Source of the DNA: Paraphysomonas bandaiensis
Taxonomy: Eukaryota; Protista; Chrysophyceae
NCBI GenBank assembly: GCA_965644295.1
Contig: CBFFRP010000132.1
Coordinates: forward strand, 62,001 to 126,000
Direction of reading: 5' to 3'
Length of the DNA stretch: 64,000 nt
This document shows, one piece after another, positions 1-64,000 of this stretch. Below the pieces are notes generated by a model. That model made no database searches and had not been told where the DNA came from. It saw nothing but the letters and a program-made list of their open reading frames with translations. Numbering within the stretch: the stretch's first letter is position 1; every line of letters starts with the position of its first letter. A program made the translations under genes and the position numbers.

Positions 1-1462
1 CGATTTCTCCATTGATGTGGGTCCCGGAAAACTAGATATTGAACTTGGAAATGTTGAAGGGCACAGCCATTCTGATATTGTGCAAGTAGGAAGACGATTC
101 CGGTCGTTTATTGAAGCGATGACTTTCTCGAATAAAGAGTTCTATGCACACAACATTGAGAGCGCATATGAGAGTATCCTCCGTGTTGAAGCAGTTATGA
201 GGGAAATTAACAACCCACGAGGACTCAGTGTGGTACTAAGCAACAAGGCTAACATATTACTGCGGTATTATGAGCTCCGTGATCATTTATCTCTTGCGAA
301 AAAATGCTTTGATATTGCGATACTGGAAGGTCATCGAGCAATTGAGACTTGTACAACGGAGGAAGATGAGAGGTACTGCACAATTACCCTGGCGGGACGC
401 TATGGAAATTTAGGTGCCTACTATATGGACACCAGGGAGTACGATAATAGTATCGCGGCTTATGAAATGGCCATAATGCTGCACGGGAAAGCCGCGGATA
501 AGATCGGAGAAATACGCGCACGTGGGAATCTCGGAAAGGCCTATTTGGACATGGGCCGCCTTAATGAGGCTGATGAAATCTTCAGAGAAGCGTTTGATTG
601 TGCTGTGCATAGTTTTGCCTCTCTCGGCACAGATCGTGCCCGAGAAGTTCTACAGTACGCTTCAATGAATATGGGAATACTGCTATGTTGTACTGAGGAG
701 TATGAGGAAGCCAGAAAATTTTTCACTTATTCCTTGGAACTGTCCAAGACTATACACAGACTAATTAAATTGAAGTGTTTGAAAGAGCTGAGTGAGGTGT
801 ACATGCATTTATCACATCCAGATGCCGAAGAAATGGGTAACTCAATTTCTCAAGATTTGACGCAATATGATGCTGTGCGCAAGCGCCACTTTCATTTTCT
901 TGTTGATGTTTCAAGTCGAATGACAAACGAAACGATGGCATTTTATCACGACAAGTTATTCTATATCATAACGAATTTGTGTACGATGAAGGATTACGTA
1001 TCCGCAACAGTTTATAATAACAACACCCGAAGAATAGTATCTAAAGAAGTTGTTGGAAGGCATAGATCGAATCTACTGCAAAGAATTACTCGCGAAACTT
1101 ATAACTTCCGTGGGACAGCCTCATTTTATGATGCGCTTGAACGATCGATTGTAAGTATTCGAAAGGATTCAATCGGAAGTGGAGATCAGTGGATCATAGC
1201 TTTATCAAATGCTAGAGACAACTCTTCGGTCAAAGATTTCGAAAATTTACCGTCCATTATTCAAAGGTGTAAAATTAATATTGTCATGATTACAGACAAG
1301 GTATTTTGGAATTTGGAGAGAGTTGACAGGTTGTTAAGTGCATGTCGATTTGGCCTACGAATATCGCAAGAAGGAGGTGAAATAAGTGATATTAAACGTG
1401 CTTTTGAAGCTGCTGATTCAAGTCTTGTCACCGTGAGTCATACGACCATGGAAACACTGTAA
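1..1462 (+). CDS. TPR-repeat + C-terminal vWA domain protein with an N-terminal HAMP-like segment; 5'-truncated by the window edge
   Basis: The frame is open from position 2 and the track start is a GTG. TPR-type helices (YGNLGAYY, ARGNLGKAYLDMGRLNEADEIF, MNMGILL). vWA-like motifs FLVDVSSRM, TASFYDAL and WIIALSNARDN. Confidence 0.75.
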   Translation, partial: DFSIDVGPGKLDIELGNVEGHSHSDIVQVGRRFRSFIEAMTFSNKEFYAHNIESAYESILRVEAVMREINNPRGLSVVLSNKANILLRYYELRDHLSLAKKCFDIAILEGHRAIETCTTEEDERYCTITLAGRYGNLGAYYMDTREYDNSIAAYEMAIMLHGKAADKIGEIRARGNLGKAYLDMGRLNEADEIFREAFDCAVHSFASLGTDRAREVLQYASMNMGILLCCTEEYEEARKFFTYSLELSKTIHRLIKLKCLKELSEVYMHLSHPDAEEMGNSISQDLTQYDAVRKRHFHFLVDVSSRMTNETMAFYHDKLFYIITNLCTMKDYVSATVYNNNTRRIVSKEVVGRHRSNLLQRITRETYNFRGTASFYDALERSIVSIRKDSIGSGDQWIIALSNARDNSSVKDFENLPSIIQRCKINIVMITDKVFWNLERVDRLLSACRFGLRISQEGGEISDIKRAFEAADSSLVTVSHTTMETL

Positions 1463-1844
1463 TTCACCCTTATATCTGTATATATATATATATATATATG
1501 GGTTTTTGTCAAAATTAGTGTTGTTTTATGAATACTTATCTTTGTGTAATGAACACGACCTAGCAGCCCACAATTAATTTATTTATCTTTTAATTTATTA
1601 CGAGTTACAATGAATTCTTATTTATACGTTAGCTAGCAATGTAACGCCTGTGCATCGTTCACTTGAAGAAAGTTGTTTCATTTGCTTGTGATAGAGCTTC
1701 AATGCGCAACAAGCCAGAGAACCTGCAGAATACAATAAAATACTCATTCGTTTAATTATGATGCGACTGATATATGGAAATATTATTCAACCAAGTCAAT
1801 TTGGTGGAAAAAACTAGTCAATTCAATAAATGACTCAACCTAGT

Positions 1845-2198
1845 CAAGCACCAATGCAACCACTTCTGCTCTATCACTCAAAGTAAACACAGTGAGCAAG
1901 CAGAATGTTGATATACCTGACTTCAAAATTTTGAGTCCTAAGGTGAGTCCTATGCTTGACTTCAGAAGGCAGCCCAATACCCCGGATACCTCTTTTAGGT
2001 CGGTCATTCCCGGATGCCTGTTTATTCGGTATAGTCCAAAGACGTCTATACAAAATTGACAATTATTATTGTCCCTTGTGCCACACAGAGAGAATATTAT
2101 TATCTGCTGACTATATATATATATGCGACCTTCGCTAGTTTCCCCGAGAAATATCCCCAGAACACCACGAAAAGGTGCGAGTCAGACTTCGTTGAGGA
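1845..2198 (-). mobile_element. SINE-like / non-autonomous retroposon family copy
   Basis: The reverse complement aligns by eye with the full copy at 52137-52615 (head CCTCAAC.AAGTC.G.CTCGCACCTTTTCGT.GTGTTCTGGGG; tail GAAGTGGTTGCA). Confidence 0.7.
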
Positions 2199-3082
2199 CA
2201 AACTCTGGTGCGCGCTCAAGCAAGACGTGTAGCCATGATTGAGTAATAGATAGATAAATGCAATAAGCTCTCTCATGTAATAATCAGATCTTTAATATGT
2301 AGCCATGATTGAATAGCTGAGCCATAAATTGGAAAAATACTGTAAATTATCCTAGATTTACCCAAAATATTGTAAAATTCCCACACGTTTGCATATTATA
2401 TTATAATATATATATTATATATAACTAAAGATTACAAATTCACCAGGTTTTCTATATAAAATTCACACTTTCCTTACATCATGAATTGTAGCAAGGAAGC
2501 GTTATAATATACCTGTATACTGTACTGTATCTAAACTAGACATCGACAAAACTAGGAGGTCTATTTACGCCTCTACACAGGGAGTGTGTTGAACTTTAAA
2601 ACATCATACTATATAATAGGGAGAACTCATGGAAGTATTGATAAAATGCCACAGAAACATATTTACCGTTGTGTAGTTGTAAATGTAGGAGTAAAATTTA
2701 GAGTCCATTAATATCTTATTATTATTATTAACACTTCATTTTTACCGATTGAAATGTGGATAAAAATTCCTCTGTATCCAGTAAGGTACGTGGTATTATT
2801 ATGAGCATGAATATACTATAACCACATTGGCATGATGGGGTAGGTGGAGTACAAAAGCGAACTTTTAAAGTTCAAGTTTTGGCCTGGCTGTAATTTATAA
2901 ATATAAGTACCATGCTGATATTATTATGTACTAATTATCTCTTGTAAGTATTTTTAATTATAGCCATCAGAACTTATCTATACATAGATAATAATGGTAT
3001 TGATAAATAATATGTACTATATAATGGATGGTATGTACCTAATATTAAATGTAGCCCACTAGGGTAAGCCTCATAATATCCC

Positions 3083-3469
3083 TGTAATCTTTCTGATGAG
3101 AAAGACCGTGTTTACAACGTTTTATATGAATTTAAAGTGCTTCCCAAACCGAGAATACACTGTCCAGAACACCAAACCGGTGAAACTGCCTCCTAACACA
3201 AGCAAACCGCGAGTATAGAATGAATTAAATTACGTTAAAACGTGTAAAGAAAAAGTGAAATCATACAACACTCTATCTTGCTGTGAATCATCTACAGTTT
3301 ACAGTATCATACTTGTACATATACGGGACTTATATCCCTTCAAGAATACAGTAACCGCAATGTATACTAAATAAACTGAAAATGAAAGTACAACAGCATG
3401 CTACCTAGAGTACCGCAGTATAACACCGTATAACTCCACGTATAACAGTAACTACAGGTATGCGTGACA
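3083..3469 (-). repeat. 3' LTR (387 bp)
   Basis: TGTAATC...GTGACA; identical to 7749-8135; adjacent to the PPT. Confidence 0.95.
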
Positions 3470-3724
3470 CTACCCCTTCTCCCTCCAGCTAGAGAAAAGA
3501 AATAGGAATACATATCTGGGATAGATAGAAGTAACACTTGTATCAGCCAATATAGCGTCATTCCAAGCATTAGCAAATAAATATCCAATTCATGAAATAA
3601 AAGTAATAAACATACGTAGAGCAATATTATATAATAATAAGTATGAATAATAGTATGAATGTTATAATATATATATGTGATATAATCATGAAATAAATAT
3701 TAAATAAATAAAAGTAATCAACAA

Positions 3725-4771
3725 TTAGAGAAGAATAGTAGGATATTGTTGGCAGAATGCAGCATCCACCAATACCTTAGTAGAAGGATCAAATTCCGTG
3801 ACTCGACCATAGCAGTGAACGTCATAGGCACTCCATTCATATGTAGATTGAAACAAAGGGCAATAGAGGTCTATACGTAACTGGCGACGGCCAACCCACC
3901 GCACATAAGAACATTCGACAACATACATCGTTGTATAACAATTCGGCAGATTAAGTTCATCATAGAAATCTGAACCCCATGCACGCAAATCTACATAAAT
4001 TGTTTGACCAGGTGACACCCCTTCGATAGGTATACGTTTCAAACGTGCACGTTCAGATTTTGCCATAGCAGCAGAAAACAACAGAGGGAACAATTGAGGT
4101 TTCTGCTCACAGAACGACTGAAATTGCGAGGTGGAAGCAATATCCTGTGACCATGGAAGCCATAATAACGAACCATCCTCAAACTGAACTTGGAATTCCA
4201 TTCGAGAACGAACCTCCGGATCTCCTCGGTATGCAATCACAGCAACCACAGTATACTGGTTAAAATCAATTTGCGCAACACGATATGCCTGCTCAGGCGT
4301 ACCAAAGAACGGTTTGAGCCATGACATGTGCTACACAACTTCAAAACGCATCACAACATGCATGCATGTGACATCAGCCTTATACGTGGATACCACTTCG
4401 TAAGGACCTTTGAAACGAGGGTATAATTTATTGGGCTTGTGCTGAGTTGGATCCAGCCGCAACAAAACTAAATCACCAGGCTGATATTCGTTCAAAGTAT
4501 GTGCAGGCGTGGCAGACTTGCGCTTGTCTTGGATCTTGCGCTGAACATCCATGGCAACCGCTCGAATCTTCTGTAAGTTCTCATTCAAAATAGACACATA
4601 ACCCGCAGCAGAAGATTCATCCATAGTCAGTTCACCCAAACGAAAATATGGAATATCAACGGTACCAAACACATATTGAAAAGGAGAGAGTCCAGTCTCA
4701 CTACTGACTTCATCATTCAAAATGAACTGAATCAACATGTAACACTCAATGTCCCCCCATGAATCTTGCAA
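3725..4771 (-). pseudogene. Integrase C-terminus (GPY module) + chromodomain + C-terminal extension
   Basis: SSETGLSPF, KLYPRFKGPYEV and HMSWLKPF motifs. Chromo-like YTVVAVIAYRG...EFQVQFEDGSLLWLPW. The two track ORFs are in the same frame, split by one TAG at 4331-4333. Confidence 0.85.
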
Positions 4772-7052
4772 CCTCTCATCGTGGACTAAACCCTGTAGAA
4801 ATCACAACAGCTCTCGATGAGATCGCTCGACCATATTAGACTCATGACGATTAGTTAATGACACTCGAAATCGAACTTCAAACCACTTCAATAGAAACTC
4901 CTCATAGAACCCAGCACTCACGAAGACCAATAATAGCAGTAGATTCAAAAACTAATCCCATCCACACAATAGCAAGATAAGCCCTCGGATAACGCCTTAA
5001 CATCAATCTCTGTAGTTCCAGTCGGGAAAAACTTAACATGACAAATTGCATCCTCGCATCAACTACAGAATTCACTTGTAGTTAAATAGAATACCACAGT
5101 GAAATTAAAAGATACTGAATTCTCAAATGCTCATAAGATTTTGGATTAACCTTTGCCTTATATATCCAATATAACCAAATGAGAATTACGTAGAGCCACT
5201 AATGGTCATGTAAATAGATTCCGCACTCAATGACATTAACCACAAGTATTTGATCATCATAAACTTCACGCAATTCAATTGTAGGAAATACGCTTCAACT
5301 CAAACACTTGTTCATTTCACCCGCCATTAGACACAATTGAATTTCCGTGAATACAAGTCCGAAGTGAATCAGAGAGACACTAACCTTAGGACTGAATAAC
5401 ACTCCACCAAATACTCGCAACAGCCAAGTTGAGCAAGTCTTAGCTTAAACCTTGTTGTACCCAGACATACTACAACAACGTTGTAAAACTCTTATTTCAT
5501 TCATCATAAACAATAGAAGCGAGTTCACAAAGAAACTTAATTAATCCACTATTCCGAATTTGAATCCATAATATTAACTCAAATCTCTCGTACCACCCTT
5601 TTGCAAGAAGAGACACACACAACTGGAAACCGTAAGTGTCTTACAACCCATTTTGACAACTGAATCTGAAAGTAATCAACCACCATCATCCATGTATTTG
5701 TGCACCAAACTCTACTTTGACATATCTTATTTTGTACAATAATTGTAATTCATCCTCTCGATTTTAGAACGAAACAATATTTGATTAATGAAAATATCAC
5801 CGGACCAATCAATAACCACCCCAATCAAAACATCATTCATCTCATTCTGAATATATACGAACATAGTGCACTGGTCTTATATTTCAGTAACCATACGTAA
5901 CGATTTCCCTCAGATACAACATTATAATATTGTAAACAATAGAATGATCCACTCAACGCAATCTCATTGAAAAGAATCCAACAATAGAAATATCAACTGA
6001 AATAACAACAAGCTCGCAAAGTAATAACTCCCATTTTTAGTCTCGAAGTTAACCATCACTAGCATATATAATTCTTTCGCATGCAATAGTATTATCAACA
6101 CCATACCTCCAAATATCATTGACACTTAACCATCGATCTCATACCCGATGCATAATACAGTCAAACAATTGAAAAATACCAGCGACAAAGTTTTCAAAAT
6201 TTCATTGACATGTTGTATCACTGAACCATATTCACTTCAACGTAACAGAAACTTCAATTTCGAACAACTTTCAATCAACAACTAACCATGAATTTAGACA
6301 AGTTAATTCGTTGCATTTATGGATACCATATATTCAAATTCAATCCCATTGCAGATCCAAAAAAAACTGAGTAACCATTTTATAAGCATCAACAAGACAA
6401 TGAATATCTCCAACTCCTTCCTGTTTCTATTCATTCTCTTTAATACAAAATGCAAAGCACACTGAAAACATATTGCTCCAAATATACTTTCCTCATACTG
6501 AAATTACAACATCAAAATTTACATTCTGTTCACATAGAGGCAATCGCGTTCATTAAAAACTGTTTACTTCCTCTGAAATTAAACTTTCGTATATGAATCA
6601 TATAGTATTGCAAAACTTATCCAAACCATACATGACCCTTGCAAAACTATAACAATAATTGCTTGCCATTGATGTTGAAACCATACCATTGATATTGAAC
6701 AACTCTTTGCAGACTTTTTACCAATCTCAGACAATACTGTCATTCATTGAAACTTGATAAATTCACTGAAACCCATTCTTATACATTGAACTTAAAACCG
6801 AATTATTCTCTCGTAGTAGTCAGTATCACACAGGACTATTGAGCATAATTTTAACTAGACATTATTGAATATGGATCACACTTCTCAAAAACTCAGAACT
6901 CCCATATTGTAACTCCCATCACAACGGTAAGGCTCACAACAACCTCAATCCATTCCGAAATAAAATGAATAAAACCATGATAAATATTGCATCATCATAA
7001 ATAATAAGATGAACTTTGAAACAAAAGACACTTGCTGGATTTGGAATTGAAC

Positions 7053-7691
7053 TTACTGAATTAATGGCGGCCCTGGCCCATGCTCCGCAATAAACACAAG
7101 ATTTGAAAGCAATAAACTCAAACTCTTGTTCAACGTAAGAAACTGAAAAACGTAACAAGCTGCATCTTGCTTTATCAGCATAAACAAGGAATATTCAAAC
7201 ACCGAATAATTGAACACTGAAAAAGGTACGACTGACATGCGCTCGATTACATCTGTAGCATCATTGGCAGTAGTCTCTTTTCCAAAGGAATTTGGAATTA
7301 CCATTTCAGGATCAATGGCAACATGCTGCATAACAACTTGAGAATTATCAACAAAAATCTCAGCCTCGAATGACTCTGACTGAACGTCCTGCTGCTCAAC
7401 AAATTCCAACATATCATTGACAACATTCTGCACAATACAGTTCTCATCGGTTCTGTTCTGAAGTAGATCTGAATTAGCTGGAATCGCTCGTCTTGAGGAA
7501 CGTCGAGACTCCAACTGCTGCAATCTTTGTTCGAACATTTCGAAATGAAGATCGATGGACTCAAAACGCTTGTTCAGCTGCTCTTGTTGTTCAGCAAACC
7601 GCTGCTTTTGTTGAGCAAACTGTTCATTTTGTTCAGCAAACCGCTGCTGAAGGAACTCCATAATCTTTGAAACCTCTTCTTCCGAACTCAT
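7053..7691 (-). pseudogene. Gag-like N-terminal coiled-coil ORF of the LTR element
   Basis: First ORF after the 5' LTR, with a Q/E-rich heptad pattern (QQRFAEQNEQFAQQKQRF). The downstream pol region is full of stops. Confidence 0.6.
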
Positions 7692-7748
7692 AGTCGACAA
7701 TAATATAAATAAACAATGTTTCTTTCTATCCGACTAAAGTATTAATAC

Positions 7749-8135
7749 TGTAATCTTTCTGATGAGAAAGACCGTGTTTACAACGTTTTATATGAATTTA
7801 AAGTGCTTCCCAAACCGAGAATACACTGTCCAGAACACCAAACCGGTGAAACTGCCTCCTAACACAAGCAAACCGCGAGTATAGAATGAATTAAATTACG
7901 TTAAAACGTGTAAAGAAAAAGTGAAATCATACAACACTCTATCTTGCTGTGAATCATCTACAGTTTACAGTATCATACTTGTACATATACGGGACTTATA
8001 TCCCTTCAAGAATACAGTAACCGCAATGTATACTAAATAAACTGAAAATGAAAGTACAACAGCATGCTACCTAGAGTACCGCAGTATAACACCGTATAAC
8101 TCCACGTATAACAGTAACTACAGGTATGCGTGACA
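7749..8135 (-). repeat. 5' LTR (387 bp)
   Basis: Identical to 3083-3469; followed by TSD TCCC at 8136-8139. Confidence 0.95.
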
Positions 8136-8639
8136 TCCCTTCCTTCCAGTAATATAGTGACAGTACTCCGAGGTGGGGTTATATTGAGAAACCCACTAAA
8201 AAAGGAGTGGTGGGTAGATAATATAGATGCAGTTGATTCTGCATCTATTATGACTAGCGAATGTGCCAGAAGTTCTGTTGATTATTGCTTGTAATAAGTA
8301 TTTTTAATTATAGCCAACAGAACTTTTTGCTATATACATATAGATACATATATAGCACTATATAGTACGTTATATCATGTATAGTGTAACCGTTACATTC
8401 TCACATTTTTGGCCTGTAACTAAAATAAAACTTATTAAATGTCTTTAAAAACATGTTCCCTTCACACCTGCTGCAGTATTTATTGCAGAAAGCATCAAAA
8501 ACTCAACTTAAATTGATATTTTGAAAATTTCACCAGGTTTGGTCATCACATCGACTTATTACAAGAAGCTGCATTGATTACTACAGCAGGTTCTATGATA
8601 TTCACCAGCTTGTGAATGTGAATAGTGACACACATTTTG

Positions 8640-10740
8640 ATTCTCCTCAACACACAAATACTCCCGACTCTACTATACAAGGCCACCAAAACATCCTGGA
8701 CGTATGCCTAATTCATCGACATAGACAAACTACTTGCGAAGACCGCTAGGATACTCCGTCTCTCCCATGGATATCCCAGCAGCAGGAATCTTATCTACCT
8801 TCCCACGAAATACAAAGGGCTTGGACTGCGCAAATTTTCAACCCACGCCCAGACTCGGAAATGGCATACTCTACAACACGAGCCCTCACACTCTGAGGAC
8901 AGCCCAAGAATGGGGCCACATGGCTCTTGCAACGATACGAGCACCCCCCCCAAGACGTCGACATGTACATCACTAGCCTGCTGGTAAAATGGGGGAAACA
9001 GCTCGGCATCCGACTACAGCCTCCCTCCCCCCCAGCTACGCCACAAATGGAGCTATACTATTGTGACAAAAAGTCAAATCACAACTCCAAGAAGTAGTGT
9101 TCAACGATCGCCAGTGTACGCCTACAAAGCCATCTTCACGGATGGATCCTTCACACGCACACACCTCACCCCCCCTTCTCACCTACTCGGCGACACCCAC
9201 ACACAGCCCAATTCCCACAACGGAGGAGCCGCAATTGTATGACACCCGCCCAAGGATAATTGGGTTCACAGACTAACCAAAATCCTACATCTCATGGCAC
9301 CACAGTTCACCGCACCTGCTGGCCTCAACGCCTACACCTACGAAACCCTTGCAATGTCAGCAGAGCACTGAAATTCTCCACTGTACTCCACTCTTCCGTG
9401 CCAATCTGGACTGATTGTCTGGCGGTGCAGACGCGAACCAAAGAGGTCCGTCGGACGGCGTGCCCTCGGAACAAAGCCCCAGGGAATATTTTACTAATGC
9501 CTCGCCACCACAGCTCGTAAACAGCGCACGATAAAATGGACTCGCTCGCACCCCGAACGTAGAACACAAGATCAAAGCAACTGGACGTCTACACTGGTCA
9601 CGGCATCTATATCACCGACGCTGCCGCCAGTGGCGAGTGGTAGACACTAGATAGAGTAATGCTCGGAGCCTCCAACTACAGTGTTGTCACAACTAACGCT
9701 ACGCACATACTGGAAGAATTATTTACCACGAGTCAATGGCACTGGCGAAGATACGATACACATCTCCTCACAGACATCGGTCTCATGCTAGGAGATGTCA
9801 CCGATCTCCACCACCAGTAGTAGGACCTCCATCAATACACCCTCCGACGAGGTAGCATGTATGCTGCACAAAAACGCAGCGAGACCCGCAGTATTGGACA
9901 CCCAGCGGAACACAAGATATGGCGCACATGCTTCTCACCTGCACTCACCCTGACATCATTCACATACGTGAAGATGTCTACCAAGCACACCACAGTAAGC
10001 TTGACAAACTTCGCACACGCACGCTTCCCCATCCCTGGTTTCACACTGCCATAATCAAACTAGCAAAAGCCGCATGGAATTCAAACACCCCTCAGGTTGA
10101 GCGCTACTGGACCGGTCACCTAACTGCCACATAATTGGCCGACGCATTTGGACGCCACATATCCAACTCATAGCTCGAACATCAGTTCCACGCCCTCGAA
10201 AAATCCAGCACCTGCCTCTATCCTGCTCCCCCTCTATATATGCTTCGAAAAAGGGGACTCAGACACAACAACGCAGACACAACACCAGTAATACCGGTCA
10301 CAACACCGACACACTCACAGCGGCACCAGTCCCATGATACTTACCCGACACCAAAAATACTCCAGCTACTCCAGGCGACAACCATCCCCAGAATTCTATA
10401 TCCCGACAGAGAGGCAAGCGCAACCACTCCGGAAACAACTCATCCTAACTTGTGGCCGTAATCCCACCTCGACAACCAGCACCATCTCCACCACCGAATT
10501 ACACTCTCATCTACGTACCGCCCCATCCACTCCTCACATAATTCGTGGCACAGTTCCGCCAGACACATTGCCCAAAGGTAGACCCCCCGACTGCTAACCT
10601 CACTACAAGGGACGGTTGCACCATGGTGCTCGCAGCGATGCACAAGCAGTCCCGAGACGGTTGCTTCACTACTAGTAGTATATAGCAAGTCGAGTTATTA
10701 GTTAGTCTATAGATGTAAATCTAGTGTATATATATACACA
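8640..10740 (+). mobile_element. 5'-truncated, degenerate non-LTR retrotransposon (LINE) with an RNase H-like domain
   Basis: C/A-rich strand bias. RNase H-like KAIFTDGSF at ~9127-9153 and GIYITDAAA at ~9600. Many stops and frameshifts. The 3' end carries the GGTTGCACC.TGGTGCT...CACAAGCAG stem-loop motif shared with the SINE-like family. Confidence 0.7.
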
Positions 10741-10742
10741 AC

Positions 10743-10925
10743 GGAAGTGGTTGCACCTTGGTGCTTGCGGCGGCGCACAAGCAGCTTCTGTAGCGCTAAA
10801 TAGTAGGATAATAGAATTTGTGCTAATTAGTTATGGGTAGAGGTCTAACTAGTAGATCTAGCATTCAACTAGACACTGTATCGGAACGAGTTTTTAACGC
10901 CTATTGCTAAATAAAAAGACTATCA
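10743..10925 (+). mobile_element. 5'-truncated SINE/LINE 3'-tail insertion with a 15-bp target-site duplication
   Basis: Matches 52427-52615. Flanked by the direct repeat ATATATATACACAAC at 10728-10742 and 10926-10940. Confidence 0.8.
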
Positions 10926-12014
10926 ATATATATACACAACCGTTCTCATGTAATAATCAGACATTCTTATACGCTTTGTGATTCAGTTATCACAACATAG
11001 ACATCATATCATTATTATCGCATTATAGTTGATGGTATGATATTTCAACTTAATTATATATATATCTATTATCTATGGCTAGAGTGTATGATAGCACAGT
11101 ACGGTTGTATATAATCATATATCCCTTCACTCATATGTATCTATCTTGTGTATTACCAAACTTCTTTACCTCCTTTATCTCTCCATCTTTGAGTTATTCA
11201 TCCCATTTGCTCAGTTGCTTATTTTGCATCTATTCTGTTCTCCACTGCAATATAGTGTCATCGGCTACTTGGCATCATCATTTTCGTGTTCCACAGAAAA
11301 TCTGTCAACATATAAATATAGTCCTGAGTCCTGAAGGCCAATGTACAGAGTACATAGAACGAGTCATAATCATACTGTCCGATACCTACGGTGTCCTAGC
11401 ACAGACGTTTTTGAAGTCGAGTGTTTCTGTACCTCATACAACTGTCCATTATTTCTCATCGTCTTTCTACTATACTTTCACTAGTTAGTTAATTGTTCTA
11501 CTACATTAGTTATTACATGTAGATAACTGATTACATACTATATGATAGTTACATGTATGCACTGTAGCATTGGAAGGCCCCAGGTATAGGGAACAATAGA
11601 TTATATATATTATTGTATAGTGTTTAGAAATCTTGATTGATCTTATGTCTTATGGTAGGTACATATCATAATTATGCTTTCGAGGTTCTTCATTCGTTGC
11701 TGCGCGATCCCATATGCGGATGACAATGAGTACTCAATCATGCGAATTATTCAATATTTCTCTGTTATATTTGCAGATGATCATTAGTGGCAATCACTGT
11801 TCGTTCTAGCATGTACAGGAGTACGGGGCTGTCCTGCGATGAAGCTGGAGCTCTCAGTACCCCATCATCGATTTGATATTTCATATACTACATAAAACAA
11901 TGTACTTGATAAACATTCCGCGATGAAAGTACAGGTAATAAAAACTAATATTAACACACACTCCTGCAAACAATAGCAAATGATATCGTAAACACTCCAA
12001 TCTAAACTCATGTC

Positions 12015-12604
12015 TTAGTTTTTAAGATCTTCAAGATCACTACCTTTCACACAATCATCGTCTACACTACACTCAGTAATCGATTTCTTCTCTGGGTCTT
12101 GTGGTTCGTCATTATCATTACTCAAAGCAGTCTCAGTTGTATCAGTGAGTTCCTCGAATTTGCGTTTTCTCTCTTCTTTCTTCGCCTTCTTCTTTTTTCG
12201 CTTTTCTGCATTCTTTCGCGTTCTTTCCTCTGCTTCCAATCTATTGCGGCGAATTTTCTCTTCAAGCTCCTTCTGTTGTTGCTCTGATTGCTTTTGTCTT
12301 TCAATTTCTTCAAGACGGAAGTGCTCTCGTCTTCTAGCTGCTCGGTAGATATCAAACTCTCCGCTGCCCGCACCAGCGCAGCTCCCCATAACATTATTAA
12401 CCTTCTCTACCTGGACAAGAAATAAGACACAAGGTTTTATAGACAGCATCAGTCTGCCTGAAGCTTTTTAGGCCCCGTCTCAGCTGCCGTTGACGAGGAG
12501 GCAGTCACCACTTTGGTGTTCGAGTCGCTGTCTGTCGCGCTGTCAGATAATCAGACAGAGAAAACGATTGCCTTACATGTCTGTACGGTAGTGTAGCGCC
12601 CCAT
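12015..12604 (-). CDS. PRKRIP1: PRKR-interacting protein 1 (DUF1168) family splicing-associated protein; 3 exons
   Basis: Signature [23 protein letters not shown] followed by a K/R/E-rich coiled coil. Predicted exons 12604-12577, 12531-12458 and 12410-12015; the second intron is GC-AG. Confidence 0.85.
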
Positions 12605-13253
12605 GCTTCAACAGGATCAATCACAGCACTCGTACGAGATAAGAGATATGGTAATATAGGAGATTGTATGTGTGTGCAGTGGTTCCTGTATGGGATATGA
12701 CTGTATGTATGTGCATGTGTGTACGTCTAGACGTCGTGCAGTTTATTAACGAGGTCAACAAGTCGAGAAGCATAGGAATACTCCACAGTATAACGAGGGA
12801 TACGGCATATCTGTTGTACAGTGGGAATACTGCTGTATATCTGCTGGATGCTGTGACTGCATCTGCTGTACTTCTCTGTACTTACAGTCATACAGTACAT
12901 TCGTACTTCACGACAGCAGTACAGTACACCAGTATCCAGAGAACTGCACTTCACATTACGGTACGATTTCGATACGGTAGAATGATACGCAGTGACAGAT
13001 CGGAAGACAGCACAGGCGGCTCTCTTCAACAAACAGGAACTGAGCCCGACATCATGATAAGGATTGAATGTGGCAGCTAGTATGATGCATGGCGCCTCCT
13101 GCGCTGTATTCGATACGCCATAGCTGTGTATGCGTTGTAATGCAATCAACATAACTGTGAGTGTCTAACATAGAAACAAACAGAGAGTCGCTGCTGAATC
13201 AGTGTCGTCTACTCGTAAAGTCTCAGGGCTCACAGGGGGTGCGGAGCTATAAG

Positions 13254-15682
13254 ATGTCATCATCAGTGAGCGGTCATCAATATCGGGTGAGTGGACTGAC
13301 TGGCAAACTATCTGCACATATATCTATGTATAAGTATACTATCTCTACTCTACCTATCTGTAATCTATTAATCTATCCAACTATCAATCTATCTATCTGT
13401 ATATCTATCTATTCATCGTAATACTATTTATCTATATCTATCTGTATAAGAAAGTCTAATTACTACTTGTTGGCTCTTTACTAGACTAGTAGTATAACTA
13501 TCTGTATACTATCTCTACTCTATCTATCTATATACTATCTCTTCTCTATTTATCTGTGTATTGAGATATCTATCACAATATCGATCTGCTTATCTCTCTG
13601 TCTGTTCATATATAGTTATCTATATCTCTGTCTGTCTATCTTTCTGTCTGTTTGTATATCTGTTTCGACCTCTATTGACGAATGCACAGCAACTGTTTCC
13701 TTCAGTGCAATCTGGAGGAAGCGCAAAGGGAAGGCTACCGAAACTACTGTCTACAGGCACGACATCAAAGTTGAATTATGTTTTAATATAGTTGTATAGA
13801 TGATAAAGCTAGTGACAGCAACGCCGATACTTCTGGTTTGGATGTTGGGGTGTGCTCTGTACAAGGCAGACGTCCGTATCAGGAAGATCAATACGCAGTA
13901 TGTCACCTAATTCTTTTTTCGTCTCTCACTATGCTCTATGCCTTGATACAGGTTTGTCGGTTTCTTCGAGATCCGGCCAGTTCTCCAGCGAGTGCCCCCG
14001 AAACTCATTTTTTTGGTGTATTCGACGGCCACGCTGGTGGCAAATGTTCCAAGGCAATCTGTACAACAATTCCGTTCCAATTTTCTCGAGATGAGTCATT
14101 CGCTACGAATGTCCCTACCGCTCTCAATAAAGCTATTCAGCGCACGAACGAGCAGTTCTTAGAGGTTGCTGGGCGACTGCGATTGAATGATGGGTCTACA
14201 GCTGTCTGCGTTATCCTGCGAGGGTTGACAATGACCATATCTAACGTTGGAGATTCTCGGGCATGTCTTATCACAGCACGTAAGGGCATCACTTTAACAG
14301 AGGATCATAAACCTTCTTCTCCTACGGAGCATCGTCGAATTGCTTCGTTTGGAGGGATGGTCACATATAACACAGGTATTGCACGAGTGGCTGGAGTTCT
14401 CGCTGTATCTCGGGCATTCGGAAACTACGGTATACGCAGTCTTATCAGAGCAGACCCAGATATTACCCAGCGAGAATTAAAATCCGACGATGATTTCCTA
14501 ATCCTAGCGTCAGATGGTTTGTGGGATGTGTTCAGAGCGAACGAAGTGGCAGACATATGCTATACACTTCAGAAACATGGTGTGAGAAGGATTGCCGATC
14601 AACTTGTGCAACTAGCTTTGACTCGTGGATCGATGGATAATATTACTGCGGTCGTCGTATCGCTTTCTAAATACGTTGCTCGCATGAAGTCGGGGGATCA
14701 AGGATGTATCACAGGATCGAAACGAGGGGCTACAACAAGTGGCGTGCTGACTGGGTCATCGCGTTTGGTGTCGGCTGAAGTTGGCACCAACTCACGACCG
14801 AGCAGCGGTTACGCGAAAATGCACAATAAAGGAAATTTTGTTGGCAGTGATGAATACGACAACGAAGATAGAATTGATGACAGCATAACTGTGTATGAAT
14901 CAGAATTAAATGGACTCACACGATCAAAAGTTCAGAGGGCATCTACAGCTGCAGGGTCGTACACTCGCGGTGGCGCAAGGAAACCACCGTTATATGTGAG
15001 TGGCGAACGAAAAGGTGGAGTCGATGCGAATGTAAGTATCGTTGATGGGTGTGGTGGAAGCGATTATTCGGCATCGACAATTAAACCTGTCAGTGCGCAC
15101 CGCAGTGTGATCCGCACGAGCGGTAGCACCACCGAGAAGCGTTGTCAGAGCAGTGGTGCCTCGAGAATGAGTCGTCGAGGGCCTGTGTCTGACAAGGACC
15201 ATAACTGTGTGGCGATGAGTGCCTCCTCCAGCCACATGCTTCATAGCTCCAGGACAAGTCAGCACTCCTTTGGCCATTCCTCAAGCCTTGATCAAGACCG
15301 CATCATGCCCATGGCCGTTGGACATCGCCGACCAGCATCCCGAAATGGGTCTGCGCACTCTGTTCACAGTAATTCAGGCAACAAAAGACCTGGTTCTGCA
15401 ATGGGAAACATTAACCCAACTCATGGCGAAGGATGCGGTGTTCGCCTGAGGTTCTCGAAAAGCTACACAGGCCCCATGTTAGCGTTTTCTGGCAATAGTT
15501 CAGGCATACCGGAGATAACGAAACATGAGCGTATGCATAGTCCAATCTCAACTAATGCGGGGAGTCTAGGGGTGGCACCAGACCGGTGCCGTGACGGAAC
15601 TGGTAGTGCTAAAAGTAACAGCAATCAACCGAGCAGTGGGGGCGCGAAGCTCTCAATTTTGAAGAGTTTTTCTCACGGATAG
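13254..15682 (+). CDS. PP2C/PPM-family Ser/Thr phosphatase with a long disordered C-terminal tail; 4 predicted exons
   Basis: PP2C motifs GRRPYQED, FGVFDGHAG, DGSTA, NVGDSR, DHKP, ASDGLWD and GSMDNIT. Exons 13254-13286, 13690-13756, 13800-13897 and 13952-15682 join in frame; the 5' exons are less certain. Confidence 0.9.
13310..13670. repeat. Degenerate (TCTA/TATC)-rich low-complexity tract within predicted PP2C intron 1
   Basis: Repeated ATCT/TCTG/TCTA units are visible. Confidence 0.6.
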
Positions 15683-17005
15683 CTAATAAGGACAGCTACC
15701 ATGAAGATATTGGTACTTCATGGTGCAATATTTTGTACATAACAATATCCTTGTAGATGTTATTATGGATTGCGTTAATGCTGGCAGTGCTAACAGCGAG
15801 TTTCGTATTATTGGAGGGTGTGATACCAAAAAGGCAACAGTACATGTGCAGGAGCTGTTTTTTAGGCATCATCATCGTTAACGGGTTCAATAATAGATAT
15901 AGTGTTATGTGCTTCATACAATTTGGAATTTAGCGCTATTACGAGTTATGTGATTTATCGCAATAATGAACATATCCCGTGTTATCATATTTGTACTTCC
16001 TGGCATAACTGTCATCATGCTACTTCGGGCTACTTAAGGCAGGTACACGTAAAAAGTGAGTCAAAGCGTTCTTGTTATAAATACTGTCATTGCATTCGGT
16101 TTATTTAAAATATGCAATATATTATTTATTTTCCTGCATATTCTAGTCCTTTGAAATTTGACGCGACTCAGAGTGTCTGAATTTCCTCGGAAGAAATAAA
16201 TCTATATATCCGCAACTTCTCTACTTACTTCCCCCCTACGTAATTCTAGAAACAACATCCCAGTCACAAACGGCCAATTTTCTATACTGGAACACCGCTA
16301 TATAAACTCCTTAATACCCTTATATCATCCTACAGAAAATACGCCTATACCCTGTCAAAATACTATACGAGTTACCATGAATCTCCGATACCCGATACAG
16401 CTATCTGCGATATGATGTGATATATATTGTGCAATTGAAGTGAGTTAATAGTGTGCAATAATAGGTGAAGCCAACTCATAGGTATAACGGGTGATTATAG
16501 GTACAAAGAATTAAATTCAGTTACTGGTTACTGATGTGTGACTATACAGGATATAGAACTGATTGATGAACATATGTTTGGTTACTAAGTGTGAATAGAA
16601 GTAAGTGTTACTAAAAGTGATAAATAGATGTTGCTGAGAACAGGTGTTTCATCAGATGTTACACGAATGTGTAGTGAAATGTTCAGAATAATAATTATAA
16701 TTTCTTACTTGAAAGTGCATTGTGTTCAACATAGCATGGTTAAGGTATACGTGTAGAGCTAAGTTAACTTTAGTGAAATGTCCAATTCTAACATGCGATG
16801 ATCGATATACAGTAAGAGTGCTGCGAGTGAGAGAGAACTACAACACGTCACAAAGATTAACGCAGCCAGGAAGCATTTATCACCACGGTAAAAATGTTGT
16901 GCTATACTATAAGACTTGTCAGCAGTAGAGGGATGGACAGCAACGCACACTTGCCATATATATACGATATACGATACTTAAATAACAAAAATTCAATACT
17001 GACTA

Positions 17006-18325
17006 CTATTTCTTCGTCTCATCCCCATGTATAGAGTACTTCCCATCCCGCTTAACGTTAGGGTCGTATATTTCCCACCTACTTGCAGGAAATATGTGCT
17101 TATTCCTCTCATACCATCGCCGTTCGCACACTTTACCAGGGTGAGACTCATCTTTCTCAACACGCACATCGTTCACAATCCTATTACAACGAATATTATA
17201 AGATCCTTCAAGCATGGATTTGAAGTAAATAAGTAATGCTATATCAATAAAAATAGTATACCTGATATCATCATGCACGTCGAAGTGAAACAGAGGACCT
17301 GATTTCCCACGGGCTTTGGTTATAATCAGGTCATAAAATGATATGTGCTACATATGCTTGATTAAAAGCGCAACACAGTATATGAGTAACAGAAGAATTA
17401 CGTGTGGTATAATAAGATCCTCCTTGACGTACATAAGGCTATCCGATCCCACACATCGAAGCTCAGGGAACTCTGGTGACAATTGTAGCTTCACAAACTC
17501 AAGAAACCTGCCGATGGTGCACCCTTTCTTCACTTCGATGGCCTTACGGTGTCCTGACCCATCCCAGAAACTGTATGTAACCTCTATCATCTACATGAAG
17601 CTATTACACTTCCCTTCATGACACTATCTAATTACCTCCCCCTTTATGGCCTCCTGCTGCTCTTCCCATTCTCTTCGAAGACGCTCTTTCTCTCTCGCGA
17701 TTGCTTCGTCTCTTTGTCGATCTGGCAAATGGCTGGTGTCTACATCAGGGTTCTTAGAAACCTTCTTGGGCGGGACAATGACCTCTTCCTCCTCTTCACC
17801 ATCATCCATGTCAAACGATAAGGCAGAAACCATCTTTTTGCGCTTCTCCGCACGCTGGCGGGCTTTTTTTTCAGCTAATCGGGCAGCATCTTTCTCATCA
17901 GCATTCCGCTGATTTGCAGCGGACTCTTTCTTCGCCTTATCAACAACTTCCCTGGCCTCTCTGAAGTCCTTCGCACTCACGAGACCCACAGTACGTTCCC
18001 TGAACTCTTGTTCCAATGAATCGCTGCAGAGAGAGCGATAAGACGCATTGACATTCACAGCATAACAGTACGCATATGATCCATAGCGCACCTCCCACAG
18101 TTAAACTTCTCATCTATCCTCGACACAGAGGTACTATTTTCCCCTTTAATCTTATTCCTGACAGCCAAGTACTCACTCTGCTGCTTCTCTCTCTCTTTAG
18201 TGAGCTGAGCGGCTCGAACCCCAGCAACATTACCTTCCACTGTATGAACACCTGCACACACACTCACAGGGGGGACAACACACTACATTCTTACCGGAGT
18301 CACCAAACCGACGGATATCAGTCAT
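17006..18325 (-). CDS. FAM50: XAP5/FAM50 family protein; multi-exon
   Basis: [48 protein letters not shown] and [32 protein letters not shown] motifs over ~6 exons. ATG at 18325. Confidence 0.95.
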
Positions 18326-18398
18326 CTTAGCTGAGGAGTATTATCTATGCTATGAACCCTGCCACGAGGCAGGAACATATATATGTACCCATGCAATG

Positions 18399-18828
18399 CT
18401 ACATACATACACACGTACATACATACACACGTACATACATACATGCATATATATACATACATACATACATACATACATACATACATACATACATACATAC
18501 ATACATACATACATACATACATACATACATACATACATACATACATACATACATACATACATACATACATGCATATATATACATACATACATGCATATAC
18601 ATACATACATACATACATACATACATACATACATACATACATACATACATACATACATACATACATACATACATACATACATACATACATACATACATAC
18701 ATACATACATACATACATACATACATACATACATACATACATACATACATACATACATACATACATACATACATACATACATACATACATACATACATAC
18801 ATACATACATACATGCATATATATACAT
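18399..18828. repeat. (CATA)n/(TATG)n tetranucleotide array between divergent FAM50 and ankyrin genes
   Basis: About 430 bp, with variant units CATGCATATATATA. Lies ~74 bp from one ATG and ~57 bp from the other. Confidence 0.98.
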
Positions 18829-18884
18829 AGTATATTGCAGATGCGTAGTGTTCAAATCGCTCCGCTGGTTTTAGCGCACTAGAC

Positions 18885-19286
18885 ATGTTGAAACTGTGTT
18901 TGCTGTGTCTCTTCTTTTTCCAGTCTGTGTATGCGCAGGTGTGGCAGGATAGTGATACTCTGAGTAGCATGTGGAGCGCATGCAGCCGACACGACACACA
19001 GACGCTGCAGCAGATTCTTCAACACGAGCCAGACGCTGCTTTTGCGAGATCCAGTGATGGAAGAGGACCATTGTTTTGGGCGTATGAGTATGCCCACACT
19101 GAAGCTATTGACATTCTGGAGAAACTCGGAGTTGACCCGTTAGCTGAGGATGCTGATGGTAACACCCCAAGACAATTAGGCATCGACAATGCGGAGATCA
19201 ATGCACACAGACAATTTCCACAGGCAACTACCTATCAGCCGACTTATGATTATGACGATTACGACGATTATGAGGATGAATTGTAG
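18885..19286 (+). CDS. Small secretory-pathway ankyrin-repeat protein with signal peptide and C-terminal EDEL
   Basis: Hydrophobic N-terminus MLKLCLLCLFFFQSVYA. Ankyrin-like DGRGPLFWA and DADGNTP. Acidic tail ending YEDEL. Confidence 0.8.
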   Translation: MLKLCLLCLFFFQSVYAQVWQDSDTLSSMWSACSRHDTQTLQQILQHEPDAAFARSSDGRGPLFWAYEYAHTEAIDILEKLGVDPLAEDADGNTPRQLGIDNAEINAHRQFPQATTYQPTYDYDDYDDYEDEL

Positions 19287-19899
19287 TTTGAGCAAATGTT
19301 ATGCTTTGTCCCTCTCCGAGTATGAGTTATTGTTTATGGGACAGGAAGCTTGTAATTGAATTTTATATTGAGTACATATGGCTATCATTTGGCAAGATTT
19401 TATTAGTTGTATCGTGTGCAACATTTATTCAAGTAGTACATCAACTAGAGGTAGGGATTACTAGTGTTATATGTACAGAATACTATGTACGTATTCCCAA
19501 TAGTACATTACAAAGATAGTTACAGTATAATATATTGTTTCCTATCAGGGATGGCTACCGTTATCATTGCCCAACAGTTCGTGAACCACCATCCATATGA
19601 GAGGCCACCAACTGCATGCATGGTAAACTTATATTATATATTGTATGCTCGGATGATATATTATATATATTGTCAAACCCATATTTTGATTAAAAAACCA
19701 TAGTGTGTTTTTGACTTGAATTAGCTCGTATTAGCATTGGTTCAATATAGGCATTCAATTTTAACATGCGACTCGAACAGAACTTTCATCTTTCTTAAAT
19801 TTGACATTGACATTTATTATAATGTGATTTCAGAATTCAGTATAATACACAAGTTTAGAGACACCACAATGATGAGCCAACTTTCAAAAGCAGATCATC

Positions 19900-20115
19900 A
19901 AATATTCCAAATCACCTTCCATCCTTCGTCTGTTGTAGAAGACCGTGACAATGACAGTGCAAACGATCTATCTTCATAACTAGAACTTCGAAAGAATGCT
20001 GCAAGAATAATACTGGAGAGTTCAAATGCCATATCTGATACTGAAGGTGATTCGGAGCAATGGTACCCAGTTCTTTCAGGATTGTGTGTACCATATCATA
20101 CACACAGCATTCGGG
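19900..20115 (-). repeat. Dispersed repeat (degenerate coding relic); second copy at 55095-55325
   Basis: Colinear similarity: TTCCATCCTTCG...GTACCCAGTTCTTTCAGG...CATATCATACACAC in both places. Confidence 0.65.
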
Positions 20116-20439
20116 TCAGGTGCACTACTAGCAGAGTTTAAGCGTATTATACATAGATGTGATAATGATGCCAATATGACAAAACACAAAGCCTCGTGCG
20201 ACTATAATTCGTCATATTCATTAGAATATGAATGTACGAAAGTCAACACCTCGCAGTTACTATTCCCTCAGTATCCTTCTGTGGTAGGGGTATATTGTAA
20301 ATTAGCTTGAGTTAATCTACAGTCCAAAATTAAATGCCGTTCCCTTTTGTAGCTGCTATACTTAGGCTTTTCATTTGGTTTCTTAATGTGACTAGTAAAT
20401 ATATGCAAACGTGGGAATTTGAGGACCTATTTCCTCTAG

Positions 20440-21023
20440 CAGCAAGGTTATCCGGGGTATTGGGCTGCTTAATGGCTCAAAAAGTCAGCAGATGTCAGGT
20501 ATATTAACATTCTCTGTTTTCTCATTTGAGTGATAGTGCGAAAGTGGTTGCGCCTTGGTGCTTGCGGTGACGCACAAGTAGCTTTCGTATCGTAAATAGG
20601 AGGTAATGTCTGATTATTAGCAAAAAGCGTGGAAGGGTCAGAGCTAATGTAGTAAACCAATTTAACTAACTAGTGCTTAACTCTGATATCCTGCTATATG
20701 GCGCTACGAAAGCTGCTTGTGCGTTACCTCAAGCACCAAGTTGCTACCACTTTTTTTCTCCCTGTCCTTAAGCTGAATAGCCCGCATGATTGACTTCAGT
20801 AGGCAGCTAAATACCCCTGATGCCCTTGAAGTGGGTCGATTCCCGGAAGCTTGGCAGCCCATTGACGTCTACACAAGTGACATCCCTTCTACCACACAAG
20901 CATTAGGCTATGAGTAGACAGAAAATATACGGCTCACGTTGCTTCTCCGGAGCAATATCTCTGGTACTGGTACTTATCCCCCAGAACACCACAAAAGGAT
21001 GCGAGTATGACTTTATTGAGGGT
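20440..21023. mobile_element. Two tail-to-tail copies of the SINE-like family (+ 20440-20620; - 20680-21023)
   Basis: Both match the body and tail of 52137-52615. The minus copy includes the head motif. Confidence 0.75.
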
Positions 21024-21024
21024 T

Positions 21025-21350
21025 AAATAGAAGTAAGTGTTACTATAAGTCATCTTAATACAAGATAGAAGATAGTATATGTTTTAGAATGTATTACTAA
21101 GTGTAAATAGAAGAATAGGATTTCAACATTATGAGCACCAGCTACAATTTTACATATAGAAATTAGGAGTATCATCCCATGTCTAAATGTTTGCCCTCGT
21201 TTCAAAACTTTTAGTGCGGGAGAATATAGTCTTCTCATTCCCTTGGTTAAATATAACTATAATTACTTTTTTGTGCGATATATTTTTTAAGTATTGACTT
21301 TTAGTAACACTTACTTCTATTCACACTATCACACTTCGACACTTAGTAAC
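21025..21350. mobile_element. MITE-like element with inverted repeats, containing a partial copy of the 55559 MITE
   Basis: AATAGAAGTAAGTGTTACTA.AAGTCA at ~21027 is inverted at ~21295-21322. The same motif occurs at 16581-16620 and 50390-50432. 21160-21250 resembles 55559-55666. Confidence 0.55.
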
Positions 21351-21655
21351 ACTTTATTAGTGAACTTCATTGCATCTAAAAACTTAATACATATATGGCG
21401 TAAAGAAATGATAACATTATTATCCGACAGGTACATTTAAGTGTACAATAACACGCCACCAATACTAGCTATACCATATTATTTTATAATGTGATCGTGA
21501 TCGCTAATAATCACACATTCATATGGTCAACTACATCTAGTTTATACGTCAAAATGAATCACCAATAACTTCTATGGACATTCTCACTACTTCAATCTAT
21601 AGGGCATTATCGTTGATCAAAATAAATCGCGAATTCAATGTCACAAGCAATAATA

Positions 21656-24600
21656 TCAATGTATTTCCGACACAACTTCGCGGTACATTTCGTCAAATGA
21701 ATCCCAGTCAATATCTGGACTGCAACCTGGATCGTACAATTTTTCTTCTATTGTTGTTAAAAGCTCTATACCTCGAAGTCGCAGTTGTTGTAATGTATTA
21801 GTGAAGTATCCAGAAACATATTCATTTACAGAATTCGCATCTGACATTGATGTGTAGAATGGCCGGTGGACTTGAAAATGATACAAAACGGCTTGCTCGG
21901 AAGAGTTAATTTTTTTTGCATCCTTATCTAAAATGAGGCCATCAAAACGCTGCTCTGTACTGAAGTCAACTCTTTTATATCCTTTCGACCAGTCTATCGT
22001 CCAGCCATACCGGTGTCTCGGAAGCGTTGAGTAACAAAACCCAGAACTTGTATTACTACAACCAGAAAAAGGGAAATCTAAGTGACACCCACCGGCCATA
22101 TGCAGCGCTCCTTGAAATATCCTGCGGGTGGGAAGGATAGGTTTCTTGAACTTCAGTCCACTGCGTTGGGTCTCTGGAGCCCGCACAAACCTTGACCCAA
22201 CCCATCTATTGGTGCGAGAGGACGACGGCGGAGAATCATCCGGTCGATACAATACTTCAGAAGACATCATAAAATAGCACAGAGGGTGACCATCACCGTC
22301 AGCCCATCCGATCCCGCCACGCCAAGAATCATAGAGTTCGAAAGCATTTGCGTCCGCAGGAAGGGGGGTGAGTGGTACATTAGAATCGGCAGAACGAATA
22401 ACATCCATTATCGTATGATGGGGGGGTTTGGGAATGAAATACTCGTCAATGTCCCTGACAGAAGACTAATGAGAAACAGATTTATATATACATAAATAAC
22501 AGGGTATTTACCATATGGCCAAATAATCTGCAACGCCTTTAGAAAAATATAAACACATGTTAACAAAAAATATTTTGATGTTGTCTCTGTCCATAGACAT
22601 ACCAAACAAACCATACAATAAATCCTCGTCTCCTGCCTCAGACACTACACTCAGTAGACCATCTTGAATATATGACCTGAATGCTTGCAAGAACCTATTC
22701 ATATTGACACTTCCCCAAGTGTATGTCGCAGCAACATACATATGTCGTACACCCATATTAAAATGATGCTGCATAAACTCTGCATACAGCGCAACTGTCC
22801 TTTTGGACATTGCAGACTCTATACCCGGCACACACATGTGAATATCATCGGTACCCAGACTATTCGGTTTGGTACTAAAACCTTTCCACGCATCTAGCTG
22901 AGAAGCTTCTCCAGGAGCTGTCAGCATGAAGCCAGTCCTCCTTGTTTTCCATGGAATACTGTACTGAGTAACTAAATACGATCCGCGGAATATTTCAACC
23001 CAGAGTTCTTCATTTGAACGGGCAAGATAGCGGTAAGCAGCTTCAGAATCCTGAATCGGACATCGGAGTATGTCGAGGCGCTTGTTTGCATTCACGTCCG
23101 GTGTGAGTTCATTTGGAAGAAACACCCCTTGGACTGTGTATGCTGTGGACCGATTGGTATTGGATATCCGACAAGTGTAGGTATGTCCATCATTTCTTTC
23201 GCCTACTGTGGTGTAATTTACGCTACGCGAATGCCTTATTGCTTGTATCCAAGCGCTTAGTGAGTCTTCCCGAATAGCAAAGTTATTTATCTTTCCCGTG
23301 AAATTGGCCAGCTGCTCATGGGCCATGAAGAAACTCACCAAGTGCAAATTCCAAGAGGCATACTCTCGCTCTATAATAGCTCCGAGGATAACATCTGAAT
23401 GGTCTTGTACAAAATACGGCAACTCACCCGTTTTCCCATAAAACGATGGTGGGCTGAGCGGAATTGAAGCGATAGCGTCATGAGAATCGCTTGAGTCCAC
23501 ATATTTTAAAGTGGCAGGGTACAACTTTATCCAATTTTCATCGGGTGCTGGTGCAACTTTTACATGCTCTGGAAGAGTTGCTAAAATGTACAAACCTCGT
23601 CTAATTAACTCACTGTAAACAGCAGGAAAGTAAAATTTCGCATAATCATTTATAGCCGTTAAGGCAGAAGAGTCCTCACTCGGCAGTAGCTCTCTGCGGT
23701 ATATTTGTACATGGTATATCACAGCCTCTTTGATTGGGTCCAATTTTTTGGCATCCTTATCGTATACAACACTGTCAAATTTATGCTCCAATGAGAAATC
23801 AGATACTCTTCTTTCGCCATTTACAATATCTACCGAATATCCATAAATATCTTTTCTCATGGCCGCGTTGCAAAACGATTCCCCAGTACTACTATTACCA
23901 CAACCGCCCCATTCACCACCTAAATGACAAGCCCCACCTACATGTAACCCAGCTTGCCATATTCTTTCAGTTGGAAATATACTCTTCTGGAAACTGAGGC
24001 CTCGTCGTTTGCTATCAGGCGCATGAGAAAAATCAACACCAACCCAACTTCCTTGTAATTCATTTGACGCTTGCATTTTACTCTTATCCTTTCCAAATAT
24101 CACATCTGACACCAAGTATAGGTAACAGAAAGGATGCCCATGGCCATCAGCCCAGCCTCGACCGCCCTTCCACCTATATTTCATTGCATGAGCATCGGTT
24201 TTATTGGGAAATGGGATGAGTGGTTTCGATGATTCGGCTGAACGAATAACGTCCATTATCGTATGGTGCGGCGGTTTCGGTATAAAATACTCGTCAGTGT
24301 CCCATACCGCAACATAGTCAGCAACTCCTTTACACAAATAGAGGCACATATTTACATGCATCACTTTTGCGTTGTCTCTATCAAGCGACACCCCAAGGAA
24401 GCTATATAGCAAGTCAATATTATCTCCAGCAAGAGAAGACACGGAGAGAATACCATCATCAATGTACGTCTGAAATGCTATCAAAAACTTTGCCATGTTT
24501 GCACCATTCCATGCATATGTTCCTGCAACAAACATATGCTGTACTCCAAGTAAGAGGTGATGTTGTATAAACTCAGCATATACAGGAAGTGTTGTCTGAG

Positions 24601-27352
24601 AAATTGCCGACTCGACCCCAGGGACGCACATATACAGCTCATCACCCCCAACCTCTCCTGGTAGGGTGCTTGTAGAATTCTTATCGAAGCCTTTCCATGC
24701 ATCAAAACTATCTGCAATACGCGGTGATGACATCGAATACCCTGTTCGACGGGTTTTCCATGGAATTGTATACGAAAGGATCACTTTACCACCTTTTAGG
24801 ATATCCACTTCAATCTCTTCCTCGGAGTCAGTCATGGTGCGATACAATTTCTCAGTATCACGCATCCGACACCGCATAACATCCACACGTCTGTTCGCAT
24901 TTCTATCTGGAGTTAAGGCGTTGGGTAGAAATTTTCCCACGACTGAGTAAGATTCAGCAGAAGAAAACGGCTTGATACGACATGCATACAACGGAGGGTC
25001 AGATACTCTTGCCCCACTGCTTTTATACTCAGTGTCATTGAATATTCTGCTAGCTTCCCGCCACTGATCTCTTGTCACTGGGCTGACTCTTTTGAGGCCA
25101 TAGTCAACAGGAGGATTCCACAGCATCCAGTGTTGTAAGAAAAAAGTGGTAACATGTAGACTCCAGGACCTATGTCGCCGCTCTAGGATAGCTCCAAGAG
25201 CCACATCACTGTTGTCACTTGCAAACGCAGGTAATCCGCGATGTGGAGGTCGAGTTAACACATTCGCTCGGGTGAAATCTTCAGAAAAATTGAATACACC
25301 ATTGGAGCTACCTTGAAATATATCAGATTTATTAAAGGTATACTGTCTGTCCCCACTCTCAAAAGTACTTGGAGGCACATTCCCAAGAACCTTCTTTGGA
25401 CTTGGAGTAAAAATCTCAGCATATTTTACCCATCTAGTCGGGTCTAGATTGGGCACATCCTCAACAGGCATCAAGCCTACAGTAGATGCATTGATGCGGC
25501 TCTCCGCGAGTGCAGCCTTCACCTGGTCGGAATAATGGGACACGTACGCATTTCCAGTGCCTGCCTTTGACAGGGGTTGTGGCCGCATTGTTTCCAGCGC
25601 CGACACGAAATTTATAAGATAGGCATCTTCATTGTGCCTGAGCAACTTTGTGTCTCTAGGAAACACAATATCGTCAATGGAATGTTTCGCTGGTACCGCA
25701 GTTGGGTTCTTCTTCACCACAAGCTGGTTGTACACGTACATGCTATCAGGAACACTCACAAAACAAAGAGAATTGGTGCTACTATTGTATCCCTCCAGTT
25801 CTTGTCCGGAGCATTCAGTCCACTCCCAATCTAATCGACATGCTCCGGACACATGCATTCCAGCCTGAAATATAGATTCTGTAGGCAAAATTGATTTTTG
25901 AATTCTTTCGTTACTAAGGCTACTCGATCCATACAAACCTGAGATCCATGGGTTGGCTAAACGAGTTGTGGTCGACTGCTTCCCTGAAAAAACCTTCCAG
26001 GACTCGAGAGACAGGTAGCAAAATGGATGCCCATCCCCATCTGCCCACCCACGTCCGCCCTTCCAGCTATCAACCGTAATATTGCTCGATATGTCTTCAG
26101 GTCTCAAACGATAACCATCTTGCACAGATACTGACCGGATTACGTCTAAAATACTATTGTGTGGGGGCTGTGGTATGAAGAACTCGTTGATGTCCCACAC
26201 ACCCACATACTCCGCCGTTCCCTTAGCAAGATACAAGCAACTATTCACTTGAATATTTCGCACTGACACGTAGTCCCACTCTATACCCGCAACAATACTA
26301 AACATATTGTACTTATCGGGTGCTTCTGAGACGATTGAGAGACGACCCTGGTCTATGTAAGGCTTCAAAGTTGCCAACAAATACCTCATGGTATATGATT
26401 CCCATGAAAACTCTAATGTCAAATGGATATGCGAGACTCCCAGTATCAAGTGATGCTGTATAAACTCCAATAATTGATATACAGCGCCCCGCTGACCGTA
26501 AATGTTTCGACTTCGAGCGGAACAGAGGTGGATACTATGGGCAGGCCTCGGCAGACTTGCAACACCGCCCGGGGTGTACCCAGCCCAGGCGTCTAACCTC
26601 GTAGCACTATTCGGCGAATATAGAAGGTATCCCGTCCTCCGGGATAACAAAGGAACAACAAACTTGACCAATGCGGTCTCCAACTGGCCCCGGTATATCT
26701 CCACCTCAACTACGGTACTGGAGTTTGCAGTTGACACCAGATGATATAATGACTTCGAATCAGGAATAGGACATCGCAGTACATCCACACGGCGGTTAGA
26801 GTTCGAGTCTGTAGTCTGTTTATTGGGCATGAAACGTCCAACAAGACTAAACTGAAGTGATAGAATAGGTATAGATATTTTACAGTAGTATTTGACTGCA
26901 GGATCTCGCATACCGTTACTTAAATAGTGAACTTTTTTCTGACTCTGAATCAAAGTACGCCACTGACGAATATGCTTGACCGACACACGCCTGGCCTTGT
27001 ACTGTCGCACTTCATCCGGATCAGTCATAGCTGACGAGAGGAAGGATGTGGTTATGTGTAAACCCCATGAGCGAGATGACCGCTCTATTAGAGAGTTCAG
27101 CACCAGCTCGGAACCATCATATGAGATGCATGGGAGCCCTGAGTCCACTACAGAAGGAGAGATAGGCGATCTGTGAGACCCGATAGACAGTGAATCCGCG
27201 GAGTCCTGATGGTTGATCCTGAACAGCACTACCAGTAACTGAAGAGACACCACCAGACCGATACCAGTACACACCGTCCACGACAACGACTGCGCCCGCT
27301 CCCTCCTGTGCCTCCTCTCTATGTTACTGCTATCACCTGTGCCCTTATCCAT
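21656..27352 (-). CDS. Giant type II membrane protein with three tandem GT92/DUF23-like glycosyltransferase modules (~1880 aa)
   Basis: The true start is MDKGTG at 27352; the track ORF runs into the repeat. One TM helix near the N-terminus. Three repeats of FIQHH..G..H...N.CLY..KG.A.Y...WD.DE.FIP. A 57-nt GT-AG intron at 22455-22511 joins the 1712-aa and 250-aa ORFs, restoring YLAIWDIDEYFIPKPP. Confidence 0.75.
26013..26259. repeat. Left arm of a 247-bp near-perfect inverted repeat (partner 28873-29119)
   Basis: Reverse complement of 28873-29119 with one mismatch seen (TCG Ser vs GCG Ala). Confidence 0.9.
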
Positions 27353-27398
27353 ATACACCTGATGAAAATATATCAAGAATAGACAGAATAGCCTACCC

Positions 27399-27872
27399 AC
27401 ATACATACATACATACATACATACATACATACATACATACATACATACATACATACATACATACATACATACATACATACATACATACATACATACATAC
27501 ATACATACATACATACATACATACATACATACATACATACATACATACATACATACATACATACATACATACATACATACATACATACATACATACATAC
27601 ATACATACATACATACATACCTACATACATACCTACATACATACATACATACCTACCTACCTACATACGTACTGTACATACATACATACATACATACATA
27701 CATACATACATACATACATACATACATACATACATACATACATACATACATACATACATACATACATACATACATACATACATACATACATACATACATA
27801 CATACATACATACATACCTACATACCTACATACGTACTGTACATACATACGTACTGTACATACATACATACA
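27399..27872. repeat. (CATA)n/(TATG)n array between the two divergent glycosyltransferase-like genes
   Basis: About 470 bp, with CCTA and GTACTGTA variants. Lies ~47 bp and ~73 bp from the flanking ATGs. Confidence 0.98.
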
Positions 27873-27944
27873 GCAGTACACACACGCACATACTTTGAGA
27901 ATATTGCTGTAGAGTTGTTGCCATGCTGTGTGTTCAATGTTTTG

Positions 27945-30900
27945 ATGCCTGTGACCTTTTCACGCAGTAGCATTGTGTTGCTGGTGGCACTGGTGGTTGT
28001 GGTAATAGTGCAGCTGTCGCTGTACTCACTCACCAGCAGCAGCATTGGCAGCAGCAAGTATGTGTCTTTCTCCTTGAGGCGCAGATGGGGCGATGCTGTC
28101 ACATTCACAGGTCTTCCTGCTGTATCCTCACACAGGCGGGCGGTCTTTCTCTCCTCTGTGATAGAGCGCGCTGATGATGAGTGGGATCTTCATCTGGCTG
28201 TGTTTGTTATGTTTCGAGAGTATGAGCGGCGGGTGGTGTCTGCTCTCAGCGGACACAACAAACAGTACTTCTGTAATATATTTTTTCCAGGAAAGGTTGA
28301 ATCGTATACAGTTCCTGCTACTCATATCCCGCATAGTGAAAATGAAACCGCTGGGGTTGATATTCTTCGCTGTCGACTTCTAGATGCTGAGAGAGTCTAC
28401 AGACAGCGTTTATTCGACCGTCCCACTGAGCACTTTGTCGTTGAGATCGTAGAGGAAAGTTTATCATTGGTGCAGTTCAGCATGAATTGGGCAAGCCGTC
28501 GCACTGGGCTTGTGGTAGCCGCCCCACCAGAGTCTAGTCAGTTCAATGCTTGGATGTCTGTTGATAGTAGTCCATCGAAACTGCAAGGCGAGAGTCACCT
28601 ATGTGTAATGGTTGATATGCAGCTCACCGGAGATTTGGAAACGACTCGAGTACTCGAGTTCGTACAGCATCATTTACTTGTTGGTATTTCTCATATTTAT
28701 CTTTTCCATAAGTCATCTTGGGATTCTTACAGTATGGGATTGTTGCTACAAGCTCTGAAAGGATTCATTGGCGATGGCTTGGTGTCAGTACTCTCCACGT
28801 ATCGAGATTCTAATATCGACGACATGCTTATGCCATTCGTGGTAAGTGGTAGCAGCGTAGAAAAAACCATGAGAAATATTCAAGTGAATAGTTGCTTGTA
28901 TCTTGCTAAGGGAACGGCGGAGTATGTGGGTGTGTGGGACATCAACGAGTTCTTCATACCACAGCCCCCACACAATAGTATTTTAGACGTAATCCGGTCA
29001 GTATCTGTGCAAGATGGTTATCGTTTGAGACCTGAAGACATAGCGAGCAATATTACGGTTGATAGCTGGAAGGGCGGACGTGGGTGGGCAGATGGGGATG
29101 GGCATCCATTTTGCTACCTCACCCTCTCTGTGGATGACATTCCCTTGGCGAGCAGTAGATATATGGGATTTTCATTGATTGGAAAGGGTAGAAGCTTTCA
29201 TCTTAGCAGAACGGAAAGGGTTCGTATGCTTTTTCCTACTCGAACTATTTACTGGGCTGGATCAAATGATGTTGCAGGGTGTCGTCTTGGTAAGGAATGG
29301 ACAGACTGTGACGAAAGTTTTGAATATACTGCGCTTTCCTGTCAGCGGCGAAAAAAGCTATCTCGGGACATCCCAGCCATGCTTCCTGGCACTCATAATT
29401 TCGAGGAAGCAGTTTTTCGACGAGATGCAAAGCTAGTCAATAGAGATATCGGCACGCTTCATTCATTCAATGTTGTCCATTTTCCTTATGCTGGTGGTGA
29501 TGGTAGTGTGACTACCACTTTGTATTCAGAAAAGTACCGGCCACGGGTTGCCGACATGCTGCAACGTCGAGGGCATGGTATTTCTGGTAGCAATCAGCCA
29601 TATAACTATTCGTCAGAAGATATTGACGTCACTCCATTGCCTGTTGTGACAAATGACCACAGCGAAGTGATATTGGGCTCTATTATCGAACGCACGCATG
29701 AGTCGTGGGACTTACATGTGACAACGTTCTTCCTTAACCATGTTTTATTCAGTGATCCGGTAAAAATGTACTTAGAGTCAAACAAGGGGGCATCAGTAGA
29801 GAAATGGAATGCTATGATGGTCGGTCACTTAAAAGTGCACCCCGATCGTATCCATATGTGGAATCAAACCATCCGTGGGTTTCGGCATGTAGAGTATGAC
29901 AGGAACGGCAAACGTATGACGCAGAACAATTATCATTGCCGCCTTCGGCATTCGAAATTATCGAAGTCCTATATGGTAACAGGCGAATTCCTTCCGAACA
30001 AACAGACTCCCGACTTGCGCTCAAACAGACGGTTAGATGTGTTTCGATGTCGTGTACAGGATTCTCAGCAAGTGTATCGAGAGTTAATTGCCACAAAGGA
30101 ACAATTGTTGGTCGAAATAATCAGAGGAACTAGTCATCAAGTTGCGAAGTTTTTTGTACCGTGGAAATCGAGGAGAGCAGGATATGTCTTGAATGCACCG
30201 TCAGATGCATCACAATTCAACGCATGGAAAGGATACAACCCCACATCGTCCGCCCTACCTGGTGTTGTCGGTGGGGATGTTGCCCATTTATGTGCTGCAG
30301 GCCTGATTTCTCCTTTTTCACAACAAATTTTGCCTTTAATTGCAGAGTTTATACAGCACCATTTGCTACTAGGATTTGATCATGTATTTCTAACCGCAGC
30401 TTATGCTTGGGAAGGCTCGAATATGAAGATGCTGAAGCAAGCTTTTCAGCATTTTATTAAAACCGGCAAACTAAGTGTCGCTTCACAATCGACCTATGGA
30501 ATCGACTATGTACCAGAACTGCTCGGACTGTCAATGTCTAGAGATAACGCTAATATTTATAGTACTAATATGTGTTTGTATACCGCTAAAGGCACAGCTG
30601 ACTATGTTGGTATATGGGATTTTGACGAGTTCTTTATTCCGAAGCCTCCGCACTTTACTCTTTCTGATGTCCTCAGACGTGTGGAAAGCCCCACTCCACT
30701 GATGCCACTCCCACCAGATACCGATACAGTTAGCATGAAGGCTAACTGGGAGGGCGGAAAGGGTTGGGCTGACGGGGATGGTCATCCATATTGCTACCTG
30801 ATGCTTCAGTCTGAAGTTCTGTTCCGTCCGCCAAATGCTAAAGACGTGGATGACCCACGTATATTTGTAGGCTTGATGTTCGGTCATGCACCAGAGACGA

Positions 30901-32831
30901 AGCGCACTGGGCTGGAATTCAAGAAATCACTACTTCCGACTAGGCGCATATTTCAAGCTGGGCTTCATATGGCTGGTGGGTGCAAACTCGTGTATCCTTT
31001 CAGCGGATGTGGGCTGGAGCAAGACAATGACTTCTGTTATATGACTCAGGAAACGATTGAAAATCAATATCCACCTGATCCGCCGTTTGAATTAACGCAG
31101 CAAATTGATGGCCTCCTGATGGACAAAGATGCAAAGAAAATTGACCCAAATTCTGAAGCTTCGATATATCACTTTCAAGTGCATCGGAAGTTCTTAAAGG
31201 CGAGTAAAGTAGCGCTTGAAGGGCCTAGAAATTTTTATCTTACACGGTTCTTTGCTAGAGTCTACTCAGAAGTTAAACGTAATCGGTTTGAGGTACTAGC
31301 CAGTGTACCGGATTCATTGTCTGTTGATTGTGACTTCATGAAGCACAATTGGATGTTGGTTGCTTATGACTCTATAGGTGCAATTCGACATGGAAATGCA
31401 AGATTACAACCCGAACCTGTAGCCGAACTGCCCGCATTTGCTAGTGATGAATCAGAGATTGCACTGAGTGGAATAATAGAGTATGGTAACAGTGGTAAAC
31501 TGTATGCGTCAACTGTGCTTCTTAGCCATCAATATATTTCCAACCGTACGGCCTTCACGTCGTATCTTGTCCATCCAGATCATACTACATCATTGCGAAA
31601 ATTTGTGCAGAACGCTGCAGGTACTAGGTATACTCTCGATGGCAAACGGAATGACGGCCACTCGTACACTTGTCGCCTAACTAGCAATGGTCATGCCTAT
31701 GTCGTTGAGGGGGAGTTTCTGTTCAACGACTTGACGAATACAGATGCGAATAAACACCTCGATATTTTCCGCTGCCCAATTCAGGATTCTGGTGCCAGTC
31801 ATCGCTTTGATCGTTCCGAGGAGAAGCTTCGAGTTGAAGTTTTCCGCGACTCATATTTATTAGTGAAGTATGATATTCCCTGGAAGTCAAGAAGAACTGG
31901 CTTCATGGTCGATTCTCGAGCACAGACTAGTCTGTTTGATGCATGGGGGGGTCCTACTGATATTGCTCGCAATTCCTCGAGTAATGTTCGAGCTATAATT
32001 TCTCTCGTGGTGGATTCATGTGTACCATTTACAAAGTCTTCTCTCGCTGATATGGCTGAGTTTATACAACATCATATTACGGTTGGATTTGAGCATGTTT
32101 TCATGTCAGTACCCTACAGAATGAAGAATAGCGCTCACTGGGGAAGACTAATCGATGCCCTTCGACCGTATATTTTAGATGGCAAGCTCTCTCTGGCCTC
32201 TCACGTGAGTGGTGACAGGGAGCTGGCTGGGTATGTTCTTGGTATTGCCTTTGATGATATTGTACTTCGGGGAATGCACGCGACAATTCATAGTCGTCTC
32301 TTTCATGGTGCCGAAGGATATATAGTGAGTTTACCGATGGATGAGTATGTGGTCCCAGTTAAAGGACATTCTACCATCTCTCAGGCACTGCGACAGACAT
32401 CGGATTATAACGTACGCTACTTCTGCCACGTTTCATTTTTAAAACTATTAGTGGCTTCGCGGAATAGCAAAGCATCAGCGAAAGCGAAGTGGAAAGGGGA
32501 ATCGTTCAAATATTCTGTTTTGTCTCAGTCGGATGAATCGGTTACGTTTCATTCACTTCTGGATAACACAGAGTGTAGTAATAAAATAGGCATAAGTGAT
32601 ACTGTGGAAGTATACAAGTTTGTGGATAGAGGTGATACATTTTCTGGGCCTGATCTGATGAAAAAAAATGATTATGTTTCAAAGTTTTTCCCCGCTGTAC
32701 ATCAGAAGTTGGTTGACATCAACATAGACCTCATGATATCCATTCCCAAATCTGGTGTCCGAGCATCTCCTGATGATAGTTGGTTTAGCTTTCACGAACT
32801 GTATAAATCATCCATCGGCGATGGGAAATAA
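27945..32831 (+). CDS. Giant type II membrane protein with three GT92/DUF23-like modules (third degenerate); paralog of 21656-27352
   Basis: Uninterrupted ORF; first in-frame ATG at 27945. TM segment IVLLVALVVVVIVQLSL. Modules carry WDINE, WDFDE and a degenerate LPMDE. Confidence 0.78.
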   Translation: MPVTFSRSSIVLLVALVVVVIVQLSLYSLTSSSIGSSKYVSFSLRRRWGDAVTFTGLPAVSSHRRAVFLSSVIERADDEWDLHLAVFVMFREYERRVVSALSGHNKQYFCNIFFPGKVESYTVPATHIPHSENETAGVDILRCRLLDAERVYRQRLFDRPTEHFVVEIVEESLSLVQFSMNWASRRTGLVVAAPPESSQFNAWMSVDSSPSKLQGESHLCVMVDMQLTGDLETTRVLEFVQHHLLVGISHIYLFHKSSWDSYSMGLLLQALKGFIGDGLVSVLSTYRDSNIDDMLMPFVVSGSSVEKTMRNIQVNSCLYLAKGTAEYVGVWDINEFFIPQPPHNSILDVIRSVSVQDGYRLRPEDIASNITVDSWKGGRGWADGDGHPFCYLTLSVDDIPLASSRYMGFSLIGKGRSFHLSRTERVRMLFPTRTIYWAGSNDVAGCRLGKEWTDCDESFEYTALSCQRRKKLSRDIPAMLPGTHNFEEAVFRRDAKLVNRDIGTLHSFNVVHFPYAGGDGSVTTTLYSEKYRPRVADMLQRRGHGISGSNQPYNYSSEDIDVTPLPVVTNDHSEVILGSIIERTHESWDLHVTTFFLNHVLFSDPVKMYLESNKGASVEKWNAMMVGHLKVHPDRIHMWNQTIRGFRHVEYDRNGKRMTQNNYHCRLRHSKLSKSYMVTGEFLPNKQTPDLRSNRRLDVFRCRVQDSQQVYRELIATKEQLLVEIIRGTSHQVAKFFVPWKSRRAGYVLNAPSDASQFNAWKGYNPTSSALPGVVGGDVAHLCAAGLISPFSQQILPLIAEFIQHHLLLGFDHVFLTAAYAWEGSNMKMLKQAFQHFIKTGKLSVASQSTYGIDYVPELLGLSMSRDNANIYSTNMCLYTAKGTADYVGIWDFDEFFIPKPPHFTLSDVLRRVESPTPLMPLPPDTDTVSMKANWEGGKGWADGDGHPYCYLMLQSEVLFRPPNAKDVDDPRIFVGLMFGHAPETKRTGLEFKKSLLPTRRIFQAGLHMAGGCKLVYPFSGCGLEQDNDFCYMTQETIENQYPPDPPFELTQQIDGLLMDKDAKKIDPNSEASIYHFQVHRKFLKASKVALEGPRNFYLTRFFARVYSEVKRNRFEVLASVPDSLSVDCDFMKHNWMLVAYDSIGAIRHGNARLQPEPVAELPAFASDESEIALSGIIEYGNSGKLYASTVLLSHQYISNRTAFTSYLVHPDHTTSLRKFVQNAAGTRYTLDGKRNDGHSYTCRLTSNGHAYVVEGEFLFNDLTNTDANKHLDIFRCPIQDSGASHRFDRSEEKLRVEVFRDSYLLVKYDIPWKSRRTGFMVDSRAQTSLFDAWGGPTDIARNSSSNVRAIISLVVDSCVPFTKSSLADMAEFIQHHITVGFEHVFMSVPYRMKNSAHWGRLIDALRPYILDGKLSLASHVSGDRELAGYVLGIAFDDIVLRGMHATIHSRLFHGAEGYIVSLPMDEYVVPVKGHSTISQALRQTSDYNVRYFCHVSFLKLLVASRNSKASAKAKWKGESFKYSVLSQSDESVTFHSLLDNTECSNKIGISDTVEVYKFVDRGDTFSGPDLMKKNDYVSKFFPAVHQKLVDINIDLMISIPKSGVRASPDDSWFSFHELYKSSIGDGK
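28873..29119. repeat. Right arm of the 247-bp inverted repeat
   Basis: See 26013-26259. Confidence 0.9.
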
Positions 32832-33427
32832 GCAATGATGAAATTTCAAATAGTTAATTGACAGCAGGACTAGGGAATATGCTACTGTATTGAATAATAT
32901 TGAACAATATATTGGTATTGTGTTACTGCAATATATATTGTTGACCCTATATAAAAATACTGCAATATTATTGTTGAGAAGCTGGATGCATTTTTTTGTA
33001 CACAATAGTAGTATGAATACATAAGCCCAACAACAGAATAAGACATCTAAGTGCAGATTAATGAGTCATGTACTTTTTATACATTAGAACTTCTGTGCAG
33101 CGCAGCTAAACTTGTTATCTCTGCTCCCTTAATTCGATTGTAAGATTCTATTGACTTTTGCTCATTTCATCACTACATAAAGTAAACTTTAATCGTCAGA
33201 TTAGATTGATTATTACTTTTATTATTGCATACACACAATTGTGTCATTTGGCATTGAGCTCTTATAATCAACATAAATTTATCATTCTGTAAGCAACCAC
33301 TGATAGACTTTCGTACCTTGAATCGTCAAGTTACTTCAGTTCACAGTTAGATATCTATAGAGCACATTGACCACATATTATTGTTTTCACATTGTTATTG
33401 TATTTATTATTAATACAGTTATAATTT

Positions 33428-33495
33428 ACCCTCAACAAAGTCGGACTCGCACCTTTCCGTAATGTTCTGGGGGATAAGTACCGGAGATATTTCGT
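33428..33495 (+). mobile_element. Head fragment of the SINE-like family
   Basis: CCCTCAACAAAGTCGGACTCGCACCTTTCCGTAATGTTCTGGGGGATAAGTACCGGAGA matches 52138-52197. Confidence 0.75.
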
Positions 33496-35189
33496 GGATC
33501 AAGTCGACTTCAAGGGCGGTGATATCAGAATTCTGTCAAGCAGGAGGAATTATACATCTGGGAAGACTTTAATTCTATACACAGGATATCTTATACGCAA
33601 CAACTTGAGCAGAACTTACCTGCTGAACGATAGAGAACCATCGGTTGACAATAATCACTTCCGGTATTGGCCACACGTGTAGTTGCAAGGAAGAATTTTG
33701 AATCTGCTTTAAGTTCCCCATTAGCAGGTCTACTTTTGTGGAATGACAGGTCGACTGTCTTCGTCAGGTTTTGTCTGGTTCCGATGAGTTCATTGACAGC
33801 AAGAGATTAAGTCTGACACCAAAACAGCTTCAAATACCTTTACTGTATAATATGTTGTATTGTAAATTTATTAAGAAAGGAGTGAATGGTTGGAGGTAAA
33901 TCGCCTGTTAGGCCTGACAATTACACGTTCTGTGAAATTGATGTTACCAGAGTTATGGAACGTATATACTCACGTCCGGAATATGGCACTGGCGTCTGGC
34001 CGGAACACGCCGGCCGTATAATACCCACCCCATGATCACTGATATCCAATCTCTTCGTGATCAATGGACTCTCGAGAAGTATACTGTGCTCCCCGTGACC
34101 AACTCTACGGTAATAGTCTGGATCGTGCACTGAGAGATACTGGAAGGATAGTGATGCTTTGCTTTCGCATAAACTGGCCCTCGCTGGCTGCGGCAGATCT
34201 CTGTGACCACATGGCATTTCTCATGCCCTACCGGGTGTTGTGTTATAGATCCAAGGTCAAGTCAATACAGCCCTGACATGGGACAAATCCTACAGAAATG
34301 GTAGAAATTGGGCCAAAACAAAGCTCGGACTTGTTGGCCTGAACAAAACGGCAGATGCTCTGACTGTGGCTTTCGGCTTGACTCTCTCAAAAACACATGT
34401 GTCTTGATTGTCCACAGGCCTCCATCTCTCAGAGATACACAAGAAGGAGTGTCTGCAGAATCTCCACATTGATCCAAATTCGTATATTGCTCTGCGGTAT
34501 TGTGTTCTGATTATTGTTGTGCGTTGTTACTATACGCTGTACTAACTGTGTAATACTATGATGGTGTAGGAGAAGTGCAACGGGTAGAAGGATGTCGTCG
34601 ACATTCGTGGCGACATCTATCCAACGACGACCCGAAGGAAGAGGTTCCACGAAAGCGCACGAGCAGGGTAAGTAATACTGTGAAAAGATGATGACGGGCC
34701 GTCATCTCCCAGCAAAAAGCAAATCTGATACCTCCCGCTGTTGGAACTTCGTCAGGAAATGATGTCCGGTCTAGCAAAACTTCCTGATCTTTTTATGAGA
34801 AGAAACCCACTACCTGCGGATAATCCTCCACCTCCTAGTAATGTGCCCACAACGGCTGTTGCCGCGTCGTCTCCGAGCATAGGTACTAGTACTACTGGCA
34901 GTAGTAGTGGTGAAGATAGCTATATGCGTATGAAATGTATCCAAAATCAGGCTATTCGGTTGGAGCTTTTGCACTCTCAAGAGAGGCAACAAATGCAGCT
35001 ATATGAGAATATAATATTACAAAACACAAGTAGCAGGGCCAACTTGTAACTCAATAAATAATGCTAATAACAACTATACTTACGACTTTTTTTAATTTTT
35101 AACCTCTCATATATACAAATAACAGTAAAATAATAACTCAATACTTAGATATGAAACCTGGTGAGAGTGAAATCGCTTTACCAAGTTTT

Positions 35190-35980
35190 GGTATATTACC
35201 TCACTTAATCCTCAAACTTTGGTGTTAGGCCATTCTCAAGAATCTCTCTCGCAGAGCCTGGAGTACCTCAGTTGAACGATTCTGGACAGTAACTATATCT
35301 TTGAAGCTCATATGGAAAGCGTTTTTGGAACACAGTACAACTGCCCCTCAATGCGCGTGGACTAGGTGCCATTGAAACAGCAGTTATTACCCTCCTTCAA
35401 CCGCTCTATGCTGCAGCCGAACTAATGCTCCAAGATCGTAGTGAGCGTTATGCTGTCAACCCGAAGAGGCCACATCTACTCCCCCGTAGACGGCGTCAGC
35501 GACGTGGACACACACACGAAGCATCATACGCAGCAGCGCATGGCAGAGTCGGCAGTTTCCCCCCAGCTCGAGCCCAAAATGCAGCAATACACAATTTAAA
35601 TTGAGCAGTGCTCAGCGGGAGCCACGGGTTCTACGCTTACTACGTGTAAAGCACCCCTCCGGTCGTCTTCCTTTTCCATTATCCCCGCCTCAGCAGAGAC
35701 GCCACGATGCCGACTCCGTCAGCTACTCCTCTGCCCCAGGCCGAACTTGTAGCCAAAGCCACTCAAAGACACGCAGGAGCCCCAACATACCCCCTCGTCT
35801 ATGGATGTATCTCTGGTTAAGAGCACTTGACTCACTGGTAGGATATGAGAATTTGTGCTAGTTAGTTACTGGTTACTGGTAGAGGTCGATCTAGCTGGGC
35901 TAGTCTACATCTAACTACTCATCTGGTGTCGGTTCTTAACGCCTACTGCTAATCTGCTAATGATAAGATTTTTATATACT
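35190..35980 (+). mobile_element. Degenerate LINE 3' fragment
   Basis: C-rich composition like 8640-10740. Ends in GAATTTGTGCTA.TTAGTTA...GGTAGAGGTC...TTAACGCCTA.TGCTAA, matching the 10814-10912 tail. Confidence 0.6.
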
Positions 35981-36365
35981 TTATTAAGAAAAGTAGTGTA
36001 CATCAGGGCCAGTTGCAGGCTATTATAATGGCATTACCATTAGTGGTTACTAGGCCCTACTGTACATGTATAGAGTACTATAGAGTATAGAGCGAGAGGT
36101 ATGTAAAAGAAAGAAAATAACATCAAAAATAGACTTTTCTTGTTTTCCAGATATTTATATTTGGCGTATATTTTGTTCCCTGGCCCTGTTACATATTATA
36201 CTCCAGTCTATTAGAATATTATTACCTTACTTTTTACAAAATCCTCGGTCAATTACAACATAGTTTAGACTATTAGTTATTCTTAGAGTTACATAAAAAG
36301 TACTTTGTTACATGTCGTCAAATATAATTTATCATTTATAAATATTACTTGTGGTAGGTAAAAAT

Positions 36366-37138
36366 CTACGACACTTCCATGACGTCATCTTCTGTCTGAT
36401 AAAACATGCTCTCGAACTTTTGTTCTGTTTCTTCGGAATCTGCGCAAAGCAATCATCACAATGCATACACACTGTAACGCAAATAAAATTACCTATTGTG
36501 TGCACGGAGAGGTCGACCCAGGGTTCATTTTCCTCTTTTGTTTTGGCATAGGTATACGAGTTCAATCGCGATGCCTCAGACCTCTCATTCTCCTTTCTAC
36601 GCATGTGCACCTGTTCAGGTATTAGAGAACTCAAACTTTTAAAGAAAGAAAATATACGTACTACCTGTTGTAAAGGTTGCTTTGAATCAGCGTGTCCGGC
36701 CTCCCCATTTTCTTCGTCGGACATTGCTTCTATGATCTCCGTAGGGTACGCCAATCCGTCAAAGCTTGGTCTCAGCTGCAAAACTTCCTGCACAGGAGTA
36801 ATATGAATAGCCCCATCCCGCATTACACCAGCAGCGAGGAATGTGTTGTGATCGAGACGAGACGAGCACAGAGTCTGCGATGTGCCTGTAGGGGGCATAT
36901 CTGCTGCAAATATAGCGGGATTGTATGGCACATTTAGCTCAAGCTTCCTATGCTTTGGTTTAAATCGTGCGGACTTCGCATTCGGCGGGGCAGCATACAC
37001 TGGACGCAGCGGAAACTGCAGTAAATGCCTACACTCCAATTAATACACAATAAAAACATCAGCACAGCCTCACAATTGAGTCATATCAGACATATACACA
37101 TCAATCTCCCGAACCACTTCATCATCACATTCTGACAT
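36366..37138 (-). CDS. POLR3E: RNA polymerase III subunit RPC5/C37 (Sin-like N-terminal domain only); 4 exons
   Basis: DDEVVREIDVYV, LLQFPLRP, ARFKPKHRKLEL, IHITPVQEVLQLRPSF and EENEPWV motifs. Three short GT-AG introns. Stop at 36366-36368. Confidence 0.88.
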
Positions 37139-37209
37139 GCCTAACTTATGTGACACTCCAACACTGACTTAAACTGGAGTTCTGTCCTCAACCATTGTCT
37201 CATTGCACT

Positions 37210-37715
37210 GTACGTATGTATGTATGTATGTATGTATGTATGTATGTATGTATGTATGTATGTATGTATGTATGTATGTATGTATGTATGTATGTATGTA
37301 TGTATGTATGTATGTATGTATGTATGTATGTATGTATGTATGTATGTATGTATGTATGTATGTATGTATGTATGTATGTATGTATGTATGTATGTATGTA
37401 TGTATGTATGTATGTATGTATGTATGTATGTATGTATGTATGTATGTATGTATGTATGTATGTATGTATGTATGTATGTATGTATGTATGTATGTATGTA
37501 TGTATGTATGTATGTATGTATGTATGTATGTATGTATGTATGTATGTATGTATGTATGTATGTATGTATGTATGTACTGTATGTATGTATGTATGTATGT
37601 ATGTATGTATGTATGTATGTATGTATGTATGTATGTATGTATGTATGTATGTATGTATGTATGTATGTATGTATGTATGTATGTATGTATTTATGTGTAT
37701 GTATTTATGTGTACG
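37210..37715. repeat. (TATG)n array between divergent RPC5 and PRL phosphatase genes
   Basis: About 500 bp and nearly pure. Lies ~72 bp from the RPC5 ATG and ~365 bp from the PRL ATG. Confidence 0.98.
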
Positions 37716-38078
37716 TATTTCATGAATACGTGCTCTGTGTGGCGTTGGTGTTGTTGTGTTTCTATCCAGGCACCATCGAGAAAAATATTAGTGGCTTGCA
37801 GTACTTTTCTCTCTGATGTGGTTGTTTTCAGCATAATTTATGCATCTCTTACAGTTTACATTTTCAACAATATATTTGTTAGACATAGACTTCCATTTTG
37901 TGGACCGATAGCGACTCTGTATAAGTTTCCGCATCCGTTGTGATTATAAGTCTTCCACCTGATTTACTTCTGGTGGTGGATCTCTGCTGAATTATTAAGA
38001 TCTCCTATTTTTCGCTAGCTCTTTTCGTTGCGGTGTGCATGCGACAACCCCCTTGATTTAAAAATTGTCGTTTCCACA

Positions 38079-38676
38079 ATGTCTTCAGCTGTTATCGCTA
38101 GTAAGCCCAGTCTAATTGAATATAGGCACCTGCGGTTTCTCATAATGGACGCCCCGAAGGAAACCAACCTTCATCTGTATTTAAAAGAGTGTGAAAAGCA
38201 TCATGTCACCGAAATTGTGCGCATATCTGAACCTACCTACAGCAGAGAAGAAGTTGAAAAAGCAGGAATTGAATTGCATGTAAGTTTAATGAGTCTAAGC
38301 TGTAAAATATATTCGTCATAAAGTGTAGGAAATGCATTTCGACGATGGAGCTAGCCCCCCAGAAGATATAATTAAGAAATGGAATGAACTTGTGAAGCGA
38401 ACATTCGGAACTCGAAATGATGATGATAAGTGCATTGCTGTTCACTGTGTTGCGGGCCTTGGAAGGGCGCCTGTTCTTGTTGCTATTGCTCTTGTGGAGA
38501 ATGGGCTAGACTCCATGTCTGCAGTCACCTATATCCGTGAACGACGGTAACTCCTTTTGTTATCTGTGTCTATTGTTTTGATATGTATGTATAGTCGAGG
38601 TGCAATTAATGCCGTTCAGCTTGCCTACCTTGAAAGCTATCAAGTCAGCCAGAAAAAGAAGTGCACGATTATGTAG
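38079..38676 (+). CDS. PTP4A: Prenylated protein tyrosine phosphatase type IVA (PRL); 3 exons
   Basis: RFLIMDAP, FDDGASPP, HCVAGLGRAP, RRGAIN and a C-terminal CAAX box (KKKCTIM*). Two short GT-AG introns. Confidence 0.95.
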
Positions 38677-39319
38677 ATGGTATGGACGAATCAAGTTATA
38701 TTTACTTGCTCTATATGTAGTTCATTACAGTGAAAATAGTACATACCAAAGTGTAGCAGCCTCGCATATTCGTAGTATCAATATTAGCGAGTACGAATCT
38801 GGCTTGATTTACGTTGCAGCTGGTGATATTTATACTCCTTATTAGTTTATTAGTGCTAGACCGTAATAGTTCTGGTTAGGTATATTATAATGATAGTAAT
38901 TTATGAATTAGATAGACACCGCTAGCAATATTTTAATCAATTTACATTGTGTAGTTATATTTCCCGCGTTCAGTGGTAAAATATACACGAAAAGTGGAAA
39001 ACATAAAGCCAGTTTTCTGTTGTGATCCAGCGGTACTGTAGCAGGTAAAGGGCTGCGTAACAATTTACTTCAAATGCTTTTATTGCATATTAATTGCCAA
39101 TTATTGGCTAATTAAATTAGCTACTCGTTACAAGCACGAACAGCAATAAATTGTTACGCAGCCTTGACAGTACTAAGTACTAATGTATAATGTATTATCT
39201 CAAAGTATTAAGATTCAGCTTAATACAAGATAGTATCTGCGAGTTACAAGTTATAATGTTCATAAATATGGTGATGGTGTATACACATGTGATGTAAATG
39301 CTCAACAAGTATTAAACCA

Positions 39320-40430
39320 TATGGCACATGACACACAATGCATAACAAAACTACATACAAGCAATATTGATATTACTGTTATGCATGCTATTAGAAATTG
39401 CGATGACATTGATGAGTTAACCGATACACCAACGAGTGTACAAGATGCTGTTTCAGGTAAACATAAGCAGCAGTGGATTGATGCGATAAACAAAGAATAT
39501 TTACTCTCCAGAGGAAAGGGTGCTGGAAATATGCTTTGTTACCACCAGGGGCACGAGCAATCAGAGGAAAACTCACCTTTAAAATCAAAAGGAAGCAGAA
39601 AGACATAAAGTTTGAGGCTCGACTGGTCGCCTAGGGATTCACACAAATCCCAGGTATTGATTATAATGATACGTACAGTCCCGTCGCGAAAGCAACATCA
39701 TTGCGAACAATTATTGCTCTTTCAACCATCATGAGACTCAAACTTCACCAAATTGACTTCTTTACCACTGCTTATATCAATGCTGATCTCGAGGAGGACA
39801 TATATATATGCATCCCCTCCTGGCTTGAACATTCCTGACGGCAAAAAGTACTCAAACTACTTAATAGTATCTATGTTCTAAAGCAAGCAGGTTTAAATTG
39901 GTATAAGTGCGGTACACACTCTATGCTAGATATATATCTGACTCCCGTGTATATTCAAAAAGCAAATAAATCGTAGGATTATGCTAATAGCTCTGTATGT
40001 GGACGATATTATTATAGCATATGCATCTGACACCGATATCCAACAATTCAAAGACCACTTATCCAAAAAATTCGAAATTACGGATCTCGGACTCTTAGAT
40101 TATTACTTAGGCATTTCCATATTTACCAAAAGACTTCGATAAGAATATCACGATACTATAAGTCAGGAACAATATGATGTCACCAAAATACTGGACAAAT
40201 TAAATATGTCAAACTGTAAACCAATGTCTACACCAATGTCGCTCTTGTTCAATGGCTACGCTCCTTATTATCAGAAATTGGTTTCAAACTTCTAATCTCA
40301 ACAGCTATTTGGTGTGATAATAAAGGTGCAGCCCAATTATGTTACAACCTTACTCATCATTGCCGTACAAAACATATCGCAATCCGATATCACGTCATTC
40401 GAGAACATATTGCCGAGATATCATGAACTG
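39320..40430 (+). mobile_element. Degenerate Ty1/Copia RT-RNase H relic
   Basis: ARLVA*GFTQIPGIDYNDTYSPVA, TAYINADLEEDIY, LKQAGLNW, LYVDDII and CDNKGA...RTKHIAIRYH, with stops and frameshifts. No LTRs found. Confidence 0.9.
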
Positions 40431-40985
40431 AATTATTAAATAACATCACTTTACACTCTAATAATCACAACATTGTTTTACTATTACTAAGTCAATTCTT
40501 TATTCAGAACGCAGTCAATACAGATTACAGATCATCCTTGCCCTTTCATAAATAATATACGTTGTAATTTTGAATTGCCATATGTGTTAATACGTTAATG
40601 CACTAAGAGATAAGATTTAAAACCTTCATACATTGTCAAATTTATTGTCACAGGCGATTGAGTACTCAACGCATATATAGTCCAACATCCAACAGACTTC
40701 GACTTATTCTAACAAGGCAGCCTCACCCCATTCTTAGCAAGATGAGCGCTAACGCAATAACCAACATAAAGTACCTTTAGTGCTGTAAAACGCATTCTTG
40801 ATAAGCCCGGTGTCATTTTAAATTCCAAACATGCAAGTAAACTAACTAAAAATCATCATTCCCCATAATTCTTCATATTTACAAACCAGAGCTACCGATA
40901 TAAAAAACTACGCATATCGCTATAGAAATATCTACGGACAGGGATTTGTGTAGACGAAATATACATAAAGTACAAAAGTGTTGGC

Positions 40986-41770
40986 CTAAAATAGGAGTTC
41001 CTTAAAATATGCCTCCATTCCAAATGCGTCGTCAATCCGAGTGGATGTCTTAATATCCTCATGATTTGAGGATGCCTCAGCCCCTGACCCGGTCCTCGTA
41101 GTAGGTTCCACCTCCTTGCTAGCAGGATCTAATTTTTCTCGCTTTCGTTTTTTTTCTTTTTCGCTATTATCAGAATCGTGATTTGATCGTTTCGATTTAT
41201 GACGACGAGAGCGTTCCTTCTGTTCGGGGCTAGTGCTTTCGGTAGAAGAACGACTACTAGATTTCGCCAGAGAGCGAGCCTTTTTGTAAAACAGCTTTCG
41301 AGCACAATCCTCGCATGCTCTCACTTTAACTAATTCAAATTTTACCTCATTATTCTCTCGATATCTAAAAGGAACTTCATAGCTTATGAGTCCACAATTA
41401 CGATCACAAGATAGTGAACCACACACGAACTGTCCCTTTCCGGAAACAACTTCTTTCTCTACTCTCCACCGCAATCCAATCTTTCCATCAGTATATCTGG
41501 ACAGGTCACAAAGTGCATACTCCTAGAAAAAAATGAATTTGATAACTAGAGTACCCACAACATCACCTTAAATAGCCTGTTGTAATATTTTCTAGCCATT
41601 CTGATCTCCCAGCTCTTACTGAGTAACGTGCTGTCATCTTCATCATTTCTAACAAATTGGTGGTGCTGGCGTAAAGCAACTATATCGTCTGAGAGAAGAT
41701 CATCCGTATACTGCCTCTTGCCGATATCTACAAGGCGGGTGTGGAGAGAAAACGAATCACTGTCTGCCAT
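40986..41770 (-). CDS. FRA10AC1: Folate-sensitive fragile site protein FRA10AC1 homolog; 2 exons
   Basis: HQFVR...WE.RMARKYYNRLFK | EYALCDLSRY..GKIGLRWRVEKEVVSGKGQFVCG...SYEVPFRYRE...LVKVRAC..C. Confidence 0.92.
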
Positions 41771-42156
41771 TTGTTAAATCGATACTATTCTGAAGCAATA
41801 GCTGATAAGGGGCTTCTACATCTGCAGTGTATAGTTGACACCTTAGCACGGCAGGAAGAGTGTCTGGTTTTCCAGACGAGCATATGATTTGATGACTTTG
41901 TTTGTGTTATTGGTATACGGTATACCTTATACAGTTCACTCGCGCTATGGTGGACGATATATGGTAGAGGTACAGTATATCCCGATATAGGAATTCCTTA
42001 CGCTACGTAGATAGATGATGTACCTGCCTTAAACCCTTGGGTATATTTTTGTTCAAAGATGCCTCAAATATTGAGACAACAATTATCCGTATTCTAGTCG
42101 TAGTTGTATATTAGTAATATAGAGTAGTTTTGCTTCAATTTATTTCCGAAAAATAA

Positions 42157-44058
42157 GGCTCACCCCATACAAGGCCAAAACTCGAGCTCCAATATTCTCT
42201 CCATACAAGCAAATTTCTCGAGAATTGCAAAACTCGACTTTTGAGAAACTCGACTTTTATTTTCTCACCATACAGGCAATAAATACTGCAAACTGATCAG
42301 TCATATTGCTTATTACTTCCTATGTATGTAATCATAGTCAGCCACAAGAATGACCACTGATATCGATGCACTTAAAGAGTTTGAATGGGAGAGAATGAGA
42401 TCTGCGATCTATTCGGAACAAAGGGTCTGAAACTTGGCACGCAAGCGAATAAAAATCCTGAAAATTTTGAAGGAAAAGAAGGAGCTACCCGAGGCATGTG
42501 AGACCACCTTAGCCAAGATAATCTCGCTGCTTTCGTCATGAACACTTTAACGAACTATTTTTAAACAATTTCGATTTAACGTATGAGAAAGCGAGAACTT
42601 CCCGGTTTAATGTAAAATTAAATACAACCAAGGACCTTCTGATAGGTATGGTACATAACAGAGTATGGTCAAACTTTATGAGTATGTCTGAGAATGACAT
42701 CAACACAATGTTGTCTATTTTAGAAGAAGAGAACCCTAAAGATTTCGATATCCTTGTCAATGTGTATGTCATAGAACAATAGATATTGATAATTTGGGAA
42801 ATACTTAAAAGTTGCAAGTATTTATGAAGATACTACGTCGTAGTTGGCTAGACGCAACTGCTATTTCGCTGCCTCTGACGTCATGTATTTTATTGATCTG
42901 CATCATGGATAAAGTGTACCAAAATGACTAAGACTTATATTATAACCGATGACTGATAGAGATTTACTTGACAATATAGTGTCTGATGGTTTATTAGATG
43001 CATAGATATTTTAAGCAAGTATACTAATAAGTGAATAAAAGGAGATGAAATAACTTGTCCCGAAAGTTTCCAAAATACAACAGATGAGATAATACAGCAG
43101 TGAATGTCTGTTATTAGCAATAGACGTGTAAGATGTAAGAGTCAGAACTAGTTAAGCAAACTGAGATAATACAAGGAAACGAAAAATTCCAAGATTTTAT
43201 TGATGCTTAATTAGAAATGTTAAATATATTATACATTGACATGTATATTATTGGACATTGACTCATAGTGCACAATTGCCTGAAAGGATTGCCTAGCCCC
43301 TTGGTCAAGAAATTAATCGTCAAAGAGATCATGTCCCTGACTGAAGCTAATAAGAAATATTGACACATTGGTCCCTCTGTGACAAAAACTTCCCTCGTAG
43401 AAGTATCCACGAAAAGCCGTTATGAAGTGGAATGTACAGAATTGATGATGTCTTCCCACCCATAGATGCAGTGATCTCACTCCATAGAGCGTCCAGATAA
43501 ACAAGTGCTTGGCCCTTCCGATGCCATAAATCGGAGCATGTGAATTCCCAGTTCAATTTCTTATTCCTACTCTGCACAAAAATTAGGGGAAATCCACGTG
43601 GCTGTGTCCACATCGACTCCTTGTATGGTAACTGATAAAGAAGCATCGAGGAGGTAAAGTATAAATTAGAATGACTCGTGCGACAAAGGCACTCTCGCAC
43701 GCAACAGTAAACTTGTTCCCAAAGTAAAGTCGTCTGAGCTCGCTTAAAGCTCTTATATCTCTGGCTGAGTAAGATCAATTATTCGATATCTACGACAGCA
43801 TATCGCTTCCACAACGCCACTTTCAGCCATCTTCTGCGAATACAATGTGCCCGACATTGAATCAAATCATAATAACATGTTACATTGTTGTATACATGCA
43901 TCATTCGGTCGAATGTAGATGAAAATCGACTTTGGCCAAAGTCGATAAAAAAGTCGGTAACCTCATTTTCTTTTCGATCGAGGTTGCCGAGTAAATCTCA
44001 AGTTTGGCAAAAGTCGAGTATTGCATTTCTCGAGATTTGGCCTTGTATGGAGTGACCC
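42157..44058 (-). mobile_element. PIF/Harbinger-like DNA transposon, decayed
   Basis: Terminal inverted repeats GG(C/G)TCAC(C/T)CCATACAAGGCCAAA.CTCGAG. TAA on both flanks (42154-56, 44059-61). Subterminal CTCGACTTT repeats. Broken ORFs on both strands. Confidence 0.8.
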
Positions 44059-44887
44059 TAAGATGCTGACTGCCGATAGGTGCTGTGTCCTACAGTACAC
44101 CACCTTCTTATCGGCTCCAGATAGGTATTGGATATAAAACGATACCCGACACCTAGGCACACTACAAGAATATACACTCAGTGATAAGAAATACGTCAGA
44201 TCAACAGATTCAAGAACTCGTGTAACAATCAACACTAAGCGGTCGTTCCTTTCTAGGAATGTGAACATGAGTCTGGCGACTGTTTATACCGGGTATAGTC
44301 TATACCTCCATGAAGTGAGTGAAGTGAATAAGATACATCAATGAGTACAGCCGAAGGTAGCTTGTGTTGAATATTTTAGTTTACTTGTATTGCCTACACG
44401 TAGTATTTTAATCACGAAATTCAATGTGCATTGCTGATGTGACGTATTCACTATAATATGATAAGAAATAGTTTAGATGAAAGCTATAAAATATATTACA
44501 GATTGTGGCATATATGAAATATGAAACTATATCTTCGTACTGAGTAGCTTTCCACTCAGTTGAAATTAAACTTTGACGCCTGCATTAGCTCTTCCTTTAT
44601 ACACTCTTAGACCATAAAAGGCAAGAAAGCTATGAGTATATATGAAGAGCCAAGGCAGATAAATTAGTTAGATATTGCAAGAGAAACTTGCATTACATAT
44701 AGATATGTAGATGAGGCTATATTGGCTCCCATTAAGTATTCACATATGACACCTCGATGTACAAACTCTACAAATGTACTAGTGTCAAATATACACACTA
44801 TCGTAATAAAACAACATCTCTATTACTGCTTCGTGAAATATGTTCACAGAATATGACCGAAATTCGGAGTTGGATTTCGAAAAGTAG

Positions 44888-45285
44888 TTAGCCAACCACA
44901 ATATATTCACAGTCATCAGTATCTCTGGCCATATCGTTATGGTCCACAACGACATAGTCGTCGTCAAAAATTTCTGGACATCTAATTTTATCTTCTTCAG
45001 CTAAATGTGCCTTGCAATAGCATTGAATAGCGATCTTCCTGAATGTCTTGGCATTAATCTTCCAATCCTGCCATGTACACATTACGAAAAGTCGTTATTA
45101 AATGACATATCTATCACAGAGGGATATACCGTTTTCTGATCTCTAATTTTTCGATATAAGGACTTAATGCCAATATCAGGCGCGGTTTGCCGTGTTTTCA
45201 TGATTTCGTCCACGATTTCCTGCTCCTGGGGCACGTAAGTTCGCTCCGTGACAGCTGATTTAGCTACCACTGCTGCTACAGGCAT
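44888..45285 (-). CDS. Small hypothetical protein (~110 aa); 2 exons
   Basis: Two track ORFs join in frame through a GT-AG intron (~45068-45129): ...RDQKT|DWKINAK.... Divergent partner of the LamG gene. Confidence 0.6.
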
Positions 45286-45845
45286 TGCAAGTCAAAATGC
45301 TAAATTAGTTGGATTGATTTGATCTGTAGAGTAATTTGATTGCACATCTAGACATGCATTGAACACAGAAATCATAATTCAAAAACAGATCATGAGATTC
45401 AGCATTCGAAAAATAGAAACAACGGAATATTGCACTACATACAGACGAGTGATTGGTATACTGTGGTATGTATAAGATATGAAATCACGAGCAGCAGATA
45501 GGTAGGATTCGGTTTCACATCAGTTGAATATGTATTGCTGTATGTGGTATATACGGTGTAGATGTATGTGATGTGTAAGGGACATGTGACTGGATCGCAC
45601 TCTGCACACTTCCACTTCCTTCATTTCCATTATTTCACTGGAGAAGTGGCGTGCGGTACGTTAAAGGAGTTATAAGGAGTGGGAGTGTTGGAGCTGTATG
45701 TGGAGTATTATGTTCATTATGAAGCACTTCTCTCACAGTACACCGTGAGCTGTCCTGTTTGTTGATAATTGATAGTTGTTGTCTTTGTCTAGTGGTTTTG
45801 TTTAGACACGAGAATACAGTATAATTTATTTGATAAATTACAAGA

Positions 45846-48800
45846 ATGGGATGTAATAACTCTAAGCCCGTTCACTTTGATGGTACTCCAGATGAAGAAG
45901 TGCAGCATCATGCGAAATCGATTAAACTAGCTGCTCAGAGTGGTGAGGCGGGCAAGGGCCCGGAGAATCGAATTATTTCAGCTCTACGCGGAGTACTAAA
46001 AGCCACCGAGCCCAGTGATTCTATTATTTACCCGTCATCGGCTGATAAGCTCGCAGCAGCGATTGAATCTCTTAGAACTGAAGTCCCTAACATATACAAC
46101 AAATATATTAATGAAGTTAATGTTGCACGTATCGCAACATGTAATAGAATAGTGTATACCGATTTGAGCGATGCCGAGCTTGCTCTTCATGAAGCCAAAA
46201 AAGATTTTTCCCGGATAAAATGGATACCTAAGGTTGTAAATGTTTCGGCAAATTCGAAAAACATCCTGGGATCGTCAGTGGAGTTCGGACTGTCTGGACC
46301 TGGTGCTGCATCTGTTGGATTCTGCGTAGAAGCTTGGGTGCTAGTGGATCAACCGCATAAAAAGGGCGAGGGATTGGCCGTTTCTCTCGTTGATGTACTT
46401 TCCACCTCGGGCCGAAACCCTGGTATGTGTCCTACTTTCGGCATCGACCAAGAGGGAAAATGTGTAATGGACTTTCACAAGCGGGCTTGTCTCCCCATGA
46501 AGAACAAGCTCGTGGAGGTGGGAGTTTGGACACACGTAGCTTTTGTATTTGGTCGAGATATTATGACTATGTATTTGAATGGGGCATATATCGGCTCCAA
46601 GGATTCACCTCCACCCTCTGGTGAAGTTGCCCTTTCTGTGTGCTCTGGATTGTTTGGATTCGTGACTGAACTTCGAGTGTGGAACTGCGAGCGATCGGAC
46701 GAGGAGATAGTAGAAACGATGAATAAATCTATTCCACCAAGTAGTGCTAAGAACTACCCGGGATTAAGGCTCTGCTGGATGCCTTTGGCAAAGGGAAGCA
46801 CAGCTTACACACCCGGGGCGTTTCTGTATGATGCATGGAGGAAACGCCCCGTGGGGATGCGTGAGGGTATGGGCAGTGTGCCAGATACACGCTGGCCGTG
46901 CGCGCTACCGAGTGCACTAATACCTGACACAGCTTTCTTGTACTGCACAGACCACTTGGAAGAAGCGGCGGAGTCGTGGGAACACTTCGCAATGGAATCA
47001 GTTGCAGCCCAAGAACCATCAAAGAAGTATGTACCATCATCGAGTGTGGTGGAAAACCGTGCACTACAGATTGTGAGTGTGCTTATGCGTAGCGGAGGGC
47101 CATGGATTCCTCGTGTGGTTTCCCTTCCTCCTGGGACATCCGCCTGTGTAGGTCTTACTGACCAGCTGGACCTTGTGTCCGAGAAAGGGTTCACTGTTGA
47201 GTGTTGGGTGCGTATAAGAGGCCTCGGCTCCGGCGACGACAATACCATCATAGGGGTTGGGAGGGGAGATCCGTGCGGAGAATCGAATGGAATGCGTCTT
47301 GTTCTGCGACATGGCAGACCCTGCTTTGTTCTAATGGGTGTCACAGTTGAAACGGAGCTTGGAGTACCGAAGAGACAGTGGACGCACATTGCATTTGTGC
47401 ACACTGGTCAGTCTCAACAGGTATTCGTTAATGGGACGCTAATGGCGAAAGCTGCCTCTCCTTCCCTTTCTGGCTCTTGTACACTGAATATTGGGTCCGA
47501 CAGAGGCGAACACTCTCTCAACGGTGACTTATGTGAGTTGCGTGTTTGGAACAGGCCCATGGACAGCCCAGAGATAATTGAGTACATGAAGATAGCTATT
47601 CCTCCTCTAGGAGGGAAAGGTCATAAGGATTTGAGACTTACTTGGCTTCCTTTGCGTAATGGCGGGCCATTCTCGCAGGAAGTGTGGTGCCGCCGCAAAC
47701 TGATGAGCAACAAGATGAAGAAACCCCCCACACCAGCAGGATTGAAGCAAATATCAAGCCCTACTCCGTCCCTCTTGTGGGATGTGTGGAACATGCGGGA
47801 TGTGGGATTTCTATTGAACCCACCTGTTGACTTACTCGCATCCCGCACGAGGAACCTCCACCTCTCGCATCTCATTCCTCCGGTAGAGGAACTGCCAAGG
47901 ATGTGGTCAAAGAGCGCAGTTGCTGTCATTGACGAGTGGACTGATTCGTTTGACCGCGCCTTTGTTCCGAAGTGGTATGAAGCGCCTCAAGTGGACGAAT
48001 CTGATCATGAGGCATTTTCGCAGTTCCCCACCAACGCAGCAGAGGCAGTAGCGAAAGGGACCCCCTGGATTGCACGGGTTATGCGGACACGAAGTGGATG
48101 TGACTATTCTCTTCTTGTGGGGGCAACTGCGGAGATTGGCCTACTAGGTGTTGGTACTGGCGGGAGAGAGTTTACTCTTGAACTTTGGATCAGACCGCGG
48201 TCTACTGAGTATGACAAGAAGGGTATTGTGTTTGAAGACATTCTTGGTCACGAAGACAAGGAGAGCAATAAAGCAACTGGAATGTTTGGAATTGGACAAC
48301 CTAATGCATTAAGAGTAGGATTGGCGAACGGACAGCCGTTTATGAACTTCCAGGGACAAATTAAATCGCTGAGGAATAGTGACTTAAAAGAGGGGGTTAT
48401 AACTTCAGCATCGCTCCCTCCTAATGTGTGGTCTCATGTTGCATTCGTGGCTGTTGGTGATGGCAAATTACTGATATATGTTAACGCCAAAGAAGTTGCA
48501 CGGAAGGACAGAATCAGTCCTTTGCAGGCTAAGGCTGATGCTCCACTTTATGCTTTCGGATATGAAGATCGACTATTACGTAGTGATATTTGCGAGCTGA
48601 GACTATGGACAACTAGTCGAGCACAGAGTGACATCGAGGACTACATGAATAAAAGCATTGCACCAATGCCTACCGGTTTGGCGAGGGTGCCTGATCTGCG
48701 ATTGGCTTGGTTTCCTACCAATTCAATGAGATCTGTATTTTGGGACCACAAGTTCGTCAGTCATCGCGGCGTGTATCCTACCGGGAACAACGACAAACTT

Positions 48801-49769
48801 CCAAAATATACCAGAAGACCACACTTCTTGCCGCCAAGGCTGCGTGCCACTACCACAACTTTGCCTTGTGCCGCAGTTCTGGATGATAAGGGAGATGCGT
48901 TTGAGCGACATCTTTCTCATGCAATGCTTCCTCCTGTTGTAAGATTTCCAGATGGTACTGTTGATTACGCAGCCTATGATCCCGACTTTGAACCGCTAAA
49001 GAAAAAGGCGGATGAGCATTTTATGTCCGTTTCCACCCAGCGCGAGGAAATTGACATTGGCTGGGATGACTCTTGTGATGGGGCAATTGTGGCCGGGGAA
49101 AACAGTCGAATTGATGATGGTGGATGGATGGAGGAGTGGGAGAAAGGCGACATGGAGAGTATATGTGAAGAGGTCGTCGATGCATCCCTTTTTATTCCTC
49201 CTGTTGACGTTGCAACTCTGCCGAGCTCACGGCCTATCACTCCTGCTTCTGCCCTCACGGACCCTAATGTACCAACACCAGTGCAGGCTTTGACAACTGA
49301 CGAGTCAGGGAAGTTGGATTGTGAAAATACTCAAAGTTCAGAGGCTAATCCGGTACCGGGACAGACACCTACCGGTGAGGTACCTGTCGAAGAAGTGCCT
49401 AACACGGATTTGCGTGCTGATGACCTGCCTGGTGAAGAAGTACCAATTGATGAAATTCCTGCTGCAGGTGTTCCTGGTAATGAAGCCCCTGCTGCAGATG
49501 TCCCAGGTAATGAAGCCCCTACTGCAGATGTTCCTGGTGATGAAGTGCTGTGTAAAGAAGCTGAAGTCGAGAACTTGACACCAACCACCGCACCAACCTG
49601 CGGAGATGCGCAAAATGCAAGTGGTGATTATGATACTGACCAAAAAGACAACGATACACCTCTTGAAGTGCAATCCCCTGACAAAATGGAACATAATAAT
49701 CCTACAAGTGTGGACTCCGCCAATGAATCAGAAAAAAAGCAAGAAGAACTTACACCTGAAAAAGAATAA
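45846..49769 (+). CDS. Triple concanavalin A/LamG-like domain protein with an N-terminal acylation motif and acidic repetitive tail
   Basis: Starts MGCNNSK. Three repeats of FTVE.W[VI]...WTH[VI]AFV...Y.NG...ELR[VL]W. 30-nt tandem repeats (VPGNEAP.AD) at ~49425-49545. Confidence 0.8.
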   Translation: MGCNNSKPVHFDGTPDEEVQHHAKSIKLAAQSGEAGKGPENRIISALRGVLKATEPSDSIIYPSSADKLAAAIESLRTEVPNIYNKYINEVNVARIATCNRIVYTDLSDAELALHEAKKDFSRIKWIPKVVNVSANSKNILGSSVEFGLSGPGAASVGFCVEAWVLVDQPHKKGEGLAVSLVDVLSTSGRNPGMCPTFGIDQEGKCVMDFHKRACLPMKNKLVEVGVWTHVAFVFGRDIMTMYLNGAYIGSKDSPPPSGEVALSVCSGLFGFVTELRVWNCERSDEEIVETMNKSIPPSSAKNYPGLRLCWMPLAKGSTAYTPGAFLYDAWRKRPVGMREGMGSVPDTRWPCALPSALIPDTAFLYCTDHLEEAAESWEHFAMESVAAQEPSKKYVPSSSVVENRALQIVSVLMRSGGPWIPRVVSLPPGTSACVGLTDQLDLVSEKGFTVECWVRIRGLGSGDDNTIIGVGRGDPCGESNGMRLVLRHGRPCFVLMGVTVETELGVPKRQWTHIAFVHTGQSQQVFVNGTLMAKAASPSLSGSCTLNIGSDRGEHSLNGDLCELRVWNRPMDSPEIIEYMKIAIPPLGGKGHKDLRLTWLPLRNGGPFSQEVWCRRKLMSNKMKKPPTPAGLKQISSPTPSLLWDVWNMRDVGFLLNPPVDLLASRTRNLHLSHLIPPVEELPRMWSKSAVAVIDEWTDSFDRAFVPKWYEAPQVDESDHEAFSQFPTNAAEAVAKGTPWIARVMRTRSGCDYSLLVGATAEIGLLGVGTGGREFTLELWIRPRSTEYDKKGIVFEDILGHEDKESNKATGMFGIGQPNALRVGLANGQPFMNFQGQIKSLRNSDLKEGVITSASLPPNVWSHVAFVAVGDGKLLIYVNAKEVARKDRISPLQAKADAPLYAFGYEDRLLRSDICELRLWTTSRAQSDIEDYMNKSIAPMPTGLARVPDLRLAWFPTNSMRSVFWDHKFVSHRGVYPTGNNDKLPKYTRRPHFLPPRLRATTTTLPCAAVLDDKGDAFERHLSHAMLPPVVRFPDGTVDYAAYDPDFEPLKKKADEHFMSVSTQREEIDIGWDDSCDGAIVAGENSRIDDGGWMEEWEKGDMESICEEVVDASLFIPPVDVATLPSSRPITPASALTDPNVPTPVQALTTDESGKLDCENTQSSEANPVPGQTPTGEVPVEEVPNTDLRADDLPGEEVPIDEIPAAGVPGNEAPAADVPGNEAPTADVPGDEVLCKEAEVENLTPTTAPTCGDAQNASGDYDTDQKDNDTPLEVQSPDKMEHNNPTSVDSANESEKKQEELTPEKE

Positions 49770-52136
49770 ACCAGACAAGAATATGAGTGAGTGCTCATGA
49801 CGTGATGTACTGTGTAGCCTCGAATTTTTTTAAAATCTACATATGCAGTGTTATGATATGCTATGTCGTACATTTTCAAGTTATTATTAGAGTACGAGAT
49901 CACACACGTGTTTTTTAAATCTGTGAGTCCCATGTACTCGTCGTTATGGAGAGAGAAGTGTTCACGTTGAAATATTGTCATTATATGCGTAGTGCTGTTT
50001 TGTATGTTAATAATGTAAGCCAGTATATCGTATGAAAATATATGAAATATTATTATACTCAATCTTTCATGTAATAAAATCACCATTTCATAAATAAACT
50101 GTTCTACGCTTGAAGGTCATACCACTGATAAGTATGTAATATTAAACTTCCAGCTTGTTGATATTAATCTCTAGTAGCTATACTTTGTCCTTTGTTCTAT
50201 CCACTATCCAATTAAATACAGAATTTACAAAACTACAATAACAAGAGTAAGAATAGTACAGGGCTAGGGAACAATATATTGAATTGCAATATATATTAAA
50301 ATATATTGATTGGTGCACCGGCCAAATATTCCATCAATATTGTTTCTGTTAAAGTATATATATATCATATATGTATGTGTATATAGTGTTACTAAGTTGT
50401 TACTAAGTGTGAATAGAAGTAAGTGTTACTAAGTAGCTCATAATAGTATTGCAATTATTGCTACCAATATTATGATAGCCATTTTATAAGAAAAGATTCT
50501 CACTTGTACGGTGCAAAATATACGCTCATGTACATAAATATCCGGAAAAAAAAAGAAAAATACAGAAGACCTCTCACACGACAAGCAGACCTGATTATGG
50601 GGAAGCTAAAGCAATTGAAGAATGCTTCCTTGTTAAGTGGCCATACTAGTCTGCTTCCAGAAACTTTCTTCTGAAATTAATGCCATACGATGGTCCTCTA
50701 TCTTCAGGTTGTGCTCATGTGGTTGTGTAGAAGAGATTCTGTATTAGAAATTAGAGACCACCGGATGTAGTGACTGATATGATTCCTACTGCTCGACGAC
50801 TTGAGAAATGTACCTCCAATATACAACATCATGTGAACCCCTGATCTCGCAGCTAGACTTATTATCTCAGTGTTGCGCCCTACTACACTTGATATTATGA
50901 TGTTGTTTCTGAAAGCTAATCGACACTTGTGGCCGGATGCATATTTCAATTAGTTTAGAATGAATGTGGTGGTAATAACCAATGATGGTTTAGAAAATGA
51001 GTAGGAGGAGAGTTGTGACAAGCAAAGCAGTAGGTAGTCTTTGTCTAGCCGAGTAGTGGGTTTGGTGATCATGTTAGCTTTATGACGAGTACTGAATATG
51101 GAATCTACGCAAGTGTTTAATTGTTTATATATTGCAATAGTATCAATATTATTGGTGAGACGCTCTCTAACAATAGTATTGCAATATTATATTGTTCCAT
51201 ATATGAAAGTCTGATTATTACATGAGTACGGTTGCGTACAGAAACTAGTTTATGTCTATAGACTAGTTATATTGTTCCATAGCCTTTGAATAGAATATAG
51301 ATACCACAGCTGATGTATAAGCAAATGGGTTCATATATTTTGTAGAATACTAGAGCTTCGAATCGAATACAGACAATGAACGTGTCAATATTTTGAGGCA
51401 CATTTGGACAACAATATCAAAGGATGCCGATATCAAAGGAGTTGGTCTTAAGTTTACAGTAAAAATATTTATGGAATTTTTGCAGTCCACCCTAGCCCTG
51501 ATATATACAAGGTACTTGGCACTTGAATACGAATATATGGTGAGCAGTTTGTGTTTACTGGGTCTAAAAAAAGGTAAATTCTCTTAATTCTCTAACTTAC
51601 AATAAACAAGTCAAGCGTATGACCGCACAGGCATGGCGGGTAAAGGCGTCTGGGTGAGGCAGGCAAGCAAAATTATATTTTCTATTATTGTTCAAAACAC
51701 TTTAAATAGATGTTGATTTAAACAATTTAAAACATACAACCAACTTCTAAGTACGTGCTAGTATTTCGTTCATTGCTCGTAGCTACTCCGTACTATTTGT
51801 ACCAATGAAATATAGAATATAGAATATAGAATATAAGAAACTAAAACAATAGAGAAGGATGATATAGTGTTTGTTGAAACTATGCAAGCTAAATATATTG
51901 GCGTTGGCGATTGAAGCGCTGTAACTATCACATTACTACATTTTTACTATTACTATCTCTTTCTAAATAACATAGCAAGTACTATACCTTACAAACTGAA
52001 CTTGAAACTATAAAATAATGTTTTTACTTAAATATATTAGTTTTAAGGGAATACGTAAATATTGAAAGAGAACCCAACATTTTTAACTGCTGAATGATAC
52101 ATACAAGCAGTACCATAAAGAGTATTGTAGCTAATA

Positions 52137-52615
52137 GCCCTCAACAAAGTCGGCCTCGCACCTTTTCGTAGTGTTCTGGGGGATAAGTACCGGAGAGATT
52201 TTCTCTGAGAAACAAACGTAAGCCACAAACATGGTCAGCAGATACTCTTTTGCCCACTCATAGCCGAATGCTTGTGTGGTACAAGTGACACTAATAAGTG
52301 TCACTTATGTAGACGTCTTTGGGCCCTGACGAATAAACAGGGCAGAGCCCACCTGAAGGGCAACCGGGGTATTGAGCTGCCTGTTGAAGTCAAGCATCCG
52401 GGATGATCACCTTAAGAACTCAGAGCGGAAGTGGTTGCACCTTGATGCTTGCGGCGACGTACAAGCAGCTTCCGTAGCGTTAAATAGTAGGATAAAAAAA
52501 GTGTGTACTGATTAGTTACAGGTAGAGGTCTAACTAGTTTGTCTAGCATTCATCTAGCTACTAAGTTGGTGCAGGTTTTTAAGGCCTATTGCCAATAATA
52601 AGACTTTCAATATAT
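52137..52615 (+). mobile_element. Apparently full-length copy of the SINE-like / non-autonomous retroposon family
   Basis: Contains the head, body and tail segments seen separately in about 9 other places. The 3' tail is shared with the LINE relics. Confidence 0.8.
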
Positions 52616-52760
52616 ATTGTAGCTAATAATAGATAAAATACGCAAGGTAAAGAATAGTAACGGCAGTATGTGTAACGGAAGATTCAAACAATATTTAGTC
52701 AACAGCGATTAATCTTATCATAAGAACAGTAATATGGACTTTGTGCTACAACGTATCGTA

Positions 52761-53102
52761 CTACAAGTGGTGTATTTCTAAAATCTTTTGGTTCTCTATA
52801 CGATAAACCATGTCTCTGCAGCTACTGGACCCTGACGACTCACAGCTGAACATACACTGAGTTGTCACGACACTGATACCGTTCTCTTCTTTAGCGCTCA
52901 GTACTGTATACTTAGCTGTAAACATGGGCATCCTCTCGAACATCATCGCAAATTTCTCTCTTGCCACTGTAACGCCCCTCCAATTGCGATCTGACTCAGG
53001 AAAACTAACCTCAATATCATCGTCTAAATAGCCGATGATTTCATCTAAACAATGTGCATTCATTGCATTGTAGTACTGCTGAAGCGTCGAAAGAGCTGCC
53101 AT
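52761..53102 (-). CDS. SnoaL/NTF2-like small protein
   Basis: LQQYYNAMNAHCLDEIIGYLDDDIEV...RGVTVAREKF...YRIENQKILEI is the typical SnoaL-like pattern. Likely start MAALS at 53102. Confidence 0.8.
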   Translation of the reverse strand: MAALSTLQQYYNAMNAHCLDEIIGYLDDDIEVSFPESDRNWRGVTVAREKFAMMFERMPMFTAKYTVLSAKEENGISVVTTQCMFSCESSGSSSCRDMVYRIENQKILEIHHL

Positions 53103-53921
53103 GTTGTGGCTATCTTTGATACATCTGCCTTCCTGACCCGCCCAACACATGCTGAGAGGATGTGTGTATGTACTGCTGTATGTACTACTGTATGTAGGTA
53201 CGAATCGTAGGTAGGTAGGTACATGTACCGTGTTGTACTCTTGCTGTATGTTATACGATCTTTTAATCGACCGGATGCTGTCGTCTCGGAAGGTGTGTAC
53301 CAAGTGCGTCTGAGTATGTCAAACGCATCAATCATATTTACCCTGGAAGGAGGTATGTACTCCTGAGGCAGTCTCTTTCTGGGCAGAGAGAATGTCTCAG
53401 TTGCTGAGAGAAATGTTTTAGGGGTTACGTTTGTTGCCTCCTTAGGTCTGCGTCTGAGCAGAGGGGTTGGGGAGTCTATGGGTTTCGTTTTCTCCAATGA
53501 CTCTCCCACAGAGCACCCCACTCAGCTGCATTTGGGTTCTACAGAGCTCGCAGGATTCTTCCCTTCGGGTACTATGCGGATATTGTATTTGCACAACGAA
53601 TCTGTCTTCTCGACGTCAATGAAGTGATGAAGTCATTTTTTTCTGCTTCCACTCCTGCTCTTGAGGCGTATGCTGAAGACAATGTTAAAAAATGAATAAG
53701 GACTGTCTAAAGATCTTCCCGAAGGCACGAGATTAGTGTGGAAATGTTAAGGTTACAGTATTCAAAAAGTAAATGTATGGAACTAGCCAACGAATTGAAC
53801 AATTGGATACCTCATTTATGGTAGCACTGAATGGTATTGTTCATGTAGACTGGCACTCTAAGATAGTGCTGTCTGTATTGTCTGCGAATAGTAATAGAAT
53901 GCAGATGTATATAGTCAATAC

Positions 53922-54076
53922 CAGGGCTAGGAAACAATATATTGCAATACTATTGATAGATAGCGTTCCAACAATACTATTGATGGAGATTTTAAACAGG
54001 CTCAACAATACAATTACAATATATTGCAATATATTGTACAATGTATTGCAATTCAATATATTGTTTCCTAGCCCTG
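53922..54076. mobile_element. hAT-type MITE (155 bp)
   Basis: Perfect 23-bp TIR CAGGGCTAGGAAACAATATATTG. 8-bp TSD GTCAATAC/ATCAATAC (7/8 match). Related ends at ~11581, 32864, 36004-36188, 50259 and 51130-51200. Confidence 0.88.
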
Positions 54077-54574
54077 ATCAATACTGTACGTCTTTGTGAC
54101 TGTGAATCTCGCTACATATTTGATTGCACGAATTGGAACGCTACCCCCATATACCACGGCGACAAAAGGAGTGATAAATGGGATTTATCCTTATCCTTTT
54201 CTCTACCATTATGCTAACGCTTCACATAACGGCCTCAAAAAAACAGGCCTTAAAATGTAATAATTATATTATATTATGCATACTCTTTAATATAAAAAAG
54301 TAATATAATTATAAAATAAAGTATAGATGTTTGTAAGGGTATTTTTTATAAATTGAAAGGAAACCATAATCAATAGTGAATAGCAATATTAGAATAGGCA
54401 AAAATACACAAGATGTCCACTAGCTTATATGAAATATATAAATATACAAAAGTACACTATGTAAGTGAACACACAAAAATTAAACCAGACGTTGAAAGAT
54501 AGGAAGAGGTAAAACACAGTAGGTTTATTATTTAGGGGGCACTAAGCGTACAATAGCGAGTCAGTGTTTTCTTC

Positions 54575-54810
54575 TGATATCTGATATACTACTATTTCAC
54601 GATACAAAAGCTACTTTTATGCGTCACTACAAGCTCCAAGGTGCAATCACTCTCTATCACTCGATGCAAACACAATGAGAAAGCAGAATGTTGATATACC
54701 TGACATCTGCTGCCTTCAAGATTTTTGAGTCTTAAGGTGAACAGCCCGGATGCTTAACTTCAGTAGGCAGCCCGATCCCCTGGATTCCCTTGAGGTAGGC
54801 CCATAAAGAG
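54575..54810 (-). mobile_element. Partial SINE-like family copy
   Basis: Matches the body and tail of the 1845-2198 and 20680-21023 copies. Confidence 0.7.
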
Positions 54811-55558
54811 ACTAAACAGCTAAACACTAAACAAGTGGCACTTATATTATATACTATCCCATTTTGTCTCAAAAAAGCTATTTTTTGACCTGATTTTGTC
54901 TTAACAGGGCGCTCATATCAGCACCGGGCAAATATAGACATTCAACTTCAATATTCGGTTCAACAGAAGCTCACTTCTATCCTAAGTATGATAATGACAT
55001 ATGTACGTGATATCATTATAGTACACAATTATAGAGAAACCATAATCATGAGCGAAATACCAATAGCAGATCATCTAACTCCAAGTTGTACAAGTTATAT
55101 TCCATCCTTCGACTGCTGTATAAGATCACAACGATGTCAGTGCAAGTGATCTGTCTTCATATCCAGGACTTCGAAACAACTTCAAGAATTTTGCAGAAGA
55201 GTTTAAGTACCATATCTGATGCTATATAGGTGGTTAGGGGCAGTTGTACCCAGTTCTTTCAGGGTTTGAGCCATATCGTGCTTCTCAGGATATTGTGTGT
55301 CTCATATCATACACACATCATTCGTGCACTTGATGATGCTAATTAAGGCAATAAGAAGCCTCTCTTTCACCTTCAACTGTTCACATTTATTATCACACTT
55401 ACAGTATACATATCATTGATTTGAAACTATATGAGTTCTCAATTGTGTTCTTAATGTTAATCAAGGAACATCTATTTCTTAATGCAGCAAGCATGCTACA
55501 AATAGCTATACAATCTACTATTAACCTTTCAACGTCATGAAGATAAGCTACAATTTAA

Positions 55559-55666
55559 CCTAGGGATAAGGAGTATCGTCCCTTGTCTAAATTTTAAAAA
55601 TCGGGCTTTTCGCACTCGTTTCAAAATTTTGAGCCCGGGACGATATAGCCTCCTTATTGCCAGTGG
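55559..55666. mobile_element. TTAA-flanked (piggyBac-like) MITE, ~108 bp
   Basis: TTAA at 55555-58 and 55667-70. Imperfect inverted ends CC...ATAAGGAG.TATCGTCCC / GGGACGATA...CTCCTTAT...GG. Partial second copy at 21160-21250. Confidence 0.65.
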
Positions 55667-55945
55667 TTAAATATAGCATATAACTATAGTGTCCCTTGTA
55701 CCCTTAAAAGTCAACTCCTTAAATTGTAAATTTCATTTTCAGAATACTATCTCACTATTGTCAGAAAATGCTTAGACGTAATCGTGTTCTTCGCTGCTCT
55801 GTGCACTTCTCACAGAATAGTAGGAATGTTTTGTGCTGAACGCCAGCTCCAGACGCTACCATGTCGTACTGCCAGCCGGGAGTACGTATTACTTTTATAA
55901 TAATATAAGCGTACATTTATTAGAAAATCAACGCAATTCTGTAGC

Positions 55946-56995
55946 CTATAATTCGCGGGAATTTTGCGCGTACAATTTCGTCCATGTATAACACCCCACT
56001 CCAAATACAGCGACTATAATGCCACATACGTTTAGAGTACTTAAGGAGACGTCGAAGTAAAATACTGTAAATACTATAATAACAACTCTACGGAACACAT
56101 TGAGAACAGCATGAGTTATAACAGATGATCGCCGGAGAGCCATAAAAGACAATATGTTGTAGCACGTATAGGCACATCCATTAACAACGCACTGAACCAA
56201 AATTGCTGAAAAAGAAAAACTTCCATTGCTGAACTCCATCATCGATTCTTTCTCAATTACTACAGCCAGAGGACAGGAGATCATAAATCCAATCACTGAA
56301 ATATTCGCAAAGAGTACTATTTCGTCAATAGTTCGACTACTGGCCTGGTATAACTGCTTCGCAACTACGGCACGATAAGAAAAGCAAATATTCGACAACG
56401 CCGCAAATACAAGTCCGAATAAGCTAAAAGAGTCTTCACCCATGCATGACATTCCAACTCCAACACATATCGGGACCAATGTCGCATATGATACAGCTGA
56501 TGCGACCTCATTGACGACAAAATATCCCAATATAACACTGGAGACTGGTTCTGCAGACTTCACTGTTTCCGCAAAATTCGCACTAACTAAACTGAAAGCT
56601 ATATTGGTGCAAAGAAAACCAAAAGTATAAGACACAGCAATTTGGCGCATAAAATTATTGAACTTTGAAGGAATGGGCTCAGATCTTAAAAGGCTAGATA
56701 TTGACTTCGTAATTAACGACGCGCAGAAAAATTGAGTAGAGCAAAGAAAAAATGGAAACGGAAATATTGTAAGAACATATTTTGATGTTGTTATAGCAAC
56801 CACAGCAGACGAATACCACCCAAACACTATCAGTATAAATACAGCGTTGCTATATAGACTAACTGTGCTGGGCCTCCCTTCACTGGAAGGCTTCCTTTCA
56901 AAGGTGGACTTCTCAATGTCATAAAGTACCCCACCCTTCAATATTGCATCTGGGGTATCTGGACGCACTTGATGCATCGGTTGAAAACGTAGCAT
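55946..56995 (-). CDS. Triose-phosphate transporter (TPT)/SLC35E-like nucleotide-sugar transporter
   Basis: About 9-10 hydrophobic helices. FPFPFFL, FAETVKSAEPVSSV, YNILSF and THAVLNVFRRVVII motifs. Confidence 0.9.
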   Translation of the reverse strand: MLRFQPMHQVRPDTPDAILKGGVLYDIEKSTFERKPSSEGRPSTVSLYSNAVFILIVFGWYSSAVVAITTSKYVLTIFPFPFFLCSTQFFCASLITKSISSLLRSEPIPSKFNNFMRQIAVSYTFGFLCTNIAFSLVSANFAETVKSAEPVSSVILGYFVVNEVASAVSYATLVPICVGVGMSCMGEDSFSLFGLVFAALSNICFSYRAVVAKQLYQASSRTIDEIVLFANISVIGFMISCPLAVVIEKESMMEFSNGSFSFSAILVQCVVNGCAYTCYNILSFMALRRSSVITHAVLNVFRRVVIIVFTVFYFDVSLSTLNVCGIIVAVFGVGCYTWTKLYAQNSREL

Positions 56996-57082
56996 ATATC
57001 TGCAACGTCTAGTTCAGACACGTCATATGCAATATCTCCAACCTTCACAACATGCGGATTGTGTGAAATGCAAGTACTAAGA

Positions 57083-57980
57083 ATGTATGTATGTATGTAT
57101 GTATGTATGTATGTATGTATGTATGTATGTATGTATGTATGTATGTATGTATGTATGTATGTATGTATGTATGTATGTATGTATGTATGTATGTATGTAT
57201 GTATGTATGTATGTATGTATGTATGTATGTATGTATGTATGTATGTATGTATGTATGTATGTATGTATGTATGTATGTATGTATGTATGTATGTATGTAT
57301 GTATGTATGTATGTATGTATGTATGTATGTATGTATGTATGTATGTATGTATGTATGTATGTATGTATGTATGTATGTATGTATGTATGTATGTATGTAT
57401 GTATGTATGTATGTATGTATGTATGTATGTATGTATGTATGTATGTATGTATGAATGTATGTATGTATGTATGTATGTATGTATGTATGTATGTATGTAT
57501 GTATGTATGTATGTATGTATGTATGTATGTATGTATGTATGTATGTATGTATGTATGTATGTATGTATGTATGTATGTATGTATGTATGTATGTATGTAT
57601 GTATGTATGTATGTATGTATGAATGTATGTATGTATGTATGTATGTATGTATGTATGTATGTATGTATGTATGTATGTATGTATGTATGTATGTATGTAT
57701 GTATGTATGTATGTATGTATGTATGTATGTATGTATGTATGTATGTATGTATGTATGTATGTATGTATGTATGTATGTATGTATGTATGTATGTATGTAT
57801 GTATGTATGTATGTATGAATGTATGTATGTATGTATGTATGTATGTATGTATGTATGTATGTATGTATGTATGTATGTATGTATGTATGTATGTATGTAT
57901 GTATGTATGTATGTATGTATGTATGTATGTATGTATGTATGTATGTATGTATGTATGTATGTATGTATGTATGTATGTAT
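57083..57980. repeat. (TATG)n array between divergent TPT and CHAT-NTPase-SH2 genes
   Basis: About 900 bp, with GAAT variants at 57453, 57621 and 57817. Lies ~88 bp and ~175 bp from the flanking ATGs. Confidence 0.98.
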
Positions 57981-58154
57981 ATTCTGCTATATATATGTAT
58001 ATATTATACGAATGGGGTGTTTAACTCGTGAAGATATTATCATCGTATATATTCTGTTGCTCGCTGATCGGTGTTGTGTAGCACGCTAGATCACTCTGTG
58101 AAGTTGGCGTGATCTATGTATCTCTGGTAGTGTATCTTTCATACAGCGTCTAGC

Positions 58155-61100
58155 ATGAGCGCAGAACCTTTCTACGTTGACTCCAGCCAGTACAGGCTGG
58201 CTTATTTATATGCCTCTCCTCTGATCGACACGACAGGCATGGAGCTGCCTCTGTTGGATACACAGCAGGAGATATCGATACTGAAGAATTGTATGAAGGA
58301 GGCCAATAGGTTGATACACTTCAAGGTAGATGTCGCCACCCCTCAGAATCTGAGGACCATTGCTACCCTGGGCGCAGTCATGATACAGTACTCCGGTCAT
58401 GGCATACCCGGAATACTAGCTTTTGAGAATGGCAGGGGGGAGGTTCACAGATTGGATGCTGATTCTCTGAAGACGTTGTTTTCGGCTGGAGGGGTGCAAA
58501 CCAAAATTGTATTCGTTAGCGCATGCCATTCGGAGGCTGCCGGGAGAAAGTTTGTAGAAGCCGGTGTTCCACATGTCATTGCTGTGAACAACCGGGTATC
58601 CGACAGCTCATCGCGTATATTCGCTCAAAACTTGTATTTTTCATTATTTCGTGGAAAGACTGTCCAGGAATCCTTTGAGATTGCGTCTAATATGGTAATG
58701 GTGACGGAAGGAGGTAAACCTACAGACCAGAAAAAATTTTTGCTTCTCCCCGAAGATGGTGCACATGATACTATTATTTTTGAGAATGCTTTGCATGGAC
58801 ATTATGTTGATGAAACCAATTCGCTGGCTCCAAATGGGTGTGACCCAACACCGAAATATTTCATCGGACGAAAGCGTCTGATGCAACAGGTTTTCTTTTG
58901 TCTAGGTGTGAGTAACAACAGATGTGTCACTATTAGGGGAGATAGAGGTATTGGTAAAACTGCTATTGCCTGTCGTTCTTGCGAGTATATGAATGAACGA
59001 AGGCTCTTCGATGTGATATACTTTGTGCCGCTTCGACGACGCGGGGCAAGTCCTGATGACGATGCCAATGCCCTTGCGACTGTGCTGGCTTCATGTATGG
59101 GGTCAGCTGGCGAAGGAGTGGGGTGTATCGAGGGCTTAATTCAAGCTCTTACTGGGGGACGGAGAGAGCTGAAAGATATACGGAATCCTGGATGTACCAA
59201 TCGAAACAATGGACTTGGGACAAGGAGGCATGGTGACAGCCGGAGAGAGGATAGATCAGACGATGGAAAGTGCAAACGGGTATTGTTTGTGATTGACGGG
59301 GCGGATGATTTCGTCTCGAGTTCAGTGACTCCAGCGCCGACTACATCTGCCGCCACAGCACCAGACGATATTGACAGGGCTCCCACTGAAGATGCCGCGT
59401 CCGTCACAATGACTTCTGACGAAGCTGGGAGTCGTAGATATGGTCTAATCACTCTCCTTGCGGAAGTGTTAAGGCGAACAGAAAATGTTAAGTTTTTAAT
59501 AACCTCCAGCAATCGCCTAGCCGGTGGTAATATGGTATGGCAGTTGAACGAGCCTGAGAAGGTTATTTCGGTAGCAGGGCTATCTAACAGGCACTCGGCA
59601 GAGCTCCTTGTGAAGCTTGCACCACGGGGATTGTTGCCGTCTGAAATGAACTCTGATAACCCTGCAGTAGCACTTGATACCCTTGCAGCCCGTCCAGTTG
59701 TACAAGCGCTTGGAGGCCATCCGAGGGCGCTCGCAATGTTTGCTTCGTTTCTCTCTGACCGTGTGCTGGACGACTCGCCCGAAATGAATGACATGGCAAA
59801 AGAGGTGCTGAAGAAAGCACAGGAGTGGAGAGAAGAATTTGACCCAGATTCTGCTCAATTACTGTTGCCTAGTAATTCTACGCATAAGGACGATTGCGGT
59901 AGGTTTGAAAGCGTCCCAGCCATTCCAGTTGCTGTTCCAGTGTCGGCAACAGCAGTAATGCGAAGAGATCATCCGGGTTACCCTACAGTCTCTGCGACTA
60001 CAGCGAGTACAGTATCCACTACTCCGACGAAAGCAGCACGGGCAATAACAGATTGTGGAGTGCGACACCGCGATACAAGTGACATTCAGACTGCGAACTC
60101 ACGATCTCGGAAGCCAACACGCGCTGCGTCTTCCGCCTCCCCGAGTCTCCATCATCCGCGTGTTGCCTCGCACTCTCCTCTCATCGCCCCATCGCTCTTG
60201 CACTCCTCTGTAAGTTCCAGTGCATTAAACATAGACTCGAGTGCTGGCAGGGTGTCCGGTAGAAATGGGAATGCAGTTGGAAACTTAGAACACAGTCATA
60301 GTCAGCCCAACTTACGTACAGCTTCTCCATGGGAGCGAGAGAGCGCTCAGTTCTCCCAGACTGTGTTTGCCAGTAACTCTCGTAGTAGCCGTTCCGATGT
60401 TTATCTTGAGGAAGCTCGCTCTGTAGCCCGTGAAGTTATTTCTGATCCCGTCTGTGCGGAGGTTTGGGCCCGCGTGTCTGCTGTTAATAACGGATGTTCC
60501 CCACCCCTCACCTCTGTTCGGTGGACGAGCCTTATATCAGCACTCTCAGAGTCCCTTGAAGCAGAGACTAGAGTTACTATTAATGGTGGAGCTCCACAAA
60601 GTGGAGATGAGGATAATCTCGTCTCTGTCACTCTATCACGACGTTTGACTCGTGAGGAAGCAAAGTTTCTAGGGGTGCGGATGCAACTGAGTGGCGCACG
60701 TGTTGTGTCTGGGAAGGGTAGACAGCACGGTCGCCAGGCAGCAGTGGACTACATGATCGACAGGGAGCGCTTTATTGTTTTCTGTGAAGAATGGTGGAGT
60801 GCACTTTTGAATTCACTACGAATCCTCAATGCAGAATTCAGTTGTAAGGACCCCATAATTATCCACGGATTCTTATCTAGGCAGCGCTCGGAGGAAAGGC
60901 TGTTAGAAACGAATGAACGTGGCGTTTTCCTTTTCCGGTTTAGTGAGTCTAGGAAAGGATACTTGGTGGTATCTTTTACGGATTATGCTACTGATTCGAC
61001 TGGACAATCCTCGAGGTGAGTAATTCTGCTTGGTGGTATAATATTGGTTCTCATTCGTAGAGAGTTTTCTGTTGTTGACGTCTTGTATCTGACCTTCCTT

Positions 61101-61331
61101 TATTGGTATAATAGGGTACGAGATGGCTCGGACGGGCGCGCTGTGGCTTTAAGAGCTCACCATTGCCTGGTTAATGTCGAGCCAAGTGGACTCTCCATGT
61201 ATTTTGAGGACGGAGAATGCAAATACGACTCCCTTGAAGAACTCGTTATGAAGTGTACTGGGTTGCGTACATTGTACCCGGATATACCAAAAGATGAAGC
61301 ATTTAACGCAATTAGCCGGTTTAGAACGTAG
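58155..61331 (+). CDS. CHAT (caspase-like) protease + STAND/NB-ARC NTPase + STAT-type linker-SH2 protein; 2 exons
   Basis: CHAT dyad motifs IQYSGHG and FVSACHS. Walker A GDRGIGKT, Walker B LFVIDGAD, FLITS and GGHPRAL. SH2 IHGFLSRQRSEERL...GVFLFRFSES...LYPDIPKDEAF. A 99-nt GT-AG intron at 61016-61114 joins the two ORFs in frame. Confidence 0.88.
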
Positions 61332-61697
61332 TGACACATGTATTTTTCGTCATTCGTGTACATCGTGCTGATTGCAAGTTGTTATGAGCAACGCATGTTT
61401 GTCAGCCTTTACCATCTCATTTTATATTTCACTGCTACACTTGTGGATAATTAACTGCTTGTCTTTTAACGATTTTCGATAGTTAGAGTTAATGGATGAA
61501 TATCTCGGAAGTTCTGTATTTCTTTAGACAGACTGTACTTAGCAGTACAAACTTTGGAAGACCTTGTACTGATACATCTTTTATTTTTTCTCACTAAGAT
61601 ATGACTTGTGAAACACATTCTGACCTAGGATACTTCGGAAATGTGTTGAGGTATATGATATATATACGATCTTTTTGTCGTACAAGAGTCAGTATTT

Positions 61698-63050
61698 TAC
61701 TCTGATATCCTATTTGGCACTACGAAAGCTACTTATCCGTCACCGCAAGCACCAAGGTGCAACCACCTCCGCTCTATCACTCACAGCAAACGCAGTGAGC
61801 AAGCAGAATGTTGATATACAATGATGCAAAAAAGGCTATTCATTATATGCTAGCTTCAACAACACTATTAAAAATTGCACTGCACATAATTGATAGTCTT
61901 TAAGATTCAAATGTACAGTGCATAATACAGTACAATATGTATGAAGTAGTTAGAACTAATATTGACTAAAACTAAACGTAAAAAAGTACAGTGACTGCGT
62001 AAGAATCAATAAATAAAGACATCTGTGATCAGAAATCGCGCCGAAATTGTTCGGGAAGATCCCTCTAAAAAGTCGGGCACCCATCTTTTCGTGGTGTTCT
62101 GGGGGATCAGTACCAGTACCGAGATATTATTCCGGGAAACTTGAGCCGCATATAATATATATATATAGTCAACAGATGATATTGTTCTGCCCACTCATAT
62201 AGACAAATAAATACTTGAATTTATTCAGGATTCAGGCGACAATAAAAATTGCAACCCCAAATTGGCACGTACAAGTCACAAACTGAATCTGGCTGTTATG
62301 CTGTTCATTTCAAATATAGGCATTCAAGCTTGTGGTGGATACGTTGACAAATTTATGCCGCTAATTGCAAACTCTAAAGAATGATGGTAAGCTCCATAGG
62401 CAGCTATTATTTGCCCCTATCTGCCCACACTTGCAATCATGTCAGTATGCTATCATATGTTATAAAGTTATTGTTGTGATTAGAGATTGAAGTCGATAAC
62501 TGCTGTAATATTGTAGGTGAAGAACAAAATAGTTTTGCCAAAAATAGAAATGCATTAAGTTAGAAATATATATGTTTCTAGCGGTCAGGTTTTCTTCACA
62601 AAAATGAACTATATGTAGTCATCATCTTCAAAAGCAAAATTGTCATCATCCCAGTCATCAAACAAATCAGGTAGTCCATCCCTCTTGTTTGAGAGACCAA
62701 ATAAATCTATAAGTTGATGACCGAGATAAATTTCGCTGGCAAGGTGTATTTGGAGGGGTCAATATAAATTTCGCACCCCATATATGTATATAATGGAAGC
62801 AAATTTATCCAATATCTGTTGCCCATTGAAGTAAGCCAGTACATAGGTAATGCCACTAGACCAACTAGGAAACAGTTTTATAAACATCGACTACAATATA
62901 TATAATACATCAGTGCATTTTAGGTGTAGTAGTGAATGACTTATTATTAGCAATAATAGGCGTTTAAGAGACAGCGCTTAACTCTGAAATCCTACCATTT
63001 AACGCTACGAAAGCTGCTTGTGTGTCACCGCAAGCACCACGGTGTAACAT
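61698..63050. mobile_element. Cluster of three SINE-like family fragments (- 61698-61818; + 62060-62197; - 62945-63050)
   Basis: Each matches the head or tail of 52137-52615. Confidence 0.7.
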
Positions 63051-63610
63051 CCACAAATAGTGATGATTATGGCTAATCAATTTTACATTTTTTTCTGTGA
63101 GTGTCTGCCGGTGTGGTCTGATTACCAGTCCACTTTATCGTAATTGGTGTGATACTCATTGGACCATCTTTATAAAACCAGTACTACTCTAGTCCTCTAG
63201 TGTGATGATATACCCCTAAAGGATATGTGGTATTGACTGGTGAACCTGAAAGAGAACAGACGAATGTAAGGAAGACACTAGTTAGATTCATAATTATAAT
63301 AATGCTTTCTTTATAAACCAAGCAAGTATAAAGTGTACATAGTACAAGGTTAACTTCAGTGATATGTACAACTCTACCGCAATACTACTTCTATTTCAAT
63401 ACACTTGGGCACCTACATGTGATAGTAGAATTCTGGTGATATATACGAAAAAAGGTCATATTATATAGTTTGCTAAAGCACTATAAAATTATTACACATA
63501 TCGGGTGTTCAGCTTCGCAACGCTGCGACTCATACTGACGATATTTTAATGCATGGTTCCATAAAAGACACGTGGGAGAGTACTGATGGTATTGGCAAAA
63601 CTTCTACTTT

Positions 63611-64000
63611 CTAATAGTCGTACAATTTCAAGAACATTGTCTTTAATTGGCGCGCTTCAAAAGCCACATTATGCGTTTCCGGATCGGGTGGGACTTCTCC
63701 ATTTCCAGTGTCAATATGAGGTCCCAGTGTTGTTGCGATATTCTTGCCTGCAGCTTCGGCTTTTTCCAAAAATTCTAATATTTCATTCATAGAGGAGTCC
63801 TACGAAAGTGTTAAGTCACATAGCCTAACTACTACAATTGGAGTAGTCGTACTTTGATAATAAGCATGTGCTTAGCCATATTTTCCGCAAGAGCCAGGAA
63901 ACATCTCTTCGCATAATACCACCTGTGGAGAAGATGCCAATGAACAAGGACTTTCAAAACAATTAATATTACGTGTCCATATGCAGCTTCTTGTCATACG
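63611..64000 (-). CDS. TTC30: Intraflagellar transport protein IFT70/TTC30 (DYF-1), last three exons; 5' part lies outside the window
   Basis: Not in the ORF track. Splicing introns 63923-63972 and 63800-63852 gives YDKKLHMDTWYYAKRCFLALAENMAKHMLIIKDSSMNEILEFLEKAE...NVAFEARQLKTMFLKLYDY*, matching the TTC30 C-terminus. Confidence 0.9.

Follow-up and report, generated by a model that had tools for sequence, protein, structure and literature searches.

A CHAT protease–STAND NTPase fusion with a STAT-type linker-SH2 module in Paraphysomonas bandaiensis and other stramenopiles

In animals, plants, fungi and bacteria alike, regulated cell death and innate immunity are built around STAND/NLR-type switches and caspase-fold proteases. 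The reading of phosphotyrosine (pTyr) by SH2 domains is usually credited to animals and amoebozoans, and stramenopiles are generally held to be poor in pTyr signalling. A gene predicted at positions 58155-61331 of a 64,000-nucleotide stretch of the chrysophyte Paraphysomonas bandaiensis genome (contig CBFFRP010000132.1; hereafter the window) was described in an earlier note as encoding a CHAT protease, a STAND NTPase and a STAT-type linker-SH2 module in one polypeptide. This raises the question of whether such a fusion exists and, if so, what kind of switch it could be.

Gene structure and expression

The predicted product of the gene comprises 1025 aa and is encoded by two exons (Table 1). 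Analysis of the spliced protein was based on a public transcript protein, P0001 (MMETSP, Paraphysomonas, 1025 aa, labelled "type:complete"), which was checked against each exon. This protein is 100% identical to the joined translations of exons 1 and 2; for the second exon, a BLASTP comparison of window positions 61116-61328 with residues 940-1025 of P0001 gave 71/71 identical residues.

The joint that skips the 99-nt intron was found in contigs of three RNA-type sequencing runs (X1, X4 and X5), one of which is a poly(A) marine metatranscriptome. Comparison of read contigs showed that the joint is absent from the DNA run X17, where the intron is retained. The intron predicted from the sequence has thus been borne out. 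A transcript contig of run X1 aligns with the window in two blocks (58027-61013 and 61113-61472) and carries a loose end of 23 A residues at position 61472. Since this one contig reaches from 58027 to 61472 and terminates in poly(A), the SH2 domain is included in transcripts. The gene is real and expressed.

Table 1. Coordinates of the gene and of the domains of its product (window positions)
Feature	Coordinates	Strand	Description and basis
mRNA, minimum extent	58027..61472	+	Two exons and one intron with 5' and 3' UTRs; poly(A) tail follows 61472
Exon 1, coding part	58155..61015	+	From ATG; residues 1-953 and first two bases of codon 954; ORF list
CHAT (caspase-haemoglobinase fold) domain	58173..58796	+	Residues 7-214; Pfam, AlphaFold2 (AF2), VIA
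STAND NTPase (NBD, helical domain, winged helix)	58818..59849	+	Residues 222-565; Pfam, VIA
Low-complexity Ser/Ala/Thr/Pro-rich spacer	59850..60371	+	Residues 566-739; composition
Helical STAT-type linker (EF-hand-like) domain	60372..60848	+	Residues about 740-898; AF2, VIA, family profile
SH2 domain, interrupted by intron	60849..61301	+	Residues about 899-1016; Pfam, VIA
Intron	61016..61114	+	99 nt, GT..AG; splits SH2 domain
Exon 2, coding part	61115..61331	+	Residues 954-1025 and TAG stop; C-terminal half of SH2 and LYPDIPKDEAF

Domain architecture of the predicted protein

A chain of four parts, arranged in the order CHAT protease, STAND NTPase, low-complexity spacer and STAT-type linker-SH2 module, the last occupying residues 740-1025, is fully supported by Pfam, by two AlphaFold2 models and by searches with Foldseek, VIA and the ESM Atlas. 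The CHAT, NACHT and SH2 profiles scored above their Pfam cut-offs, structural comparison recovered the CHAT, STAND and STAT-type linker-SH2 folds, and every motif quoted in the earlier note was located where it had been placed, including VRWTSLISALSESL (residues 788-801). Conservation was counted over 19 diverged family members, among them an oomycete, bolidophytes and a brown alga.

The Pfam CHAT profile (PF12770) matched residues 32-178 with 33.2 bits (cut-off 24) and was found in all 19 members. The AF2 model of the domain (pLDDT 85.3) predicts a clan CD caspase-haemoglobinase fold; its best structural match in VIA was the SAVED-CHAT protease 8tl0 (Z 22.2, rmsd 2.8 over 196 aa), and gingipain RgpB and the DdvA CHAT domain gave Z scores of 14.4 and 13.6, respectively. 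The catalytic dyad is intact, as had been proposed. It consists of His82 of the motif YSGHG (nt 58398-58400; SGHG, residues 80-83, from nt 58392) and Cys124 of SACHSE (nt 58524-58526; SACHS, residues 122-126, from nt 58518). Both residues are kept in 18 of the 19 members, the single exception lacking the two together.

The complete set of STAND motifs was also confirmed. The Walker A motif GDRGIGKT occupies residues 262-269 (GIGKT, 265-269; Lys268 at nt 58956-58958), followed by the Walker B motif LFVIDGADD (residues 377-385), LITS (448-451) and the GxP motif GGHPRAL (520-526). Four residues of these motifs are invariant in 19/19 members, namely Lys in Walker A, Asp in Walker B, and Gly and Pro in GxP. 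By sequence the NACHT subclass is favoured (Pfam NACHT, 34.2 bits against a cut-off of 26.7), and by fold the top matches of residues 222-565 are AP-ATPases (VIA: CED-4, Z 16.6; NRC4, 16.3; Apaf-1, 16.1; ZAR1, 15.9).

The spacer that follows was expected to be a Ser/Pro/Thr-rich linker of about 200 aa. The enrichment was found (47% Ser+Pro+Thr+Ala, compared with 30% in the whole protein), but the segment is somewhat shorter, at 174 aa. It has no Pfam match, varies in length and sequence among the relatives, and is gap-rich and poorly aligned in alignment A1; it is probably disordered.

The Pfam SH2 profile (PF00017) matched residues 903-999 with 36.6 bits (cut-off 21). Three pocket residues were distinguished, i.e. 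Arg909 (αA), Arg928 (βB5, codon CGG at nt 60936-60938) and Ser930 (βB7), all of which align with the pocket residues of RasGAP, SH2B and the STATs. Arg928 and Ser930 are invariant in the 19 members, and the αA Arg/Lys is retained in all but one. The STAT-like motifs are RRLTREEAKFL (residues 829-839), FCEEWW (876-881), IHGFLSR (903-909), FLFRFSES (925-932) and, encoded by exon 2, LYPDIPKDEAF (1007-1017).

In structural searches with the linker-SH2 model, STATs ranked first (Foldseek, E 1.7e-6 over 284 columns; VIA, Z 12-12.7 over 185-207 aa), and residues 16-282 of the model aligned with residues 452-690 of Dictyostelium STATa (VIA, Z 12.7). Isolated SH2 domains gave lower Z scores of about 9 over model residues 160-268 (VIA), those of SAP, EAT2, SHP2 and RasGAP superposing with rmsd 2.2-2.6 over about 88 aa. 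The ESM Atlas returned STAT5/6 clusters at TM 0.58-0.60, while its feature search gave largely a plant SH2 cluster (score 0.91), which we treat as a lead only. The family profile matched STATs with E values from 3e-10 to 1e-8 (STAT1, 3e-10; STAT6, 6e-10); these matches reach both the linker and the STAT-specific tail LYPxIxKxxAF, and the alignment to STAT5/6 starts at profile position 93. The 51-aa tail on its own found mainly STAT6 and STAT3, at a non-significant E of about 1. The Pfam STAT_linker profile gave no match to the Paraphysomonas protein at E up to 0.1, so the assignment of the linker rests mainly on structure and on the STAT5/6 profile alignment; among the relatives, the profile was found in 4/19, the best match (1.4e-5, 25.9 bits) lying just below the cut-off of 27. 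With STATs as the top folds and Arg928 in place, these results uphold the identification of a STAT-type linker-SH2 module that retains the pTyr-binding Arg.

The absence of a STAT DNA-binding domain, also proposed earlier, was confirmed: the Pfam profiles STAT_int, STAT_alpha and STAT_bind were unmatched in 19/19 members. No STAT N-domain, coiled coil or DNA-binding domain was found in any of them, their places being taken by CHAT and NOD. Because the protein stops 8 residues after LYPDIPKDEAF, there is no STAT-like tail tyrosine.

Family distribution and comparison with known systems

The same architecture is common to at least 20 diverged relatives, including proteins of Saprolegnia, Triparma and Ectocarpus. 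Sequence comparison places the Paraphysomonas protein in a stramenopile-wide family with members in oomycetes, chrysophytes and brown algae. A profile search with the wide alignment A3 returned essentially the earlier candidate set and added no named taxa. Each genome carries one or two copies; between orthologs, full-length identity is 47-53%, and the sensor module is well conserved. In public databases the members are labelled as hypothetical or "SH2 domain-containing" proteins, and no description of a CHAT + STAND + SH2 architecture was found in the openly accessible literature searched. The suggestion that the architecture is uncharacterised is consistent with that literature, but the architecture is not unique to this organism, being shared by the other family members in public databases.

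The proteins most similar in their N-terminal part are of the CHAT-STAND-TPR and LRR-CHAT-STAND types, known from prokaryotic conflict systems and also found in haptophytes and, on contig C296, in the same genome. In these, too, CHAT is fused directly to STAND, with 41-46% identity over CHAT and P-loop and the same His/Cys dyad, Walker motifs and GxP. They differ from the SH2 family in having TPR (after the NTPase) or LRR (ahead of CHAT) in place of the spacer and linker-SH2, in agreement with the earlier remark that other sensors are normally used. A tree of the CHAT and P-loop regions separates all SH2-bearing proteins from the TPR and LRR types on a branch with 98% SH-aLRT support. In the Paraphysomonas protein Pfam matched no LRR, TPR, WD40 or ANK at E up to 1. 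The protein is not an NLR sensu stricto (NOD + LRR), as it has no C-terminal leucine-rich repeats; it is NLR-like in logic only.

It is established that in SAVED-CHAT filaments a CHAT protease is switched on by ligand-driven assembly. The type III CRISPR-associated SAVED-CHAT (8tl0), the best fold match of the protease, and the TPR-CHAT of Craspase (Csx29) are CHAT proteases as well, but they are prokaryotic, lack STAND and SH2, and are activated by cyclic oligoadenylate via SAVED or by target RNA via gRAMP. The Apaf-1/CED-4 apoptosome with caspase-9/CED-3, the NLR inflammasomes and the plant resistosomes share the NOD fold (Z 15-16.6) and the same sensor-oligomer-protease logic, with oligomerisation driven by nucleotide and a caspase-fold protease switched on by proximity. 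In those systems, however, the protease is separate and recruited through CARD/death folds, and the sensors are WD40 or LRR, whereas the Paraphysomonas protein carries the protease on the same chain and an SH2 domain at the sensor position.

With STAT1-6 and Dictyostelium STATa the protein has in common the linker and SH2, the pocket motif FLxRFSES and the LYPxIxKxxAF tail. Unlike them, it lacks the N-domain, coiled coil, DNA-binding domain, tail tyrosine and transactivation domain, and it is not a STAT-family transcription factor. An EF-hand-like helical domain is likewise packed on the SH2 domain in the plant STAT-type linker-SH2 proteins SHA/SHB of Arabidopsis, outside animals and amoebozoans (SHB cluster, TM 0.48 over 171 aa), and in the TKB region of Cbl, but their N-terminal regions differ, SHB containing DG1062_N and Cbl a four-helix bundle and RING, and none includes a protease or NTPase.

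Proposed function and alternative readings

The earlier proposal of a phosphotyrosine-gated oligomerising protease is plausible and agrees with how strictly the residues of the catalytic site, the P-loop and the pTyr pocket are conserved. With moderate confidence, we favour the reading that the protein is a single-chain NLR/apoptosome-like signalling protease belonging to a stramenopile-wide family; that it binds pTyr, oligomerises and cleaves proteins, and in what sequence, is inferred. The CHAT domain would be the effector and the STAND module a nucleotide-driven oligomerisation switch, the linker-SH2 module standing, after a flexible spacer, where related proteins have TPR. The SH2 module would bind a pTyr-bearing partner supplied in trans and made by one of the few kinases of the organism with tyrosine-kinase signatures. 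Binding would recruit the protein or relieve its inhibition, upon which the STAND module would exchange nucleotide and oligomerise; the clustered CHAT domains would then be activated by induced proximity and cleave downstream substrates.

Outside the domain cores, no conserved tyrosine that could serve as a docking site in cis or reciprocally was found in the wide family. Tyr7 and Tyr217, each part of a Y[VI]D motif, were considered as cis docking sites and rejected, being confined to the close subfamily. A docking prediction of residues 1-565 against 740-1025, made with autoinhibition in cis in mind, returned no answer (score 0.01).

Only three SH2 genes are detectable with Pfam in the same genome. 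It also encodes three kinases with the catalytic loop HRDLAARN or HRDLACRN, two of which have P(I/V)RWxAPE in subdomain VIII; candidates for making the ligand are an Ank-SAM kinase on contig C146 (HRDLAARN) and kinases on contigs C579 and C362; both motifs were used as tyrosine-kinase signatures in PMC3019232. Matches to classical protein tyrosine phosphatases (PTPs) are weak (best 26 bits). A paralog on contig C55 of this genome keeps the fold of the module but has Gly for the βB5 Arg, and hence the module can be maintained where canonical pTyr binding has been lost.

Ancient SH2 domains of the Spt6 type bind phosphoserine and phosphothreonine, not pTyr. It is conceivable, if somewhat unlikely, that within the same architecture the SH2 domain is likewise no pTyr reader, and instead, as in Spt6 and possibly plant SHA/SHB, binds phospho-Ser/Thr or non-phosphorylated peptides or mediates dimerisation; it would then tether or autoinhibit a STAND protease that another cue activates. 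To our knowledge, no pTyr ligand has been demonstrated for Arabidopsis SHB, the cluster of which is structurally related (TM 0.48). The barely detectable PTPs, the C55 paralog, the pTyr-poor reputation of the stramenopiles and the report of only four plausible SH2 proteins in Phytophthora infestans (PMC3019232) all speak for this alternative. However, the retention of βB5 Arg, βB7 Ser and αA Arg/Lys across the family is the pattern expected of purifying selection on a phosphate pocket, and kinases with tyrosine-kinase signatures are present in the same genome.

The label "immune or cell-death" attached to the protein in the earlier note has found no direct support. Paraphysomonas is a phagotroph that constantly meets bacteria and viruses, and an innate-immune sensor of the NLR type could use its SH2 domain to detect tyrosine-phosphorylated pathogen effectors, or the phosphorylation that a pathogen induces on a guarded host protein, and so set off cell death through its protease. 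Such a sensor would be in keeping with the closest CHAT-STAND relatives being TPR and LRR types, of the kind found in prokaryotic conflict systems, with the defence function of 8tl0, and with a NOD that resembles those of apoptosomes and resistosomes. We nevertheless consider it improbable, as immune NLRs typically form enlarged sensor repertoires that diversify fast, whereas this family has one or two conserved copies per genome with a preserved sensor module. A gene so low in copy number and so well conserved suggests an endogenous switch of cell state or cell fate, not a receptor that diversifies against pathogens.

An artefactual fusion (neighbouring genes merged in the gene model or the assembly, or a decaying pseudogene) might be suspected from the intron within the SH2 domain and from truncated models among the relatives (those of P0002 and P0003 continue into the intron, and P0009-P0012 have no CHAT). 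This can be dismissed given the poly(A) transcript contig covering the whole ORF, the identical transcript protein, the orthologs in which a single unbroken ORF encodes the three domains (P0007, on a contig of 145 kb; P0015, a whole ORF on a 3.2-kb contig) and the conservation of catalytic residues among 19 diverged members.

Returning to the signalling protease that we favour, an extended version of it may be put forward only tentatively: a conserved, pTyr-triggered "single-chain apoptosome" of stramenopiles, in which a minimal pTyr network, made up of a handful of kinases with tyrosine-kinase signatures and three or four SH2 proteins, would feed a caspase-fold protease driven by STAND and thereby determine the fate of the cell. 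If this holds, a pTyr-to-protease pathway would have evolved independently of animal JAK-STAT signalling and of the animal apoptosome, and the STAT-type linker-SH2 would have been a portable sensor before, or outside, STAT transcription factors.

Among the stramenopiles are major pathogens of crops and fish as well as key marine grazers and algae. In this family an SH2 reader and a STAND protease switch share a single polypeptide, and this in a group regarded as nearly devoid of pTyr signalling. Should the proposed mechanism prove true, the protein would offer a compact and genetically simple model for induced-proximity protease activation; the mechanism would define a new class of sensor for STAND proteins, support the view of the STAT linker-SH2 as an ancient portable module, and provide a concrete, testable output of pTyr signalling in stramenopiles.

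Gene structure and domain composition

Analysis of the window ORF list revealed a plus-strand reading frame of 954 aa, which in unspliced form runs from 58155 to a TGA codon at 61017-61019, and a second open frame of the same gene ending at 61331. The intron between them has its donor, GTGAGT, at 61016 and its acceptor, TAG, with the last base at 61114. The spliced coding sequence comprises 3075 coding bases (1025 codons), and its product is exactly matched in length and sequence by P0001, a public transcript protein labelled as a complete ORF (MMETSP1103; taxon 36769, Paraphysomonas), with 100% identity to exon 1 and 100% to exon 2. P0001 represents the spliced protein throughout the analysis. 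Paraphysomonas is a heterotrophic chrysophyte.

Splicing was examined by mapping public sequencing runs to window positions 57900-61600. A GT..AG joint omitting 99 nt was present in contigs of three RNA-type runs, including one poly(A) marine metatranscriptome, and was not found in the DNA run over the same interval. One 3370-nt transcript contig, with poly(A) at its end, spans 58027-61472. Together with the identity to P0001, these data indicate that the gene model and intron proposed in the earlier note are correct, and that transcripts include the SH2 domain rather than stopping before it. The region directly upstream of the gene (57059-58089) is occupied by a tetranucleotide microsatellite of about 1 kb (ATGT/TGTA-type), and the "MYVC" ORFs seen there in several frames are artefacts of the repeat. 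The start of the transcript contig falls inside the final tens of bases of this array. The upstream neighbour (55946-56995, minus strand) encodes a 349-aa multi-pass membrane protein resembling a sugar-phosphate or nucleotide-sugar transporter.

Three Pfam domains, each scoring over its curated cut-off, were distinguished in the protein (see the table), and no LRR, TPR, WD40 or ANK repeats were found by Pfam. From an alignment of 30 sequences, AlphaFold2 gave a confident model of residues 1-565 (pLDDT 85.3, pTM 0.84). In this model the segment 7-214 matches SAVED-CHAT protease in its activated form (8tl0; Z 22.2, rmsd 2.8, 196 aa) and also gingipain and the DdvA CHAT domain, while residues 222-565 match CED-4, NRC4, Apaf-1 and ZAR1 (Z ~16). 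The following spacer (residues 566-739; 174 aa) consists of Ser, Ala, Thr and Pro in 47% of positions and aligns poorly among relatives.

Domains of the studied protein, and further SH2, CHAT and kinase loci of the Paraphysomonas genome (G000; C-numbers, contigs; L-numbers, positions around the loci on those contigs)
Feature	Position	Strand	Characteristics
CHAT	residues 32-178		Pfam, 33.2 bits
NACHT	residues 256-316		Pfam, 34.2 bits; weaker AAA_16, NB-ARC and nSTAND matches alongside
SH2	residues 903-999		Pfam, 36.6 bits
Small ORF, EF-hand (Cbl_N2-like) + SH2	G000:C281:383889-384455 (L001:1438-2004)	-	SH2 48.5 bits; WFHGSLSR...FLVRLSES
1142-aa protein	G000:C363 (L004:5752-9180)		SH2 (residues 256-312) is the sole Pfam match
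Multi-intron CHAT-STAND-linker-SH2 paralog	G000:C55 ~1250-3700 (L013)		
LRR-CHAT-STAND protein, 1479 aa	G000:C296:21041-25480 (L006:1042-5481)		Domain order differs from the studied gene
Ank-SAM-kinase	C146 (L022:1036-3783)		HRDLAARN and PIRWSAPE
Kinase-PH protein	C579 (L023:2924-5761)		HRDLACRN and PVRWEAPE
538-aa kinase	C362 (L024:700-2316)		HRDLACRN; proline motif of subdomain VIII absent

The STAT-type linker-SH2 module

The model of residues 740-1025 (pLDDT 73.9, pTM 0.73) has STAT6, STAT5a, Dictyostelium STATa and STAT2 as its best Foldseek matches (~284 columns, E from 1.7e-6). VIA-align gave Z 12-12.7 over 185-207 residues for STATs and Z ~9 over ~88 residues (model positions 160-268) for isolated SH2 domains. 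A shape search of the ESM Atlas returned STAT5/6 clusters at TM 0.58-0.60 and an Arabidopsis SH2 protein B cluster at 0.48. The family profile of the module matches STAT1 (3e-10) and STAT6 (6e-10), the latter over profile positions 93-266, a stretch that takes in the SH2 domain and a portion of the linker, and LYPNIDKDHAF of STAT1 lines up with the family motif LYPxIxKxDAF. The main PDB matches of the 51-residue tail alone are STAT6 and STAT3, at a non-significant E of ~1. Since the SHP2 SH2 domain nearly equals the STATs by E-value with this profile, it is the linker and the tail, and not the SH2 core, that justify assigning the module to the STAT type.

Pfam detected no STAT DNA-binding, coiled-coil or N-domain in the protein, which bears out the earlier note as to the DNA-binding domain. 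Because these three domains and the tail tyrosine are all absent, the protein is not a STAT, although its C-terminal module groups with STAT-type linker-SH2 modules, which in plants are also known as stand-alone modules (PMC3670131). Nor is it an NLR in the strict sense, as it has no LRR; it belongs with the CHAT-STAND proteins.

Distribution and conservation of the family

Nine close relatives (P0002-P0008, P0013 and P0015) have the identical three-domain set at 39-53% identity, among them P0007, an uninterrupted ORF of 944 aa on a 145-kb contig, and P0015, whose ORF is complete within a contig of 3.2 kb. An exhaustive search with the C-terminal-module profile yielded 1144 proteins at E <=1e-3 and 207 at E <=1e-10. 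Fifteen of 20 long matches scanned combine CHAT and/or a STAND NTPase with an SH2 or STAT-linker module, some being truncated models; the remainder include genuine metazoan STATs (~1e-16). Named members originate without exception from stramenopiles: the Bolidophyceae Triparma verrucosa, T. strigata and T. retinervis, the brown alga Ectocarpus sp. and the oomycete Saprolegnia diclina. They are annotated as hypothetical or "SH2 domain-containing protein", nothing more. The suspicion that this architecture was uncharacterized holds for the searchable open literature, where no description of CHAT-STAND-SH2 proteins was found. The proteins are already present, unnamed, in public databases.

In an alignment of 19 members (26-53% identity to the query), Pfam recognized CHAT and SH2 in all 19 and NACHT in 18. 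Invariant residues (19/19) are the Lys of Walker A, the Asp of Walker B, the Gly and Pro of GxP and, in the SH2 domain, the betaB5 Arg and betaB7 Ser; the CHAT His and Cys are retained in all members except P0244, which lacks both. The protease dyad, P-loop switch and phosphate pocket are under purifying selection. In P0244 and P0101 (ENA metagenome contigs of up to 1.4 Mb) the His motif reads GIG and the Cys motif SARHS, with the P-loop and SH2 Arg retained; this lineage is a probable pseudo-protease member.

In an unrooted maximum-likelihood tree of the CHAT and P-loop region (83 rows, quick search), all 17 SH2-bearing rows, with six short or unassigned rows alongside, fall on one side of a branch with 98% SH-aLRT support, and TPR- and LRR-bearing relatives on the opposite side. 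Since the tree has no root and a number of its rows sit on long branches, the result is consistent with, but does not prove, a single origin of the SH2-bearing proteins. TPR-type relatives share 41-46% identity over the CHAT-P-loop region. One CHAT-STAND-TPR cluster with an archaeal label (P0018), whose member P0093 is labelled as a Methanothrix sp. MAG, is 42-43% identical to the query there, exceeding some stramenopile family members. Such similarity could mean that the CHAT-STAND part has passed from one domain of life to another, or else that the bins are mislabelled.

Candidate phosphotyrosine signalling genes and a proposed mode of action

Pfam SH2 domains occur at three loci of the 62.5-Mb genome: the studied gene and those on contigs C281 and C363. 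The C281 protein looks like a stand-alone EF-hand-SH2 reader and brings to mind the Cbl TKB or a STAT linker-SH2. Upstream of the C363 gene is an ORF of 1757 aa with at least seven PSALDMFDMAPPPKPKPKPA repeats in its tail. Searching the genome with the protein itself added two loci. The C55 paralog has GTFLIGVSQS where FLxRFSES is expected, with the betaB5 Arg replaced by Gly. The C296 protein, the sole further Pfam CHAT match in the genome, shows a weak, sub-threshold N-terminal LRR hint, a CHAT-like region (~1085-1222) slightly below the Pfam cut-off with 38% identity to that of the studied gene, and a sub-threshold STAND/AAA_16 match (residues 1313-1397).

More than 150 PK_Tyr_Ser-Thr matches were identified, and three of the best eight have tyrosine-kinase-type catalytic loops. 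These kinases (C146, C579 and C362) are cytoplasmic. The same catalytic-loop and subdomain VIII signatures served to call oomycete tyrosine kinases (PMC3019232). Matches to classical PTPs are weak. Given the kinase signatures and SH2 loci, the genome has candidate phosphotyrosine writers together with very few readers, and the studied protein is one of perhaps three readers with an intact pocket.

STAND proteins undergo nucleotide exchange and oligomerization under sensor-domain control, and assembly switches on caspase-fold proteases, SAVED-CHAT included. Because both principles are established, the most economical reading is that a phosphotyrosine ligand would engage the linker-SH2, the nucleotide-binding/oligomerization module would then oligomerize, and the clustered CHAT domains would turn active. 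This would resemble the working of the apoptosome or inflammasome, except that here the protease is built in. As neither a conserved tyrosine able to act in cis nor a STAT-like tail tyrosine was found, the ligand is probably supplied in trans. The immune label attached to the gene in the earlier note draws no support from copy number or conservation pattern, and a role as a conserved, endogenous switch of cell state or cell fate seems somewhat likelier than an immune one.
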